Origin: a virus | Taxonomy: Duplodnaviria; Caudoviricetes | Direction: 5' to 3' (one strand) | IMG/VR virus record: IMGVR_UViG_3300032335_001269 | Span: 1-64,000 of that record | Length of the DNA: 64,000 bases | Shown here: one piece after another, positions 1 through 64,000 of the stretch | How positions within the stretch are numbered: position 1 is the first letter of the stretch | Layout: every line of letters starts with the position of its first letter | The notes under the pieces: generated by a model | What the model was told of the DNA's origin: nothing | The model's input: the letters and a program-made list of their open reading frames with translations, nothing else | Database searches by the model: none | Translations under genes and position numbers: made by a program

Positions 1-571
1 TATGGTAATGTCCAGAAAATACTTTCTGAAACTTATCAAAAATCTTTGGATCAGTTCCATGGTCTTCCATTACAAGATTTCGATTCACACTAAAACCTTG
101 AAGTTCCAAATGACCCATCGCAATCTTTGCTTTGGACTTTTTGATTTGCATTAGTGTCTCATCATAGTTTTCACTACAAATCCAAGGCACCATCATAATG
201 TCTAAACCACCAACCTTTACTGTCTGTGGCGAACTATAGGTTTTAATATTGGAGTAATCCTTAAGTAGTAATTCCGGAGCATTAATTTCTGTGGAATTAC
301 GAAGGAATATATCATGATTACCCACAATCATATGAGTTTCATATTTTGAAAGTGGGTCTAGCACCACTCTACGAGTCCAATCAAGTCCCCAAAAATCAAT
401 ACTCTTACGATTATCAAAAGCATCGCCCATATGAATCACTGTTGTAATTCCTTCTTTTTCTAAAGTAGGAAAAAACACATTCCTATAAAAGAGTTCAAAA
501 TAATCATGAAGATATCTGGACGATTTTCTTGCCGACCAGTGAGTGTCCGTTAAAACTGCGATACGAGTCAT
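1..571 (-). CDS. gp47: Recombination endonuclease subunit gp47 (Mre11/SbcD-like), N-terminal part, truncated by window edge
   Basis: Manual translation MTRIAVLTDTHW...HMGDAFDNRK...IVGNHD...MGHLE...FSGHYH shows metallophosphoesterase motifs; ATG overlaps the gp55 stop (ATGA). Confidence 0.93.
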   Translation of the reverse strand, partial: MTRIAVLTDTHWSARKSSRYLHDYFELFYRNVFFPTLEKEGITTVIHMGDAFDNRKSIDFWGLDWTRRVVLDPLSKYETHMIVGNHDIFLRNSTEINAPELLLKDYSNIKTYSSPQTVKVGGLDIMMVPWICSENYDETLMQIKKSKAKIAMGHLELQGFSVNRNLVMEDHGTDPKIFDKFQKVFSGHYH

Positions 572-1044
572 CGATTGCTACGATACTGGATGTTGTCTTT
601 CATACTATTATAGTCGGAATTGTTCCCAGAAAGCAAGTTGTCATCAATCATCATAACCTCATCATAACCAGTGCGTTCGATAATTTTGGTTTTGATTTCT
701 AATTGCTTTTTCTCCTTTTGAATGCGACGGAGAAACGCATAGTGAATGATTTGAGTAAAATAAGCGAAAGGATTTTGAGATTTTTCTGGATTAAAATTAT
801 GAATATATTGAACACAATTTTCTATGCCATCAGAAATCATATCATCCCGAAACATATAATTCACAAAGTTTGGTTTGTATGAGAGGTGTGTTGCAATCTT
901 AAGAAAACACTCTCCCAAATAATTAGAGATACGGGGTTTGGGAAGACCTTGTTCCTTTGCTGCAGCAACCTTTGTCCTATAAACAATCAATGCTTCAAGT
1001 AACTCTTTGTTATTCACATAATGTTCTGATTTCTTTTTTGGCAT
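568..1044 (-). CDS. gp55: Late-transcription sigma factor gp55
   Basis: HYVNNKE, YMFRDDMISDGIENC, NPFAYFTQIIHYAFLRRIQKEK motifs; T4-like synteny. Confidence 0.96.
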   Translation of the reverse strand: MPKKKSEHYVNNKELLEALIVYRTKVAAAKEQGLPKPRISNYLGECFLKIATHLSYKPNFVNYMFRDDMISDGIENCVQYIHNFNPEKSQNPFAYFTQIIHYAFLRRIQKEKKQLEIKTKIIERTGYDEVMMIDDNLLSGNNSDYNSMKDNIQYRSNR

Positions 1045-1082
1045 AATTTAAAACCATTTCCGTTTCGGTATAAGTTGAATTA

Positions 1083-1134
1083 ATTATACCACACTATACA
1101 AGGGCTTGACAAGTATCAAAAATGTGTGTAGACT
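1083..1134. promoter_or_regulatory. Overlapping divergent sigma70-type promoters upstream of gp55
   Basis: Minus: TTGTCA-18-TATAAT (1112-1083). Plus: TTGACA-17-TAGACT (1106-1134). Both use the CTTGACAAG element. Confidence 0.6.
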
Positions 1135-1160
1135 AGGTTTGTCTCCATTGAAGATAAGTT

Positions 1161-1577
1161 TTAGCTTTCTTTATTATCTTTAAGGTCTTTGAGAAAAATA
1201 TCTTCGAGTGACTTACGAGAATCCTCTACTGACCCCAGATATCCCATTTTATCAGATATTGAAACTTTACCGTTAGATTCAATTTCAATATCACTATCAT
1301 CTTCAAGATATCGATGATAAAAATCAATCGTAGATTGATTTTTGATTTCAGTCATTGTAACGACTTTATCAAACTTAATCAAGAATAAATCATCATCTGG
1401 TATTTCCATCCAGGGTTTTATCTTCATATAAGTGCCATCATTATTTGTGAAGACTTTCATAATCACAGGGTTTTGAAGAATAACGATAGGATCTCCATCA
1501 TTCTCATCAACGGAAATGAGAGAGAAGATTTCTTCACCAGTGATTAATTTGATTGCTGCGTAAAACTCTTCTCCCAT
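1161..1577 (-). CDS. Conserved cyanophage protein between uvsW and gp55 (possibly Sm-like fold)
   Basis: FYAAIKLITGEEIF...LQNP...KPWM; position. Confidence 0.75.
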   Translation of the reverse strand: MGEEFYAAIKLITGEEIFSLISVDENDGDPIVILQNPVIMKVFTNNDGTYMKIKPWMEIPDDDLFLIKFDKVVTMTEIKNQSTIDFYHRYLEDDSDIEIESNGKVSISDKMGYLGSVEDSRKSLEDIFLKDLKDNKES

Positions 1578-3040
1578 CAGTTTTTAAAAGGTATATTTAC
1601 AATATCGTAATTAAAGTTTTCTTCATTATAAATTTTAATACGCTCAATAAGATGATTTAAAGTATAATTTTTTCTGGACTTGTAACTAATATCGTCAGCA
1701 ATATCATATAAAGTTGCTTTTGTTTTATTATTTCCTTTTCTTAAGACTCTTCCGATTGATTGGAGGTTTCTGATTCTTGATTTACTAGGGGAAGCAAAGA
1801 TAACATTATGTAGATTTCTGATGTTAACACCAGTAGAAAAAGTCCCGTAAGAAGCAACGATGATTGCATTATTTTCCTTTTCAGTAATTTCTCTTACCTT
1901 TTCACGATTTTCAGTATCCACTCCACCATGAACGAAAAATACATGACGGTTGTCAGTGGTGCTATTATTTATGAGATCGTATAAAGGTTGTCCGTGACCT
2001 TCTACTCTGGAAAAGAGTATCAAAGTATTTCCCTTGAGGTCAAGGGCAAGGTTTTTGATAAACTTATTTCGCTTTTCGTGATTGATAATATACTGGACTT
2101 CCTCTTCAAAGTTTTCAAATTTATTTGGTGAATGCTTTAAGAGAAGAATATTAATATCAAGTGTTGCTACATGACCCTTCTTCATCAACTCATCAGTTTT
2201 GATGATTTTGTATGAAGGACCAAATAGTCCTTCTAATACCCACTTATGAGTTTGTGAACCATCAAGTGTGCCCGTAAATCCAAAACGATATTTTGCATCG
2301 AAAAGTTTTGTCATTATAGATACTAATGACTTGGATTTAAAATTATGTGCCTCATCACCAACTACCACATTAAATCTTGAAAAATATTGTTTGGGTAGTT
2401 TGTAAATTGATTGCCAAGTTGTAATAATTACTTGAGAGTCTGTCTCTCTTTCCTTTCCGGCGTAGATTTTGTGGCAAAATGACCCCACATCCCATCCATA
2501 ATCTGCAAAATCTTTATACATCTGCTCTACAAGGGATGTCGTTGGAACGACTATCAGAATATTTTGTTCTTTCTCAACGTAATATCTCACAATCGAATAT
2601 ATCATCAACGACTTTCCAGAAGCAGTTGGAGATATCAACAACTTTCTATTATGTCTTAAAGCGTCGTATACTCCCTCAACTTGATAATCGCGGGGAGCAT
2701 ACTTGCAAATAGAAGTCATATAATCTTTCACACCTTCTTTCGAAATCATCTCATTGACTTCAAAAGGAAGACCATAATACTTATTATCTCTAAACTCATA
2801 AGTATAGTTGTGCTGCTCACAAAATCTTATAAGTTTATCTAATAGACCTACGTATATTTCTTGCGTATTAATATTGAACAAATAAATGTGACCATCCCAC
2901 CACTTATTTTTATAAGCGGGGGCAAACTTTGCATTTGGCACTTCAAACTGAAATGCGTCTTTTAATTCATAATAGATATGAGGTTCTGCTTCAACATGCA
3001 GATAAACCTCATTCTTTTTTGAAATAATCAAATGACTCAT
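1577..3040 (-). CDS. uvsW: UvsW SF2 DNA/RNA-DNA helicase
   Basis: SPTASGKS Walker A, DEAH box, GFTGT, QSIGRVLR. Confidence 0.96.
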   Translation of the reverse strand: MSHLIISKKNEVYLHVEAEPHIYYELKDAFQFEVPNAKFAPAYKNKWWDGHIYLFNINTQEIYVGLLDKLIRFCEQHNYTYEFRDNKYYGLPFEVNEMISKEGVKDYMTSICKYAPRDYQVEGVYDALRHNRKLLISPTASGKSLMIYSIVRYYVEKEQNILIVVPTTSLVEQMYKDFADYGWDVGSFCHKIYAGKERETDSQVIITTWQSIYKLPKQYFSRFNVVVGDEAHNFKSKSLVSIMTKLFDAKYRFGFTGTLDGSQTHKWVLEGLFGPSYKIIKTDELMKKGHVATLDINILLLKHSPNKFENFEEEVQYIINHEKRNKFIKNLALDLKGNTLILFSRVEGHGQPLYDLINNSTTDNRHVFFVHGGVDTENREKVREITEKENNAIIVASYGTFSTGVNIRNLHNVIFASPSKSRIRNLQSIGRVLRKGNNKTKATLYDIADDISYKSRKNYTLNHLIERIKIYNEENFNYDIVNIPFKN

Positions 3041-3139
3041 ATTTTATATCATCTTGATACAAATATTTATTTTGATAAAAAACGTCCCTTTTCGTCTCTT
3101 TTTTTATTAATTGTTGTATTTTGACCTTTTCTTTCTTTA

Positions 3140-3532
3140 TTAATTTGCCTTTTTCTCTAATCTTTCTACATGCTTTTTATGCCCTTCTTCATCTCTATAA
3201 ATGTGTCTTCCCGGTACCGTTAGTTTATATCCAAGTCTATCTTTTGCTCCATGCCAAGAATCTTTTCTCAAGAATTTATCGGCATTTTGTTTAGCAAAGG
3301 TTCTTTTACCTTTTTCAGTTTTCTTTTCTTTGAATCCCTTTGATTTTTGTTGGGGTCCAATAACTTTAAGAGCTGTTTTCATATTTCCAAATCTATTATC
3401 ATCATCTCTCTCACCCCCTTCTCTTTTAGCATTATCTCTTTCAAGATGGCGTTTCATTTGTGCTTGCATTTTGGGTTCATTCATAGGTTTAAACCCTTCG
3501 CAAATATCCAAAAATTCCTGAAATGTTCTCAT
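3140..3532 (-). CDS. Basic protein with capsid-targeting-like N-terminus (putative internal head protein)
   Basis: MRTFQEFLDICE resembles the T4 internal-protein signal MKTYQEFIAE; late-promoter-like CTAAATA at 3547-3553. Confidence 0.6.
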   Translation of the reverse strand: MRTFQEFLDICEGFKPMNEPKMQAQMKRHLERDNAKREGGERDDDNRFGNMKTALKVIGPQQKSKGFKEKKTEKGKRTFAKQNADKFLRKDSWHGAKDRLGYKLTVPGRHIYRDEEGHKKHVERLEKKAN

Positions 3533-3549
3533 TTCCTTTTTATTTTTAT

Positions 3550-3981
3550 TTAGTTAAAACCTGACTGGAATCGATGCCATTCGATGCTATTCTTAATTTG
3601 ATATGTGCGATTAGAAACTGTTTTAATAATCTCTTCCAAGAACTTTAACATAATGTCATAGTATCTAATTTTGAGTTCTACTTTATTCAGTCTCTCATCA
3701 GCGTCCATATGCCTCTGTAACGCTTCTTTGTCTCTAACTTTATACGGAAATGGTTCTTCAATATAAACCTCTGCAGGCGCTTTTCCCGTGTAATAGTTGT
3801 ATCGTTCAAGTTTAACTCTATTAAAAGTTTCTCTTGCTTTCTCACGAAGAAGAGTAATTGTATTGTAGATGGTATAATATTTGGAATGTAGTTGCGGAAT
3901 TTTTAAAGATTCATCGTGCAAATTATCAGGGTCAATGACAGCATCTCTCTGCCACATTTCCTGAATTTCATCAAGTGTCAT
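3550..3981 (-). CDS. uvsY: UvsY recombination mediator
   Basis: ESLKIPQLHSKY, YYTGKA, NRTYQIKNSIEW; synteny with uvsW. Confidence 0.92.
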   Translation of the reverse strand: MTLDEIQEMWQRDAVIDPDNLHDESLKIPQLHSKYYTIYNTITLLREKARETFNRVKLERYNYYTGKAPAEVYIEEPFPYKVRDKEALQRHMDADERLNKVELKIRYYDIMLKFLEEIIKTVSNRTYQIKNSIEWHRFQSGFN

Positions 3982-4523
3982 AGAGGTTGTCCAATTTCGC
4001 TCAAGATATTGTAGATAGTATACTTGAAAGATACCTCTGCTGTAAAGTACTGGATGTCAGTTTGTGTGGAGTCAAATTCCAATGATGTCAAAGAGACTGG
4101 AAATAAATCTTTAAATTTTACGATTGAGTTTGTATTATAATTGCTATCTAAAATATAGAGACTTCCATCACTAAATGCTCTTTTAGAATCTTGCAATCCA
4201 TCATCATTTGTAATTAATTCTTTATATTGTCCTGTGGTTTCTGGAAATCCCAATCCAGTTAACCAATTATGGACAACCATATAATTCATCATATCTTCAT
4301 CGACTAAAAACCTTAAAGATAAGTCGCCGTATTGAAGTTTGCCGCCTGGAACATCAATATCCTTAAGATATGATGGTTGCTGAACTAATGAAAGTGTAAT
4401 TTCTGGTATTCTTGCCGAATTACAAAAGAAACTTACCTTTGGTTCTTTCGCAAGAGTAAAATTAAAACCAACTGGTGAAAGAAAGTTTCGGTTTTGTATC
4501 TGATTTCGATAAGCAGACGCCAT
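3978..4523 (-). CDS. gp3: Tail completion/terminator protein gp3
   Basis: NFLSPVGF, PGGKLQYGDL, FLVDEDM, FKDLFPVSL; follows gp23. Confidence 0.85.
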   Translation of the reverse strand: MASAYRNQIQNRNFLSPVGFNFTLAKEPKVSFFCNSARIPEITLSLVQQPSYLKDIDVPGGKLQYGDLSLRFLVDEDMMNYMVVHNWLTGLGFPETTGQYKELITNDDGLQDSKRAFSDGSLYILDSNYNTNSIVKFKDLFPVSLTSLEFDSTQTDIQYFTAEVSFKYTIYNILSEIGQPL

Positions 4524-4546
4524 AATGTTTTATTGATATTTAGATA

Positions 4547-4573
4547 AAAAAAAGAGGGTCCGAAGACCCTCTT
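4547..4573 (-). terminator. Rho-independent terminator after gp23
   Basis: Minus strand AAGAGGGTC-TTCG-GACCCTCTT followed by a T run; C(UUCG)G tetraloop typical of T4. Confidence 0.92.
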
Positions 4574-4592
4574 GATTGAGTTGTAAACTAAC

Positions 4593-6008
4593 TCACATTA
4601 AGTTAGCAACCTTAACTCTTCTGTAGTAGGTGTTTGCATTGGTGGTCAGAGCACCAGCGCCAGCGGTGAGACCCTCTGCGAATGGGTTTGCAACCATTCC
4701 GTAACGGGTCTTAAAGCCGATCTTAGGCTGGAAGGTGTTCTCGCCAACTGCACGAACCATCTGAAGAGGAACGTATGGGCAATAGAAGAGACCAGCGTCA
4801 TATGGGCTAGAACCCTTATAACCGACAACGTAGAACTGATTAGCAGAAACGTTTGCCGAATATGGGTCAATGTAAACGCGATACTTACCTTGAAGAACTC
4901 CAGCAAAAGTATTGCCGGTGTCATCAACGTTGAGGTTTGCGTTGAGTGCAGGGGTGTAATCGAGAACACCTGCCATTGCAAGTGCTGAAGCAACGTCAGC
5001 AGAGCAAAGGATGGTGTTGCCCTTTCCTCTACGAGTTTGCTGTGCAATTGCGTTAGCATCACGCTCGATTTGGAAAATCAGACCCTTGAACTTCTCAACC
5101 GACCAACGACCGTTTGAGTCAACGTCAAGGTCGAAAGTACCAGCAGTAGCGGTATTGACTTGAGCACCAGGCTTTGCAATCTTGTAGATGGTTCTGATAA
5201 CTTCGCGGTTGATTTCAGCAAGAATCTCAGTTGAGAGAATGTTTGCTAATTCCGCTTCAGCATTCAGACCATGGATTGCCTTGAGGTCTTGAGCGAGCTC
5301 AAGTGAGTACTCAGCTTTCAGAGCGCGTGACTTTGCAGTTACGGTGACTTTCTCGATTGAGAATGCCATCTGGTTGAACTGATCAGATTCGCCAAGCGAT
5401 TCTGCATCATCAGTTCTCATGCCCTGACCAACGTTATATTGGTTGGCACCAACACCAGCATTTGCCTGTTGGGCAGTTGATGAATTTGTTGGATCAAGAA
5501 CCGAAGGATTGTTACCACCCTGAGCGGTAGTACCCATACCAACGCTGGCACCGCTGAATCCGTTGGTATTGTTGAATCCAGAATCTTGACCCGAGAATGC
5601 TGAATCTACTTCGTTGTAGAAGGTTTCATCGCCACCCTGAGTCTTGTAGCGTGAACGCATTGCAAAGATAAGTCCAGTAGGACCATTCATTGGTTGAACG
5701 CCACAGAGATCATAAGCGATCAGGTTAGGCATTGAACGGCGGATCAGTGAGATCAATACAGGGTCGAAACCTTGTAGTGCTCCGGTTGAAGTGCCACTTA
5801 AACCAGTTCCAGTTCCAGTTGAAGTGCTGGTAAAGTTTGTTGGTGCTTCGTAAAGAAACTCACGCTCTTCGCGAATTGTTCTTTCTTGATTTTCGAGCAG
5901 GATTGCGGTTACAGCTCTACGATGTGAATCTTTGATAGGATCAAGACCTTCGTAGTCTAACAGTGGGGACCACTTCTCCTGCAATTGCTCCGTATTGAAC
6001 ATTTGCAT
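4593..6008 (-). CDS. gp23: Major capsid protein gp23
   Basis: LLENQE, GVQPMNGPTGLIFAMR, SRALKAEYSLELAQDLKAIHG, FQPKIGFKTRYG. Confidence 0.99.
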   Translation of the reverse strand: MQMFNTEQLQEKWSPLLDYEGLDPIKDSHRRAVTAILLENQERTIREEREFLYEAPTNFTSTSTGTGTGLSGTSTGALQGFDPVLISLIRRSMPNLIAYDLCGVQPMNGPTGLIFAMRSRYKTQGGDETFYNEVDSAFSGQDSGFNNTNGFSGASVGMGTTAQGGNNPSVLDPTNSSTAQQANAGVGANQYNVGQGMRTDDAESLGESDQFNQMAFSIEKVTVTAKSRALKAEYSLELAQDLKAIHGLNAEAELANILSTEILAEINREVIRTIYKIAKPGAQVNTATAGTFDLDVDSNGRWSVEKFKGLIFQIERDANAIAQQTRRGKGNTILCSADVASALAMAGVLDYTPALNANLNVDDTGNTFAGVLQGKYRVYIDPYSANVSANQFYVVGYKGSSPYDAGLFYCPYVPLQMVRAVGENTFQPKIGFKTRYGMVANPFAEGLTAGAGALTTNANTYYRRVKVANLM

Positions 6009-6055
6009 TTGTTTTACCTCTTAAAGTTTTAGTTTGATTGTTTATTATTTAAAAA

Positions 6056-7255
6056 TCACTTTTTAGAAACTCTTTGAAGAGTCTGAAGATATGCACTCAT
6101 AGTACCACTTACTGATTGGATATTCATATCAGTTTCTTCAGACAAGTTTTCACTAGTGTTTCTCTGAGTACCAGCATTAGATGGGAAATATGATTCCCTT
6201 AAAGTTACCAGTTTCTCACGATAGTTGTCTTCACTATCAAACTCAACATTTTCGGCAAGAGAAGCGAGTTTGTCCTTCTGAGAAAGTGCAAGACCCTCAG
6301 CGACATCTGCAAAGATTACATCAGCAACCGACTCTGCTAATCTTCTATTAAGAGCAATATTTCTTTCAATTTGCTCGTTGAGTTTTCCTTCCATTTCATC
6401 AAGTTTATCTACCATGCTCTCGATGACATCATATCTATCTTCAGGGATTGTTACATAATGATCTTCAAAAAGACTCTTCATTCCTTGGATGAATGATTCA
6501 GTCATTTCGGTCTTAAGACCGTGCTCAACTGCGAGTGCATTTTCTTGAATCCACTCGTCAGCAACATATTCAAGGTAAGCATCAACACGGTCAGTAAGAC
6601 CTTCTTTGATTGCTTCGATTTCTTCTACGAGTGCTTGCTCATAGGAAACTTGAAGTGATTCTTTAATTTCATCAACTTTAGTCTTAATTGCTGCCTCAAA
6701 GATGATTCTTGCCTTCTCTTGGAATTCCTCAGAAAGGTCCTCACCAGCAAGGAGAGCATTGACATCTTCTTCAATGTCAAACTCCTCTTTCATTTCGTCT
6801 TCCTCTTCGTCTTCTTCTTCTTCGTCTTCTTCTTCTTTAGTTTTCTTAGAGGATTTTTTCTTACCGCCTTCCTCTTCCTCTTCTTCTTTAGCAGCCTCAG
6901 CGACTACTTCATCTTCATCAACTTCGTCTTCATCGACAAGATCCTCGTCCTCTTCTGTCTCTTCCTTCATACCTTGACCAGGTGCGGCAACGGATGTTGC
7001 TGATGAATGAGGTGCTTCTGCTGCAGCAGCCTTAGCATTTACTACATTCTTTACCTGAGCAAGTGTTTTGCCAGGAGTATTGAGTTTTGCTGAATCGTCA
7101 TCTGAGCGATAATTTTCAGGAGTAGGACCACCTAAGTCTTCCCAACTTCCAGTTTGGCCAGGAGTTACTGCATCAATATTGTGCATTGGTTCGGCAGGTG
7201 CAGCCCCTTTGGTTACTACGTTTTCCATTTCTTGTAAATTTCTACCAACGGACAT
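6056..7255 (-). CDS. gp22: Prohead core scaffold gp22
   Basis: Acidic N-half, LSEEFQEKARIIFEAA, YLEYVADEW; between gp21 and gp23. Confidence 0.95.
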   Translation of the reverse strand: MSVGRNLQEMENVVTKGAAPAEPMHNIDAVTPGQTGSWEDLGGPTPENYRSDDDSAKLNTPGKTLAQVKNVVNAKAAAAEAPHSSATSVAAPGQGMKEETEEDEDLVDEDEVDEDEVVAEAAKEEEEEEGGKKKSSKKTKEEEDEEEEDEEEDEMKEEFDIEEDVNALLAGEDLSEEFQEKARIIFEAAIKTKVDEIKESLQVSYEQALVEEIEAIKEGLTDRVDAYLEYVADEWIQENALAVEHGLKTEMTESFIQGMKSLFEDHYVTIPEDRYDVIESMVDKLDEMEGKLNEQIERNIALNRRLAESVADVIFADVAEGLALSQKDKLASLAENVEFDSEDNYREKLVTLRESYFPSNAGTQRNTSENLSEETDMNIQSVSGTMSAYLQTLQRVSKK

Positions 7256-7293
7256 TTTGTTTGATTGTGTTATAATCTATATTTATTTATAAT

Positions 7294-7944
7294 TTAAAGA
7301 TTTGAAAGAAATTCGTTAAACAGGTTTAACTTATGTTCATCCAATATTCTTTGATCAACTAAAGTATTAATTCTGCGGTTTGTTTTTTCAACTAGTTGTT
7401 CTGTAAGTTCACCATTAACAAAAACCCACTCTTTACCTTCCATAATTCCCTGAACAAAAGCATCAGGTGCAGAAGGATCGGCAACGATATCAGCAGCGGT
7501 TGCTAGCATGAAATCGGGACCAACTACTTTATGACCTTCATTAGTCATTTGAAGAGATCCAACTCCACGAGAAGAAACACCGAGACAAACCCCCTCACTA
7601 ATAAGAGATTTTGCAATCTTACCCATCGGAGTTTCTAGAAGTTGTGCCTTACCAATAAAATTGCATCCTTTTTGTTCGAGGGAAACAATTTTATGAGAAA
7701 CTCGATCAAGGTTGACAGTTGGACCATCGGGATGACCAAGTTCTCCAAGAGCACGACCTTTACAAATAAATGCTTCATTATAACGATTAACTTCTTTCAT
7801 CAAAGTTTGCATGGGATACATTCTCCCATTACGATTACAAATGTCTCCTTGAAGGAAAATACCCTCAATAAACATTTTTTTATTGGCACCTTTACCTTCG
7901 GTGATAAATTCTACTTTTTGAATTTCTTCTGTGATGAGTTTCAT
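7294..7944 (-). CDS. gp21: Prohead protease gp21
   Basis: NRNGRMY, ALGELGHP, GVSSRGVGSL, ADPSAPDAFV. Confidence 0.97.
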   Translation of the reverse strand: MKLITEEIQKVEFITEGKGANKKMFIEGIFLQGDICNRNGRMYPMQTLMKEVNRYNEAFICKGRALGELGHPDGPTVNLDRVSHKIVSLEQKGCNFIGKAQLLETPMGKIAKSLISEGVCLGVSSRGVGSLQMTNEGHKVVGPDFMLATAADIVADPSAPDAFVQGIMEGKEWVFVNGELTEQLVEKTNRRINTLVDQRILDEHKLNLFNEFLSNL

Positions 7945-7946
7945 GG

Positions 7947-8474
7947 TTATTCGGAAACTAATTGAACTACTTCTGTGATGGTTACATTTGTGGCATTATC
8001 AACAGCAAGAGTTGAAACTTTTACGCTTCTGGACAAAGTAGATCCAGTTGCAGTAATTACTCCAACAATTGATGATGTATTTGCTGCAATAGTAACTGTT
8101 GAATCAGTTGTAGCAGTTACTAGTCTATGGACTGTATTGATTCCTGTAGGTTGTGCATTTTCAATTGTTACATAATCACCAATTAAAAATGGATTTCCGG
8201 CATTATTATCAAAAGTAAGTACAGTTGATGTTCCCGTAGTAATACCTACTATTTGTTGCTTTGCAAGTCTTTCTTTCAAAACTTCATTTCCAAAAGGGGA
8301 AATCAAGAAAGAATTAACAGTAGCTACAGGATCTCCACCAGTTTCTACATATACTGCGGTATTTGCGCAAGCAACACGAATGTATCCACTTTTGAGTGCA
8401 ATTGGATTGCTAGTAGCGGCTACAGAAACTGTAGGGGAAATTCTATTTACATTTTGGACAATTTTTATTGCCAT
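7947..8474 (-). CDS. Virion structural protein (cyanophage-type)
   Basis: Thr/Val-rich ORF between gp20 and gp21. Confidence 0.65.
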   Translation of the reverse strand: MAIKIVQNVNRISPTVSVAATSNPIALKSGYIRVACANTAVYVETGGDPVATVNSFLISPFGNEVLKERLAKQQIVGITTGTSTVLTFDNNAGNPFLIGDYVTIENAQPTGINTVHRLVTATTDSTVTIAANTSSIVGVITATGSTLSRSVKVSTLAVDNATNVTITEVVQLVSE

Positions 8475-8641
8475 TATTCGTTATCTCCAGTAGAATCATC
8501 TTCACCAAACATCACTGCAGCAACTTCTGGGCGAGCATTATCTACTCTATCAGCGGCTTTTGCATACAATAATTGTTTAATTCTGTCTGAAACATCTGTT
8601 GCAGATCCATCAGACGCAATCAAATCGATAAGTTCTTCCAT
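8474..8641 (-). CDS. Small prohead-core-type protein, 55 aa (missing from ORF track)
   Basis: MEELIDLIASDGSATDVSDRIKQLLYAKAADRVDNARPEVAAVMFGEDDSTGDNE; TATAAATA at 8665-8672; TAATG coupling to the next gene; gp67/68 position. Confidence 0.75.
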   Translation of the reverse strand: MEELIDLIASDGSATDVSDRIKQLLYAKAADRVDNARPEVAAVMFGEDDSTGDNE

Positions 8642-8664
8642 AAATTTATTTTATTATTATAGGA

Positions 8665-8672
8665 CTATTTAT
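8665..8672 (-). promoter_or_regulatory. T4-type late promoter TATAAATA (also near 7285, 13223, 22855, 32098, 62719; CTAAATA variants near 3547, 4537, 10398, 18608, 56425)
   Basis: tatttata / tatttag on the plus strand just upstream of minus-strand late genes. Confidence 0.8.
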
Positions 8673-10369
8673 ATTTTGCCACCTTTCGGTTCTTGAAATT
8701 CAACTTGCGAAACATCTACTGTCGGTTCTACGGGGACTTCTCCACCAGCACCTTGCTCAATCGCTTGTCCAGCACCTTCTTCGCCTGCTGGTGGTAATGG
8801 ATTTCCCATTTCATCAACAGGTGCATTTGGATCTGGAAGTATACCTTTTTCAATTTCATCATCAATTTGTAAATCAATATCGATAATTTCAGAGTCCGTT
8901 TGGCGAAGAATTTTCTTACGCACATACTCTGTCGAATAGTATTTTCCGATATAAGGTTCTACCGTAGTTAAAAGTGTCAAACGATTTGTGAGAAGTTCTG
9001 CCTCTTTCAATTCAGAAAAATGATTATCATAAAGGAAGTCATATTGGATATGATCTTCCATCTTTTCCCAATCTTCTGGAGAAACTATGTTCTTCAAAAG
9101 AAGTTGAGTACGAAGCATATCGTTGAACATTTGAGCAAATCTTTTTCTCAAACGACCGACAAATTTGGAAAACTTTAATTCATCTCTTAAAATTTCAGAA
9201 GAACGACCCATATTAAATCCTTCCCCACCTCCAGCAATTCTGGTTTCGGGTACATTCAAAGATCTATAAAGTTTCTTTTGGAAATATTCAATATCAGACA
9301 ATTCTCCAAGATTTTGACCACCGGGAAGAGTAGTAATTTCAGTTCCTCTACCACCTTCACGACGAGGAAGCCAGAAATCTTCAAGCATACTCATGAACTT
9401 GCGATCATCGCGAACTTCCCCAGTATTCGCGTCATAAACCAATTTATTTCTATAACGAGACATAACCTCTTTGAGGTATTGCTCTGCCTTTACCTTTGGA
9501 AGATTACCAACATCGATGTAAAAAATACGACGCTCTGGTGCCCTCGACAATCTATAAATGACAAGAGAATCCTCAATCATTCGCAGTTGATTGAGTGCCT
9601 TAATTGCTTTATGGAGATATGAAAGAACAGTTCCTTTATTTCTATCAACTAAACCTGAAGTGCAATATGTGATAGAATCTTTGGCAATTTTAAGAGAACC
9701 TTTAGAAGCACCACTTAAATTGCCCATTGGGTAATTTGGAGTTGGAGAATAGATAAAGTATTCTTCCATTTCGGAATACATTGTATCTAAATTATTTGCC
9801 GAATTTCCATTATAAGTTAATCTATCTACAATATCTGCGCCATTTTTTCCTTTCGTCCTTTTTTCTTGGCGGACGTGTTTCATCTTCATCGGATCAATAT
9901 ACCTCAATTCCTGAATACCATTTTGAGGTTTCTTCATATCAATGACTTTTAGATAATATAATCTTCCGTCAACATACCAGTTTCTAAAAATTTCGTGCGA
10001 TTTTCTGTCAAAATCCATCATTTCTTTGATGGATTTAAACTCTTTTCTAATTATATCTTTTAATTTATCACTTGCACTTAAATTTGTTAATTCAATCTCA
10101 ACTGGAGAGTCATAAAGATCGCTTACGATTGCTTCATTTACAATATCTTCAATTGCACTATCACACTCTGGATGAAGTGCCATCTCCCTATAACGACGCA
10201 GTAAATCAAATTCAGTCCTATAAACACCTTCAATGTCTACATACTGACCATAAAATCCAGATTGAATATAATAATCAACCCCGTCCTCATCGGTTTGAGG
10301 TACGGGGGAAACTATTGATTTGGATTTTTTTTCATTATCCTCAATCGAAAAACCAAAAAGTTTCGCCAT
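8669..10369 (-). CDS. gp20: Portal protein gp20
   Basis: WYVDGR, NQLRMIEDSLVIYRLSRAPERRIFYIDVGN, EDFWLPRREGGRGTEITTLPGG. Confidence 0.99.
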   Translation of the reverse strand: MAKLFGFSIEDNEKKSKSIVSPVPQTDEDGVDYYIQSGFYGQYVDIEGVYRTEFDLLRRYREMALHPECDSAIEDIVNEAIVSDLYDSPVEIELTNLSASDKLKDIIRKEFKSIKEMMDFDRKSHEIFRNWYVDGRLYYLKVIDMKKPQNGIQELRYIDPMKMKHVRQEKRTKGKNGADIVDRLTYNGNSANNLDTMYSEMEEYFIYSPTPNYPMGNLSGASKGSLKIAKDSITYCTSGLVDRNKGTVLSYLHKAIKALNQLRMIEDSLVIYRLSRAPERRIFYIDVGNLPKVKAEQYLKEVMSRYRNKLVYDANTGEVRDDRKFMSMLEDFWLPRREGGRGTEITTLPGGQNLGELSDIEYFQKKLYRSLNVPETRIAGGGEGFNMGRSSEILRDELKFSKFVGRLRKRFAQMFNDMLRTQLLLKNIVSPEDWEKMEDHIQYDFLYDNHFSELKEAELLTNRLTLLTTVEPYIGKYYSTEYVRKKILRQTDSEIIDIDLQIDDEIEKGILPDPNAPVDEMGNPLPPAGEEGAGQAIEQGAGGEVPVEPTVDVSQVEFQEPKGGKI

Positions 10370-10400
10370 TTTATAAGTTAAACGTTATATGATACTCTAT

Positions 10401-10991
10401 TTAGTTAATATCTTCACCGCCTGCTGCAGGCGAAGATCCTTTAATTGCTTCCCACCAATGTACTTGCATTTCAACAGTAAACTCTTGAATTGCTTCAGTC
10501 TCATATGCCAAGTTAATTGCACTTACGCTGGTTGGGAATAAATCATAGAAGTGATAAGCTCTTAAGATGCTTCCATCACGATTAAGTTGATAGACAAATG
10601 CATCTGCTTGATAAAGAGCTGGATCTGTAGTTCCAGTTGCATCAGAAAGACGATTCATATAGTTGGTCCACTTTTCAAATGCAGAACGAATTGCAAAGTC
10701 AGTATCGTTAATAACGGTAATCGTCCAGCTTTCGAATGTGCGGTCTCCAGCAAGTCTTAAAGTTCTTCCTCTGAATGCTACTTCGACAGGAGTAACATTT
10801 GATGCGGGAAGATTTGCTGCTTTGACAAGAAATCTACTCTTGTCTAGGGTATTTGAGTCAATACCAAGTGCTGCTGGGAAAGCAAGCTCAACTTCAAAGA
10901 GGTTACTTCTGGTGCCACCACCCGACAGCTTACTCTTGAAGTCTGTAATTTTTCTTAATGGAATTGTGTTAAGTTGGGTTCTGGTTGCCAT
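10401..10991 (-). CDS. gp19: Tail tube protein gp19
   Basis: GGGTRSNLFEV, FRGRTLRLAGDRTFESWTITVIND. Confidence 0.96.
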   Translation of the reverse strand: MATRTQLNTIPLRKITDFKSKLSGGGTRSNLFEVELAFPAALGIDSNTLDKSRFLVKAANLPASNVTPVEVAFRGRTLRLAGDRTFESWTITVINDTDFAIRSAFEKWTNYMNRLSDATGTTDPALYQADAFVYQLNRDGSILRAYHFYDLFPTSVSAINLAYETEAIQEFTVEMQVHWWEAIKGSSPAAGGEDIN

Positions 10992-11010
10992 TTTCTGTTA
11001 AACCTCTAGA

Positions 11011-13188
11011 TTAAAAGTTTCCGATTACTTCTTCAAAATCAACACCAGTTTTGGTGGCAATAAAGTTGAGTCCAATGAAGTTGATGGACCTTGCTGGCTT
11101 AATGTAAATATCGGCAATGAATTCATTATTATCTATCACAGCAGCAGTGTTATTTGTCTCATCACAAATAACAACATAATCAAAGATTCCTCTCTTGGCT
11201 TGAACATCGCGCAAGAATGGTTCGATTGTATTTACAAAGTTTGTTCTGGTAATCTCATCATTGAATTCAAAGAGAGCATCCTTTGCTGCTTGAGAAATTG
11301 CATTCTCAAGATAAACAAACAGACGACGAACGTTAATTCTGTCAAACGCTGATGCTTTAGCCAGACCAGTCTTGTCGCCAAACAGGATAATACCAGCACC
11401 AGGTGAGAAGATTACTGGATTAACTCTATTTGAGTAGAGTTTATCTCTTTGGGTTTTTGTTGGGTTGTATGCAAGTTTAACTGCATTGAGAATTGCACCT
11501 CTAGAAGTTCCTGCAGGTGAATACCAAGCAAAGTTGTTGATATCATTGCGAGCACAAAGACCAGCAATATCTCCATTTAGAGGAACATATCTGAAGGTAT
11601 TTGCAAATCTATCGTACATATACTTGTATCCACTATCAAAGATTGCATACGAAGAAGAAGCAACGGGGGCATAAAACTCAATTAAATTATCAGTAATATC
11701 AGCAGCAGATCTTACTGTTACTGCAGTTTGTACTGAAGTATCGGAGAGTGCAGCACCTCTGTATGGTGAAATAAATGCAATTGCATCCTTTCTCAATTCT
11801 GCAACAGAAATCAGTTTATTGGCAAGTGCCTGTGCAGTTGAAATATCATATGCGGCAGATCCCATCAGAAGGAAATCTACTTTGAAGTTTTCTGTATTTT
11901 CGAATAAATCATATCCGTCAGACAACTCTCCAAGAGTCGCTGTCAGAGATCCTGCAGTATCAAGGTTTGCCACACCACTGTAGTCTTTACCACCAGTGAG
12001 AGTGTTTGTAGATGCTCCAGCAGCAGCAAAGGCAATTCCCTCTGCTTCCTGATCCCAAGCAACATCCGACTCTAAAGTAAATCCGCTACTATATCCTGTA
12101 GTAACAATTCCAGTAGGAGCTCCTAGACCGAAGATATACTGCGAATTATTTGCAACATACTTTCTCCAGTAAGATGGATTTCCTACAGAAAACTCTGCAT
12201 CAGATGCCTTCGACAAACTCAAATGCTTCTCAAGAATTGTACCAGCATTTCCTGTAATTGTACCAAAAGCATCAATTACTACTACGTGGACTTCATCAAA
12301 TCTTGAGTCTCTTGCTGCAGCATATGCAGAAGTTCCTGGTCTTGGAGCAATATTGTTCCAAGAAATAGACGAAGTACTTGTGAGACCTAAAGTTTGTTGG
12401 TCAAACCAATCTAGTCTGGAAGTATACGAAGTTGATCCTGTAGCAACAGTTTGTCCGCTAGTATGAATTGCAACACTTCCACTTGAAGAGAATGCATAAA
12501 CACCAGAAGGTTGATAATCAACTTGAGTTTCGGTGCCTGCTGCAGAAACGTGTGAAAGTACTTTAACGTATACGTTGGTTCCAGAAATCTCTGTAATAAT
12601 TCCCTTCAAATGCCCATCAAGAGTTGAAGTTGTACCAGCACCAGGATTAACTCTACCTGCAACTGATTGGGTAACACCATATCCAACTGCAATTGCAGTA
12701 ACGCCAGATGCTACTGATGTGTTAATACCAACTAAAATTTGGTCTGCTTTTGAATCAATAATACCAACTTTGAGTCCATTTGACCAAGATCCTGGATTTC
12801 TTGCTGCAACTACAACACCAGCAAGAGTATTTTCATCATATCCCAATGCATTATAATGGTCTAAACTATCAATTTTTACACTTGATGCAGTTCCAACAAA
12901 TCCATTTCTTAAATCATTATCATTTGCTCTTACAACTCGGAGTGCTCCACCATATGCCAAATATGAAGAAGCAGATAACCAATGCTCATAATGTTTATCT
13001 GTTGAGTATGGCTCTCCAAAATTGTTGAGTAAATCATTTTCATTTTCAACTAAAGTTGGCGAGTCTACAGGTCCCTTCGCAAAAGGCGCTACAATCGCGC
13101 CAATCTTATCCGACGAAGGAGTAGCTCTTCCAAGAGTTAAATCAACTTCTCTTACTACAATACCAGGAGATGCTAAATTAAGCGGCAT
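11011..13188 (-). CDS. gp18: Tail sheath protein gp18
   Basis: SPGIVVREVD, WYSPAG, FGDKT, FDRINVRRLF, IKPARSINFI. Confidence 0.98.
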   Translation of the reverse strand: MPLNLASPGIVVREVDLTLGRATPSSDKIGAIVAPFAKGPVDSPTLVENENDLLNNFGEPYSTDKHYEHWLSASSYLAYGGALRVVRANDNDLRNGFVGTASSVKIDSLDHYNALGYDENTLAGVVVAARNPGSWSNGLKVGIIDSKADQILVGINTSVASGVTAIAVGYGVTQSVAGRVNPGAGTTSTLDGHLKGIITEISGTNVYVKVLSHVSAAGTETQVDYQPSGVYAFSSSGSVAIHTSGQTVATGSTSYTSRLDWFDQQTLGLTSTSSISWNNIAPRPGTSAYAAARDSRFDEVHVVVIDAFGTITGNAGTILEKHLSLSKASDAEFSVGNPSYWRKYVANNSQYIFGLGAPTGIVTTGYSSGFTLESDVAWDQEAEGIAFAAAGASTNTLTGGKDYSGVANLDTAGSLTATLGELSDGYDLFENTENFKVDFLLMGSAAYDISTAQALANKLISVAELRKDAIAFISPYRGAALSDTSVQTAVTVRSAADITDNLIEFYAPVASSSYAIFDSGYKYMYDRFANTFRYVPLNGDIAGLCARNDINNFAWYSPAGTSRGAILNAVKLAYNPTKTQRDKLYSNRVNPVIFSPGAGIILFGDKTGLAKASAFDRINVRRLFVYLENAISQAAKDALFEFNDEITRTNFVNTIEPFLRDVQAKRGIFDYVVICDETNNTAAVIDNNEFIADIYIKPARSINFIGLNFIATKTGVDFEEVIGNF

Positions 13189-13248
13189 CTTTATTCTCCG
13201 TATTACCAGAATATTCTAAAAGTATTTATAATTTCCTGCTTCTTAAAG

Positions 13249-14946
13249 TCACCTATAATCCCACATATAAGATCTGTCTCCATATTCATCCACATTCCAG
13301 ACTTCCATAGATTCTAGAGGGGCATTATTTGCTCCCACCAACCACCTGTCTCCAGTTTCTTGTTCTACAAATACATCCATATCCTCTAATCCATCAGAAA
13401 TAAATCCAAAAGGAGACATATCTTGTTCTATTTGATTTTTTTGCTCTTCATATATTCTCTTACGGACATCATTATCCGTCATTTCTTTGAAATAATCTTG
13501 AGCAACCAACCAAGAAAAAATAACTAGGCACATTGCAAGGTCATCATTACAACCCTCTTCTGCCTCAAAGGAGTTGTGTTTTTGAGAAAATGTTGTAAGT
13601 TCGCTAATAATATCGTAATCTACGGTTAGAAGTTTATCATCTTCGAGTAGAGTCTTGAGGTTAGAGCATCCTAATTTTTTAACAGCAGCAGTCATTCTCA
13701 CACCAAGTTGTGATTTCTTTCCACTAAAACCAGAACCAACAATCTGACCTGCACGACCTCTCATTGCACACATCAAAACATTATCATATTCAAGATCGAA
13801 GTGTAAGATACTTGCAACTTGATCACCAATATCATTGACCTCAATCAGTAACCAAGCATCATTGTATCCTTTTGCTACTTCATGAATAATGCTAGGAAAC
13901 AGCATTGGTTTAATTTCATTGTTTTTATATTTTCCTACAATTTTATACGGGAAATTAGTAATATCAAAAACAACAAATGCCGAATAATCATTACCTAATC
14001 CACGAGCAACATCGACAGTAATTAAATAATTGTGTTCTTCTTTTGGATGCTCATAAATATCCAATCCAGCATTTCTCTTGATGGGGTCATCATATGCAAG
14101 ATTGCGAAGTTTTGTTGCGTTAATAAGAGTATTGACCGAACCTAAAAACTCACATTCAAACTCAACCTTAAACTGCTGCTCACTCGTGTTTGCAATCGTC
14201 TGTGCCTTCCACGCTTCGTCTCTACCAGGCACTTCGGACCAATGTACATCTGTAGGAACATATTCATTTTTGCCCCTTTCAGCGTCGTGCCACATACGAT
14301 AAAAGTGATTCATACCGCGAGGGGTAGAAACAATAATTACCTTTGTGCTTTGACCAGAAGAAATAGTAGGATAAACAGAAGCAAAGAAGTCATCGGCAAT
14401 GTGATTTGGAATAAACGCAAATTCGTCCAAAAAGATGACATTATATGACCCACCTCGAACAGCAGATGAAGAAGTAGAGTTTGATGAAATTTTTGATCCA
14501 TTTTCTAACTCTAGAGAACCTTTGTTCCAAGATATAATACCTTGTTGCATCCACTTGGGTAAATTCTCATAAGCAAGTTGCAATCTTCCGAGAAGGTCTC
14601 TGGCAGTGGATGCTTTGTTTGCTAGAATTGCTATATTCACATTATCGTTAAATACCGCATAATGCAATAAGTATGAGACGCAAGTCGTAGATTTACCCGT
14701 CTGTCGGGGCATCTTGCAGATATTAAATCTATTCTCGTGGAAGTTCTTTACAAGTTTCTCCTGAAACGGATACATCTTAAATGGAACAAGACCGTGGTCC
14801 AAAGAAACAATCTTAATATAATTCTTTGCAAAATATACAGGGTCTTCCTTACACTTCAAGAACTCAATAATTTGTTCTTCAGTGAATTGAATTTGAGTAT
14901 TCGCTTTTTTTAGGTTGGGATTACCAAGATAAATGTTATCACTCAT
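13249..14946 (-). CDS. gp17: Terminase large subunit gp17
   Basis: PRQTGKS, IFLDEFAF, STPRG, DVARG, NDDLAM. Confidence 0.98.
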   Translation of the reverse strand: MSDNIYLGNPNLKKANTQIQFTEEQIIEFLKCKEDPVYFAKNYIKIVSLDHGLVPFKMYPFQEKLVKNFHENRFNICKMPRQTGKSTTCVSYLLHYAVFNDNVNIAILANKASTARDLLGRLQLAYENLPKWMQQGIISWNKGSLELENGSKISSNSTSSSAVRGGSYNVIFLDEFAFIPNHIADDFFASVYPTISSGQSTKVIIVSTPRGMNHFYRMWHDAERGKNEYVPTDVHWSEVPGRDEAWKAQTIANTSEQQFKVEFECEFLGSVNTLINATKLRNLAYDDPIKRNAGLDIYEHPKEEHNYLITVDVARGLGNDYSAFVVFDITNFPYKIVGKYKNNEIKPMLFPSIIHEVAKGYNDAWLLIEVNDIGDQVASILHFDLEYDNVLMCAMRGRAGQIVGSGFSGKKSQLGVRMTAAVKKLGCSNLKTLLEDDKLLTVDYDIISELTTFSQKHNSFEAEEGCNDDLAMCLVIFSWLVAQDYFKEMTDNDVRKRIYEEQKNQIEQDMSPFGFISDGLEDMDVFVEQETGDRWLVGANNAPLESMEVWNVDEYGDRSYMWDYR

Positions 14947-14952
14947 AATAAG

Positions 14953-16749
14953 TTACCTACTAATTTCTTCCCAGTCCATAGACCCGTGAATATCTGCACC
15001 ATTAGAATTGGAAGAAGCAACGAGAGAAAGTTCATAAGGTGTTCCTGTTAATGCATCCCTTTCCAACTGAAACTTAAATAATGCCTCTTTAAGAATATCA
15101 ACTGGTGTTGAACCTTGATTAGACCCGTACAAATATCCAGATGCTAATATTCTTCCTCCAGTATAAGTTCCACCATCAATTTTGTATTCCACAGAACTAT
15201 CAATACCAGCATCGACCCAAGTTCCACCAACAGATGTTCCTGTTGCTCTTACTTGCCAGTTATAAACTGCATTGTTTGTAATGCCAAGAATTGAAAGTGC
15301 AGTCATAATTACAATTGCATCCAATCTATTTGGCGTTGCTTTAAGGCGAATTGATAAAACAGTATAATAAGTTCCTGCAGTTGTTAAATCAACTGGTGTT
15401 TGAACAGGTGTTCCTGCTGCTTGCTGCAATCCACGAAGTTCATATCCACCCTCTGAAATTACAGTAGAACAAACTTGTTTAAGTGTGCTTGCACTGGTTG
15501 TAATTCCAGTATTTGCAATCTCATATCTTAATGGTAGTGATGCTGTTGTGATATAAGTTGTGTTAATTCTATTTGCGTGATGAAATGAATGACAATGAAT
15601 AAACTTACCATCAACTACAAATCCCAATCTTACAGTTCCAAGTCCCAACCACTCAATATCCATCCAAAGAATTTGTGCCTTACTAATATCTAATGTAACA
15701 CCAGACGGATTTAAATGACCAGCACCAAGCATCGTATCAATATTCCAATTTGCTTGTGCTATCCTTGTTTCTGTTACAACTCCTGGAACATAAGTTCTTT
15801 CCACAAAATATAAATTACTTCCATCAAGTTCCAGATACATTCCATTGTCTGCACCAAAGTATCCTACTCTTTGACGAAGATTTGCTTTTGCTGGATTCAT
15901 TACAAAAGTAGTTAAAACTTCTAATGACTTTCCTGGTTGATAAGAAAATACTTTTGTTGTTTCTCTGATGACTGATGCGGTGCTTCCTACACCAACAGTC
16001 ATATTAATCAAACCTTGTACAGTTGAAAATCCAACTGTTGAACCAGTACCAACAACTAAACCACTCCAAAGATTATTATCTCTATATCTGTGCGAACTAT
16101 CAAAAAGTGTTAATGGACTTGAAGTTCTTTGTCTACCAAATGCGTCAGTTGCTATTGGTGGTAATTCAATATCAACAGTTCCTGTAACAGGAAATGGATT
16201 TGTGGTGCTGACTGGTGAATTGTTGAGGTTGATTGATACTTGTCCGGTGGTTCCAATACCTACTGTTCCCTGAACTGTGACTGTTGAACCAATACCTGAT
16301 ACTGCGACTGTTGTGACTGGATTGGTTATATAAAAACTTGTATTTGAGATTGATACTGTATTTCCAATTGATACAGTTCCACCAACAGTTACAGAAGTAA
16401 CGGGATTTAAAATATAGAATGAAGTGTTAGAGATTGATACTGTATTTCCAATTGATACAGTGTTCAGTAATGTAGAAATCCCAACTGGAAGATATGGAGT
16501 TGTTAATGTTCCACCTGTCCCAACTTCAACTATGTGATTATGAATTGGATTATCCGCAGAACTTGTAACGGTTACTATTCCCGGAATTGTAATATTACCA
16601 TTAATAGTAATATTAGAACTTCCAAGAGATACTGGAAATGGATTATCAATAGTAACTACTTCGCCATTTTTATTGGCAATCATATTGACTTCAAAAAGGG
16701 TCCTTTCTTGATTCAGAAAGTCCTGCTCATTTTTATTAAATTGTGCCAT
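14953..16749 (-). CDS. Probable virion protein with N-terminal 28-aa repeat
   Basis: Thr/Val/Gly-rich; duplicated TVSIGNTVSISNTSFYI; DAFGRQR and YQPGKS domain. Confidence 0.6.
   Translation of the reverse strand: MAQFNKNEQDFLNQERTLFEVNMIANKNGEVVTIDNPFPVSLGSSNITINGNITIPGIVTVTSSADNPIHNHIVEVGTGGTLTTPYLPVGISTLLNTVSIGNTVSISNTSFYILNPVTSVTVGGTVSIGNTVSISNTSFYITNPVTTVAVSGIGSTVTVQGTVGIGTTGQVSINLNNSPVSTTNPFPVTGTVDIELPPIATDAFGRQRTSSPLTLFDSSHRYRDNNLWSGLVVGTGSTVGFSTVQGLINMTVGVGSTASVIRETTKVFSYQPGKSLEVLTTFVMNPAKANLRQRVGYFGADNGMYLELDGSNLYFVERTYVPGVVTETRIAQANWNIDTMLGAGHLNPSGVTLDISKAQILWMDIEWLGLGTVRLGFVVDGKFIHCHSFHHANRINTTYITTASLPLRYEIANTGITTSASTLKQVCSTVISEGGYELRGLQQAAGTPVQTPVDLTTAGTYYTVLSIRLKATPNRLDAIVIMTALSILGITNNAVYNWQVRATGTSVGGTWVDAGIDSSVEYKIDGGTYTGGRILASGYLYGSNQGSTPVDILKEALFKFQLERDALTGTPYELSLVASSNSNGADIHGSMDWEEISR
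16348..16461. repeat. Intragenic direct repeat, 84-bp period
   Basis: GATTGATACTGTATTTCCAATTGATACAGT identical at 16348-16377 and 16432-16461. Confidence 0.9.
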
Positions 16750-16752
16750 AAA

Positions 16753-17061
16753 TCAATCACTCCAAGTCAATCTTTCTGGTCTGTATCGTTGTGCGTTTTT
16801 AATTCTTGAAGTATTTAACTGACTTGGATAAACGTTATGAACGATTGCTCCGGGATATTCTCCCTGAAGTTGTTCGGCAAGTTCATTTTTATCCAGCATT
16901 TTACCTTCAACTTCCATACGATAAAGTCTTCCTTGCCAAACTACATCAGCAAGAAAAGACTCTTTAGTAGTTTCTGGTTGCGATGCATTCATATAGAGAT
17001 TTCCGTTGAAATCTCCAGCAATATTGACGCTTTCTGAAATAAACTGTTGAAAAGATTTCAT
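16753..17061 (-). CDS. Protein with capsid-targeting-like N-terminus
   Basis: Begins MKSFQQFISE. Confidence 0.65.
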   Translation of the reverse strand: MKSFQQFISESVNIAGDFNGNLYMNASQPETTKESFLADVVWQGRLYRMEVEGKMLDKNELAEQLQGEYPGAIVHNVYPSQLNTSRIKNAQRYRPERLTWSD

Positions 17062-17062
17062 T

Positions 17063-18583
17063 TTAGTTACAGTTCCAACGACGAAGTGCTTTGTTAATTC
17101 TTGAATCTGGGTCTCTTGCAGTTTTTGCGGAAGTGAGTTTATCCTTCATCCCAGACATACGACTACAAAAATTTTTACGACGACCTGCCCTTTTACCTGT
17201 TGGATTTTTTTCAGTTACTGCAGTTTGGAGTTTTGAACCTGGATTCTCACGACGATAAGCATTCACTGCTTTTTGACTTAATCCATCAGTTTTATCTTTA
17301 CGATTGACTTTTTGCCAATCTTCAGATAATCCAAAATCTGATCTCCAGTTTGAATATTCTTCTGCCTTCATTTCACCACTATCAACATAATCTGCAGCAG
17401 CATCAAGATAATCTGCTGCTTTAGTAATTTTTGATTGAACCCACGCTTCAATGTTACCTTCACCTTTTACCTTCTTTTTGAGTCTCTTTGCTGCAGAAAT
17501 AATGGTGGAAATTTCAGATCTTGCCATTGAATGCTCGTGGTCATATGACTCTGGAAAATTGCCAGGATGCACTGTAGCAATATTATATTTTAATTGATTA
17601 GTTGTCAATGCTGATGGGGTGGAAAACATATCCCAATATTTTGGTCCATATTTACACTCATTACGAGTCTCATCTTTTTTGCATTTGGGGCAGTATCTTT
17701 TCATTTCCATTTCTTCATTTGCCTTTACACAATTATTATATGTCTTACCAAACATTTTTTTTGTTCCTTTCTTTTTATATCCTGGCCAACACTTTTGACC
17801 CTCTCCAATTATAGTTTCCTCTGATTTTGTTCCCCACTTATCAGCACCAACTTTGCGACATTTAACAAGTGCTCCAGATGCATATGCACTTGGCCAAACA
17901 TCATATCTTGACTTTACTTTATTATAGCAAGCATCTTTTTTTCCACTACCCTTACCTTTTACATCTGATTCTTCGTTCATTTTCTTTGGTTTGTCTGTTG
18001 AAACATAAGTTGGTTTTGCAGCACCAGATTTTGCTTGCTGACCTGGATCTGCTGCTTTTTTTCTTCTTGCTGCAGAGCGTCTTTCTGCAGGAGTCATTGA
18101 TGCTCTTTTTGTGGAAGAAACACATTTGGGAGTTCCTTCGCCCGCTTCGTCACTTGCACAAGTTCCACCAGTCACTACATTTACCCATCCGGGTTTTCCT
18201 TCTTTTGATTTCGAACCCTTAAACCATTGATGCAAAGACCCTTCAGTAACATCCTTAAATTTTTTATGATGCTTTTTGGCATCTGCTTCCATCTTTTTCA
18301 AACGAGTGTAATAGTCTGGAATTTCATCTAAATGTTGAAGGGCAATTTCTTTAGCAAGAGTATGATTTTTGGTATGCTCGTGCTCAATAGGTTCGCCCAT
18401 ATCCAATTGCTTTTGAATGAAAGAAACATCCATACGATGCTTCTTCGCAATTTGCTCAACAGTTTTAAATGGTTTCAATTGCTCTTTCAATTTCTTTTTA
18501 CGACCCTGACAATGAGCTCTTTGTGAAAATCCTTTTGGATTGTCGCAGTCAATAGATTTTTTATATTTGTCCGACCAACCCAT
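17063..18583 (-). CDS. Modular Lys/Cys-rich protein (probable internal head polyprotein)
   Basis: Series of small basic modules separated by x-x-E junctions; lies between gp16 and gp17. Confidence 0.6.
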   Translation of the reverse strand: MGWSDKYKKSIDCDNPKGFSQRAHCQGRKKKLKEQLKPFKTVEQIAKKHRMDVSFIQKQLDMGEPIEHEHTKNHTLAKEIALQHLDEIPDYYTRLKKMEADAKKHHKKFKDVTEGSLHQWFKGSKSKEGKPGWVNVVTGGTCASDEAGEGTPKCVSSTKRASMTPAERRSAARRKKAADPGQQAKSGAAKPTYVSTDKPKKMNEESDVKGKGSGKKDACYNKVKSRYDVWPSAYASGALVKCRKVGADKWGTKSEETIIGEGQKCWPGYKKKGTKKMFGKTYNNCVKANEEMEMKRYCPKCKKDETRNECKYGPKYWDMFSTPSALTTNQLKYNIATVHPGNFPESYDHEHSMARSEISTIISAAKRLKKKVKGEGNIEAWVQSKITKAADYLDAAADYVDSGEMKAEEYSNWRSDFGLSEDWQKVNRKDKTDGLSQKAVNAYRRENPGSKLQTAVTEKNPTGKRAGRRKNFCSRMSGMKDKLTSAKTARDPDSRINKALRRWNCN

Positions 18584-18596
18584 TAGGAGATTAAAA

Positions 18597-19019
18597 TTAC
18601 TCTTTATTATTTAGAAAACCTTGCTTGAGTAATTTTGACAATTCTGATGTTGATCCGACAAAAACCGCATTGTTCGTCACATTATTAGTTGTTTTTACAG
18701 ATTCATCTTCAACATCTTTAAGTTTTTTCTGTAAATCTATAAGTTTATCTGTCACATCTCCAACATTCTTAATTAACTGTCCAGCAACTTCATACGCTCT
18801 TGGACTTCCACCTTCACCAGCAAGTTCCATTATTCCATTAATTGCTTCTTGTCCCTTTTCAATTAAAGAATAAAGATTTGCTCTGGTATATTCATAATCT
18901 TTCTGAATATCATCTACCTTCAACGGAGATATTTTTAATTCTTCCTTTACTTTTTCTACTTCAACAATATTACTTTCAATGTTAAGAGCAGAATCTAAAC
19001 TGTCAAATGTATTACTCAT
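18597..19019 (-). CDS. gp16: Terminase small subunit gp16
   Basis: DYEYTRANLY, PRAYEVAGQLIK, VFVGSTSEL. Confidence 0.93.
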   Translation of the reverse strand: MSNTFDSLDSALNIESNIVEVEKVKEELKISPLKVDDIQKDYEYTRANLYSLIEKGQEAINGIMELAGEGGSPRAYEVAGQLIKNVGDVTDKLIDLQKKLKDVEDESVKTTNNVTNNAVFVGSTSELSKLLKQGFLNNKE

Positions 19020-19025
19020 ACTATG

Positions 19026-19823
19026 TTAAATATCCCTTTGCTGTGTTGGACTATAAGTTTTAGAGTCCTCAAAACTTTGCCAAGTTTCATTAAATCCAAA
19101 ATCATCATCTGGATTTGCATCGATGGGATCTGGGGTAAGTGTATATCTCATTTCTCTCTTTGCAGTTGTCACATCAGTTGAATTATAGTAATCGACTTGA
19201 ACCTTACGAATAAGACCATCCGTAGAATCCGCGATAGGACCAAATAGATATGTTTTTGCTGTAAAATTAAAAGTGTAAATTAATACTCTTCTTGTTGAAA
19301 AATCTCCCTCATAATCATCCGTAAATGATACATTATCTAAAACAATGGGGATATCTCTCTTTTCCCCAATCGAATCAATTAAATCTACGGTTAGATTGAA
19401 TGCTGGTTGAAAATAAGGCAATATTTGCTCAACCACTTGCAAAGCATCATCCTGTAATTTTGTCATTACATTTAATTGAAACCCAATATTATATGGAACA
19501 GGCAAATAAACTTTTTTCAAATTTGTTCCGTCAGAAGCTTTAAATGTTTGGGTAATATTTGCTTTTCTAGTTGCATCATATTGAATTGAAGTCATCTCAA
19601 ATGATAATCTAGGTAAAGTTGTTTGCACAGGTTTATTTAAATCTGATTGCTGTTCAATACGTGCTAAAAACTTTTGCATTGGACCATATGCTAATGGTAC
19701 TCTCATTTCATTATAAACATCTCCTTCTTTATCAAGATGTTTAATATAAATTTGATTAAATAATGTGCCAAAAGCAATAATAACTTTTCTAATTATTTGA
19801 TGATAGTAATAATTTCCTAGCAT
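19026..19823 (-). CDS. gp15: Tail sheath stabilizer gp15
   Basis: FGTLFN, VPLAYGP, LPRLSFE, EQILPYFQP. Confidence 0.95.
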   Translation of the reverse strand: MLGNYYYHQIIRKVIIAFGTLFNQIYIKHLDKEGDVYNEMRVPLAYGPMQKFLARIEQQSDLNKPVQTTLPRLSFEMTSIQYDATRKANITQTFKASDGTNLKKVYLPVPYNIGFQLNVMTKLQDDALQVVEQILPYFQPAFNLTVDLIDSIGEKRDIPIVLDNVSFTDDYEGDFSTRRVLIYTFNFTAKTYLFGPIADSTDGLIRKVQVDYYNSTDVTTAKREMRYTLTPDPIDANPDDDFGFNETWQSFEDSKTYSPTQQRDI

Positions 19824-21214
19824 TAGTAATTTCCAAAAGGATTTTTTTCAGTAAAATCAACGATTAAATCAGCTTCTTTTTCAATCTGATCATTATCTTC
19901 ATATTTATCTTCAAATTTTGCATTTTCAATGTAATCAATGCTATATCTTGCCGATGAAGCAGACCCAACTATAATATCTGCTGGCATAAATGTTCCATCT
20001 GTCGTACCAACTTTCAAAATATTTTGATCTTTATTCCAAGTTTTAACTCTTGCTTTAGCACCAGATATAGATCCAGTTACAATTTCATTAAAAATAAATG
20101 TTCCAATACCAGTTAAAATTGGTGGAGGTGATATTGTCACTCCTATACCGGAGGTATATCCAATACCAGCATCTGAGAGTAAAATTTGAGTTATATTTCC
20201 GGTAGTGCTAATAGATACTCTTCCAATTGCAGTGCCAACTCCCGAAAGTGGAGAAGAAAATCTTATCGCTGGAGAAACTGGGTAACCACTTCCAACAATT
20301 AAAGGACCGACCGATCTAATTCCAACTGAGTTAGTCACAAGCACACAAGTTGCAGATGCGCCCGATCCAACTCCACTAAGTGTTATGGTAGGTGTAACTG
20401 TATATCCAGCACCAGAATTTGTTAAAAGAATTTCTTTTACTGAATATATTCCAGCTTTTGAAGTTGTTATTGCAACTGCAGTAGCATTAATTCCACCAGC
20501 AGGAGCAGAAGAGATTGCAACAATAGGTGGGGAAGTATAGTCATAACCATCGTTTGTCAATACCACTTTGCGAATATAACCTGTTGTTGTATAGGCTATT
20601 CCTGTAGCCTGTTCTCCAAATGATATTAGTTTAAGAGTTGTTATGTAACCTTGATTTTCTAATCTAGAATCAATCTCATCAACTGTAGTATTAATGTTGT
20701 TCCACCCACCCATTTCGTCTTCATATTCGAATAATTCACATTTTAATTCATACATATAAAGTTTTCCCAATTGATAAAAATTAACTTCATGTTCAACAAA
20801 TTTAACTTCAAATATTCTTTGACCTAAAGGAAAATAGATCAAATCACCTTCTCTGGGTCTAGAAGAAAGAACAATCTCATCAGAAGATTCTCCTTCTAAA
20901 AATGGAGAAATAAAATCCTCAAATCTTTCTTTTGAAATAATTAAACTTAGTTCATCCCTCAAACTCATTCCAAATTTTGAAAGAATATCTCCTTGACCAC
21001 TATATCCATCATAGTTGTTAATATATGCTTCAATTGCGTAGTTATCATCAAATTTAGAGGATTGAATTTCCCTAATAATAGTTTGTTTTCTTACAAATTT
21101 TCTTGGAATATAGATGACATCTATTCCATAGATTTTCAGTTGCTCATTAATTAAGTCTTGTACAAGTCTTTGTTCTCCGGGAGAACCTTGTAAAAAGAAA
21201 GGATTGAGTGCCAT
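19823..21214 (-). CDS. gp14: Neck protein gp14 with internal GxGY-repeat domain
   Basis: NPFF, RPREGDLIYFP, FYQLGK, C-terminal NPFG. Confidence 0.93.
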   Translation of the reverse strand: MALNPFFLQGSPGEQRLVQDLINEQLKIYGIDVIYIPRKFVRKQTIIREIQSSKFDDNYAIEAYINNYDGYSGQGDILSKFGMSLRDELSLIISKERFEDFISPFLEGESSDEIVLSSRPREGDLIYFPLGQRIFEVKFVEHEVNFYQLGKLYMYELKCELFEYEDEMGGWNNINTTVDEIDSRLENQGYITTLKLISFGEQATGIAYTTTGYIRKVVLTNDGYDYTSPPIVAISSAPAGGINATAVAITTSKAGIYSVKEILLTNSGAGYTVTPTITLSGVGSGASATCVLVTNSVGIRSVGPLIVGSGYPVSPAIRFSSPLSGVGTAIGRVSISTTGNITQILLSDAGIGYTSGIGVTISPPPILTGIGTFIFNEIVTGSISGAKARVKTWNKDQNILKVGTTDGTFMPADIIVGSASSARYSIDYIENAKFEDKYEDNDQIEKEADLIVDFTEKNPFGNY

Positions 21215-21216
21215 TA

Positions 21217-22059
21217 TTATCCAATAAAATCGTAAGGTGGAAGTTCATAATCCATAGACATTCTTTGTTGTATGTCTGCTAACTCTTTCACAGCATCTTC
21301 ATATATTTCTCTACCATTTAGTTCAATTCCACCAGGAAGTTTAACTCCTCTAAATTTAATTAAATTTTGACCCCACTGCCTTTTAATTAAAGAAGTTAGA
21401 TACATTTTTAAAAAGCTATCATTATAAACTTTAGTGAACTCATTAGGATCTAAAATTCTATAACAATCAATAATAATATAATTATCTTTCGCTTTTGCAG
21501 TCCAATCTATATCTAAATACAATCTATTTTGTCTTTTATTGTATCGTATTTGCTTATCTGGGGTAAGTAAAAAGTCAATGTCTTCTAAATAAGTTTTAAC
21601 CATCGAATACTGAAGAAGTTCAACAGAATTGAAGTAATATAAGTCGTTTAAAAATAATTGATACTTAATACTAAACATTCCTGCAGAAATAGTGCTAGTA
21701 TCAAATTTAAAAACTTTTTCAATACCAATTATAGAATCTGGTACTTGAATAAAATTAGAATTTTCATAAAAACTAAACGTAGTAGTTCCAATTCCACTAA
21801 TATTTGCCGATCCGGTAGTGGTAACAATACCGACCCCAACTTTAGGATCCGCTTGTCCTCTATTTAAGTCTTCTTGTGTAATTTTATACTTGAGATACAT
21901 TCTCTCAACACCATCAAAATGCCTCTCTTGAAAGTATTGAAGCGCATCGTCAACTAAATCGTCGATTTGGTCATCATCAACGTTAATTTCCAGTACAGGT
22001 GCTCCCAATCGTCTTAAACAGTAATCAATTAATTGTTGTCTACTTGCTGGTTTTGCCAT
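21217..22059 (-). CDS. gp13: Neck protein gp13
   Basis: LRRLGAPVLEINV, KRQWGQNLIKF, LPGGIELNG. Confidence 0.95.
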   Translation of the reverse strand: MAKPASRQQLIDYCLRRLGAPVLEINVDDDQIDDLVDDALQYFQERHFDGVERMYLKYKITQEDLNRGQADPKVGVGIVTTTGSANISGIGTTTFSFYENSNFIQVPDSIIGIEKVFKFDTSTISAGMFSIKYQLFLNDLYYFNSVELLQYSMVKTYLEDIDFLLTPDKQIRYNKRQNRLYLDIDWTAKAKDNYIIIDCYRILDPNEFTKVYNDSFLKMYLTSLIKRQWGQNLIKFRGVKLPGGIELNGREIYEDAVKELADIQQRMSMDYELPPYDFIG

Positions 22060-22487
22060 TAGTAAGTACCTCCATCTAATATTCTTGTCCAGGTGATAAT
22101 TCCAACATTATTAGTTGTTAAAACATAGTTACTATAATCTATGGAATTTGTTGTTGAAGCAGCCCCAGTAGAAACTACAAGACCTGATGGATCAAAATAT
22201 GCAACTCCAGAATCGTATGCAGTGTAATACAATTCATCTGTTACTGTTGCAATTCCTGCAGTAAATTCATCTACAGAAAATGATCCTACAGTTAAACTAC
22301 CACCAATTGATACTGATCCAGTAAAAGTTGAAACTCCACTTACATTATTTACTGATAATTGAGTAACTGATGCAATACCGCCAATTACATTTTCTGCAGT
22401 TACTGCTCTGCCACCAGAAGAGCCAGAAATACTGGAAACAATTTTTACTGCATTTTGTTGTCCAACTCTGACTTTAATATCTGACAT
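22059..22487 (-). CDS. Virion structural protein
   Basis: Ser/Thr/Val-rich, C-terminal LDGGTY, translationally coupled to gp13. Confidence 0.6.
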   Translation of the reverse strand: MSDIKVRVGQQNAVKIVSSISGSSGGRAVTAENVIGGIASVTQLSVNNVSGVSTFTGSVSIGGSLTVGSFSVDEFTAGIATVTDELYYTAYDSGVAYFDPSGLVVSTGAASTTNSIDYSNYVLTTNNVGIITWTRILDGGTY

Positions 22488-22831
22488 TATCGAGTAACTC
22501 CTTCTGTTACAAGAACCATTCCTTCAATAACTCGGTTTTTAACTCCAATGTCATCGATGATGACAACATCATATACATATCTGCCAGGTTTAATAATGGT
22601 TGTTTGAGCAGCAGTTAATTTAATTAAAATTTTTCCTGCGGTTGATGGCATTTCAACCGAAGTAGTAAATGGTACTGCGCTAGAACTACCTGCCCATTTT
22701 CTCATTTGAGATTCGACTGTATATCCAGTCAAATCAAATGCAGAATTTGTGTCGGTGCCTTCTAAAGTAAAAGATTGGCTAAAGTCGGCTCCAGAATTTA
22801 CGACTAGATTATTTACGTATACTGCAGCCAT
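22487..22831 (-). CDS. Virion structural protein (BppU N-terminal-like)
   Basis: DLTGY..SQMRK, PGRYVYDV, RVIEG..VTEGVT. Confidence 0.7.
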   Translation of the reverse strand: MAAVYVNNLVVNSGADFSQSFTLEGTDTNSAFDLTGYTVESQMRKWAGSSSAVPFTTSVEMPSTAGKILIKLTAAQTTIIKPGRYVYDVVIIDDIGVKNRVIEGMVLVTEGVTR

Positions 22832-22864
22832 CTATCTTTTTAAGATCTACTTCTTATTTATATT

Positions 22865-23035
22865 TCAAAGTGCTCCCAAAGATTTCATAACCTCTTGTTG
22901 CTTCAAATATAATTTACAATACAATTTTGAAAAATTTTTAAGTTGATTAAAATCCATTTCATCAATAAATCTTGAATGTTTCTCATATTCAAACAACTTA
23001 TCAATAGTATTAAGAGTAATTTCATTTGGATCCAT
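22865..23035 (-). CDS. nblA: NblA-like phycobilisome degradation protein, 56 aa (missing from ORF track)
   Basis: MDPNEITLNTIDKLFEYEKHSRFIDEMDFNQLKNFSKLYCKLYLKQQEVMKSLGAL; size and two-helix pattern resemble NblA. Confidence 0.55.
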   Translation of the reverse strand: MDPNEITLNTIDKLFEYEKHSRFIDEMDFNQLKNFSKLYCKLYLKQQEVMKSLGAL

Positions 23036-23225
23036 TGATTATCTCCTTTAATAAAGTTTTAATTTCATCTATATCTTGTTTAATTTTATTCAATTCATTT
23101 TTTTGTGATTCTCTATTACTCAAACTATTTACATATTGATTATAGGCATTGTTGTCACAGTTTACAATCGCTCCAGAATTTTCGTCTCGATATAAATTTG
23201 GGTGCCCTTTTACTGGTATCATCAT
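23022..23225 (-). CDS. Conserved small coiled-coil protein
   Basis: VKGHPNLYRDENSGAIVN plus C-terminal coiled coil. Confidence 0.75.
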   Translation of the reverse strand: MMIPVKGHPNLYRDENSGAIVNCDNNAYNQYVNSLSNRESQKNELNKIKQDIDEIKTLLKEIINGSK

Positions 23226-26200
23226 CTAATTGCAATGGATCTTAAATCTTTAAATCTAGGTGGATATGCTTGATTTGTAGAGGACATCACAATTTTAATT
23301 GTAAATCCGCTAAATTGTCCAAGATTATTTGCAGAAAACTCATACTCTAAGAATTGATTTTGATTACTTGCAGGGACAAAAATATCGGAAAGTCCACTAT
23401 TATTTGCTGGGTCAATAACGTCAGAATAACCGTCATTATTATTATCCACCGTTAAATTATCATATCCTGGGAATAATTCAAAAGACTGCTCAACTTCACT
23501 AGAATCTGCTCTTATTAGACTATAAAGAACTCTAAAATCTGCAGAGAAATGTCTATACGCAGAAAGAATTACTTTAAGTGAAGTTGCTGGTTGAGACAAT
23601 CTTACTGTATTTGAAATGTAAATTGCTGCGTGTGGGTCATTGAGAATAGAATTAACTCTACCATCTTGTTGGTAATTAGATATTGGAGAATTAATTCTAT
23701 TGCTATGGAAATCCGTAAATGATGTATCTAAGAAAATTTGAGGAGAAACATACTTATTACTTGATGTCATTGTCAATGCTGTTGTAAATGACTTGTTTCT
23801 TGATAGAGAAGTTAAGAATGCATCTTCATTTACCTTAGATGCAACAATTCTTGATGAAGAAAGTGTATTTAAGGAATTTATTTGAATATCTTCATAACCC
23901 AAATCTTGGAAAGAAACTTCATTGCCACTAATACTAGTTCCACTAACTGATCTAATCTTTGCAGACAATGAAGTTGCTGCAGTAGGAGTTGCTGCATCAT
24001 AGAATGGAATTATTGCATCATATTGAATATTTTCAGATGCAAATACTCTAGATCCTCCGGAAGTAAGTTCTGATGAGAATGATAGTTGTGGATATCCTGA
24101 AGGTGTATTATCACTACTTCTGTTAACACCATTAGAAGATCTATCAATTTCAACGTAATAATTATCAATGTCCAATCCAGTGTCACTAATATCGTGAGTT
24201 GTGTTAATTCTCTGTAGAGAAATTCCATTAAATTCATATTTGTATACTGGGACGTTAACAGAATGTGGAAGTGCAAGAGTTGAAGATTGTCCTCTAGTTA
24301 TAGTCTCTAAAGTTCCAGATCCAATACTCTCATACTTAATGATTTCATTCTCAATTATGGCGTATCCTGGATTAGTTCCATTTACTGACTTACCTTCGAA
24401 AGTTGTAAAGTTTGAAGTGCTGGCAACTGAAATTGATGTAGAAGAAGATGTAGCAGATTGGGAAAGTGTTGTTGGTGCCGTATTTGGTACAACACCACTA
24501 ATTGCGACTTTGTTATTTGCCGCATACATTCCGTGATTAAAATGATTTACCTTGACGAAATTTCCACTATAAATTGATCCAACTGGGGTGGAATTAGTAA
24601 TATATGTATTTCCTAAAGAAACTGAATTATTAGAAGAATCGAAGTAAACTAGATTTGCAGTTCCGTCTGAAGTAAATGATTGACCTTGTACATTACTCAG
24701 ATATAATGTATCAATACCGTTGTTGTTACCAGTAATTGTAATTCTGGCATCTCTACCACTATTACTTGAAACAGAAGAGGTTACAATACCGACAACATCA
24801 CCAACTGCATATCCATTACCTGGATTTACAACTGACACAGCAGTGATAGATCCAGAAGATGCTGTTATATTTAACGTAAGACCAGAACCGCTGCCAATAA
24901 TGTTATATGTTGAAACACTAGTGTCTGATACATAATTTGATCCAGATGTCGTAAGACCGACAGATGAAACCGAGCAACCAGTCCCTACAATATATCCATA
25001 ATTGTATGTTTTTGTACTTTCACTAATCTTTCTTCCAGTAGTTAAAATTCCTACCATAGTAGAATTTGTTGCGGTAGTAATTCCAACACTCAGTTTTCTT
25101 GGGAATGCTGTGATAGGATTATTTTGAAGATTTGGAATATATCCATTACTTTCATTAAGTGTTGGATTATAGAAATATGCAGTAGCAGGAGTATTAGTAA
25201 CAAAATTTGCTCTATATAGAGTAAATTTCATATCTTGGTATTGGTCTGCAGTCCAAATAGATCCATTTTGAGATTTGAACAAACTTCCCATAGCAAACTG
25301 TTGTGTATATACAACTGATTCAGAATCTGGAAGATTTCTTGATTGAATTGTTTTCTTGCCCATTTCAGCAATAAAGACTTCATATTCAATGCTTTCTGGA
25401 GCTAACAACACAATCGCATATTCTAACCCAGGTGCCAAATAGATTGGATAGTCAAATACTGCCTTTGTTACCGCTGTTGCATCATCTGAAGTCTGAATCT
25501 GGTCTGGTCTCAAAGTGACAGAATTTCCAATTACTGTTGTTGTGGGAGTACCTAACTCAACAGTCCTTACTTCGACTGTGAGGGGATTATTTCCACTATC
25601 TTTTTTATAGAAAAATAGATCTACTTCAGTTAAAAATCCGCCATCTTGATCAACAGTAAAAGTTTGGGCGAGAGGGTCCTTTCCACCACCTCTATTTTGT
25701 TGAGGAAACTGTGTTTGTTCGAAATTCGTTGTTACTCTTGTTATATTTGTAGTGGTCAAACGAGTGTTTGTTACCGTTGTTGTATTTGTAATCGTAGTTT
25801 CATACAATTCCAAAGTTCCATCTGAAATATAATTTGTTTCTGCAGATGAAACTGTAGTGCTTCCGGCAACGGCGACTTCATTTGTAGGACTAGATGTAAT
25901 TTTATATGTTTTAGTACCGGTATTAATTCTTACATCTGGTGCAGGATTAGTATTAGGGTCTCTAATAAAGAAAGATCCAATTAAGTCTCCATAGTTATCA
26001 GATATCAATCTCAGATCTTTTACATATGCCACAGAACCACTTGTTTGTCCAATAAGTTTAGCACCTTTTACCAAATATCCAGAATAAAGACCTTGCGCCT
26101 CTTCCGATATTGAATATGTATCCAGATTCAAAATCTTTGATGAAGCACTATATGCATCCGGAATTGATTCTGTTCTAAAATATGGATTTGCCGTAAATTT

Positions 26201-29200
26201 AGTTGTTGGTGAATTGAAAGGACCAATTTTATGAGATGGCATTGCCACTCTAAAAGTAATTATCTTATTATTCTGATTGTCATAACCGATTACAGTTTCT
26301 CCAATAGTAAATGCGGATGATGCACCGTAATTTTCTAATGACTCGCTGTTGGCAATTTCAATGAGTTTTGGAATAAAATCTACAGATCCATTTCCATCTA
26401 AAAATTGATAATATCTAGTGTAAGGTTTCAGGCTAGTAATTGAAAATTCAGTATTTCTAGATCTCATATACTCTTCAGCACGCGCTTCTACCAATCTTGT
26501 AGAACTAGTGCTTCTAGTAGATGAACTACTGGTTTCAGTTACGGTTTGAGAGAATTCGGTCGAAAGTTCGGTTCTACTAGCATCAGCACCGTTATCAACT
26601 CTAACTGTTCTATCTCCCAAAACAGTGTTATCTCTCTCAACCAAAACAAAATCAGTAACAGATATTGTTTTATTTGGCAGTTGTACTGTTCTAACCCAGT
26701 TATCTCTATCTGGAGATAACTTGACCGACCCCTTATATGAAATTACGTGGAATGGGTTGACATTTTCTACTTGTGTTGCAAGTTGTTGATTAATCCACTT
26801 TTCAGAAGTGTATTTAAGAGTTACAGTGCTTCCTGTCTTTTGTACATTAGAATCAATTAAAGCATAATTAGTTGATAAATCTACTTCTTCATCTGTTGTG
26901 TTGAGTGATGGTGCAAGATAATTTTTAAGACTATTACGGGCAATAATTGGTCTCATTTCTTGCAATTCAGGATCTATTTCCAGAAGTGATAGGTTTAAAT
27001 TCACTCTGTCATAGTTTTTAAAATCATCGACAAAAAATCCGGTCTTAAATCTGTTAAATCCTTGAGAATCTTGAACTTGCAATGTTTGAGTACTTAACTC
27101 TAAAAGAGATAGGGAAGTTATTCGCTCAAGATTTTTAACTCTATTTTCAATGAGACCAATATCTCTCATTGTATATCTTCTATTATCAACAAGTGATAAT
27201 GTTGCACTCTTCGGAGTATAAAGATATGGAGGGAGATTGATTGTAGCAATCTCCATCACATCATCAATTTTTATTGGAGATTTTGGATTTGTTGCCGAAG
27301 TTCCCTGAACATAAACAAACTCACCACTCTTATCAAGATAAACCTTATCTATTCTTCCAATATAATAGTCATAACTAATTATAGTGCTTTCGTTTGGTGT
27401 TAAATTTAACTTAATGGAAGAACTAAAGTTTCTATTTGAAAAATCAAATGGTGAAGCATTGGATCCTGAAAATACCGATACACGAGGTCTAAAATCAAGA
27501 GTATCTGAAGCTCTTATATTTCTGGATCCAATTAAAGGAACATCGTCCGCAAATTGCTCTTTATTGTAACTTAATACAGTAAATACATCTCCATTGTCTG
27601 TGGCAGGCACACTGAAGTAATCAAAAACAACTAGTACCCTTCTAGATGGCTCCGTTTCACCCTCATTTCTTACAATTCTCGAATAATCATAATATTGTTC
27701 TTTTTGTCCCTTATCTAATTTAAATCTATTAGTTATATCATTGTAACTTCCTAGAGTAATGGAATCGATTTCACCTACGATATTTGATTCTTCAAATGTT
27801 ACCCTCTCATTTGTAAGGAATCTATTTGAATTTAAAAATACAACATCTACACTATTTGTAGATCTCGTCACAACTCTAGCTACGCAACCACTTTCAGAAC
27901 CAATGATGTTTTCACCAATGATTGCATTTCCGCCAATATTTAATACGCTACTGAAAGAAATTGTGTCTAGGGAAGGATTGGAAGTATTTAACGATTCATA
28001 AACTGCTAAAACTTTCGCAACGTCTGGATAATTAAGAGAAATCTCTTCATCTTGAACTCTTAATCCATAATATGGGTTGTATTCGAGACCATCATTAATA
28101 GAAGTGCTAATTCCAGTACCAGACTCCAAATATTTTGAGTAAATTACGTTGATTTTTTGACTTCTGTTATATTGCTTCTCTTTACTTTGTACTCCATTTT
28201 TAATGAATGTTGCATTAATAGAAGATGTGGTTTTTCCAGAAGTAAGATTTGATAAAGTAACCTGATTATTGGATAGTGAAAATTGGTCTGCTGTTAATGA
28301 CTGCGTAGTGCCATCAGTATAATGCACTGAATAACGCTCCTCATCAAATCCCTGAAATAATGCTGTTGTTAATCCGGATGGTAGTGAAAAGTCAGATACT
28401 GATAATACAATTGGACTACTTGAAGATTTTGCGCTTGTTGATTGGGCACTAAATGTTAAAATTGAATCATTTAAATCTATCGATGACAAATTAGAATTTG
28501 GTACTTCTGCATATAAAAATCCTTTTTCAAGATTTCTAATTGATGGGGAACCAATACTAAACGATATATTTGTTGAAACGCCAATTGCGCCATTACAAAC
28601 TCCCGTAACAGTTGCAATACCTACAACCGTCATAGAGTCACCAGTTAGACTAATACTGGTTACTCTATTAAAGTTTTCTACCGAACCGTTTGAGGTTTGA
28701 TATCTAATAATACTTCCTGGTTTAATTGTATTGAAAAATTTTCCAGGAGAAGTTACAACACCACCTGCGGTAATGTTAATAGAGTCTGAAGCATTAAATC
28801 CGATGGGAAGTTGTTTCGATAAAACCGAATCTCCTATGAATGATGTAGTAACTCCAGATTGATAAACTTGTTTAATATCATCACTGTTATACACGGTGAT
28901 ATTGGCAATTGATCTGGGATATAATTCCAAACCATTAATAATTATTTGCTCACCTTTTATAAAAGTTCCTGAAGTTTGCCTCACGCTAACTGTAGTTGTT
29001 CCATCTCCAGCAGACACTACATATCCACTTGCACCGCTACTTTTTCCTTTAATATATGAAGTTGCAGGTAACTGGGATTGTGATAATGCTTGATTTAAGA
29101 TTAGAGTGGTATAGGTTTGAATATCATATAAGTATACATCCCAATTTGTAGTTGCTGATGAGTATGCGGCGTCAGTCAATCTAAAATTATAGACTCTTGC

Positions 29201-30505
29201 ATCTCCAATTTTTGTTGTAGAACTTGGATCTCCCGATGCGCTTCTTCTAACTGAATGAAGTTCTACAGATTCATTTTGTTTTGGCGATCCTGTTATATTA
29301 TTAATTCTCAATAAACTTCCCATTTCGAATGGGATGCTCACGTTACTTACATTTTGAGTTTCTCTAGGTTTTGGTACATCTAAAATAGTAGTAGAAACTT
29401 TTTCAATATCGTATCCTCTTACATATGCTTTACCTGGAGATAATTTAATGCACAGAAGATCATCTGAAGGTGTATTTCCACTCTCGGTTTTTTGGTCTTT
29501 GAAAAATAAACCATTATTTCCAAGTCTGTCATTTAAAGAATCGTGTAAAGAAATTTTAAAAGGAGATACTGAATAGTTTCCAGATTCGTCAAAAGTTCTT
29601 TGTGCTAGATAATCTTTTATTAGTGAATATTCTGTATTTGTATTTAATTTTTTAACTTGCCCAGCATCTAACCTGAGAAGTTCAATAAAATCTACATCAC
29701 TATCAACACTATCAATTGTTTTTTTAGTTAATGTTAATCCTATTTTAAACCTGTCTGCACCCGGTGCAGCATAATTTGTAAATCCTTTCGCATTATCATA
29801 TAAAGAAGAATCTTCTTTAGCAGTTACAATTTCTTCCGATACTTTAAGACCTACTCTATATGAAGGAGTATTGGTATAATAATCTAAAATAATTGTTTGC
29901 TTAGAAACATTTACAAAAATTCCCCTTACAAAGTAAATTCCAGTATCAATAGAAACTGCAGAACCAATAGCAGTTGCATCAGTAGAAATCAATGATGTAA
30001 ATGGATTCCCAGATACAATAGTTGTATTTCCATAAACTATATTCTCACTGGCAAATAATGATTCACCATCTTGGAATGGGGTAATTGCAAAACTTTCTCC
30101 AGAATCAATATATTTTACATATAATGTAATGTATTCTAAATTATTAACCGAATCGGGTATTTCAATTTTTTGAATAACTCCAGTTACACCAGAAATTTGT
30201 CCGGTAACTTTTTTACCTACAAATTGATTGATGTATAGTGAGATATTTACGCCAAAATTAGTTGGGTTTAACTTAACCGCATTAAACTGCGAATCATATG
30301 TTAAGTTGCCAGGAATTACTACAGATCCTTCTTTAAAGATATGGCTTCCAAAGGATTCAACCTGATTTTGTAAAATTGATTGAATATTATTTAATTCTCT
30401 TGCTTGTACAGGTTTTCCTGGATTAAAAAGAACTTTATAAAAATTCTTTTCGGCGTCAAAATCATCAAAGTAAGGACTTACATTTAAATTTGTTTTTTGT
30501 GCCAT
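23222..30505 (-). CDS. Large virion structural protein (DUF4815-type)
   Basis: PYFDDFD, PVQARELN, APGADR, RRYTMRDIG, GFFVDDF, DPLAQTF, GSLFKSQN, DLRSIA. Confidence 0.88.
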   Translation of the reverse strand: MAQKTNLNVSPYFDDFDAEKNFYKVLFNPGKPVQARELNNIQSILQNQVESFGSHIFKEGSVVIPGNLTYDSQFNAVKLNPTNFGVNISLYINQFVGKKVTGQISGVTGVIQKIEIPDSVNNLEYITLYVKYIDSGESFAITPFQDGESLFASENIVYGNTTIVSGNPFTSLISTDATAIGSAVSIDTGIYFVRGIFVNVSKQTIILDYYTNTPSYRVGLKVSEEIVTAKEDSSLYDNAKGFTNYAAPGADRFKIGLTLTKKTIDSVDSDVDFIELLRLDAGQVKKLNTNTEYSLIKDYLAQRTFDESGNYSVSPFKISLHDSLNDRLGNNGLFFKDQKTESGNTPSDDLLCIKLSPGKAYVRGYDIEKVSTTILDVPKPRETQNVSNVSIPFEMGSLLRINNITGSPKQNESVELHSVRRSASGDPSSTTKIGDARVYNFRLTDAAYSSATTNWDVYLYDIQTYTTLILNQALSQSQLPATSYIKGKSSGASGYVVSAGDGTTTVSVRQTSGTFIKGEQIIINGLELYPRSIANITVYNSDDIKQVYQSGVTTSFIGDSVLSKQLPIGFNASDSINITAGGVVTSPGKFFNTIKPGSIIRYQTSNGSVENFNRVTSISLTGDSMTVVGIATVTGVCNGAIGVSTNISFSIGSPSIRNLEKGFLYAEVPNSNLSSIDLNDSILTFSAQSTSAKSSSSPIVLSVSDFSLPSGLTTALFQGFDEERYSVHYTDGTTQSLTADQFSLSNNQVTLSNLTSGKTTSSINATFIKNGVQSKEKQYNRSQKINVIYSKYLESGTGISTSINDGLEYNPYYGLRVQDEEISLNYPDVAKVLAVYESLNTSNPSLDTISFSSVLNIGGNAIIGENIIGSESGCVARVVTRSTNSVDVVFLNSNRFLTNERVTFEESNIVGEIDSITLGSYNDITNRFKLDKGQKEQYYDYSRIVRNEGETEPSRRVLVVFDYFSVPATDNGDVFTVLSYNKEQFADDVPLIGSRNIRASDTLDFRPRVSVFSGSNASPFDFSNRNFSSSIKLNLTPNESTIISYDYYIGRIDKVYLDKSGEFVYVQGTSATNPKSPIKIDDVMEIATINLPPYLYTPKSATLSLVDNRRYTMRDIGLIENRVKNLERITSLSLLELSTQTLQVQDSQGFNRFKTGFFVDDFKNYDRVNLNLSLLEIDPELQEMRPIIARNSLKNYLAPSLNTTDEEVDLSTNYALIDSNVQKTGSTVTLKYTSEKWINQQLATQVENVNPFHVISYKGSVKLSPDRDNWVRTVQLPNKTISVTDFVLVERDNTVLGDRTVRVDNGADASRTELSTEFSQTVTETSSSSTRSTSSTRLVEARAEEYMRSRNTEFSITSLKPYTRYYQFLDGNGSVDFIPKLIEIANSESLENYGASSAFTIGETVIGYDNQNNKIITFRVAMPSHKIGPFNSPTTKFTANPYFRTESIPDAYSASSKILNLDTYSISEEAQGLYSGYLVKGAKLIGQTSGSVAYVKDLRLISDNYGDLIGSFFIRDPNTNPAPDVRINTGTKTYKITSSPTNEVAVAGSTTVSSAETNYISDGTLELYETTITNTTTVTNTRLTTTNITRVTTNFEQTQFPQQNRGGGKDPLAQTFTVDQDGGFLTEVDLFFYKKDSGNNPLTVEVRTVELGTPTTTVIGNSVTLRPDQIQTSDDATAVTKAVFDYPIYLAPGLEYAIVLLAPESIEYEVFIAEMGKKTIQSRNLPDSESVVYTQQFAMGSLFKSQNGSIWTADQYQDMKFTLYRANFVTNTPATAYFYNPTLNESNGYIPNLQNNPITAFPRKLSVGITTATNSTMVGILTTGRKISESTKTYNYGYIVGTGCSVSSVGLTTSGSNYVSDTSVSTYNIIGSGSGLTLNITASSGSITAVSVVNPGNGYAVGDVVGIVTSSVSSNSGRDARITITGNNNGIDTLYLSNVQGQSFTSDGTANLVYFDSSNNSVSLGNTYITNSTPVGSIYSGNFVKVNHFNHGMYAANNKVAISGVVPNTAPTTLSQSATSSSTSISVASTSNFTTFEGKSVNGTNPGYAIIENEIIKYESIGSGTLETITRGQSSTLALPHSVNVPVYKYEFNGISLQRINTTHDISDTGLDIDNYYVEIDRSSNGVNRSSDNTPSGYPQLSFSSELTSGGSRVFASENIQYDAIIPFYDAATPTAATSLSAKIRSVSGTSISGNEVSFQDLGYEDIQINSLNTLSSSRIVASKVNEDAFLTSLSRNKSFTTALTMTSSNKYVSPQIFLDTSFTDFHSNRINSPISNYQQDGRVNSILNDPHAAIYISNTVRLSQPATSLKVILSAYRHFSADFRVLYSLIRADSSEVEQSFELFPGYDNLTVDNNNDGYSDVIDPANNSGLSDIFVPASNQNQFLEYEFSANNLGQFSGFTIKIVMSSTNQAYPPRFKDLRSIAIR

Positions 30506-30508
30506 TGG

Positions 30509-32077
30509 TTAGAATTCCAGGATAATTTTAATGTCTTCTTTTTGTCTAACATTACGAGATACAAGAGGTCTATTATCAATATAGATTATATCTCCTGTTT
30601 TTTTATTTATTTCAGGATTTGCAAGACCATTTGTAAATGTTACTCCAAGATTGATAATTGAATTATTTACTGTAGTTGTAATTCCGGAGAAAGAGGATAT
30701 TTGTCCAGAAAAACTACTTGTTTCTCCAACTACATTTCCGCCAGAAGAACTAAAATTTGTATTTGCATCTGCTCGTGTTGAAATCCCAACATAATCAGTT
30801 TGATCATGTGCTGAACCATAATATAAAGATCTATCTCTAAAATATTTTAAAACTTTTGTATCCGAATCATATGATGCAACATAACCAACGGCAACTCCTG
30901 TAGAAACTGTTTGCTTAATTTTTTCTCCAATTTGTGGTAAGAATGAATTAACCGAATTAAACTGCATAGCGTATAATCCAGAAAACTCCCCACCACTAAA
31001 AGTTTCTGTAGATATAAATGTTGTTGGATTTTTTAAGATTCCTATCTGACAAAATTTTGTATTCGTTGGAAAATCTCTAGTAGAATCATCAAATCGCGCA
31101 TAGATCATTACCCTATCTGCACCAAGTTCTTTATATAAATCAAACCCGTGCCCTCTAGAAGGCGGTATAATGGGGATTAGTTTTGCAGGGTTACTGATAG
31201 TGCTTCCAGGTTGTAGAGGACCCAAATCGACGATTCCATAAGTGTATCCGGTGCCACCAGAAGTTACTGTAGTATCTGTAATTTCACCATTCGCATTTGT
31301 TTGGACAAATACTCTTCCACCAGTTCCATTTCCCAAAATATCTACTTCACCCGAAGTATAATTTGATCCTGTATTTGAAATATAGACTGTTTTAATTTGA
31401 TTACTATTTAATGTAGAATCTCCATTTTCTCTTACTGCAACAATTTGGGAATCAGTAGATGTTTCCCAATTATTTGGCAATGTTATATATTCTGTTGAAT
31501 CGAATTTTATAATATCTGATGGGGCAACTGAAAATAGATATTTCCAAACATATCCATCCTCTCCAGTTCCGGCTACAGTAGGCTCTAAATCCGTAGTTGT
31601 TGGTTCATATTGGGATTGATTTCCTGTGGTATTGATGCCACTAGATCCATTTTCTATGCAAATGTAAACTTTGTAATCACTGTTTAAAACATAATATTCA
31701 GAATTATATAACCTTGCTCCCCTTGATACTGGGGATAAATTTTCAACACTATAATCGTGTCTGTACATATCATACTTTTTACCCCTCACCCAATCCACTC
31801 TTTTAACAACTCTTCTTATATTTGAGGAAGTAACTTTTTTTCCAAAAAGAAGAGTATCTTCATACTGTGTAAGATAATTTAAATTATCTACTGGGTTTGG
31901 TATCACACCATTTGCTATTCCGGGACCATCCCAATTTAAATTTCTTCCAAAACCAGTATACAGATTTGGGTTAGTAAGACCAACCCAAACATAATAAGAA
32001 TTAGAAGAATCATCTATTGATTCTATAAAATTACTGGCATTTAAAATTCTAAATTGATCTGTTACAAGTGCAGACAT
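30509..32077 (-). CDS. gp8: Baseplate wedge subunit gp8
   Basis: YDMYRHDYS, YKVYICI, DGYVWKYLF, QKEDIKIILEF. Confidence 0.92.
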   Translation of the reverse strand: MSALVTDQFRILNASNFIESIDDSSNSYYVWVGLTNPNLYTGFGRNLNWDGPGIANGVIPNPVDNLNYLTQYEDTLLFGKKVTSSNIRRVVKRVDWVRGKKYDMYRHDYSVENLSPVSRGARLYNSEYYVLNSDYKVYICIENGSSGINTTGNQSQYEPTTTDLEPTVAGTGEDGYVWKYLFSVAPSDIIKFDSTEYITLPNNWETSTDSQIVAVRENGDSTLNSNQIKTVYISNTGSNYTSGEVDILGNGTGGRVFVQTNANGEITDTTVTSGGTGYTYGIVDLGPLQPGSTISNPAKLIPIIPPSRGHGFDLYKELGADRVMIYARFDDSTRDFPTNTKFCQIGILKNPTTFISTETFSGGEFSGLYAMQFNSVNSFLPQIGEKIKQTVSTGVAVGYVASYDSDTKVLKYFRDRSLYYGSAHDQTDYVGISTRADANTNFSSSGGNVVGETSSFSGQISSFSGITTTVNNSIINLGVTFTNGLANPEINKKTGDIIYIDNRPLVSRNVRQKEDIKIILEF

Positions 32078-32110
32078 CTATATGATTCTTTTTTTTATAT
32101 TTATATTGTG

Positions 32111-35100
32111 TTAGAGATCCTTTTTAAGAGATCCATTACTTCTTAATCCATATCCCCTTCTTTGAATAATTGGATATGTGGATAATCCAGAATTATATCC
32201 AAATGTAGTAATTCCAATGCTTGATGTATAATCCGTCACCCCTATTGAAATTGGATTATTGGATCTAGAGAATCCTGATAATCTTCCCCAAGACAATCTA
32301 CCTACAGGATATTCGAGTGTGCCAGTAGTTGCAATGCCAACAATGGATGTGTTGGATGCAATATTGCAAGTTATGATACCTAATGTGGAATTAATTGCGT
32401 GAATTTGATAAATGTTATTCAAGAAAGAAGTGCTAATGGAAATAGTATCAGTATTACTTGTGTTTATAGATGTTACTCCCTGCCCAACAGTAGTTTCGGT
32501 AATATAAACAGGATATCCAACCTGCAAGTCTGGGAAGGAGAATGGATCTCTATCTAAAGTAAACTTAAGTGCTAAAAGAGATCCAATTCCAGATGTGGTT
32601 GCAATTCCTATGATAGAAACGTCATATCCCTCTACATCGGATATATTTGTAATTATTTCATACTCATCTACAGAATTATTAGAGAAAATAAATGCATCAA
32701 AATTAATTGGCAATTGATTTTCATAATTGAAAAGACTACTATCATCAACAAATATTTGATTTGTAGAATTATTGAAATTTCCTATGATATTTGCAGTTGG
32801 ATAAATTTGCGATTCTAAAGAGTCTCTTGATTTATAAACAATTTCGCCATTAAGTATTAGGTCCGTTTTTTGTTTAGTCCAATAGAGAGGTTTGTTATTA
32901 GATTCATCAACTCCCTGACCAGTATATAGATTTGTTTCAATTTTGTCAGAAGCAGAAACATCATTAATGACTCTCGCATCTTGAGTGATTGTATTTTGAA
33001 TATTTGCGTTATTACTAAAGATTTGTACAGTATCTCCAACTTTAACAGTCTCTATCGCATTAATTTGAATCGTATCTTCATCTCTTGTGCCACGATAGAA
33101 GAATATCGCTATATTATCTTCCGGTTTTGGTGCGGCCGAGAATGTAAATGAAGTTCCTCCATTAAATTGGTATGAAACTCCAGGTTCCTGTAAAACACCA
33201 TTAATAAAGATAAGAATAACTGAATCCAAGTCAATTAGTTGAGAATCTGGGTCATTTTCGTCAATCTCAAAACTTAAAATTTCAGAATTATAATAAAGAG
33301 GAAATCTTGTTCTTATTCCATCTTGATAATTTTTTATAGAATCTATATAATCTAACTCACCAAATTGCCAAGCTGCAAAGGAATCTGTAAATACATCAAG
33401 AACAGTTAATTGAAATTCACTAATTGGAGAAGATAGACCTTTTGCGGTCACTAGTCCTACTGGTTTAAATACATCACCTACTCTAAAAGAATAACCATTT
33501 CTGGCAATGTTAAAATTCTTAACTTCAAATAAAGTAGATCCAATTCCAGTAGTAGTTGAACTTGCCCCAACCTCAATATTTAAAAGTAAACCAATTCCAG
33601 TCGCTGTTGTGTTTCCAATTCCAAGTCTAGAAACACCAGTTACGGGTAAGTTTTCATAAGAAGGGGAAGAAACATTCACTGTTGGATTAGTGTATCCTGC
33701 TCCCGGATTGACAATATTGAATGATAAAGTTCCACCTGCTCCAACATTTGCAGTTATAACAGCTCCAGTTCCAATGTGTCCACTTTCGGTAATTGCAACA
33801 GAAACAGGATTTCTATATCCGGACCCAATAATATCAATAGTTCCAATTCCAATTGCAACTATTGACCCACCTGCACCGACAACGGCAGTAACAGAAGCTC
33901 CTACGAGAGGAGCTATTCCTAGACCTCCAGTAGATCCGAGAGATACAATTACACCACCACGAGGAAGTTGATTTTGATTAATGTCATACTGTGATGTAAA
34001 TATATTACTATTGGATGATGTTATTCCCGAAAAAGTGATATTAGTAATTCCAGAGTTTTCTGTTATCAAATAGTTATTTGATGAGTTGTTAAATGTTGTT
34101 GGAGATTGGAAAATATTATTAATGAATACGATTCCATTTCCTCCAGAAGTTCCCAATCCAACAGTGTTTATTCCTTGAGAGGTTAATATAAAAGTTTGCC
34201 CAATTCCAGTAAATTGATTTGAAATATCATCATAAACTTGATTAGATGTATAATCTTCCCTTAAGAAAACTCTTCCATTAAAAGAAGCCCTTTCTCTTAA
34301 CAAGTTAGATTCGCTAGGTCCAACTAAATCGAGAGAGTTTCCTCTAGGAGCTTCTGTAAAGAAAATTTTATTTTCAGAAATATTGTAAGATCCCCTATAA
34401 ACTCTAGCGATAGAACTATCGGTATGCAGTCCGGCAGTAGATCCAACAAGTCCACGAGTAACTTCTACAAGAGAAATACTTCCAGCAAATGTAATAGGAC
34501 CACTGTTAGTTGTACCTAGTCCTACATTCTCAATACGCATATACTCGTCATCAATTTTTATTATATCCGTTGGAGTAATAGAACTAATGCCACTCAAAGC
34601 AAAAATTGTAGATGCTGTGCCAATTTGTCCTCCATTTCCAGACAATGTATGAGTTATATTGGAATATGCAAGAGGACTTTGTACAATTTCATTAATTGAA
34701 ATTATTGATTTTTCATTCTTTTTATACATTTCTAATTGATGAGCATTTCCCAAACCAAAGGATGTAAATGTTACGCCAATTCCTTGAGTAGCGTATTCCT
34801 TTCTTGTTGAAATTCTAAATGTACTATTACTATCTTTTATTGCATATACCACCGATGGTAGTATTGTTGTAACTACGCCAACATAATTTGCTGTAGCACC
34901 AATTCCCATCGCAGAAGTTCCAATTCCAATAAAAGTCGATTTTGGAGTATAAATTAACTGTTCTCCTGTGTTAAAGAAATGATTTGCAATTGTAAACACA
35001 CCTGTCGCTGGATTTAAAACATCACTATCTGATGGATTAAAAGTTTTCATAAAAATTGGCACACCTTCATATTTTGCTTCAAAATCATATTTGTTTATAT

Positions 35101-38100
35101 TTGGAGAATTTGTACCATAATACTTGGCAACTTCAACTTCCTGCCTGACAGGTGAGTAAGTTAAGGCGGGTGGGATGTTAACAACATCCAAATCTTTATA
35201 GAAATTTTCACTAAAAGAAAGTATTTCTAAGTTGCCAGAAATCGAAGGATCTGCATAGAATTTAATTATGAAATTATTACCAGAAATTTCTGCACCAAAT
35301 GTTCCTATTCCGGATGTGCTTCCAACTGATAAGAAAGGATACTGAATTGAATATGAATCACTTCCATCATTAATTGCCATTATCTGATGTAATGCACTTG
35401 TCTGCCCAAGACCAACCTTAATTGTTGATTTTGATGATGTAAATAAAGATTTGTTTAGGACTAAAATACTTGTAGATCCTGAAGAAATATTGTTAAATTG
35501 GGATTGTAAAGTTACTGTCCTCTCACTTCCATCAGATTGTCCGGGAAGTTTAAATCTATAAGTACCTACACCAACTGCAGTTGTGCCAAAACCAACATTT
35601 TTAGTTCTGACTGTCATACTTTCTGCCGAAGTATTTGTATAATTTAATGATAAAACACCACTAGAGATGGATGCTCCAAAGGAACCAATAAACCTAGAAC
35701 TGGTTTCGGTCAAATTGTCATCAAAATAATATTCGCTGATATAAGTATTACTACCATCGTGTGTTAAATATATCTCAACATAGTTCATATCAGAACTATC
35801 ATTGTTTAAAATATGAATATTGGAATAAATTGCCGAATACTTAGAAGAATCTAAACTAAAGATAGATGTAGTTATTCCACTAGAGACAATTTTGTTTGCT
35901 GCTACCAAATCTATAAATCCAATAGATTGTGTAGTTCCAATGCCAGATTTTGTGGTAAACGTATCTTGTAGAATTTTAATATCAAAGTCCGAATTATTAG
36001 TGTCTTCTGGACTAAATTTAAGATAAAAATTTAATGCTGCATCTACGTATCCTTCAATATCTGCTATAGTATTTTGATTATCTAAAGATGTTAAATATGC
36101 TTTTTGTAAAGTAAATATATTTACATCATCATTAATTGTTATAATTTCATTAAACTGAATTTCATTGGTAAATATGTTACGAGTTTGAATTAAAAATCTA
36201 TTATAATTGTTTCCTGAATTAATCCGGAATATATTAGAAACCTCAGATAATTCATCATTTTCGCTTGAAAATTGTGAACTTATATCATCTATGTTTAAAA
36301 CTCTATTCGTTTTGCATAAAATATAATCAGCAAGACGTATATTCCTAAACTTAATAAATTTTGACTTGCTATCCAAAATATCAACATCAACAACCAAATC
36401 TAAATTATTAATCCTATCAACTCTAGTATCACTTTCAAACACATTTAAGAGAGTTAGCGGAGACTCAGTAGTTCCTATCCCCGACTGAACACTTTGCATA
36501 ATCTGTGTGTCCGCAAAGTTTTTCATTCCGCTAATATGTAACAAATTATTAACAGGAGTTACAATTTCTTCCCAAGTTTTAGTACTCTTTACTGAATATG
36601 ATAAGTTTTGATAATAATCATTGTCTGGTGTTACTTGGAAATTTTCATTGAGTTTTCCAGTTTCAAATCTCCAACCAAATTCCTGTAAGTTGAAATAATC
36701 TACATTGTAAACTCCATCGACTACCTTTACCGAATCGATAGTTGCTTCATTGGAAGATTCCAATCCTCTTATTTTTTCACCAGCAGAAAGATTATAATTT
36801 CCAGATACTCTTACAAAATTTTCATCACAACTAACCACAACTAAGTCTCTAACTATAAATCCATTTCCATCATCTGATGACAATCCTTCTCCAATTTGGA
36901 AAGGTGAAAATTTCTGTATAACTTCAAATTCTGGATAATTTTTAAAGTTAATTACTGTAGCATAAGATTCCTGAATTGTCTTTGCTATTCCAGTATTTGT
37001 AGATAAACCAGAAAGATTAAATTCCAATTTAGCTGGATTGATATTTTGGAAATTAGTTACTGTAAAGAACTGATATCCATAATCTGTTGAATTGAATCCA
37101 TCGCCAAGAGAACCACTCTTTTCAATTCCCTCAACAAAAATTCTATCTCCAATTGAAAATGGTGCTATTGTAAATCCAGATAATGGTGTTGTTAAGAAAC
37201 AGGTAACTACACCGGAAGAAGATTGAATTGTGTCAATCGAAATTCCATTGGAGTTGTTTATTGCTCTGATTGTAACTGGTTTAATTGGGAGACCTTTGGG
37301 TTCTACTTCAATTTTTACTTCACCGATTGAAGATCCAGTTAAACTTGCCTTTAAAAATCCAGATTCAATTAATTCACCAGTGTCAGAGTCTACTAATATT
37401 AAATCTGGTGCTGAAGCATAATTTTGCCCACCATTTAAGATAGTTATAGAATCAATACTATTTGAAGAAGAAATATAAACTGATTGTGGAATATTTGCAG
37501 TTGGTCTTAAAGTTTTATCTGAAGCGTATTCAAATCCCTCATTTACGATTCTACTTTGCGTAATCTTACCAATAGTTTCAGATGATGGAATAATAAATGC
37601 ACCTTTACCATTTGTAGAATTGGATCCTGTAAAACGAGGAAGTGATTTGTAACCATATCCACCAGAAATAAGATTTACCTTATTAATTCCTCCAGTTGCT
37701 GTAGTGGAACTAGTGGTATATTCTAATACATCACAATCATTTTTCTGATAAGAAAGTTTTTCTGGAATATTCTTTAAAGAAACCGTAAAAGTAGTAGTTG
37801 CTATTCCAATTACATCATATCTCCCTTTATATTCACTATCTACAAATATTATTTCAGAATAATTGACAACATCAGAATCTGCAGTACCAATATAACCAGA
37901 TTTCTCTAGATTATAATAGAGTTTTTCTGGTACAGAATCAGTGTAGTCTAGAGTTAATGAAGCATTGGTAGACACACCAACAGTACCAACTCCAGAAATA
38001 GAAAGGGATGTGGTAGTTGCAACAGAAACAAATTCTTTACTAAAATCTTTATCATAGTAAATTTTTAAGTTATAACCAGATAGTGAAGAATCTGATAAAT

Positions 38101-41100
38101 TGAACGCAAGATTATTATTTTTAATTACTTCAATTTGAGGATTAATGAGTGAAATAACTTGATTTGATCCTCCAGTGAATCCAACTGAAACGGAATTTAT
38201 TGGATACTCCGTTACATCTTTATATGTTTGACCTAGTTTAAATTTACTATCATCAACTTTATGAACAAAATATTCTCCATCATCCAATGGAATGAATTGA
38301 CTTGTATTACTTAAATATAAAATTTTATCTCCACTTTTCAATCCATGATTTGTAATTTGGAAATAACCTTCAAGTGACCCCGAACCATAATATCCACCCA
38401 ATCCAAGTCCTGGAGTAGTGGCAAATCTATAAATCATCAGTCCATCACCCAACGGTGCCACACTTCCACCACCATCTATATCATAGCAAGAACTAAATGG
38501 TGATATACCAATTGTGCTACCAATTCCTACACCACCAGTTACAGAACTAATATAAGATCTAATTGAAGTTGCGGTTGTTCTTGTTGCACCTTCTGGGAAA
38601 GTAATGCCTGTTGTTAAGGCAGCACCAGGAAAAGAACCAAACATCTCTCTTATAATAATAAAACCATCAACAGAACTAACTATACCATCACCATCTACAT
38701 CAAATTTATCATAATTATCCCACACATAATCATAAATTTGCTGAGCATTTCTTGTTGCTGAGGGTGTTATTACTTTATCAATCCATGCTATTCCGACTTG
38801 ATAGTCTATTGTTGGTTGTCTAGTTGCAGAATCATAATAAATTGAAGTTGGAAACACACTTTCTGATCCAAATCCAATTGGATTGATCATTAATTTTCCA
38901 TATTTTGTATTATATAATACTTTTATAGAAGATGAGGTTCCTATTCCTACAGATAAATCTGGATTCACATTTAATGATACTTTATCGCCAATTGATAGAT
39001 TGTGGGATGTTGAAACAGAAACTACTGTGTTTATTTTGTTAATATCTGCAGTGACTTGAGTAAAGTTTGATTCAATTGAGTACCTATAATCATCATTTGC
39101 AGAAGACCAACTGGTATTTCTAAAGAATAATCCATTAGTATTTGTCGTTAATCCAACATTAGTTACTATACCAATATAATCTTTAGACTTATTAATTGCA
39201 TATAATGTTTCAGAGTTACCACTTAAAATATTGAACGAAGCACTCGTAGAAGTATTTGAAACTGTAATAGGATCTCCACCAGTTGGTTTTCTGAAGATTA
39301 CTTGCTGACCAGTAACAAATGGGTGATTTGGTACAAAAATACTTTGAGTTGGAATGAAAGTATTATATGTTGTTATTCCAATGTTATAGTTTACATTTAT
39401 ACCTACTCCAACCGTTGTACCAATTCCTACCGATTTTGTGGGGTTATAATATACTTTATCATTTACTTTTGACTCAAAGTAATCTGTAGAATTATTTACA
39501 GTAAATGAATCTGGGAGAAAGTAAACTGGAGTTGTTTGAGTATGTATTCCACCACTTGCATTTCTACTTACTCTAACCACACCAAAATTATTGTAGATAT
39601 TAAGAACTGAGAAAATTTCATTATCAATTTTAAAACTACTTCCAACTGCAACATTTTGTGGTATTGATGTTAAATAAACATCAGTTACTATTCCTGTAGA
39701 AGCATACGCAGGAATTTGCTTATCTAATATTGTGGAATATGTTGTTAATCCAATTTGATATGATCCATTGATATTTAAAACTTGATTAGATAATCCAGAG
39801 ATATTGATATTGTCTCTATTTAAAAATTCATGGTATGGTGCAATATAAACTCTAACAGTATTTCCATTAACCCAAGTAATAAGAGAATCATTATATGATT
39901 GAATAGTAGTATTAATATCATTTATTTGTTTACCTTTTATTTCTGATACTTTTGCAAATATTCCACTACCTTCAGTATCACTTTCGTCAAATATTATTTG
40001 ATCATTTACTTTATAGTCAGATCCAGAATTTACAACTTCTAAAGTAGAGACACTACCAGAAGATACTGATTCTACTAATGTCTTTTGCTGTATTATCTCA
40101 TTTGATTCTGTAATGAAATCATTATCAGCATACTCATCATTTACTTTATATGGTAAAGTATTTCTAAGTAATTTAGAATTATTGAAATCAAATGACTGAT
40201 CTAACTCAATGTTTTCTTCCAAATATGGAGACCTATATTCATTTCCAATAAAATATGGGAATTTTCCTACAAGTTGCCCATCAATATTAGTTTCTGTGGT
40301 GGCAAAGTATGCATATACTCCATCAGGAAAATCTTTAGTTTTTCCAAATCTACCATTATATTGATCTAAATTTCCACTGCCAGTATATTCATAATCCTCA
40401 ACAAAATATCCATATGGGAACTGAGTAGTTGATGGTCTATTGTCCAAATCAACTAAAGAATATCCTGGTTGTAATTTTTTTATAGAAGAATTAGTATCAT
40501 TGGGATCTTCATATCCAAAAGATCCATAAATCGGATTTCCATCATAAGCCCACCCAATAATATCCGAATGTTGTCCAGATAAATCTCCATTATCATTGAA
40601 ATTCGTTTTTGTGTTTTGAGAATAACCAATGACTGCATATTGCAATCCCTCACCGTAAGTTTCAATTAATACTTCACTTGATGGATTTCTATAAAATTCG
40701 TTTTGAACTCCATATTTGTAAGAATTATTGAGTGTAAGACTTCTAATATTTACTTTCAATACTTCATTTTTACCTACAGGCACAACTTTAATTATAGTGT
40801 CTGTTGATGTATATCCTGTTCCGGGATTAACAACTACTACATCGGTTATTTTATTATCTAAAATGACAGGTTTAACAATAGCACCTATTCCACTTCCACT
40901 AACAACCAAATCTGGAGTTGAATAGTATTCTACTCCACCATATAATACTTGCACATCAGTTATTCTTCCATTTGTAATCGTTGGTCTGAGTTGAGCATTT
41001 TTTCCATTCTTAATAATGACTTGAGGTCTTTTATGAACGTTTAATGTCGTTGTACCATAATTAGATCCTTTATCATAAACATAAACTTCTGAAATTTTTC

Positions 41101-44100
41101 CTCTAATAATAGGAGTTGCATTAATAATTCCTCTAACTTGTGTACTTCCAAGACCAACTGACGAATATTCTACAGATAGAGAAATATTTGGATATTTGAA
41201 TATTTGATATCCACTTCCCGTTGAATTAAACTTTACGTAGTTTTTTCTTTGATAATTTGAAGTATCCTTACCACCTATTCCAGCACTGCAAAGTCTGAAC
41301 GTATCTGAATCTAATTTTAAAATTACATAGTTATTGGATGTTGATAATCCAGTAATTGGTGCAGTTTGATAGTCATATGAAATAATTTCTCCGTCACTAA
41401 ATCCGTGATTTTTAAAAGTAATTGTATTGTTGTAAGTAGATACTCCTACTTGAGATACTCTTAAAAGTCTATTTGCATATCCGGACCCATTGCTAATTAC
41501 TGAAATTCCTGTGAGTTTATTTTTTGGTTCGGTTTTAAACTTTTGAATGCCAGAATTACCTGTAGTAGTAAATCCTACAGTATTAATACCAATAGTATAG
41601 TCGGAAAGTGATTGGTATAATTCAATTGTTCTATCGTTTACAACTTTGGTGTAATAAGTTGCACCACTTACCAAAGTTTTTGATTGATCTAAATTAGATC
41701 CGTTAAAAGTACCAACTCCAATAGCAGAATTAAAATTTCTATCATATACAATAGGTTGACCATTAACTAAACTATGCGTTGATGCAAATGAAATTCTATC
41801 GTTATTAACATCCAATCCACCACCATTGGAAATTGACCTTGCATCAAATTCTAATTCTCGCACATATTTTTCAATAATTGGCTCAAAACTCGCCCCAGAT
41901 CCATTTCCTCCAGTAAGAGAGATTGAAACAATAACATCGATATCAAAATCTTGGGGGTCAACAAATATTTTTTTGACAGATCCAATTATTACTGGTTGTA
42001 TTAGAGCAGATCCATAAGATAACTCTAAAAGTGGAGGATTAATTACATCAAATTCACTACCACCGTTTAAAACATCAACATTTTCGATTGGTCCATAATA
42101 GATTTTATCATTTGTTTTGAAGTTGTATATTTCAACTCCATTTTTTAGCATTCCAATTGCACCAGGAAGAGTCTGATGTCTCCCATTGCTTCCTAGATCT
42201 GGATTTAATTTAAATTTTTTAAGTATTTTTTGTCCTGAAATTTTATTTGATCTTTGGGAATATAATGTAAAGTTATGAGTTCCGGTTGGTGTTGATGATT
42301 GACCTGCACCGAAATAAACAAAATCTTCGCTTCCAACAACAGGACCACTCAAATATAACTTAACTTGTCTTTTGTTACTTAATACTTCAACGAAATAATT
42401 ACCTTCCTCCAATCCATTAATAGGATTGCTATCGCTAGTTGAGTAAAAAACTCTATCTCCAGTTATAAAAGAAATTTCAGTATTAAAATCAATTATTGAA
42501 TATGATTCATTGCTACTGTCATATCCGGATAATTCAAAAACATCATATCCAAAAACATCAACCCGAATTTCATATGATGGCAATGAATTAGATGCAACAT
42601 AAAAATAATCTGGTCTTTCGATATAAACATTCTGCACATCAGATATCAATTTATTATTTCCAAAATCAATTGGAATTATTGAAGATGTTGCTTTATTAAT
42701 AATTCTTCTAACATCATATTCATCTGACGAATTTAATAAAGAAGTATTTACATTAATTGAAATTACATTTCCTGAAATTGAGTTGATATTTACATTTTCA
42801 AATCCAGTAACTACAATTTCCGTATTTCTTTTTAAAATTTCAACGATATCGCCAGTCTTCAGGCTTGATGAATCTATACTAGACTTTGTTATTATTGTAT
42901 TTCCAACAAAAGAATCAATTTGATATCGTGAACTTGTATTATAAATCCAAGAATTTGCAAATATTTCTTTTGTCGTGTCTCCCTGCTCGATTACTTCTCC
43001 AAGATTTTTTGGGTAAATGATATCATTACTTAATAATTCATAGTTTTCAGTTTCAATATCAAGGTCAGATAATACGCCAGTAATTCTAAATTCTACTTTT
43101 TTTGTAGTATCTCCATCTTCATATCCATAATATGTGTCATTTGAAATTAAAAATGATTTTTTAGGTATTGCTATTGAATTTGTAGATTTAACATAACAAC
43201 CTAAAAATTGATTAACACTTTTGTCAGAATAAAAAATTTCTTGGGAACCATAAAAAATACTTCCCGAATTTAAAAATCCAATAGTAGAGTCAACACTAAT
43301 AACGGTTTCACCATCTTCTAATGGAGTTACGGTTACTTCTTCAATAACTTTGGTATTTGGTGTAATGGTAAATGTCCCAGTAACATTGGGATAAGTATCA
43401 TCATATCCAACAAAAAAATTAAGTTTATAGTAAGTTATACCATTTCTAGTAATAGTTTCTACTTCGGATACTGCAGCACTAGTGAATTCATCTGTTGTTT
43501 TTTTAATTGTCTGACCAACTAGTTTTGTTGGATTGCCGGAAATATTACTTATAATCGCAACATCTCTTCTAATATAACCAGCATCTGATGGTTTAATTAA
43601 AAATTTCTCAAGATTAATTACACTTGGTGTTTCCCCATACAATACATTAAAAAGTATTCTAAAAGATTCAGGAGTTCCTTTAGACTCATATAAAGTTCTT
43701 GCTTCTTTTATGAAATTTCCTGCATCAAGATTTTCAGTAAAATCTAAACCTTCTAGTCCAGGTGTTAAACTAAACTTTATTTTCTTATAAAATTCTTGTA
43801 AAAAGAGAGAACTTAAATTTTGTACTGAAGATCCTGATTCGTGAGAAGTAGCAGAAGATTGACTAAAAACTAATTCTCCATATTGCAAATCTTTATGATA
43901 ATTAGTAACACCACTAAATCCTCTTATACACCCAGTGAAAGTATTTCCGGATATAGCAGTATATGTAATAATCTCATTATCAATTTTGAAGAGACCATAC
44001 TTTGCAGGAAAACCTCTAGTACTTGATACTGAAATTATGGTAGAAGTTGTTGTAATATCGTCTTCAAGAGTTGTATAACCAATAACTACTTCTGGAGTAA

Positions 44101-44290
44101 GATTATCAAGTTCAATATATTGATCTAAATTTTCAGCGATATCTACAGGACCACCCTGATACTCTTGGGAGATATAGTATTGCTTTAAAAATTCAGCAGC
44201 CTTTGGACTTTCATCTAAAATAAATTCTGGAAGCTGACTATCGATTATTTGTTGTACTTTTACTCTAGATTCAAAACCCGTTTGTATCAT
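32111..44290 (-). CDS. gp7: Baseplate wedge initiator gp7 (4059 aa)
   Basis: QLPEF, FLKQYY, YESKGT..SFRILF, IIGWAYDGNPIYG, DNDYYQNLSYS; between gp6 and gp8. Confidence 0.88.
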   Translation of the reverse strand: MIQTGFESRVKVQQIIDSQLPEFILDESPKAAEFLKQYYISQEYQGGPVDIAENLDQYIELDNLTPEVVIGYTTLEDDITTTSTIISVSSTRGFPAKYGLFKIDNEIITYTAISGNTFTGCIRGFSGVTNYHKDLQYGELVFSQSSATSHESGSSVQNLSSLFLQEFYKKIKFSLTPGLEGLDFTENLDAGNFIKEARTLYESKGTPESFRILFNVLYGETPSVINLEKFLIKPSDAGYIRRDVAIISNISGNPTKLVGQTIKKTTDEFTSAAVSEVETITRNGITYYKLNFFVGYDDTYPNVTGTFTITPNTKVIEEVTVTPLEDGETVISVDSTIGFLNSGSIFYGSQEIFYSDKSVNQFLGCYVKSTNSIAIPKKSFLISNDTYYGYEDGDTTKKVEFRITGVLSDLDIETENYELLSNDIIYPKNLGEVIEQGDTTKEIFANSWIYNTSSRYQIDSFVGNTIITKSSIDSSSLKTGDIVEILKRNTEIVVTGFENVNINSISGNVISINVNTSLLNSSDEYDVRRIINKATSSIIPIDFGNNKLISDVQNVYIERPDYFYVASNSLPSYEIRVDVFGYDVFELSGYDSSNESYSIIDFNTEISFITGDRVFYSTSDSNPINGLEEGNYFVEVLSNKRQVKLYLSGPVVGSEDFVYFGAGQSSTPTGTHNFTLYSQRSNKISGQKILKKFKLNPDLGSNGRHQTLPGAIGMLKNGVEIYNFKTNDKIYYGPIENVDVLNGGSEFDVINPPLLELSYGSALIQPVIIGSVKKIFVDPQDFDIDVIVSISLTGGNGSGASFEPIIEKYVRELEFDARSISNGGGLDVNNDRISFASTHSLVNGQPIVYDRNFNSAIGVGTFNGSNLDQSKTLVSGATYYTKVVNDRTIELYQSLSDYTIGINTVGFTTTGNSGIQKFKTEPKNKLTGISVISNGSGYANRLLRVSQVGVSTYNNTITFKNHGFSDGEIISYDYQTAPITGLSTSNNYVILKLDSDTFRLCSAGIGGKDTSNYQRKNYVKFNSTGSGYQIFKYPNISLSVEYSSVGLGSTQVRGIINATPIIRGKISEVYVYDKGSNYGTTTLNVHKRPQVIIKNGKNAQLRPTITNGRITDVQVLYGGVEYYSTPDLVVSGSGIGAIVKPVILDNKITDVVVVNPGTGYTSTDTIIKVVPVGKNEVLKVNIRSLTLNNSYKYGVQNEFYRNPSSEVLIETYGEGLQYAVIGYSQNTKTNFNDNGDLSGQHSDIIGWAYDGNPIYGSFGYEDPNDTNSSIKKLQPGYSLVDLDNRPSTTQFPYGYFVEDYEYTGSGNLDQYNGRFGKTKDFPDGVYAYFATTETNIDGQLVGKFPYFIGNEYRSPYLEENIELDQSFDFNNSKLLRNTLPYKVNDEYADNDFITESNEIIQQKTLVESVSSGSVSTLEVVNSGSDYKVNDQIIFDESDTEGSGIFAKVSEIKGKQINDINTTIQSYNDSLITWVNGNTVRVYIAPYHEFLNRDNINISGLSNQVLNINGSYQIGLTTYSTILDKQIPAYASTGIVTDVYLTSIPQNVAVGSSFKIDNEIFSVLNIYNNFGVVRVSRNASGGIHTQTTPVYFLPDSFTVNNSTDYFESKVNDKVYYNPTKSVGIGTTVGVGINVNYNIGITTYNTFIPTQSIFVPNHPFVTGQQVIFRKPTGGDPITVSNTSTSASFNILSGNSETLYAINKSKDYIGIVTNVGLTTNTNGLFFRNTSWSSANDDYRYSIESNFTQVTADINKINTVVSVSTSHNLSIGDKVSLNVNPDLSVGIGTSSSIKVLYNTKYGKLMINPIGFGSESVFPTSIYYDSATRQPTIDYQVGIAWIDKVITPSATRNAQQIYDYVWDNYDKFDVDGDGIVSSVDGFIIIREMFGSFPGAALTTGITFPEGATRTTATSIRSYISSVTGGVGIGSTIGISPFSSCYDIDGGGSVAPLGDGLMIYRFATTPGLGLGGYYGSGSLEGYFQITNHGLKSGDKILYLSNTSQFIPLDDGEYFVHKVDDSKFKLGQTYKDVTEYPINSVSVGFTGGSNQVISLINPQIEVIKNNNLAFNLSDSSLSGYNLKIYYDKDFSKEFVSVATTTSLSISGVGTVGVSTNASLTLDYTDSVPEKLYYNLEKSGYIGTADSDVVNYSEIIFVDSEYKGRYDVIGIATTTFTVSLKNIPEKLSYQKNDCDVLEYTTSSTTATGGINKVNLISGGYGYKSLPRFTGSNSTNGKGAFIIPSSETIGKITQSRIVNEGFEYASDKTLRPTANIPQSVYISSSNSIDSITILNGGQNYASAPDLILVDSDTGELIESGFLKASLTGSSIGEVKIEVEPKGLPIKPVTIRAINNSNGISIDTIQSSSGVVTCFLTTPLSGFTIAPFSIGDRIFVEGIEKSGSLGDGFNSTDYGYQFFTVTNFQNINPAKLEFNLSGLSTNTGIAKTIQESYATVINFKNYPEFEVIQKFSPFQIGEGLSSDDGNGFIVRDLVVVSCDENFVRVSGNYNLSAGEKIRGLESSNEATIDSVKVVDGVYNVDYFNLQEFGWRFETGKLNENFQVTPDNDYYQNLSYSVKSTKTWEEIVTPVNNLLHISGMKNFADTQIMQSVQSGIGTTESPLTLLNVFESDTRVDRINNLDLVVDVDILDSKSKFIKFRNIRLADYILCKTNRVLNIDDISSQFSSENDELSEVSNIFRINSGNNYNRFLIQTRNIFTNEIQFNEIITINDDVNIFTLQKAYLTSLDNQNTIADIEGYVDAALNFYLKFSPEDTNNSDFDIKILQDTFTTKSGIGTTQSIGFIDLVAANKIVSSGITTSIFSLDSSKYSAIYSNIHILNNDSSDMNYVEIYLTHDGSNTYISEYYFDDNLTETSSRFIGSFGASISSGVLSLNYTNTSAESMTVRTKNVGFGTTAVGVGTYRFKLPGQSDGSERTVTLQSQFNNISSGSTSILVLNKSLFTSSKSTIKVGLGQTSALHQIMAINDGSDSYSIQYPFLSVGSTSGIGTFGAEISGNNFIIKFYADPSISGNLEILSFSENFYKDLDVVNIPPALTYSPVRQEVEVAKYYGTNSPNINKYDFEAKYEGVPIFMKTFNPSDSDVLNPATGVFTIANHFFNTGEQLIYTPKSTFIGIGTSAMGIGATANYVGVVTTILPSVVYAIKDSNSTFRISTRKEYATQGIGVTFTSFGLGNAHQLEMYKKNEKSIISINEIVQSPLAYSNITHTLSGNGGQIGTASTIFALSGISSITPTDIIKIDDEYMRIENVGLGTTNSGPITFAGSISLVEVTRGLVGSTAGLHTDSSIARVYRGSYNISENKIFFTEAPRGNSLDLVGPSESNLLRERASFNGRVFLREDYTSNQVYDDISNQFTGIGQTFILTSQGINTVGLGTSGGNGIVFINNIFQSPTTFNNSSNNYLITENSGITNITFSGITSSNSNIFTSQYDINQNQLPRGGVIVSLGSTGGLGIAPLVGASVTAVVGAGGSIVAIGIGTIDIIGSGYRNPVSVAITESGHIGTGAVITANVGAGGTLSFNIVNPGAGYTNPTVNVSSPSYENLPVTGVSRLGIGNTTATGIGLLLNIEVGASSTTTGIGSTLFEVKNFNIARNGYSFRVGDVFKPVGLVTAKGLSSPISEFQLTVLDVFTDSFAAWQFGELDYIDSIKNYQDGIRTRFPLYYNSEILSFEIDENDPDSQLIDLDSVILIFINGVLQEPGVSYQFNGGTSFTFSAAPKPEDNIAIFFYRGTRDEDTIQINAIETVKVGDTVQIFSNNANIQNTITQDARVINDVSASDKIETNLYTGQGVDESNNKPLYWTKQKTDLILNGEIVYKSRDSLESQIYPTANIIGNFNNSTNQIFVDDSSLFNYENQLPINFDAFIFSNNSVDEYEIITNISDVEGYDVSIIGIATTSGIGSLLALKFTLDRDPFSFPDLQVGYPVYITETTVGQGVTSINTSNTDTISISTSFLNNIYQIHAINSTLGIITCNIASNTSIVGIATTGTLEYPVGRLSWGRLSGFSRSNNPISIGVTDYTSSIGITTFGYNSGLSTYPIIQRRGYGLRSNGSLKKDL

Positions 44291-44291
44291 A

Positions 44292-46241
44292 TTACGACCT
44301 CATTAATTTCCCGTTTGAGTAACTTGAGCGATACGAATTTTTTGTGAAGACAACTCCGGAAATATCTTCTCCAGATGCAATTGTATCTTTTACCATATTT
44401 ATTTGACTTTTCGAAACATCAAAAGACACATAAAGATCTTTAAGACCGATGACATCATTTGATTCTGGATATGCTTGTATTTCTATTAAATCATTCCCCA
44501 ATTGTGTAGATGTAATTGTAATTGTATTCAGAGTTATCTCTCCATTTGCATAATTTACGACTCCAGCGGATTGTACAACTACAAACGGAGATAGTGATGC
44601 AGTAGATGCTCCTGTTGAAGTTTCAATAGGTTTTACAATTGAAATAACTCCTGTCACACCATCAGCGTTTGGAGTATCTGTCAAATAAACTATATCTGGT
44701 TCGTCTTTAATATTGAATCCGGTTGACTTGATATTATACTCTGACGAATTTACGTGGAATTGATTACCAAAACATATTTCATATTGAGCTGGGGAATTTA
44801 TGAGTGCTTTTAAGTCTCTCCTAATTCTAACCCTAGTAATGTTTGATGTAATTGCAGTGTCGGTATTATCAATAACTTGAAGAAGTTTACTATATTTAAA
44901 TCTGCCGCCAAATTTGTTTAAATCTACAGACTGAGAGTATTTGTTAAGTGAGTTAGTTACTCTTGTTTTTAAATCGGAAACGCTTCCAACTTGATTATAA
45001 TTATAGTAAATATAAGATTCAACTTCAACATATAGTATCTTAAGATCTACTATTTTAGGACGCACTCCAGAAACACTATATTGAGTTAATTTAGATAGTA
45101 TCTGCTCTTTATCAAAATCAGAAACAAATGTTCCATTTTTTGGTTTAATACTAATTGAGACAGTTCCATATTCTGGAGGACTTAATTCTTCACCACCAAC
45201 AACAGAAACAGACTCTGCGTTTCCATAAATTTTTGATTTAATAATTGTTTCATAATCACTTGCAGTTACTGCTCTATACTGGGAAGAATATAGACGAGGT
45301 GCAAAGTAACGAATTGAATCTATTGTTTCTATATCAGACCCATTTTGAGCACTTTGATTTGTAGTTACACTAATTGTATTTGTTGCAATAACATTTCTAT
45401 CATCCGCATCTTTAAAAGAACCGGCAAAACTAAATGTGTCGGCACCATTTCCATCTTTACCACTTGTTATAATATAATTTGCAGTAATAACTGAAGAATT
45501 TTCAAGTTTTTTACCAAATATCCCATCACCAAAAAGAAGTTGATATTTTTCATCTTGAACTTCTTGAACTAAAAAGATTTCAGAACTTGAATCAACATTA
45601 AAGATATTATCAACTAAAGAATATAAAGAACCAAGACCACTGTCACTAACACCCTTAATATAAACTCTGATAGTAGAAGTATCAATAAAAGGATTATCAA
45701 GAACAAACTTTTGATCTAGTGATGCATCAACCGTAAACTTTTTAGTTAAGAAAGTTCCTTCTCTGATTGTAATATTGCTAAATGTTGCAATCCCGTTTAC
45801 AACAGGAACTGTAACACTTTGGGGAATTGAAAATACGTAAGAAGACCCTCTTACAGAACCAGTGCATACGAGACCTGCTTGTAAAGTAATTGCAGATGTA
45901 TATACTGGGGTGCCGTCTTGTAATATTTGATCTGGGTCTACGGTTATGTTAAATGAAACTATTGCACTTGCCGCATTTCTGGAGTATGGGACATATCCAA
46001 TATTTCTAGCAAGTGAGACAACATTTTCTCTTACAGTTGCAGAATCCAAAAAGGATTCATTAACAACCATATTTGAGTTGAATGCAGTAATATATGTGTT
46101 ATATGCTAACGTGTCGATTAAAACAGAAAAATTCGATCCTTCAAAATCAAAGTCCGTAAATGTAGAGTTAGCACGGAGATAATCTTTGATTGAAGTTTTT
46201 ATCTGATCGAAATCTAGATTTGTAAATTGAGTAAAAGGCAT
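44292..46241 (-). CDS. gp6: Baseplate wedge subunit gp6
   Basis: LDFDQIK, DFDFEGS, LAYNTY, NESFLDSA, QYRAVTASDY. Confidence 0.96.
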   Translation of the reverse strand: MPFTQFTNLDFDQIKTSIKDYLRANSTFTDFDFEGSNFSVLIDTLAYNTYITAFNSNMVVNESFLDSATVRENVVSLARNIGYVPYSRNAASAIVSFNITVDPDQILQDGTPVYTSAITLQAGLVCTGSVRGSSYVFSIPQSVTVPVVNGIATFSNITIREGTFLTKKFTVDASLDQKFVLDNPFIDTSTIRVYIKGVSDSGLGSLYSLVDNIFNVDSSSEIFLVQEVQDEKYQLLFGDGIFGKKLENSSVITANYIITSGKDGNGADTFSFAGSFKDADDRNVIATNTISVTTNQSAQNGSDIETIDSIRYFAPRLYSSQYRAVTASDYETIIKSKIYGNAESVSVVGGEELSPPEYGTVSISIKPKNGTFVSDFDKEQILSKLTQYSVSGVRPKIVDLKILYVEVESYIYYNYNQVGSVSDLKTRVTNSLNKYSQSVDLNKFGGRFKYSKLLQVIDNTDTAITSNITRVRIRRDLKALINSPAQYEICFGNQFHVNSSEYNIKSTGFNIKDEPDIVYLTDTPNADGVTGVISIVKPIETSTGASTASLSPFVVVQSAGVVNYANGEITLNTITITSTQLGNDLIEIQAYPESNDVIGLKDLYVSFDVSKSQINMVKDTIASGEDISGVVFTKNSYRSSYSNGKLMRS

Positions 46242-46242
46242 T

Positions 46243-46644
46243 TTATCTTGTTGCCTCTAATATGAATGAAAATTGTTGTGTTGGTACTTCTTGCCCAATA
46301 ATATCAAAAATTACAGTCACTTCAAATTCATTTGTGTCTGGACTTGGATTGACTTCAACGTCCACATTATCAACTCTAGGTTCATAGTTGGAAATTGTAT
46401 TTATAATTTGCTCCCTGATTACAGATGCAGTTGCAAAATCAACAAACTCAAATAAACTAGAGCGGACATCAGATCCCAAACTTGGATTAAAAAATCTTTC
46501 ATTTGGGATTGTTTCTACAAGATTGCGAATTGAGCGTATAATTGCATTTTGATTTTTCAAAATTGGCAGATCTTTTGTCACAGGATGTGCTTCAAAAGAC
46601 AGGCTAATATCTTTAAATGATCTAGATATTCGTGTGACTGCCAT
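46243..46644 (-). CDS. gp25: Baseplate wedge subunit gp25
   Basis: FKDISLSF, ERFFNP..GS, YEPRV. Confidence 0.95.
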   Translation of the reverse strand: MAVTRISRSFKDISLSFEAHPVTKDLPILKNQNAIIRSIRNLVETIPNERFFNPSLGSDVRSSLFEFVDFATASVIREQIINTISNYEPRVDNVDVEVNPSPDTNEFEVTVIFDIIGQEVPTQQFSFILEATR

Positions 46645-46674
46645 TGGATATGAAATTTCTTGGATTATTTATGT

Positions 46675-46917
46675 TTATTTCCAGAGAGATCCATATCCAG
46701 GCTCAGTCCCATATTCCCAATCATCATAATCTTCATCATTACGAATTTTTTCATGAAGTTCTTGTTGTTTCTTTAAATCATGTTTTGGTGCCAAATCATG
46801 CATAACCTCTTGAATGACTCTTTTTGATGGTACATTTTCATAATCTGTAATCAGGTGAGTAGTTCCCCACATTTCTCTCATATAATTCGAATCTCTATCT
46901 ACTGGTAAGTTTGACAT
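46675..46917 (-). CDS. Conserved cyanophage hypothetical protein
   Basis: ORF with AGGAG Shine-Dalgarno; WGT..LITDY motif. Confidence 0.7.
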   Translation of the reverse strand: MSNLPVDRDSNYMREMWGTTHLITDYENVPSKRVIQEVMHDLAPKHDLKKQQELHEKIRNDEDYDDWEYGTEPGYGSLWK

Positions 46918-46984
46918 TTTGCTCCTGTTTTAAATGAATAAAACAGAACTTTTATGAAGGAGGTTGCTATCTCCTTATTTCTAT

Positions 46985-47326
46985 TTAACGATCCACTTCT
47001 CTCAATGAATAATTATCCGAATCTAGGTATTTAAGCATTTCTAAAGCAACTAATTTGGGATTTCCTTCACCGCAAGTATAAACATCAATTGCAATACACC
47101 CCTCTTCTGGCCAAGTATGGCAAGATACATGACTTTCCGCAAGGGCAATAACTATTGTGCAACCTTGAGGTAAAAAACAATGTGAAAATATATTCAGAAT
47201 TGTCATTTTGGCACGTTCGATGCCCCTGATCATGACGTTCTGTAGAGATTCTACATCATTGATTAGGTGAAAATCGACATTATACACCTCTAAGAGTAGG
47301 TGTTTGCCCATCGAAAACTGTTTCAA
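46985..47326 (-). CDS. speD: S-adenosylmethionine decarboxylase proenzyme
   Basis: MGKHLL, F.PQG, LAESHVSCHTWPE (pyruvoyl self-cleavage ES), DVYTCG. Confidence 0.95.
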   Translation of the reverse strand: MKQFSMGKHLLLEVYNVDFHLINDVESLQNVMIRGIERAKMTILNIFSHCFLPQGCTIVIALAESHVSCHTWPEEGCIAIDVYTCGEGNPKLVALEMLKYLDSDNYSLREVDR

Positions 47327-47359
47327 TTGAGTTTTGGGGAATAAAGGTATATTTATTAT

Positions 47360-47851
47360 CTATTTCCAGTGATTATTTGGTCTTTCCCACCAAAAATGAA
47401 GATCTTCCTTTGTATCATCATAGTATAAAGAAACAAAATCACTTTTAAATTTACTATGAATGTTCTCACATAGGGCAACAGTGTAGTATTTTTGAGTGAT
47501 TAGGTCAGTAATCCAGGTGTAATTTCCCCCACGTATAACCCCTGCTTCAATTAAGACAAATTTTTTCCATTTTTTTGACCATTTTGAATAATTTGCAATA
47601 AAATCCTTCTGATATTCCTTTACATTTTCATCAGGAAACGGAACATTGACTGCTTCAATATGATATATTTCACGATTAATGCTTAAAGAATGTGAAAGAT
47701 GTTGTGTTACTACTGCAGAATAGTCTGGAGAGACCATTAAAAAACAAGTATCAGAAGGATTGATATCAATCCCCGATACTTGAATTCTATAAGTCATTTC
47801 TTGAATTAGTGCTTTTTCTTTATCTTCCGAAATAAAAAGCAAAGACTTCAT
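47360..47851 (-). CDS. Phosphoribosyltransferase-fold protein
   Basis: FVLIEAGVIRGGNY resembles a PRPP-binding loop; C-terminal FWWE. Confidence 0.5.
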   Translation of the reverse strand: MKSLLFISEDKEKALIQEMTYRIQVSGIDINPSDTCFLMVSPDYSAVVTQHLSHSLSINREIYHIEAVNVPFPDENVKEYQKDFIANYSKWSKKWKKFVLIEAGVIRGGNYTWITDLITQKYYTVALCENIHSKFKSDFVSLYYDDTKEDLHFWWERPNNHWK

Positions 47852-47994
47852 CTTTTCCCCTGACCCCTATACTTTTTACGAGCGGAATTACGAGAAGACG
47901 CTGAGTATTTAGTATTAGAACCACATCCTTGCCGAGTATTCTTTGGATGAGACTCAACTTCTTTGCCACCACTCAAAGATTTTTTAATTGCCAT
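47848..47994 (-). CDS. Small basic protein, 48 aa (missing from ORF track)
   Basis: MAIKKSLSGGKEVESHPKNTRQGCGSNTKYSASSRNSARKKYRGQGKR; ATGA overlap with the next gene. Confidence 0.75.
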   Translation of the reverse strand: MAIKKSLSGGKEVESHPKNTRQGCGSNTKYSASSRNSARKKYRGQGKR

Positions 47995-47997
47995 AAG

Positions 47998-48159
47998 TTA
48001 TTCTCCAATAATTTCTGTTTCAAGTTCTTCAGGGCGTGGAGAACCTGTCTGATAGAATTCGATTGACAGATCCTCCATAATATTGAAATATTCTTCTTCA
48101 GAAAGATTTGAATAAATTTTTCTTCCTTTACAAAGAATATTGTAAGATTCGTTAGTCAT
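47998..48159 (-). CDS. Hypothetical protein (likely start MTNESY)
   Basis: Start placed directly after the stop of the glycosyltransferase-like gene. Confidence 0.7.
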   Translation of the reverse strand: MTNESYNILCKGRKIYSNLSEEEYFNIMEDLSIEFYQTGSPRPEELETEIIGE

Positions 48160-48160
48160 C

Positions 48161-48919
48161 TCAAATAATTCTTGTTTTTTCGTGCCCAACGCGAATGCGA
48201 GGATCGCACCAAATTTCAAATCCTGCTTCTTTTGCATCCAAACAGAATGATACATCCTCTCCACACATATCCTGAACTTCTCCAGATTCAAAGACTTGCA
48301 TCTTTGGGGCAAACCAAGGATACTTCATTTCAGAGTGCTCAAAGACACCGTGCTTAATCAGCAACCAACCAAAACCTGCATAATCCACAGTGAATGGTTT
48401 ACGGCGCTTTGAGATGCTTTCGACGGTTTCATGATTCATTACACCACCATTGTTTCTGAAGTCATCTTCTTCCATCCAATGAGCAACCGAAGTCGTGTGC
48501 CCATCTTCTGTTGCATACCAACCAGAAGCAATGTCTCTGTCCATCAGAACCAATTGCCAGAACTTTTCTGAAGTGAACACAATGTCAGAGTCAATCCAGA
48601 GTTGCCAATCATATTTCAGTTTACCATCCCAAGGAACTTGGTCTGGTCCACGAAGAACATTTGCACCAAGACATTTGCATCGTGCAAAGTTGACCATTGA
48701 GGAATAGTCTTGTGAGATTTGAATACTTGCGCCGCTTTGCACCAAATCAAAACAGAGTTGTACAAAGTTTTTCAGATAGGTATATGAAACACCTCTACCT
48801 GGAAGACAAAAGACAATTGACTTGCCTCTTACCATTTCTCTTGCAAGGTCATAGTCCCATTCTTCTGTTGGTTTTTGAGTGACGGGCGATTTTGCTTTTA
48901 CCGTAAATCCTTTTGCCAT
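48161..48919 (-). CDS. GT-A fold glycosyltransferase-like protein
   Basis: NFARC, WIDSDI (DxD), GFGWLLI, GEDVSFC, VGHEK; TTGACA-17-TATGAT promoter at 48970-48942. Confidence 0.75.
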   Translation of the reverse strand: MAKGFTVKAKSPVTQKPTEEWDYDLAREMVRGKSIVFCLPGRGVSYTYLKNFVQLCFDLVQSGASIQISQDYSSMVNFARCKCLGANVLRGPDQVPWDGKLKYDWQLWIDSDIVFTSEKFWQLVLMDRDIASGWYATEDGHTTSVAHWMEEDDFRNNGGVMNHETVESISKRRKPFTVDYAGFGWLLIKHGVFEHSEMKYPWFAPKMQVFESGEVQDMCGEDVSFCLDAKEAGFEIWCDPRIRVGHEKTRII

Positions 48920-48966
48920 AATTTCAAGTGATTACTAAAGTATCATACCTCATTATATAGCAGTTG

Positions 48967-49140
48967 TCAATCTGTTGATTCGGAAAGAATAACCTCACCC
49001 CCATCCATAGTAAAGCATATCTTAGTATCTTCATACCAAGAAAGTTCATTCATAATTTGCTCTGGAATTTTGATGAAGTATTCTCCACTAATTGGATCAA
49101 CCTCTATGGGCTCAAAAATATTCCCGGAATTTTTTTTCAT
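48967..49140 (-). CDS. AbrB/SpoVT-like small DNA-binding protein
   Basis: GEYFIKIPEQIMNELSWYEDTKICF swapped-hairpin pattern; likely start MKKNSG. Confidence 0.65.
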   Translation of the reverse strand: MKKNSGNIFEPIEVDPISGEYFIKIPEQIMNELSWYEDTKICFTMDGGEVILSESTD

Positions 49141-49361
49141 TTCTGTAAAACCTTTTTTCGTTTTTATATAGGGAAAAAAATTTTTATAATGAGTGTAATA
49201 ATTAGATCGCTTTCGTAACACTTTGTAGGTTAGGGGGACCCATCGATTTTATATACGGGGGGGGTTATCTTATAACACGCCGCCGGCGGGGGCGGGCACA
49301 ATACCCGGACCCCTGCCAAACACGAACGAATGAGACTGCCCCTCACGAACAATGCAAGGGG

Positions 49362-49652
49362 TCAGGCACCCCTACGCTCCAGAGCAGCAGCGCGGCGATC
49401 GTTGCGGTACTGATCACGGGCACGGATCATCACTGCCTCAAGGTCAGCAACCATCACACTGCCCAACCCTGTGACGCGGGTGATGGTCAGACCCTTACCC
49501 GAACCAACGGCATGGGACGAACCACCGGCAGGCAAATCAGAATCACGAACGGAACCAATGGCAGCACCCCGCCCGTGCTGAGAGTTACGGCTGAGGGTCT
49601 CACCCTTACGGGGACCGCGACGGGGCAGGCGGGTGACGGTATAGATGGTCAT
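49362..49652 (-). CDS. Early hypothetical protein (start MTIYTV)
   Basis: ATG follows repeat promoter 49668-49688. Confidence 0.6.
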   Translation of the reverse strand: MTIYTVTRLPRRGPRKGETLSRNSQHGRGAAIGSVRDSDLPAGGSSHAVGSGKGLTITRVTGLGSVMVADLEAVMIRARDQYRNDRRAAALERRGA

Positions 49653-49701
49653 CGGTTCAGGGGGTGTCGGTTGAGAGTATTGTAGCAGATCGGCGGAGGG
49701 G

Positions 49702-49914
49702 TCACCCCCATTGAGTGCTGCGCCACCCGCTGATGGGGCAGGGGGCAACGTCACCAGCAAGGGTCTCAGAGTATTGGGCAGCAATCGCGGTAGCGGGCAC
49801 TCCCCAATGAATGTAGGCGGAAGGGCGGGACCCGTTCTTCAGTTGGTCAGCACGGGAGACCCACTTGACCTGACGGGTAGCAAGGTCAGAGCAGGCAGCA
49901 AGGGGGAAACGCAT
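49702..49914 (-). CDS. Early hypothetical protein
   Basis: Lies between two family-A repeats. Confidence 0.6.
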   Translation of the reverse strand: MRFPLAACSDLATRQVKWVSRADQLKNGSRPSAYIHWGVPATAIAAQYSETLAGDVAPCPISGWRSTQWG

Positions 49915-49952
49915 CAGGTCGGTGTCGGTTGACTTGAGAGTATTGTAGCAGG

Positions 49953-50159
49953 TCAGCGGTCGTTCAGGTATTGCTCAAACCCCCGTGCCATTCCCTGCAG
50001 AAAAGCGGCGGCGATGCCCTGCCAGAACCCAGGGTCCTTGACGCAAGCGGTCAGACCATCCATCCAGTCTTGGGCGGTAGCGTTGGCGATTGCTTCCCGC
50101 TCTGCAGGGGTCAGGTCATCCAGGAACTGCTGCAGGTCATCGGTTGCGTTGCGGGTCAT
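49953..50159 (-). CDS. Early hypothetical protein
   Basis: Between family-A repeats; stop codon inside the repeat. Confidence 0.65.
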   Translation of the reverse strand: MTRNATDDLQQFLDDLTPAEREAIANATAQDWMDGLTACVKDPGFWQGIAAAFLQGMARGFEQYLNDR

Positions 50160-50193
50160 CAGAGTGCCTTGCGGTTGAAAGAATTATAGCAGG

Positions 50194-50400
50194 TCAGCGG
50201 GCAGCAGGCAGCAGGCAGCGGCTGACCTCACCGGGTGCCCTCAACACTTGACCGCCCTGCTGCTGGCAACGGGATTCGATGCGGACGTTAGCGCGGTTGA
50301 GCAGCAGGAACAGACCTGCCGCTGCCAGAGTGATGCCTGCAAAGAACAGAGCATAGACCGCAGCATCTTTCAGGCGCTCTTGCAGTTCGAAGGTGGTCAT
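50194..50400 (-). CDS. Early membrane protein (start MTTFEL)
   Basis: Hydrophobic AAVYALFFAGITLAAAGLFLLL, then C-x-x-x-GG...C. Confidence 0.65.
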   Translation of the reverse strand: MTTFELQERLKDAAVYALFFAGITLAAAGLFLLLNRANVRIESRCQQQGGQVLRAPGEVSRCLLPAAR

Positions 50401-50467
50401 CGGGGTTCCTTGCGGTTGAGAGTATTGTAGCAGGTCGGGGGCAGGGGTCAACCTGCCCCGTAGGGGG

Positions 50468-50647
50468 TCAGCGGATCACCTTGACCACTTCGCCCTTGTG
50501 GCGAATCACGATGGAGGTGAAGGAGGGGTGGAACCCCTTGGCGCTGCGAACGGCACCTGCCAGGGAGGTGCAGTGGGTCATGCAGGATGCTGCATCGGGG
50601 GTGGAACCAGCAACAACGGTGAAGTCGCGGGTCTTGGTGGTTGCCAT
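50468..50647 (-). CDS. Early hypothetical protein (start MATTKT)
   Basis: Follows TATACT -10 at 50677-50672. Confidence 0.6.
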   Translation of the reverse strand: MATTKTRDFTVVAGSTPDAASCMTHCTSLAGAVRSAKGFHPSFTSIVIRHKGEVVKVIR

Positions 50648-50718
50648 GGGGTGGGGGTGTGAACTGGAATCAGTATAGGGGCAAAAGGGAGGGGGTGTGC
50701 CCCTCCGTTGTGCCACTA

Positions 50719-50850
50719 TCAGAATTGGATCTCCTGCAGGGTCGGGGCGTCAGCAGCGTCACCCTCAGCGGTCAGGGTCTCCAGAATCTGCAGCAGTTCG
50801 GCGCCAGTGGCAGCACGGTTCAGCAGGGCAACGGCAAGGTCAGCGGTCAT
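50719..50850 (-). CDS. Early hypothetical protein, 43 aa (not in track)
   Basis: MTADLAVALLNRAATGAELLQILETLTAEGDAADAPTLQEIQF. Confidence 0.65.
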   Translation of the reverse strand: MTADLAVALLNRAATGAELLQILETLTAEGDAADAPTLQEIQF

Positions 50851-50916
50851 GGTTGAAATAGGGTTGAGGTTTGCTGGGCGTCTTTCAGGGCGCACCCGCT
50901 CCCGTATTGTATCAGG

Positions 50917-51078
50917 TCAGCGGGCGAACTGTGCCAGACTGCTGGGAGCGACGTGAGCAGGGGACCCGCAGGACCTGTAGAAGTCTACCATACGCTCTGC
51001 CTCCTGCAGGGTGGGGAACCACTGGGAGCGCCACTCGCAGGCGTTGTAGGGGGTCTGGTAACGGACTTCGATTCGCAT
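50917..51078 (-). CDS. Early hypothetical protein, 53 aa (not in track)
   Basis: MRIEVRYQTPYNACEWRSQWFPTLQEAERMVDFYRSCGSPAHVAPSSLAQFAR; flanked by family-A repeats. Confidence 0.7.
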   Translation of the reverse strand: MRIEVRYQTPYNACEWRSQWFPTLQEAERMVDFYRSCGSPAHVAPSSLAQFAR

Positions 51079-51142
51079 GGGTTGGTTGCGGTTGAGAGTA
51101 TTGTAGCAGGTCAGGGGGGTCGGGTGTGACCCCCCAGCGGGT

Positions 51143-51403
51143 TTAGAAGTCGAACACGTCGCCGTTGATTTCAGCGCGGTTGACTTTAGGGTCGTCCCAT
51201 TTCACACCGTCAGGAGTTTCTTTGGTGCCAAATTCATAAAATGCTTCCAGCAGTTCTTCATAGCAGCAGACATCATTCTCCTGAATGAAGTTATGAATGC
51301 TCTCATCATTCTCAATCCAGAGCACAACATTCCAGGTCTCATAATTGGTCCAACCGTTGTAGGTTTGGTCGGTGAGGCAGGTCTGGTAGGTAGTGGCAGG
51401 CAT
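51143..51403 (-). CDS. Conserved early phage protein (YNGWTNYETW family)
   Basis: TYNGWTNYETWNVVLWIEND motif; own promoter. Confidence 0.75.
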   Translation of the reverse strand: MPATTYQTCLTDQTYNGWTNYETWNVVLWIENDESIHNFIQENDVCCYEELLEAFYEFGTKETPDGVKWDDPKVNRAEINGDVFDF

Positions 51404-51476
51404 TGGTTTGTCTGTGGTTGACTTGTTAATTGTAAGGGGTCAGGCGGGGGGTTGGTGCCCCCCTTGTGCCAGTTCG

Positions 51477-51677
51477 TCAGGCGTCCGAGACTGCCAACTC
51501 ACCGATGCGGGATTCCAGGCAGACCTCCCGCACCTCCATCCGGGCATAATCGTATCCCTGATCCAATTCCAGTTCCTGCCGATAGAGGTCAGCAGCAGTG
51601 CGGCAATCGAACAGGCGGAGGGAATCAAAGGACTCGCCTTCATAATCCCAACCACCGATGACAGCGTAGACTTGCAT
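51477..51677 (-). CDS. Small acidic early protein
   Basis: Own promoter; stop inside family-B palindrome. Confidence 0.65.
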   Translation of the reverse strand: MQVYAVIGGWDYEGESFDSLRLFDCRTAADLYRQELELDQGYDYARMEVREVCLESRIGELAVSDA

Positions 51678-51757
51678 GGGTTGCTCCGTTTGGTATGAAT
51701 CAATTATAGGGGGTCAGGGCAGGGTCTGGGGTTGTCAGGGTGCCAGTTCGGAGACTG

Positions 51758-52342
51758 TCACAGCACCTCCTTGCCGAACTTGCCGCAGAGGTAGAATGCC
51801 ATCCCTTTATCTTTCAGGGTGCATCCTGCAAAGGTCAAAGGAACATAGCGACCGTTGGTTTTAGATGCTTTGGTCCGAATCTGCAGCAGACCGTTAGGAC
51901 CAGTCACAGTGTTAAGTTCACTGCCGGCATCAAATGCACTACGGATGGCATCACAAATGAACTGATAATCTTCTGCCAGTTCCTGATAGTGTTCGGGATG
52001 AGTTTCGGGATTCAGAACCTCAGTGCCGACATAATCGTTGGAGCGGGTGAACCCAACGTAGATGGTTTGAGAGAGTTTCTCACCGACCTTACTATCAGCG
52101 AAACTAACACCGTCCTCAATGATTTCGGAGAGGCAATGCTTCAGTTGGGTGACAGCGATAGACTCACCAACAGTGAAGGTCTTAAGTTCACCATCCACCA
52201 AATCTTTCAGGTTGGAACTGTTAGGAATGCCCAGAGCAGTTTCAATCAGTTGCCCACGGGAACCTTTGTTTTTTGCGGGTTTGGCAAATGCAGAAAAGTC
52301 AGTGACCTTCAGTTGGGCAGCGACTTGCAGGGTTTCGAGCAT
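51758..52342 (-). CDS. MutH/Sau3AI-family PD-(D/E)xK endonuclease (start MLETLQ)
   Basis: NKGSRGQLIETALG..D...ELKT, LQIRTKA, AFYL match MutH-family motifs. Confidence 0.82.
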   Translation of the reverse strand: MLETLQVAAQLKVTDFSAFAKPAKNKGSRGQLIETALGIPNSSNLKDLVDGELKTFTVGESIAVTQLKHCLSEIIEDGVSFADSKVGEKLSQTIYVGFTRSNDYVGTEVLNPETHPEHYQELAEDYQFICDAIRSAFDAGSELNTVTGPNGLLQIRTKASKTNGRYVPLTFAGCTLKDKGMAFYLCGKFGKEVL

Positions 52343-52411
52343 CGGGTGGGTTGCTGATGAGTTAATTGTAGGGCATCGGGCGGACCCCACAAGGGGGTCT
52401 GTGCCACCTTA

Positions 52412-53308
52412 TCAACTGGCACACTGAAAGCGCCCGCTGTTGAAATTATGATATGAAAAGACCTCACGGTTCACCAGTTTGAACATACCAAACTCATTGG
52501 TCATGACATAACCTTCGGCATCAATCCTCTCCTGCCCGATATAAGCGGCAGGACCATCATTGCGGCACAGATAGAGACAATCTGCCTTGATGGATTTCAC
52601 CAGTGCCCACAACCCCAGCAGGTTAGGATCGCAGTCGAATTCAGTATTCACAACAGGACGATTCTCACGAATGCAGGCATTCAGTTGTTGCTTAATCTTT
52701 GCTGCCTCTTTATCAGTCACAAACTTAACCGCAAGTGCCATCACCCGTGCAAACTTGCAGACCTCCTCAACATCAGCGAAGGACTCTTGCCCGTGCTGAA
52801 TGTATGCTTGCGGTTTCACAAATTTGCAGTAGTGAGTGTCAGTGATGATAAAGTTCATCGGGTGAGCAACAGCATCACGCAAATCATTCTCTGCCGTATA
52901 GACAGTGTGAGGTGCGACAATAATCTCCTGATAGACTACTTCAGAAAACTTGTAAGTGAGCGTATTGGGAGTATACTCATCGCTACCACCAAACCCAATA
53001 AAATCACCTTGAATGATAGCATTTGTGCGAGGAAGATAATCAAAGCAAGCGTGAAGAATACGCGCAACTTCACCCTGATAGAATGCATCAATCTCTTCAT
53101 GATTGTGAGCGATACGAATCTTTTTCTTGTTAAAGACTGCTTTGGTTCCTACAAAGAACTCACCGCAGGCAGGGTCAATACCCCAGACAATTGCAGGGGC
53201 ACCATCAATCTTAACGCTCAAGTTACCAGGATTGACGAACCAATCCAGGACAGAAAGGTCACCCGTGAGGATAGAATCTTCGGGGTGCTCAAGGTGGGTG
53301 TTTTTCAT
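52412..53308 (-). CDS. DUF6267-type protein with ATP-dependent ligase-like motifs
   Basis: HLEHPED, SVKIDGAP (KxDG), QGDF, EGYV, FKLV. Confidence 0.7.
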   Translation of the reverse strand: MKNTHLEHPEDSILTGDLSVLDWFVNPGNLSVKIDGAPAIVWGIDPACGEFFVGTKAVFNKKKIRIAHNHEEIDAFYQGEVARILHACFDYLPRTNAIIQGDFIGFGGSDEYTPNTLTYKFSEVVYQEIIVAPHTVYTAENDLRDAVAHPMNFIITDTHYCKFVKPQAYIQHGQESFADVEEVCKFARVMALAVKFVTDKEAAKIKQQLNACIRENRPVVNTEFDCDPNLLGLWALVKSIKADCLYLCRNDGPAAYIGQERIDAEGYVMTNEFGMFKLVNREVFSYHNFNSGRFQCAS

Positions 53309-53362
53309 ATCTTTATATTAGCGCGGTTCGGGGCGGAAGTCAAGGGGTGGTAACCGAACCAC

Positions 53363-53566
53363 TCAGACCTTCACAGGCTTGCCTGTGCGCCAGCAGAGCT
53401 CCCACAAGGTGAGGGGGGTTGGCGTGCCCTTGCTTTGGTGGCAGAGGGTCAGACCCTCCTCTACGGTGCTGACCTCATCAGCCCACGAGCTGTCGAACTC
53501 ACCCCACTCGGTGGGTTGGACGAAGAAGCGGGAGGTGAAGCTGGTCATTTCGGTTTCGTTTTTCAT
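53363..53566 (-). CDS. Early hypothetical protein
   Basis: Follows family-B promoter at 53573-53632. Confidence 0.55.
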   Translation of the reverse strand: MKNETEMTSFTSRFFVQPTEWGEFDSSWADEVSTVEEGLTLCHQSKGTPTPLTLWELCWRTGKPVKV

Positions 53567-53619
53567 ACTGCTATTGTAAGGGGTCCTGTGGGGGTCTGGG
53601 GTGGGTCTTGTGCCAGTTG

Positions 53620-53829
53620 TCAGGGTGTCACAGTCTCCTTAAGTTGCTCTGCAGGATAGTTAAAAAGTTTATTAATCCTTTCAACTTCACTCTCAAAAAA
53701 CTCCATTGCTTCCAAAGGTTCAATGTCATACTTGTCAGCAAGTCTATCAAGTTTCCACCGCAGATTATTCATCTCCCAAAGTTGGGTGAGAATGAACAAA
53801 CGAACTTCGTGCTTTTGTGATTGCTTCAT
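53620..53829 (-). CDS. Early hypothetical protein
   Basis: Family-B promoter, AAGGGA SD, stop inside palindrome; locally AT-richer. Confidence 0.6.
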   Translation of the reverse strand: MKQSQKHEVRLFILTQLWEMNNLRWKLDRLADKYDIEPLEAMEFFESEVERINKLFNYPAEQLKETVTP

Positions 53830-53949
53830 CAGGTCCCTTTGCTGTTGAAACTACTATAAGGCGTCAGGCACCCCCTACAAGGGGTCTTGTGCCACCTTAC
53901 GAACTGGCACAGGGTCACTGGTCTGGGGGTCCTCTGGGGTCTATGATAA

Positions 53950-54020
53950 GGGGACAAACGAAGGAGGGGCAGGGTCGCCCTGATGACGCAAACGGTCGTC
54001 ACTGGGGCAGCTTTGAAATA
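53950..54020 (+). ncRNA. Candidate small structured RNA transcribed rightward
   Basis: Plus-strand TATGAT at 53942-53947, 30 bp from palindrome 53888-53911; hairpins CAGGG-tcg-CCCTG and TGACG-N8-CGTCA. Confidence 0.4.
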
Positions 54021-54036
54021 ATACAAAACAAAATAT

Positions 54037-54062
54037 AAAAAAAGGGAGGCATTGTGCCCCCC
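54037..54062 (-). terminator. Rho-independent terminator
   Basis: Minus strand GGGGGGCA-caa-TGCCTCCC followed by T7. Confidence 0.8.
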
Positions 54063-54068
54063 AATTCT

Positions 54069-54416
54069 CTATGCAAACATCATACCATTCACAAACTCAC
54101 TCTCATTGTAGACAGGAGAAGTTCCTGCCTGCCCGATGAACTTGTGAACGAACCAATCGAAGTTCCGTTGAAACACACATTCGCCCTTGATTCCGTGCTC
54201 TTTGAGAATCGCATTCAGACGCGATTTGGTGGTCGCAGACTGATAACCACCGTCGAAGATTTGCACGAAGTCTTCACCAACGGTAGCGATGTGATTGCCG
54301 AACAGAAACACTTTGGACTCTTGAGTTTCAGGGTCAAAGGTGACTTCAGTGTTGCCAGACTTCCAGTTCAGGGAGTCACGAATGGCAGCGTTCATCTGGG
54401 TTTCAATCTTGCGCAT
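54069..54416 (-). CDS. Conserved early cyanophage protein (MRKIE..M family)
   Basis: WKSGNT, LFGNHIA, DGGYQSATTKSRLNA, FQRNFDW. Confidence 0.8.
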   Translation of the reverse strand: MRKIETQMNAAIRDSLNWKSGNTEVTFDPETQESKVFLFGNHIATVGEDFVQIFDGGYQSATTKSRLNAILKEHGIKGECVFQRNFDWFVHKFIGQAGTSPVYNESEFVNGMMFA

Positions 54417-54489
54417 TTGGGGGTTTCCCGCTCAACAAAGGTAGTATGGACCAGATTGGGGGGAATCGCAACCCCCCTTGTGCCAGTTC

Positions 54490-54672
54490 CTAAACTGTCA
54501 CATCCTCCAGCAGTTCGGGATAGTATTCACGAACCTCTGTAATCAGTTCACCATCACTATACTTGTCGTAACTTTCCATCAGATAATCATAACAAAGACC
54601 CACCAAAGTTTGCATATCCATACCATCAATAATTTGCTGGACCAGGTGATTTTGAAGTTCAGAACGGTTCAT
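54490..54672 (-). CDS. Early hypothetical protein (likely start MNRSEL)
   Basis: IIDGMD...EYYPELL; stop inside palindrome. Confidence 0.65.
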   Translation of the reverse strand: MNRSELQNHLVQQIIDGMDMQTLVGLCYDYLMESYDKYSDGELITEVREYYPELLEDVTV

Positions 54673-54673
54673 T

Positions 54674-54910
54674 TCAGTGAGTGTTAAGAATGTGAACGAA
54701 ATCAAGAGAGACAACACACCAACAAGTGTAATCTGTCACCTCTTCAACTAACGCTTGAGCAATCTGTTCGTCATCATCGTCATCATCAACTTCTACCTCA
54801 AAGACATTACCGACAACAGAATTGATCACCTCTTGTTGTTCTTCAAGAGTGAAATCTTCATCATCAAAATCAAATGTAACTTCGGTGACTTGAAGTGTAA
54901 GAGTTCTCAT
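54674..54910 (-). CDS. Highly acidic early protein
   Basis: FDFDDED, DDDDDDE tract. Confidence 0.7.
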   Translation of the reverse strand: MRTLTLQVTEVTFDFDDEDFTLEEQQEVINSVVGNVFEVEVDDDDDDEQIAQALVEEVTDYTCWCVVSLDFVHILNTH

Positions 54911-55035
54911 TTACGAAGAGGAGAATTGTAGTAACGACGAAAGGCAGTGAGAAGAATAATGCCCGTTGAAACAACACCAACCAAACCAAGGAAGGTGACA
55001 GCATCACCGGCAAAAGTGTAAGTGTCAGGATTCAT
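54907..55035 (-). CDS. Small single-TM protein, 42 aa (not in track)
   Basis: MNPDTYTFAGDAVTFLGLVGVVSTGIILLTAFRRYYNSPLRK; ATGA overlap. Confidence 0.65.
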   Translation of the reverse strand: MNPDTYTFAGDAVTFLGLVGVVSTGIILLTAFRRYYNSPLRK

Positions 55036-55036
55036 T

Positions 55037-55162
55037 TCAGTAATCATAATTTGCGTTCAGGTATTCATTGACATCGAACTTCTCATCACGAAGTTCGGGA
55101 ATGTCAAGGTCGAAGATTTCACCGGGAGCATCCTGAATCTCACTCCAGAGTTCATCAAACAT
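55037..55162 (-). CDS. Small acidic protein, 41 aa (not in track)
   Basis: MFDELWSEIQDAPGEIFDLDIPELRDEKFDVNEYLNANYDY; follows TTGCGA-17-TAAATT. Confidence 0.65.
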   Translation of the reverse strand: MFDELWSEIQDAPGEIFDLDIPELRDEKFDVNEYLNANYDY

Positions 55163-55203
55163 GGTCTGTCTCTCAAGGACGAATGTAATTTATCAGGGTT
55201 TGG

Positions 55204-55365
55204 TCAGGGTCGCAAGGGGTCTTGTGCCACTTCCCCAACTGTCACACTCAGGGTCTTCAATTCTTTAAACTTACGGTGAGAATACGGGACCTTTTTAGTA
55301 CTCCAAATAAACGAATGTTCAATAACATTCACGGGGCATTTTCCAATTGAAAGATAATTAATCAT
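55204..55365 (-). CDS. Small ORF, 53 aa, reading through a family-B palindrome
   Basis: MINYLSIGKCP...SVTVGEVAQDPLRP; follows TTGCGC-17-TAATTT. Confidence 0.4.
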   Translation of the reverse strand: MINYLSIGKCPVNVIEHSFIWSTKKVPYSHRKFKELKTLSVTVGEVAQDPLRP

Positions 55366-55447
55366 CGAATTTCTCAGGGACGAATGTAAATTATCAGGAA
55401 TTCATCCCCAGCGCAAGGGGGTTTGTGCCACTTCGAGAACTGTCACA

Positions 55448-55600
55448 CTAGACGAAGATATCGACCTCTTTGATGCTAACATCGACATCTTCGTCACCTT
55501 CGAGTTCTAATATTTGTCTCCAATTAATATCCTCAAGATCTAGATCATCATAACACTCTACATCTAGAGTAACACGTACTAGGCGTTTGTGTGCTATCAT
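55448..55600 (-). CDS. Small acidic protein, 50 aa (not in track)
   Basis: MIAHKRLVRVTLDVECYDDLDLEDINWRQILELEGDEDVDVSIKEVDIFV. Confidence 0.6.
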   Translation of the reverse strand: MIAHKRLVRVTLDVECYDDLDLEDINWRQILELEGDEDVDVSIKEVDIFV

Positions 55601-55606
55601 GATATA

Positions 55607-55747
55607 TTATGCGTAATGCCTGTATGCTAGGTCCTGATAATCATGCGTGTCTCGTGCATAATCATCATCTAGATCTAGTGTATAATGCTCATCTAGATCC
55701 GCGTAATCGTTCGTGTATGTGTAGTCGAAATCGTAATCGTCGTACAT
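55607..55747 (-). CDS. Asp/Tyr-rich protein, 46 aa (not in track)
   Basis: MYDDYDFDYTYTNDYADLDEHYTLDLDDDYARDTHDYQDLAYRHYA; TTGCAA-18-TATAAT upstream. Confidence 0.55.
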   Translation of the reverse strand: MYDDYDFDYTYTNDYADLDEHYTLDLDDDYARDTHDYQDLAYRHYA

Positions 55748-55749
55748 AG

Positions 55750-55988
55750 CTCGTCGAGATCGTGTGAGTGACTTGTGTATTATAGCATAGAGCTCGACGA
55801 GATTGCAATAGGTGTGTGCAGGTCTCGTCGAGATTCATATGGTAGTATATATGAATCTAGATGCTTCTAGATGGGTCTCGACTAGATTGTATGAGAGTCT
55901 CGTGACATAATGCCTCGTCGAGATTCTATCATACTCTGATAAGAATGTCAAGTCTCGTCTAGATTTTATGTGCGGGTCTCGTCTAGAT
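55750..55988. repeat. Iteron-like repeats CTCG(T/A)C(G/T)AGAT
   Basis: Copies at 55750, 55793, 55824, 55877, 55914, 55954, 55978, plus a degenerate one at 55899. Confidence 0.85.
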
Positions 55989-56024
55989 TTTATGAGGGTC
56001 TGGGGATTTTTATGGGGGCGGGGG

Positions 56025-56053
56025 TTGACAAACTGCAAGTCTTATGGTACGCT
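56025..56053 (+). promoter_or_regulatory. Rightward sigma70-type promoter
   Basis: TTGACA-17-TACGCT, with TG upstream of the -10. Confidence 0.55.
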
Positions 56054-56123
56054 CGCTAAACTCACAAGACCTGGACACATTTATAAGCACTTATAAGGTA
56101 TTAGAGAGCATACATTTATAAAG

Positions 56124-56163
56124 TTTTCCACATAATTAAATACTTTTCCACAGGTTTTCCACA
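56124..56163 (+). promoter_or_regulatory. Three cyanobacterial-type DnaA boxes TTTTCCACA
   Basis: 56124-56132, 56144-56152, 56155-56163, same orientation, followed by an AT-rich tract. Confidence 0.7.
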
Positions 56164-56212
56164 ACTAAACAAAATACACTTATATATTTTTTAATACATT
56201 TTTTTAATTAAT

Positions 56213-56401
56213 TTAACCTTTTTTATCCTTTCTTTCTTGTGCTGCTGTCTGTGCTAAATGAATATTTGTATGAAGACGTTGTAGATTTGCATAACGATTA
56301 TGCTGACGTGTTATAACAGAGTTTGCTTTAATTCTTGCAGCATTAACATTTGACTGTTGTGCTGTAGGAATCTGTTCCATGAATTGAAAGAACGTCTTCA
56401 T
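56213..56401 (-). CDS. Basic protein with capsid-targeting-like N-terminus
   Basis: MKTFFQFMEQ; CTAAATA at 56425-56431. Confidence 0.6.
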   Translation of the reverse strand: MKTFFQFMEQIPTAQQSNVNAARIKANSVITRQHNRYANLQRLHTNIHLAQTAAQERKDKKG

Positions 56402-56452
56402 TGCTATACTTAAGACTGTAATGATATTTAGAATCTGGTTGATTATAATACA

Positions 56453-56875
56453 TCAATTCACAAAATCCCACATTCCACCATTCCATTGCCACTTACGATC
56501 TTTCCATTCATAACTATCACCTACATTTGGATTTATAGGAAACCTTGGACCACTATCTTCCTGGTCTGAACTCTGCACCTTATTAATAACCTCATCGAAC
56601 TTTCCATTTAACCAATCATTATCTGACACTGACCACTTATTAATTGGACACGAATCTAATGCAAAGTTAGTCTTATGATCTAAAAAACATCCACAATGCT
56701 TACACCTTACTTGATTGGCATCATAATACTCACACTGTTTACATATATCAAGTCTTTCCTGTTTAACTTCAGGCGATACAAACAATGCATTAGATGAGAA
56801 CGCTTGCTTTACAACTTCAAATGTAAACTTTGCAAGATTCTTTCCTTGTTCTGGTAATGATGGATAGTCAGTCAT
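56453..56875 (-). CDS. Cys-rich DUF6171-type protein
   Basis: RLDICKQC...CKHCGCF...CPINKW; C-terminal FP..P..GD.Y...W.WNG..W module. Confidence 0.7.
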   Translation of the reverse strand: MTDYPSLPEQGKNLAKFTFEVVKQAFSSNALFVSPEVKQERLDICKQCEYYDANQVRCKHCGCFLDHKTNFALDSCPINKWSVSDNDWLNGKFDEVINKVQSSDQEDSGPRFPINPNVGDSYEWKDRKWQWNGGMWDFVN

Positions 56876-56878
56876 TTG

Positions 56879-57997
56879 TTATGGTTGATATGCTCCCTTA
56901 ATTGTAGCAGAGTTTATCGTTCCTGTCACGCTATAATTAGAACCTGTAATCGCTCTTGCTCCAAATCCTCCTGAACCTGAATTGTTTGTACTTCCACCTG
57001 ATGCTCCCCAGTCTCCTCCATTACCACCAGTCTCTCCAGTATCACCAGTATTACCATAAGATGGGCAACCACCTGGTGTTCCTGATGCTCCTGATGCTCC
57101 ATTAGTTCTGGGCTGACCGTAACCTTGACCTACACCACCATTTCCACCTTCACCACCTGGGGCGCCTGGTACTCCATATGGAATAGTTTGACGACAGACA
57201 GAAACATATGAAGTGTTACTACATCCACCCTTTCCACAATTACACCCACCAGTGCCATAACAGTTAATCTGCTCATCTGCACCACATCCAGGGCATCCAC
57301 CACAACTCCCACCTGTAGTGTATTCTGAATAATTATAACACGTTCCAGTCGCTCCTGTCGCACCCGTAGATCCTTTTTCTCCTCCTCCACCACCACCATA
57401 GATGTTTGCGGAACCATTGACTTCTACAATCACTTCAGAACCTGTGGACTGAACATACATTGCTGGACCTGCATTTCCACCACTAATTGATGCGGAAGTT
57501 CCATTTGCTCCACCCGCACCATAGATTCCACCTGATACATTGACTCTTAAGTTATGTGCCTCTGCGAGTAAATAAGCAGCGTATTGAGAAATATTAGATG
57601 ATCCGATTGTACCGTTCAGATACATATACTTTCGAACGTTTTTGTTAAGATTGGAATTCCAGGTCTGTGTGCCAATGTTGAATCCAGGTGATGATGGTGA
57701 TGCCGTATTATCATCAGTAGATGTCTGAGTAATATAATAATACTTGATAGAATTGCGAAACTGTGAAATCTTAAGATCTGAAGATGTTGAGATATTTGCG
57801 TTTTCGGTTGCATCAGGTACAACTGCAGTTGTATTTGATGTACTGGTAACTCTTCTTAACTCTGACGCTTTAATTGGTAGTGTATCGACACTGAAACTAC
57901 CACCAGGTTGTTGTGCTCGGAAATTACTTCTTAAGGACGAGAAGGAGATACTTCCGGAAGTATAATATGGTCCTGCTTTTGTGACTGCCGCTGACAT
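56879..57997 (-). CDS. Glycine-rich fibre-like protein with Cys-rich insert
   Basis: SGSISFSSLR N-terminus, GGGGGG, G-x-x triplets flanking a Cys cluster. Confidence 0.7.
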   Translation of the reverse strand: MSAAVTKAGPYYTSGSISFSSLRSNFRAQQPGGSFSVDTLPIKASELRRVTSTSNTTAVVPDATENANISTSSDLKISQFRNSIKYYYITQTSTDDNTASPSSPGFNIGTQTWNSNLNKNVRKYMYLNGTIGSSNISQYAAYLLAEAHNLRVNVSGGIYGAGGANGTSASISGGNAGPAMYVQSTGSEVIVEVNGSANIYGGGGGGEKGSTGATGATGTCYNYSEYTTGGSCGGCPGCGADEQINCYGTGGCNCGKGGCSNTSYVSVCRQTIPYGVPGAPGGEGGNGGVGQGYGQPRTNGASGASGTPGGCPSYGNTGDTGETGGNGGDWGASGGSTNNSGSGGFGARAITGSNYSVTGTINSATIKGAYQP

Positions 57998-58194
57998 TCT
58001 TGAATGGAGGAATCCTGTGTGTCACTATTTAGAGAATCATTCCAATGTCTTACCACTCCTGCAATAATAAAACAATTAGTCATCAGATAAGATACAAAGA
58101 TGAATGTTCGAATCAATGCTATCTTATCTGACTCCTTATTACATTTGGATGCTTTCTCTCCTAATGCTTTTGCCCACAGTCTCCACAACTTCAT
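57931..58194 (-). CDS. Small membrane protein
   Basis: WRLWAKALGEKA...IRT...NCFIIAGVVRHW. Confidence 0.7.
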   Translation of the reverse strand: MKLWRLWAKALGEKASKCNKESDKIALIRTFIFVSYLMTNCFIIAGVVRHWNDSLNSDTQDSSIQECQRQSQKQDHIILPEVSPSRP

Positions 58195-58379
58195 TTATCT
58201 GATTCTTTTAAAAGTTTAACTTGATTCCATTGACTCTTATACACCAACACACAAGTATCATTCACTCTGTAATCACCAACTCTTACACAGATTGAAATGT
58301 ATTCATCACAGATAAATCGGACTTCACCAATCCAATCTCTATACTGAACAACAATACCCTCACTGAAAGTTGGTCTCAT
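58191..58379 (-). CDS. Hypothetical protein (SH3-like pattern)
   Basis: Coupled by ATGA overlaps. Confidence 0.65.
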   Translation of the reverse strand: MRPTFSEGIVVQYRDWIGEVRFICDEYISICVRVGDYRVNDTCVLVYKSQWNQVKLLKESDK

Positions 58380-58660
58380 ACAAATGCTGCTGTCAATGGA
58401 TTATATTTCAATGGCATTGCTGTATAAGGAGTTGTATCTTTTGGATTTATACGCTTACCAATGGTCTTACTATTAATGGGGGAGAAATACTCTTTTGTTT
58501 TGGTGTTGTAAAATCCCCAGATACATTTAACAGGTTTGCCAAGATTATAATCAAAGCACCGATCATAACAAATCCAAATCGCGGTGACATTGCGCTTGAA
58601 ATCTTCATATTCATAATGCATTCCTTTTGGTGCTTTGTGAGGAAATTCAATCGTTGTCAT
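58376..58660 (-). CDS. Conserved cyanophage hypothetical protein (start MTTIEF)
   Basis: FPHKAPKG, IWGFY, TTPYTAM. Confidence 0.75.
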   Translation of the reverse strand: MTTIEFPHKAPKGMHYEYEDFKRNVTAIWICYDRCFDYNLGKPVKCIWGFYNTKTKEYFSPINSKTIGKRINPKDTTPYTAMPLKYNPLTAAFV

Positions 58661-58811
58661 AAACTGCACGGAGACGATTGGGTGGATAACCTAATGACAA
58701 ATAATTATTCAACATCAAATCACATTGCTCTTTTGTCAGTTTTGTTGCTTCCTCACCAATCAATTCCCATCCTGTGGTTGTCAGTTCTTGAATACGATAC
58801 AGTTGTGTCAT
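58647..58811 (-). CDS. Hypothetical protein, 54 aa (not in track)
   Basis: MTQLYRIQELTTTGWELIGEEATKLTKEQCDLMLNNYLSLGYPPNRLRAVYDND. Confidence 0.65.
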   Translation of the reverse strand: MTQLYRIQELTTTGWELIGEEATKLTKEQCDLMLNNYLSLGYPPNRLRAVYDND

Positions 58812-59038
58812 GTAGTAAATGCCTCCAGAATACCAGACTCATACTCATCTTGTAAAGCAAACTTCTGGGCATTGATGATTCTTTCCATAATGCGATCTGT
58901 ATACCGATCATCAAACTGTTTTTCATCTGCCAGAAGAGTAAATGCTTCGGTGTCAGATTCAGCAATCAGATTAATCAAACCGCCATATTCTGAAGAAGGA
59001 AAAGGAACCCAGTAGTCTACAATGTAAAGATACTTCAT
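58808..59038 (-). CDS. Conserved hypothetical protein
   Basis: YIVDYWVPFPSSEYGG; AAGGAG SD; TTGACA-17-TAAAAT at 59090-59062. Confidence 0.75.
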   Translation of the reverse strand: MKYLYIVDYWVPFPSSEYGGLINLIAESDTEAFTLLADEKQFDDRYTDRIMERIINAQKFALQDEYESGILEAFTT

Positions 59039-59051
59039 TTCTTGTGTTAAA

Positions 59052-59222
59052 TTACTCCTTGATTTTAATAGAATGTTTGGAATTTGTCAACTGTCGATTC
59101 AACTCAACTTTTATCTGAATCAGATGCGAATGTAGATAGACAGCATACTCATTGGTTGAAAGCAATGAAATCAGATTCTCAATTTGCAATAATGCCAGAA
59201 TCAGTTTGGTGTTCTCATTCAT
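59052..59222 (-). CDS. Hypothetical protein, 56 aa (not in track)
   Basis: MNENTKLILALLQIENL...VELNRQLTN; its 3' end contains the next promoter. Confidence 0.6.
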   Translation of the reverse strand: MNENTKLILALLQIENLISLLSTNEYAVYLHSHLIQIKVELNRQLTNSKHSIKIKE

Positions 59223-59401
59223 ACAAACTCTTGAATATAATAGTCTACAGTAATCTCCAGCTCTGCTGCCTTTTGTTCATAAAAGTTGTCAGTGTATTGT
59301 TTTGCAATAGTCCAGGCATCGTGCTTGACTTGTTCGACTTCTGAATGTTTCATGAAATCGGAGAATGATTTGATAAACTGTGAGATGTCTTCGTCGTTCA
59401 T
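59219..59401 (-). CDS. Hypothetical protein
   Basis: EQKAAELEITVDYYIQEF; coupled overlaps. Confidence 0.7.
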   Translation of the reverse strand: MNDEDISQFIKSFSDFMKHSEVEQVKHDAWTIAKQYTDNFYEQKAAELEITVDYYIQEFV

Positions 59402-59532
59402 TTGTTTTGATAAGAGCAGTTGGTAGGAGCACAGGCATCGTATGCCTTAAACAGTTTTGCATCACGTTGAATTAGAAATGCATTCCAACCCAGAATCGCA
59501 ATGAATGCAAGATAGATGTAAGAGGTTTTCAT
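59398..59532 (-). CDS. Small membrane protein, 44 aa (not in track)
   Basis: MKTSYIYLAFIAILGWNAFLIQRDAKLFKAYDACAPTNCSYQTK. Confidence 0.6.
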   Translation of the reverse strand: MKTSYIYLAFIAILGWNAFLIQRDAKLFKAYDACAPTNCSYQNK

Positions 59533-59765
59533 CAGCACGCTCCTGCCATAGGATTCACATTCACCGATTCAGTATTGAAACCGGTCACATTATAACCCAG
59601 ACCAATACGCTCTTCACACTCACGCTCAAAGTCACGCTTGCTGATGCACTTGGTGCTCATTGTATCCACACCTTGAAACTTCAGCACCTTGTACATAAAT
59701 TGAGTGCTGCCTTGAATCGGATAATAATCAACAACCATTGTGCCAGTGGTAGAGGTCAGTTGCAT
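59532..59765 (-). CDS. Early hypothetical protein
   Basis: First gene after family-B promoter 59792-59851. Confidence 0.7.
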   Translation of the reverse strand: MQLTSTTGTMVVDYYPIQGSTQFMYKVLKFQGVDTMSTKCISKRDFERECEERIGLGYNVTGFNTESVNVNPMAGAC

Positions 59766-59839
59766 TGAGAGTGTCTCGCGATTACCTTTGTATTATAGAG
59801 CACCCCCAGAGGTCTGGGAGTGCCTGCTGTGCCAGTTCC

Positions 59840-60430
59840 TCAACTGGTTGGGAAGATGTCAGAGTTTCCTCCATCAATCCAAAGATTGTCATCAACCTGA
59901 ATGAAACCTACCTCATTTACATTGTCATAATGTTCTTGAAGTCGAGCAACCTTATCCTTCAAACTAACATGCTCAACAACATATCCTTCAAGAGTTTGTG
60001 TTGTGGCATCGGGGTCATCACTCTTATCTTCCAAACGTTCACGTTCTTGATGGTCTACAAGAGGGGCAAGAGTTTCCCAACTGTTACCATGACCATTGGC
60101 AAGAATGTGATTGCAATTCAACTTATACATCAAATTGGTAATCATCGTATGAATATTTTCTGCATTTGGTTCATCAAGTGTATACTCAAATGCCTCCGCA
60201 AGACCAAGACCACATTCACCAGTTTTGATAGGGTCAATACCAGTGGATTCATATTCTACGGAGAGTCCCATACCATCTTCATCTCTGGTTTCTGAAACAA
60301 CTCTTGAAGCAGAAGAATAGTCAATATCTTTCAAGCAGAGTTCTGGTTCTTGATGAACACAATTCCAAGCCCATTCAAGGATATTGCAAAGTGAATCATA
60401 TTCAGTTGAAGTCAAAATCGGTTTAGTCAT
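59840..60430 (-). CDS. Acidic hypothetical protein
   Basis: 196-aa ORF; stop inside palindrome. Confidence 0.65.
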   Translation of the reverse strand: MTKPILTSTEYDSLCNILEWAWNCVHQEPELCLKDIDYSSASRVVSETRDEDGMGLSVEYESTGIDPIKTGECGLGLAEAFEYTLDEPNAENIHTMITNLMYKLNCNHILANGHGNSWETLAPLVDHQERERLEDKSDDPDATTQTLEGYVVEHVSLKDKVARLQEHYDNVNEVGFIQVDDNLWIDGGNSDIFPTS

Positions 60431-60462
60431 AATATCAAAGATAGTTGTAAAGTATTACAGAG

Positions 60463-60669
60463 TCAGAACGACGGCACCACGTCGTTGCGTAGACCAGTTT
60501 GCGAACTGTCCATCTGCTCATAGAGAGTGTAAAGTTTGTTGTGCAGTGCTGGCACACTTCCATACTCTCTGGCAATCATTCTTTCTTCTCTAATCTCCAG
60601 AAGTTGAAGTGCAGATAAAATCACACCAATTTCATGAACATTCAGTCTTACAAAATCTTCAGTCATCAT
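60463..60669 (-). CDS. Hypothetical protein
   Basis: LNVHEIGVILSALQ; 3' end encodes a degenerate palindrome. Confidence 0.65.
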   Translation of the reverse strand: MMTEDFVRLNVHEIGVILSALQLLEIREERMIAREYGSVPALHNKLYTLYEQMDSSQTGLRNDVVPSF

Positions 60670-60875
60670 TTCAATTCAATACGATCAAATACTAGCATAC
60701 CAATTTCAAAAAGTAAATCTTCATCCATATCTCCCATCACACTGCGAATCCCTTCAACCACTGCGGTCTGCATATATTCAGTGAATCCTTCATCCTCATA
60801 GATGTAATTGATAATTGCAGGTTTGAGTGCATCCGCAATCTTGGAAACAGAAGTGTTAGAGAGTTTCATTGTCAT
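60666..60875 (-). CDS. Hypothetical protein
   Basis: Coupled ORF in operon. Confidence 0.65.
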   Translation of the reverse strand: MTMKLSNTSVSKIADALKPAIINYIYEDEGFTEYMQTAVVEGIRSVMGDMDEDLLFEIGMLVFDRIELK

Positions 60876-61030
60876 TGGATGTTGAGATACTTTTCGTTGC
60901 GAATCATATGGTCAAGAACTTCACCAATCATTTGACGGTAAGTTTCATCATAGTTTTTGCTACACTCTTCATAAGCATCATACAGTTTGGTGTAGAGTGT
61001 ATCCCAGTGTTGACGAGTAATCACAGTCAT
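60872..61030 (-). CDS. Hypothetical protein, 52 aa (not in track)
   Basis: MTVITRQHWDTLYTKLYDAYEECSKNYDETYRQMIGEVLDHMIRNEKYLNIQ. Confidence 0.6.
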   Translation of the reverse strand: MTVITRQHWDTLYTKLYDAYEECSKNYDETYRQMIGEVLDHMIRNEKYLNIQ

Positions 61031-61245
61031 CAGTAGTGTGCCTCCGAATAATCAAGTTGAGCAGAATACTTTGCAATGGCATCATAACACTTACCCCGCA
61101 TACCTTCATCAGCACCCACAATGAACTCAAAGCAATACTTCATACGCTGCTCGGGATGTGAATTGATTCGTGCAATCTCTTGCTGTTGCTTGTTGTAAGC
61201 AAACATCTCACGGTCAGCAAAACTGGTGGTGTAGTAGGGGTGCAT
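61030..61245 (-). CDS. Early hypothetical protein
   Basis: Follows family-B promoter 61272-61330. Confidence 0.65.
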   Translation of the reverse strand: MHPYYTTSFADREMFAYNKQQQEIARINSHPEQRMKYCFEFIVGADEGMRGKCYDAIAKYSAQLDYSEAHY

Positions 61246-61272
61246 CAGGCGTTTCCGTTGATTACCTTGTAA

Positions 61273-61770
61273 TTATACTGCCTGCATCAGGCGGTTCGGG
61301 AACCACTGTGCCACTTTGGGGACTGGCACACGGTTCTTCTCAATCAGATATTCCAGATATAAGGTTTCTTCTTGCTCTCGTGCCTCAATTTCGTGTGGTT
61401 GATGCCAATACTCAATATCTTCGACGCATTCTTTACCATAATACATTTTTCCACGCTTGGACCGCAGCGAACCTACTACCCACTGTCGCAGATGTGTCAG
61501 TTCGTGCAAAAGAGTTTTTATATACAACTCCTTACACATATGCGTGTCAAGTTCAATCAGGAACTCACGCGGGCGATAAGATTCTCCCACATAGTCACAG
61601 TAACCATAAACTTCTTCACGACGCAGACCACGATGAAGAATCTCCACTTCAATCTTGTGTCGTGGCAGAAACTTATTCAAAAACCAAGAGGTAACGTCCT
61701 CACAGAGGCGTTTAGAGTAACCATATCCAGAAGTGTAAATGCAACTTTGCATGACCAATGAGAAAACCAA
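61273..61770 (-). CDS. Zinc metallopeptidase-like protein
   Basis: TLLHELTHLRQ (HExxH) plus downstream PHEIEA. Confidence 0.75.
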   Translation of the reverse strand: MVFSLVMQSCIYTSGYGYSKRLCEDVTSWFLNKFLPRHKIEVEILHRGLRREEVYGYCDYVGESYRPREFLIELDTHMCKELYIKTLLHELTHLRQWVVGSLRSKRGKMYYGKECVEDIEYWHQPHEIEAREQEETLYLEYLIEKNRVPVPKVAQWFPNRLMQAV

Positions 61771-61807
61771 ATGAACGAAAACATGAAAAGCAAACGGTCA
61801 AAGTTAT

Positions 61808-62197
61808 TCAATTGCATCCGAACATTGCTCCTCCAATTGCAGCACCAACAGGTACAGACCAATAATATCCATTACCACGACTCATACTTGCAGCAACACC
61901 ACCACCTAACAAAGCACCCAATACAGACCGGGTTGGATTACAATATCTTCTACCATATCCACCATAACCATTCCCATAATACTGATTGGCAGGTCGATAT
62001 CCTTGATTTACATTGTTGCAAGGAACATTGTAAGATTGCACACTCACACCACCGGGAACATAATTACCATATTGGTCATATCCACCGGGTTGATAGACCT
62101 CCTGATTTTGAGTGCAGACTGCATAATTGTTGATTTGTTGTGCTTGCACTGGAACAGATAGAAGTGTCAGTGGAAGAAGAAAAAGAAGTTTTTTCAT
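61808..62197 (-). CDS. Secreted protein with glycine-zipper C-terminus
   Basis: Signal peptide MKKLLFLLPLTLLSVPVQA; LGALLGGGVAA...VGAAIGG. Confidence 0.75.
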   Translation of the reverse strand: MKKLLFLLPLTLLSVPVQAQQINNYAVCTQNQEVYQPGGYDQYGNYVPGGVSVQSYNVPCNNVNQGYRPANQYYGNGYGGYGRRYCNPTRSVLGALLGGGVAASMSRGNGYYWSVPVGAAIGGAMFGCN

Positions 62198-62694
62198 TTT
62201 AGTAGTTTATAACCTTTACAAGTTGTTCCAGGATTGCGTAAAGTTCTCAACATAGTTCCAGATGAAGAATGATTTAAAACCTCACGGCACCATTTTGTGA
62301 GATTTGTGATTTCAATAGTTTCGCCAGTTGGTGTTTCAATCAGTCGGGTTTTTGCTTGTGAATATTCTACATTATCAGCATTACTCATCCACTCCAAGTT
62401 ATCAACTCTATTATCAGTTTTATCCTCGTTGATGTGATTAACTGTATCATAGTTATGGGGATTTGGAATGTAAGTTTCTGCCACTAATCTATGAATACTT
62501 GTATTTTTCATTCTGTTTGTGTTTTGTTCCAGAATGATTATCAGATAACCTTTTTTTGACAGTTGTGGTTTTAGTTCTCTTTTATAAGAATAATCAAGAA
62601 CTTTTCCTTTACCATTACCCCCAGGTTTTTTGTGTGAGAATACTTTACCATCTGGTGTGATAGAGTATTCTGGATAGTTTGGAATGAGTTTCAT
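62194..62694 (-). CDS. Free-standing NUMOD4/HNH homing endonuclease
   Basis: IPNYPEYSITPDGKV, IHRLVAETYIPNP, VNHINEDKTDNRVDNLEW. Confidence 0.92.
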   Translation of the reverse strand: MKLIPNYPEYSITPDGKVFSHKKPGGNGKGKVLDYSYKRELKPQLSKKGYLIIILEQNTNRMKNTSIHRLVAETYIPNPHNYDTVNHINEDKTDNRVDNLEWMSNADNVEYSQAKTRLIETPTGETIEITNLTKWCREVLNHSSSGTMLRTLRNPGTTCKGYKLLK

Positions 62695-62697
62695 AAA

Positions 62698-62745
62698 TGA
62701 CTGGAAGTGATTTATCTTTATTTATAAGTATAATACCTCCAGTCA
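62698..62745 (-). promoter_or_regulatory. Hairpin enclosing a late promoter just upstream of the HNH gene
   Basis: TGACTGGAGGT...TATAAATA...ACTTCCAGTCA-ttt-ATG. Confidence 0.8.
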
Positions 62746-62751
62746 CATTAG

Positions 62752-63105
62752 TCAACGTTTGTAGAGGTAACTTCCGTGCCAAGTTGCATTCTCAAGCAAC
62801 CATTCACGCTGCTCAATGATGCGAAGGTCATAACGAACACCTTTGGCAGGTGCTTTGAGACTCGCAGGTTTGTAGATTTCACCAGTCTTTTTATCAATGA
62901 AGCAATGAATGCTGTCACGACGACCATCAATGCACATAAAGATTTTGTGATACTTACGACCCGAAGAATTAAGTTCGTAACCATAACCATCAGGAGCATC
63001 TTGAATGAGAGCATCACACAGCATCAGACCATACTTAACAACATTCAACTGAATGGTGTTACGGGCGGTTTGCTGGGCAGCGTAGTCAGCGAAGGTGGCA
63101 GTCAT
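62752..63105 (-). CDS. Conserved early phage protein (start MTATFA)
   Basis: GRKYHKI, SIHCFIDKKTGEIYKPASLKAPAKGVRY. Confidence 0.8.
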   Translation of the reverse strand: MTATFADYAAQQTARNTIQLNVVKYGLMLCDALIQDAPDGYGYELNSSGRKYHKIFMCIDGRRDSIHCFIDKKTGEIYKPASLKAPAKGVRYDLRIIEQREWLLENATWHGSYLYKR

Positions 63106-63174
63106 CGGTTGATTGCGTATGTGCTTATTATAGGGGCACACAGGCGCCTCTGGGAGGGTCAGTGTGCCAGTTCA

Positions 63175-63849
63175 TCAACTGTCCATAAAGGACAGAATAC
63201 TTTCGGTTTGACTGTAGATTCTTTCTTTGGTCATTTCAAAATATTCTGGATTCATTTCAACACCAATAAAGTTTCTACCACACTGTTTTGCAGCAACACC
63301 AATTGCACCACTTCCCATACAAGGATCAAATACGGTGTCACCAATGTTTGAACTTGCTTCAATCAATCTTGCCATTAACTTAATTGGTTTTGGTGTTGGG
63401 TGATCCTTATAGTGTTCAGTTGCAGAACGCCAGACAGCAGATTTACAGTGCTCATTGAACACTGCTCCCGACTTCTTGGCAAACACACAATTCTCTATAC
63501 TGGACAACCATATATGTTGTCCATTCATTGGAGAAGGATTAGTTTTCTCCCATATGCAGTGCCTCACAGATAAACCGTGCTCGATCAATCGGTTGCGAAT
63601 ATGTGAGACCTGAACCGATCCGCAAAAGATATAAATGCTTCCCGAAGTCACACGAACAACCTCATCAATAAAATCATCAAGAGGAAATGTGATAATATCT
63701 GCGTGACTCTTATCAAGATTTCTTAACCCACCACTCTTGCGATTTACCTCATCATACGGTATATCTGTAAGCGTAAGCGAAATGCTCCCATCCGCAAGGG
63801 TAGGGAGCACATTCATACAATCTTCGTTATAAAGTTTTACATCACTCAT
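63175..63849 (-). CDS. DNA methyltransferase, N6A/N4C beta class
   Basis: LTDIPY (DPPY variant), WEKTNP, HPTPKP, VFDPCMGSG. Confidence 0.9.
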   Translation of the reverse strand: MSDVKLYNEDCMNVLPTLADGSISLTLTDIPYDEVNRKSGGLRNLDKSHADIITFPLDDFIDEVVRVTSGSIYIFCGSVQVSHIRNRLIEHGLSVRHCIWEKTNPSPMNGQHIWLSSIENCVFAKKSGAVFNEHCKSAVWRSATEHYKDHPTPKPIKLMARLIEASSNIGDTVFDPCMGSGAIGVAAKQCGRNFIGVEMNPEYFEMTKERIYSQTESILSFMDS

Positions 63850-64000
63850 AGTTGAATATAATTGTTTTTGGACATACTTTAGTTAGGCGCTCCCAATCAA
63901 TGGTATAACTGATTGTATCCCAACCTTTATTTTTTGCAATTTTGCGGCGACGATCGTTAAGAGGGAAACGACTTTTATCAAATCCCATTTTCAATTCTTC
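63842..64000 (-). CDS. C-terminal part of an upstream gene overlapping the methyltransferase start (truncated by window)
   Basis: ...EELKMGFDKSRFPLNDRRRKIAKNKGWDTISYTIDWERLTKVCPKTIIFNYE*. Confidence 0.6.
   Translation of the reverse strand, partial: EELKMGFDKSRFPLNDRRRKIAKNKGWDTISYTIDWERLTKVCPKTIIFNYE

Follow-up and report, generated by a model that had tools for sequence, protein, structure and literature searches.

Why should a T4-like cyanophage carry, in a gap between its genes, three perfect copies of the cyanobacterial DnaA box? To our knowledge, T4 replication does not use DnaA. The DNA analysed here, called the window, is the first 64 kb of IMG/VR record IMGVR_UViG_3300032335_001269 (G000 below), which has 101,525 bp and is an estimated 41% complete. 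T4-type baseplate genes are present in the record, and its gp6 homologue shares 91.9% identity with that of Synechococcus phage S-SRM01 (Kyanoviridae, Serangoonvirus; 240.8 kb, freshwater) and about 33–56% with those of marine cyanomyoviruses. The stretch is contained wholly or almost wholly in runs X1–X5, which are labelled freshwater metagenome or plain metagenome and may be the source of this DNA. The virus is a freshwater T4-like cyanophage of the S-SRM01/S-SKS1-like T4 type. Three features of the window may be recorded in passing. A 4059-aa ORF (32111–44290, minus strand) adjoins the gp6 and gp25 baseplate genes, and the S-SRM01 annotation at the homologous place reads baseplate wedge initiator. 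An island at 49300–51700 with small ORFs reaches 57% G+C, against 37% in the record; it has no match among the 12 of 158 matching records listed in a distant blastn search of named phages, and these 12 match the window only from about 51.76 kb rightwards. A tRNA search of the window found none.

The boxes lie at 56124–56132, 56144–56152 and 56155–56163 on the plus strand. All three match TTTTCCACA exactly and are co-oriented, with start-to-start spacings of 20 and 11 bp, the last two forming a tandem pair with a 2-bp gap; their positions, common orientation and spacing are as the preliminary description gave them. That description had also taken TTTTCCACA for the cyanobacterial DnaA-box consensus, and the motif is in print as such, beside the general DnaA consensus TTWTNCACA, i.e. 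TT(A/T)TNCACA (PMC4674748, in the part of the paper available). The 64-kb window contains TTTTCCACA only in these three copies, and the genome-wide count that had been proposed gives four in the 101,525-bp record, three of them in the trio and the fourth at 66303 on the minus strand. This number is ordinary, since 17 of 100 dinucleotide shuffles of the window reach at least three copies (mean 1.43). The clustering, on the other hand, is far beyond chance: given four sites in the record, three would lie on the same strand and within 40 bp with a probability of about 4.7e-7.

It should be noted that neither the motif nor its pairing is peculiar to this virus or its hosts. Paired TGTGGAAAA in GTDB comes from many phyla among the matches listed (19 cyanobacterial loci were looked at), and TTTTCCACA is therefore not exclusive to cyanobacteria; by its distribution, the motif is best described as host-compatible rather than host-exclusive. 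The pattern TGTGGAWAA-N11-13-TGTGGAWAA is found in at least 121 stretches of IMG/VR, and none of the 80 looked at is the module described below, from which no more follows than that pairs of DnaA boxes are frequent in viral contigs. Many unrelated viral contigs in IMG/VR (L100–L179) carry 3–7 co-oriented DnaA boxes at 11-, 21-, 22- or 32-bp steps.

Upstream of the boxes, a rightward sigma-70-type promoter occupies 56025–56053 on the plus strand, with the -35 element TTGACA at 56025–56030, a 17-nt spacer and the -10 element TACGCT at 56048–56053. An extended -10 (TGG, 56045–56047) and the TAnnnT positions are both present. A consensus scanner did not list this promoter because TACGCT and TATAAT agree in no more than 3 of 6 letters. 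Nevertheless, the pattern TTGACA-N14-TGn-TAnnnT has its sole plus-strand match in the whole record at 56025–56053, and exactly one such promoter stands on the antisense strand of G000 and exactly one on that of S-SKS1. The site falls in a 465-bp gap (55748–56212) that has a 62-aa ORF on one side and a cluster of tiny ORFs on the other. Since the family-matching ORFs nearby are all on the minus strand, the promoter opposes the local genes; both its sequence and this opposition bear out what had been said of it at first.

Transcription from this promoter is predicted to yield a rightward non-coding RNA. Its start, placed by inference at a conserved AAACTCACAAG, opens the stretch 56058–56123 (plus strand), in which there is no ORF and which holds short iteron-like repeats, namely ACATTTATAA at 56077 and 56112 and CTTATAA units (repeat family D15). 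The boxes come next, and 3′ of them lies an AT-rich tract (56164–56225), a candidate DNA unwinding element, which starts some 105 nt beyond the predicted 5′ end of the transcript, a distance that in relatives depends on the repeats. The tract had been called almost pure A/T at 56165–56222. Its purity does not hold, the composition there being 88% A+T, but the tract itself does: by nearest-neighbour energy, only one other distinct stretch of the 101.5-kb record is less stable, whether 40 bp or 60 bp are considered. The stop codon of the 62-aa ORF overlaps the tract, whose outer part (AAGGTTAAATTAATTAAAAAA, minus-strand reading) aligns with the closest relatives.

Marine relatives have a leftward late-promoter box, TATAAATA, inside the tract, and part of the AT-richness may therefore serve transcription; the window's own tract lacks TATAAATA. 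Over the whole records of G000 and S-SKS1, this box occurs on one strand only, with 11 reverse copies in the former, 21 in the latter and no forward copy in either, which fits T4-type late transcription in this lineage. In 17 loci, including L019, L036, L047–L049, L062, L066 and L071, the tract is abutted by a rightward GIY-YIG homing-endonuclease ORF of about 337 aa, and in one metagenome contig (run X9), 1086 additional letters stand between window positions 56183 and 56205, inside the tract.

These elements recur in relatives. Through one flanking gene, which encodes a 140-aa DUF6171 protein, 75 related IMG/VR loci were gathered, many of them near-copies of each other. In many of the 75, TTTTCCACA stands on the same relative strand shortly after the DUF6171 gene. 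With an nhmmer model of the promoter block, the module is recovered from 64 of 77 sequences (the 75 loci, S-SKS1 and the window); the other 13 are without it within the fetched DNA, several of them having little downstream sequence. The same anchor gives one match each in the 101.5-kb record and in the complete 208-kb genome of S-SKS1, even at E up to 10, and there is one box trio each in the complete genomes G001 and S-SKS1. Read in the direction of the genes, the order is constant: AT tract, site array, repeats, antisense promoter, promoter-like leftward elements bearing TCTCGWCGAGA near-palindromes, and the same two tiny genes. The repeat zone contains a variable number of CTTATAAA/CTTCTAAA-type units, and the module recurs even where the identity of the flanking protein has dropped to about 50%. 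In the isolate S-SKS1 (Llyrvirus, host WH7803), it sits at 151.1–151.6 kb of the record in a 490-bp unannotated gap, with boxes TTTTCCACA, TTATCCACA and TTATCCACA at 21-bp steps and five tandem repeat copies of 22-bp period (starts 151322–151410). The preliminary description had named lack of conservation in relatives among the findings that would speak against it; promoter, boxes and AT tract instead recur as a single-copy module.

Within the module, conservation is concentrated on particular letters. Across the 64 promoters, TGn and TAnnnT are kept in 64 of 64 and the 17-nt spacer in 63; the -35 element is TTGACA in 59 and TTGACT in the remaining 5, this part of the conservation arising partly by construction because the nhmmer seeds were chosen to contain the -35 complement. 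The 64 promoters comprise 31 distinct strings, and the inner letters of the -10 element vary, with TACGCT, TATAAT, TAGCCT, TATGCT, TAACGT and others among the relatives. The promoter shows a footprint: functionally critical positions are kept, and other letters vary. The boxes behave similarly where they occur. DnaA-type modules number 26 of the 64, each with 3–4 perfect co-oriented boxes (TTTTCCACA or TTATCCACA), and reduce to 13 distinct arrays with 40 boxes (25 TGTGGAAAA and 15 TGTGGATAA), all perfect and none inverted. The 9-mers are invariant across the 13 arrays while spacers and flanks differ, and the two variants are both of the letters that the DnaA consensus permits at that position. 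Only spacings of 11, 20, 21, 22 and 31 bp occur, near a whole number of helical turns, and they are combined in five arrangements. In 13 of 13 distinct arrays, the AT tract is on the 3′ side of the boxes, and the 70 bp beyond them are 77–86% A+T.

The boxes are, however, not universal. The slot that they occupy contains DnaA boxes in 26 of the 64 modules, a TTGAGAAT dyad in 25, GGAGTGTCTTT repeats in 4 (L035, L037, L040, L046) and something else in 9. In the dyad type (L005, L009, L013, L018, L022, L045 and others), ATTCTCAAT-N-ATTGAGAAT and further TTGAGAAT copies stand where DnaA boxes would be. S-SRM01, the closest isolate, which was checked apart from the 77, likewise has the module with a TTGAGAAT dyad, at about 85.31–85.64 kb (locus L344, 9350–9395). 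Its complete genome holds 7 scattered TTWTCCACA and no DnaA-box cluster anywhere, and five dyad-type contigs of 22–62 kb, which are fragments, also hold no such cluster. An alignment of the window with five close relatives makes the exchange visible: the flanks are shared, namely an AT tract beginning AAGGTTAAATT and a block GTTTAGCGAGCGTAyCATAAGAC...TTTGTCAA, and the centre is unrelated.

A quick maximum-likelihood tree was made from the flanking protein (63 rows; S-SKS1, which has no homologue in range, was left out). On it, the DnaA label changes at least 7 times, at least 4 of these changes being forced by well-supported branches, compared with a mean of about 19 for shuffled labels. The window belongs to a clade of 18 rows with 98% support. 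The other 17 are all of the TTGAGAAT dyad type, and the window's trio thus appears as a replacement inside a dyad-type lineage. Because 25 modules and S-SRM01 hold the dyad instead, the boxes are an exchangeable cassette and not part of the conserved core. As judged from these genomes, DnaA would be optional for this virus family, and the swap at a fixed place suggests that whatever protein is recruited acts locally and in cis. Clustering of ORFs of at least 45 aa from -2.5 to +3 kb around the 64 modules revealed no convincing cassette-specific ORF family.

The neighbourhood of the module is that of an early-gene region. On its promoter side, a leftward early-promoter zone (55750–56010, minus strand) contains seven near-palindromes (T)CTCGWCGAGA(C), each directly after a -10-like hexamer and together spanning window positions 55750–55989 (minus-strand reading). 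Two of the promoter-like elements in this zone are TTGACA-17-TAGAAT (55951 to 55923) and TTGCAA-18-TATAAT (55808 to 55779), both on the minus strand. The near-palindrome occurs nowhere else in the 101.5-kb record and in S-SKS1 is confined to that phage's own module; the seven copies look like an operator set on tandem early promoters. The leftward tiny-ORF cluster that follows opens with a gene for a 46-aa acidic protein rich in Tyr and Asp (55607–55747, minus strand; no Pfam or PHROG match), whose homologues stand directly after the module in 61 loci of all cassette types. The second gene encodes a 50-aa protein (55448–55600, minus strand; phrog_12516), and both genes are kept in about 60 loci irrespective of cassette type. 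On the AT-tract side, the 62-aa ORF that ends at the tract (56213–56401, minus strand) is missing from the closest relatives, in which the 140-aa DUF6171 gene (56453–56875 in the window, minus strand) abuts the module directly.

Taken together, the best explanation of the trio is, in our opinion, that it represents the DnaA version of an exchangeable protein-recruiting cassette in a single-copy, origin-like module heading an early-gene cluster. The module is the best candidate for the replication start of this virus. More specifically, it may be an origin of the T4 oriF kind, built of a promoter and an unwinding element, in which host DnaA helps to open the AT tract; we hold this tentatively, at somewhat less than an even chance. 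In such an origin, host sigma-70 RNA polymerase would fire from the extended -10 promoter at 56025–56053, against the genes, and the non-coding RNA would cross the short repeats and the boxes into the AT-rich tract. Host DnaA on the three phased boxes, whose polarity is into the tract, would help to open the tract or hold it open. The RNA could then remain annealed as an R-loop and prime leading-strand synthesis, and, as at T4 oriF and oriG, the displaced strand would receive the gp41 helicase from the phage gp59 loader. In relatives with the TTGAGAAT dyad, a different protein would be recruited for the opening step. The wider proposal that T4-like cyanophages share one modular origin, in which a fixed antisense promoter and unwinding element are joined by an exchangeable cassette that picks the opener, host DnaA in some lineages, this one among them, and a dyad-binding protein in others, is possible and rather doubtful.

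The likeness to T4 is close in some respects. At T4 oriF and oriG, a promoter reads into an AT-rich unwinding element downstream of it, where an R-loop transcript primes synthesis, and oriE consists of an early promoter and iterons of unknown role (PMC3016281, in the part available); the comparison with T4 origins drawn in the preliminary description agrees with this source as far as promoter, unwinding element and R-loop are concerned. As at oriF and oriG, the promoter of the module reads into an AT-rich, non-coding element of about 100–250 bp, and the gp59 loader exists in the family: T4_Gp59_N (PF08993) scores above cut-off in 3 of 4 records (G001, S-SKS1 and S-SRM01) and is missed in G000, the 41% fragment. 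There are also differences. The module promoter is of the host sigma-70 extended -10 type and not MotA-dependent; repeats and a DnaA-box array intervene between promoter and AT tract, which, unlike that of oriF, does not follow the promoter directly; and there is one module per genome, whereas T4 has several origins. For oriE, the available part of PMC3016281 mentions no DnaA boxes, and the repeats of the module vary in number and sequence. Finally, unlike in T4 with its R-loop origins, phage RNase H (PF09293) was found in 0 of 4 records. This lack of T4 RNase H agrees with a review (PMC2984593), and a host enzyme could take its place in R-loop processing.

Several observations weigh against an origin. 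The boxes are dispensable in the family, as the 25 dyad modules and S-SRM01 demonstrate, and the other 17 rows of the window's own clade are of the dyad type. RNA over the AT tract would, as read from the sequence, be U-rich, and U-rich RNA gives weak RNA-DNA hybrids. To these may be added the distance between the predicted transcript start and the tract, the lack of T4 RNase H in the 4 records, the absence of the GC spacer and GAT trios of host oriC, and the late-promoter box in the tract of marine relatives. GC skew does not help in either direction. Cumulative skew in S-SKS1 falls monotonically with no turn at 151 kb, and there is no turn at 56 kb in the window; skew is uninformative here because nearly all genes are on one strand. 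A single theta origin has been predicted for Syn9 (review PMC2984593). The literature on cyanophage DnaA boxes, S-SKS1 and S-SRM01, including PMC8557907, contains no description of the module in the portions available, which do not extend to the account of the Syn9 origin in Weigele et al. 2007.

Comparison with the host's own origin is instructive as well. Cyanobacterial oriC rows read box, box, GC spacer, GAT trios (PMC8287927, supplement). The window resembles them in its host-type consensus boxes and in its tandem pair, which is 2 bp apart (at most 3 bp in the oriC system); the relatives of the window differ from the tandem-pair form, their box gaps being 12 bp or more. The region to be opened is, as in the rows for S. 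elongatus and Prochlorococcus, on the 3′ side of 5′-TTWTCCACA-3′, and the helical-phase spacing is shared with box arrays in cyanobacterial genomes, where the single spacing per locus was imposed by the search pattern. Unlike oriC, neither the window nor its relatives have a short GC spacer or three or more GAT-type trios within 16 bp, and NAN runs beyond the boxes are, by eye, only as frequent as expected in AT-rich DNA. A further difference from oriC is that the promoter fires through the boxes and that other sites replace them in relatives.

Among the alternatives, one in which the module serves transcription control only survives best, and we regard it as somewhat unlikely. Bound between the upstream operon and the early cluster, DnaA, or the dyad-binding protein in relatives, would serve as a roadblock or switch that keeps transcription begun in upstream genes or at the late promoter out of the early genes, or that limits the antisense RNA; early or late expression would in this way be linked to the host's state. 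The setting favours such a role: the module lies in a divergent promoter region, upstream of about seven tandem leftward promoter-like elements with a private palindromic operator, and swappable operator cassettes are typical of regulatory regions. A terminator scan of 55400–56600 found none, so that the upstream genes and the early cluster have no hairpin terminator between them, and in the marine versions, the consensus late promoter TATAAATA in the AT tract points through the boxes. Control of transcription leaves unexplained, however, why a strong promoter with no ORF, aimed at a very unstable AT tract, should be the most conserved part, and why the polarity of the boxes into the tract is constant; moreover, the window's own tract is among those without TATAAATA.

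A DnaA sink or tether is improbable. The preliminary description had offered, as the other possibility, a datA/DARS-like site, and a role of this kind could take two forms: boxes on many phage copies might titrate host DnaA, as datA does, and block initiation in the host, or they might tie phage DNA to membrane-bound DnaA, in the manner proposed for the injection stop signal of T5. Clustered, high-affinity consensus boxes would suit either form. T5-like phages keep 8 DnaA boxes in a non-coding region other than their origin (bioRxiv 10.1101/866236, in the part available), and the likeness is that host DnaA boxes are retained by a lytic phage within an untranslated region that is conserved and rich in repeats, the injection stop region in T5. 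According to the same portion of that source, the T5 boxes form pairs at a distance of 3 bp, these pairs lie within inverted repeats that belong to the terminal repeat, and a function in the injection stop is proposed for them. This layout is not seen here; the boxes of the module are co-oriented, have no surrounding inverted repeats and lie beside a promoter and an AT tract. A sink fares no better, there being only 3–4 boxes per genome. The closest relatives hold the TTGAGAAT dyad in the box slot, S-SRM01 has no DnaA-box cluster, and the change of label at least 7 times on the tree, with non-DnaA repeats in the same slot in 25 modules and S-SRM01, weakens the claim: a swap with another protein's sites, at one fixed place beside a promoter and an AT tract, is not expected of a titration site. 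Unlike in datA or DARS, the conserved core consists of the flanks.

It is just as hard to credit that a phage protein, and not host DnaA, binds the 9-mers, their likeness to DnaA boxes being coincidence or mimicry. The alternative cassettes do imply other binders within the virus family. All 40 boxes, however, are TTTTCCACA or TTATCCACA and match the DnaA consensus TTWTNCACA (PMC4674748, available part). A search of the phage proteins for the DnaA DNA-binding domain (domain IV, PF08299) gave 0 of 3 records at E up to 1, and no ORF family within 3 kb tracks the cassette type. Related arrangements exist in which DnaA is an assistant. At P1 oriR and in iteron plasmids, DnaA boxes help a replicon-specific initiator, and at ori-lambda, DnaA stimulates transcriptional activation near the origin. 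The module has short repeats; unlike at P1 oriR, no initiator gene was identified beside it, the neighbours being the DUF6171 gene and tiny ORFs with no known family. Least probable is a structured small RNA gene or the leader of a rightward gene, for which the GIY-YIG ORF abutting the tract in some relatives might speak, given that the window, S-SKS1 and S-SRM01 all lack a rightward ORF, that the repeat number varies between relatives, that the fold of the predicted transcript is no better than that of shuffles (z = -0.40) and that Rfam yields no match over the window at gathering thresholds and none over 55500–56500 even at E up to 1.

An origin-like module with an exchangeable opener cassette thus remains, in our opinion, the preferred account of the locus, and its implications reach beyond this virus. 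In the literature covered, the origins of T4-like cyanophages have not been experimentally mapped, and the module provides a precise, single-copy candidate of about 250 bp. Two cultured phages with two cassettes, DnaA boxes in S-SKS1 and the TTGAGAAT dyad in S-SRM01, offer a natural comparison. Should the module prove not to be an origin, it would still be a conserved control region with swappable operator sets heading the early genes. If it is one and host DnaA is used, it would be the first T4-type origin dependent on the host initiator. A lytic T4-type phage would then depend on, or sense, the initiator of its host, and phage DNA synthesis would be tied to the host's cell-cycle or light control; phage replication would be coupled to the licensing state of the host through DnaA-ATP and, through it, to light and energy.
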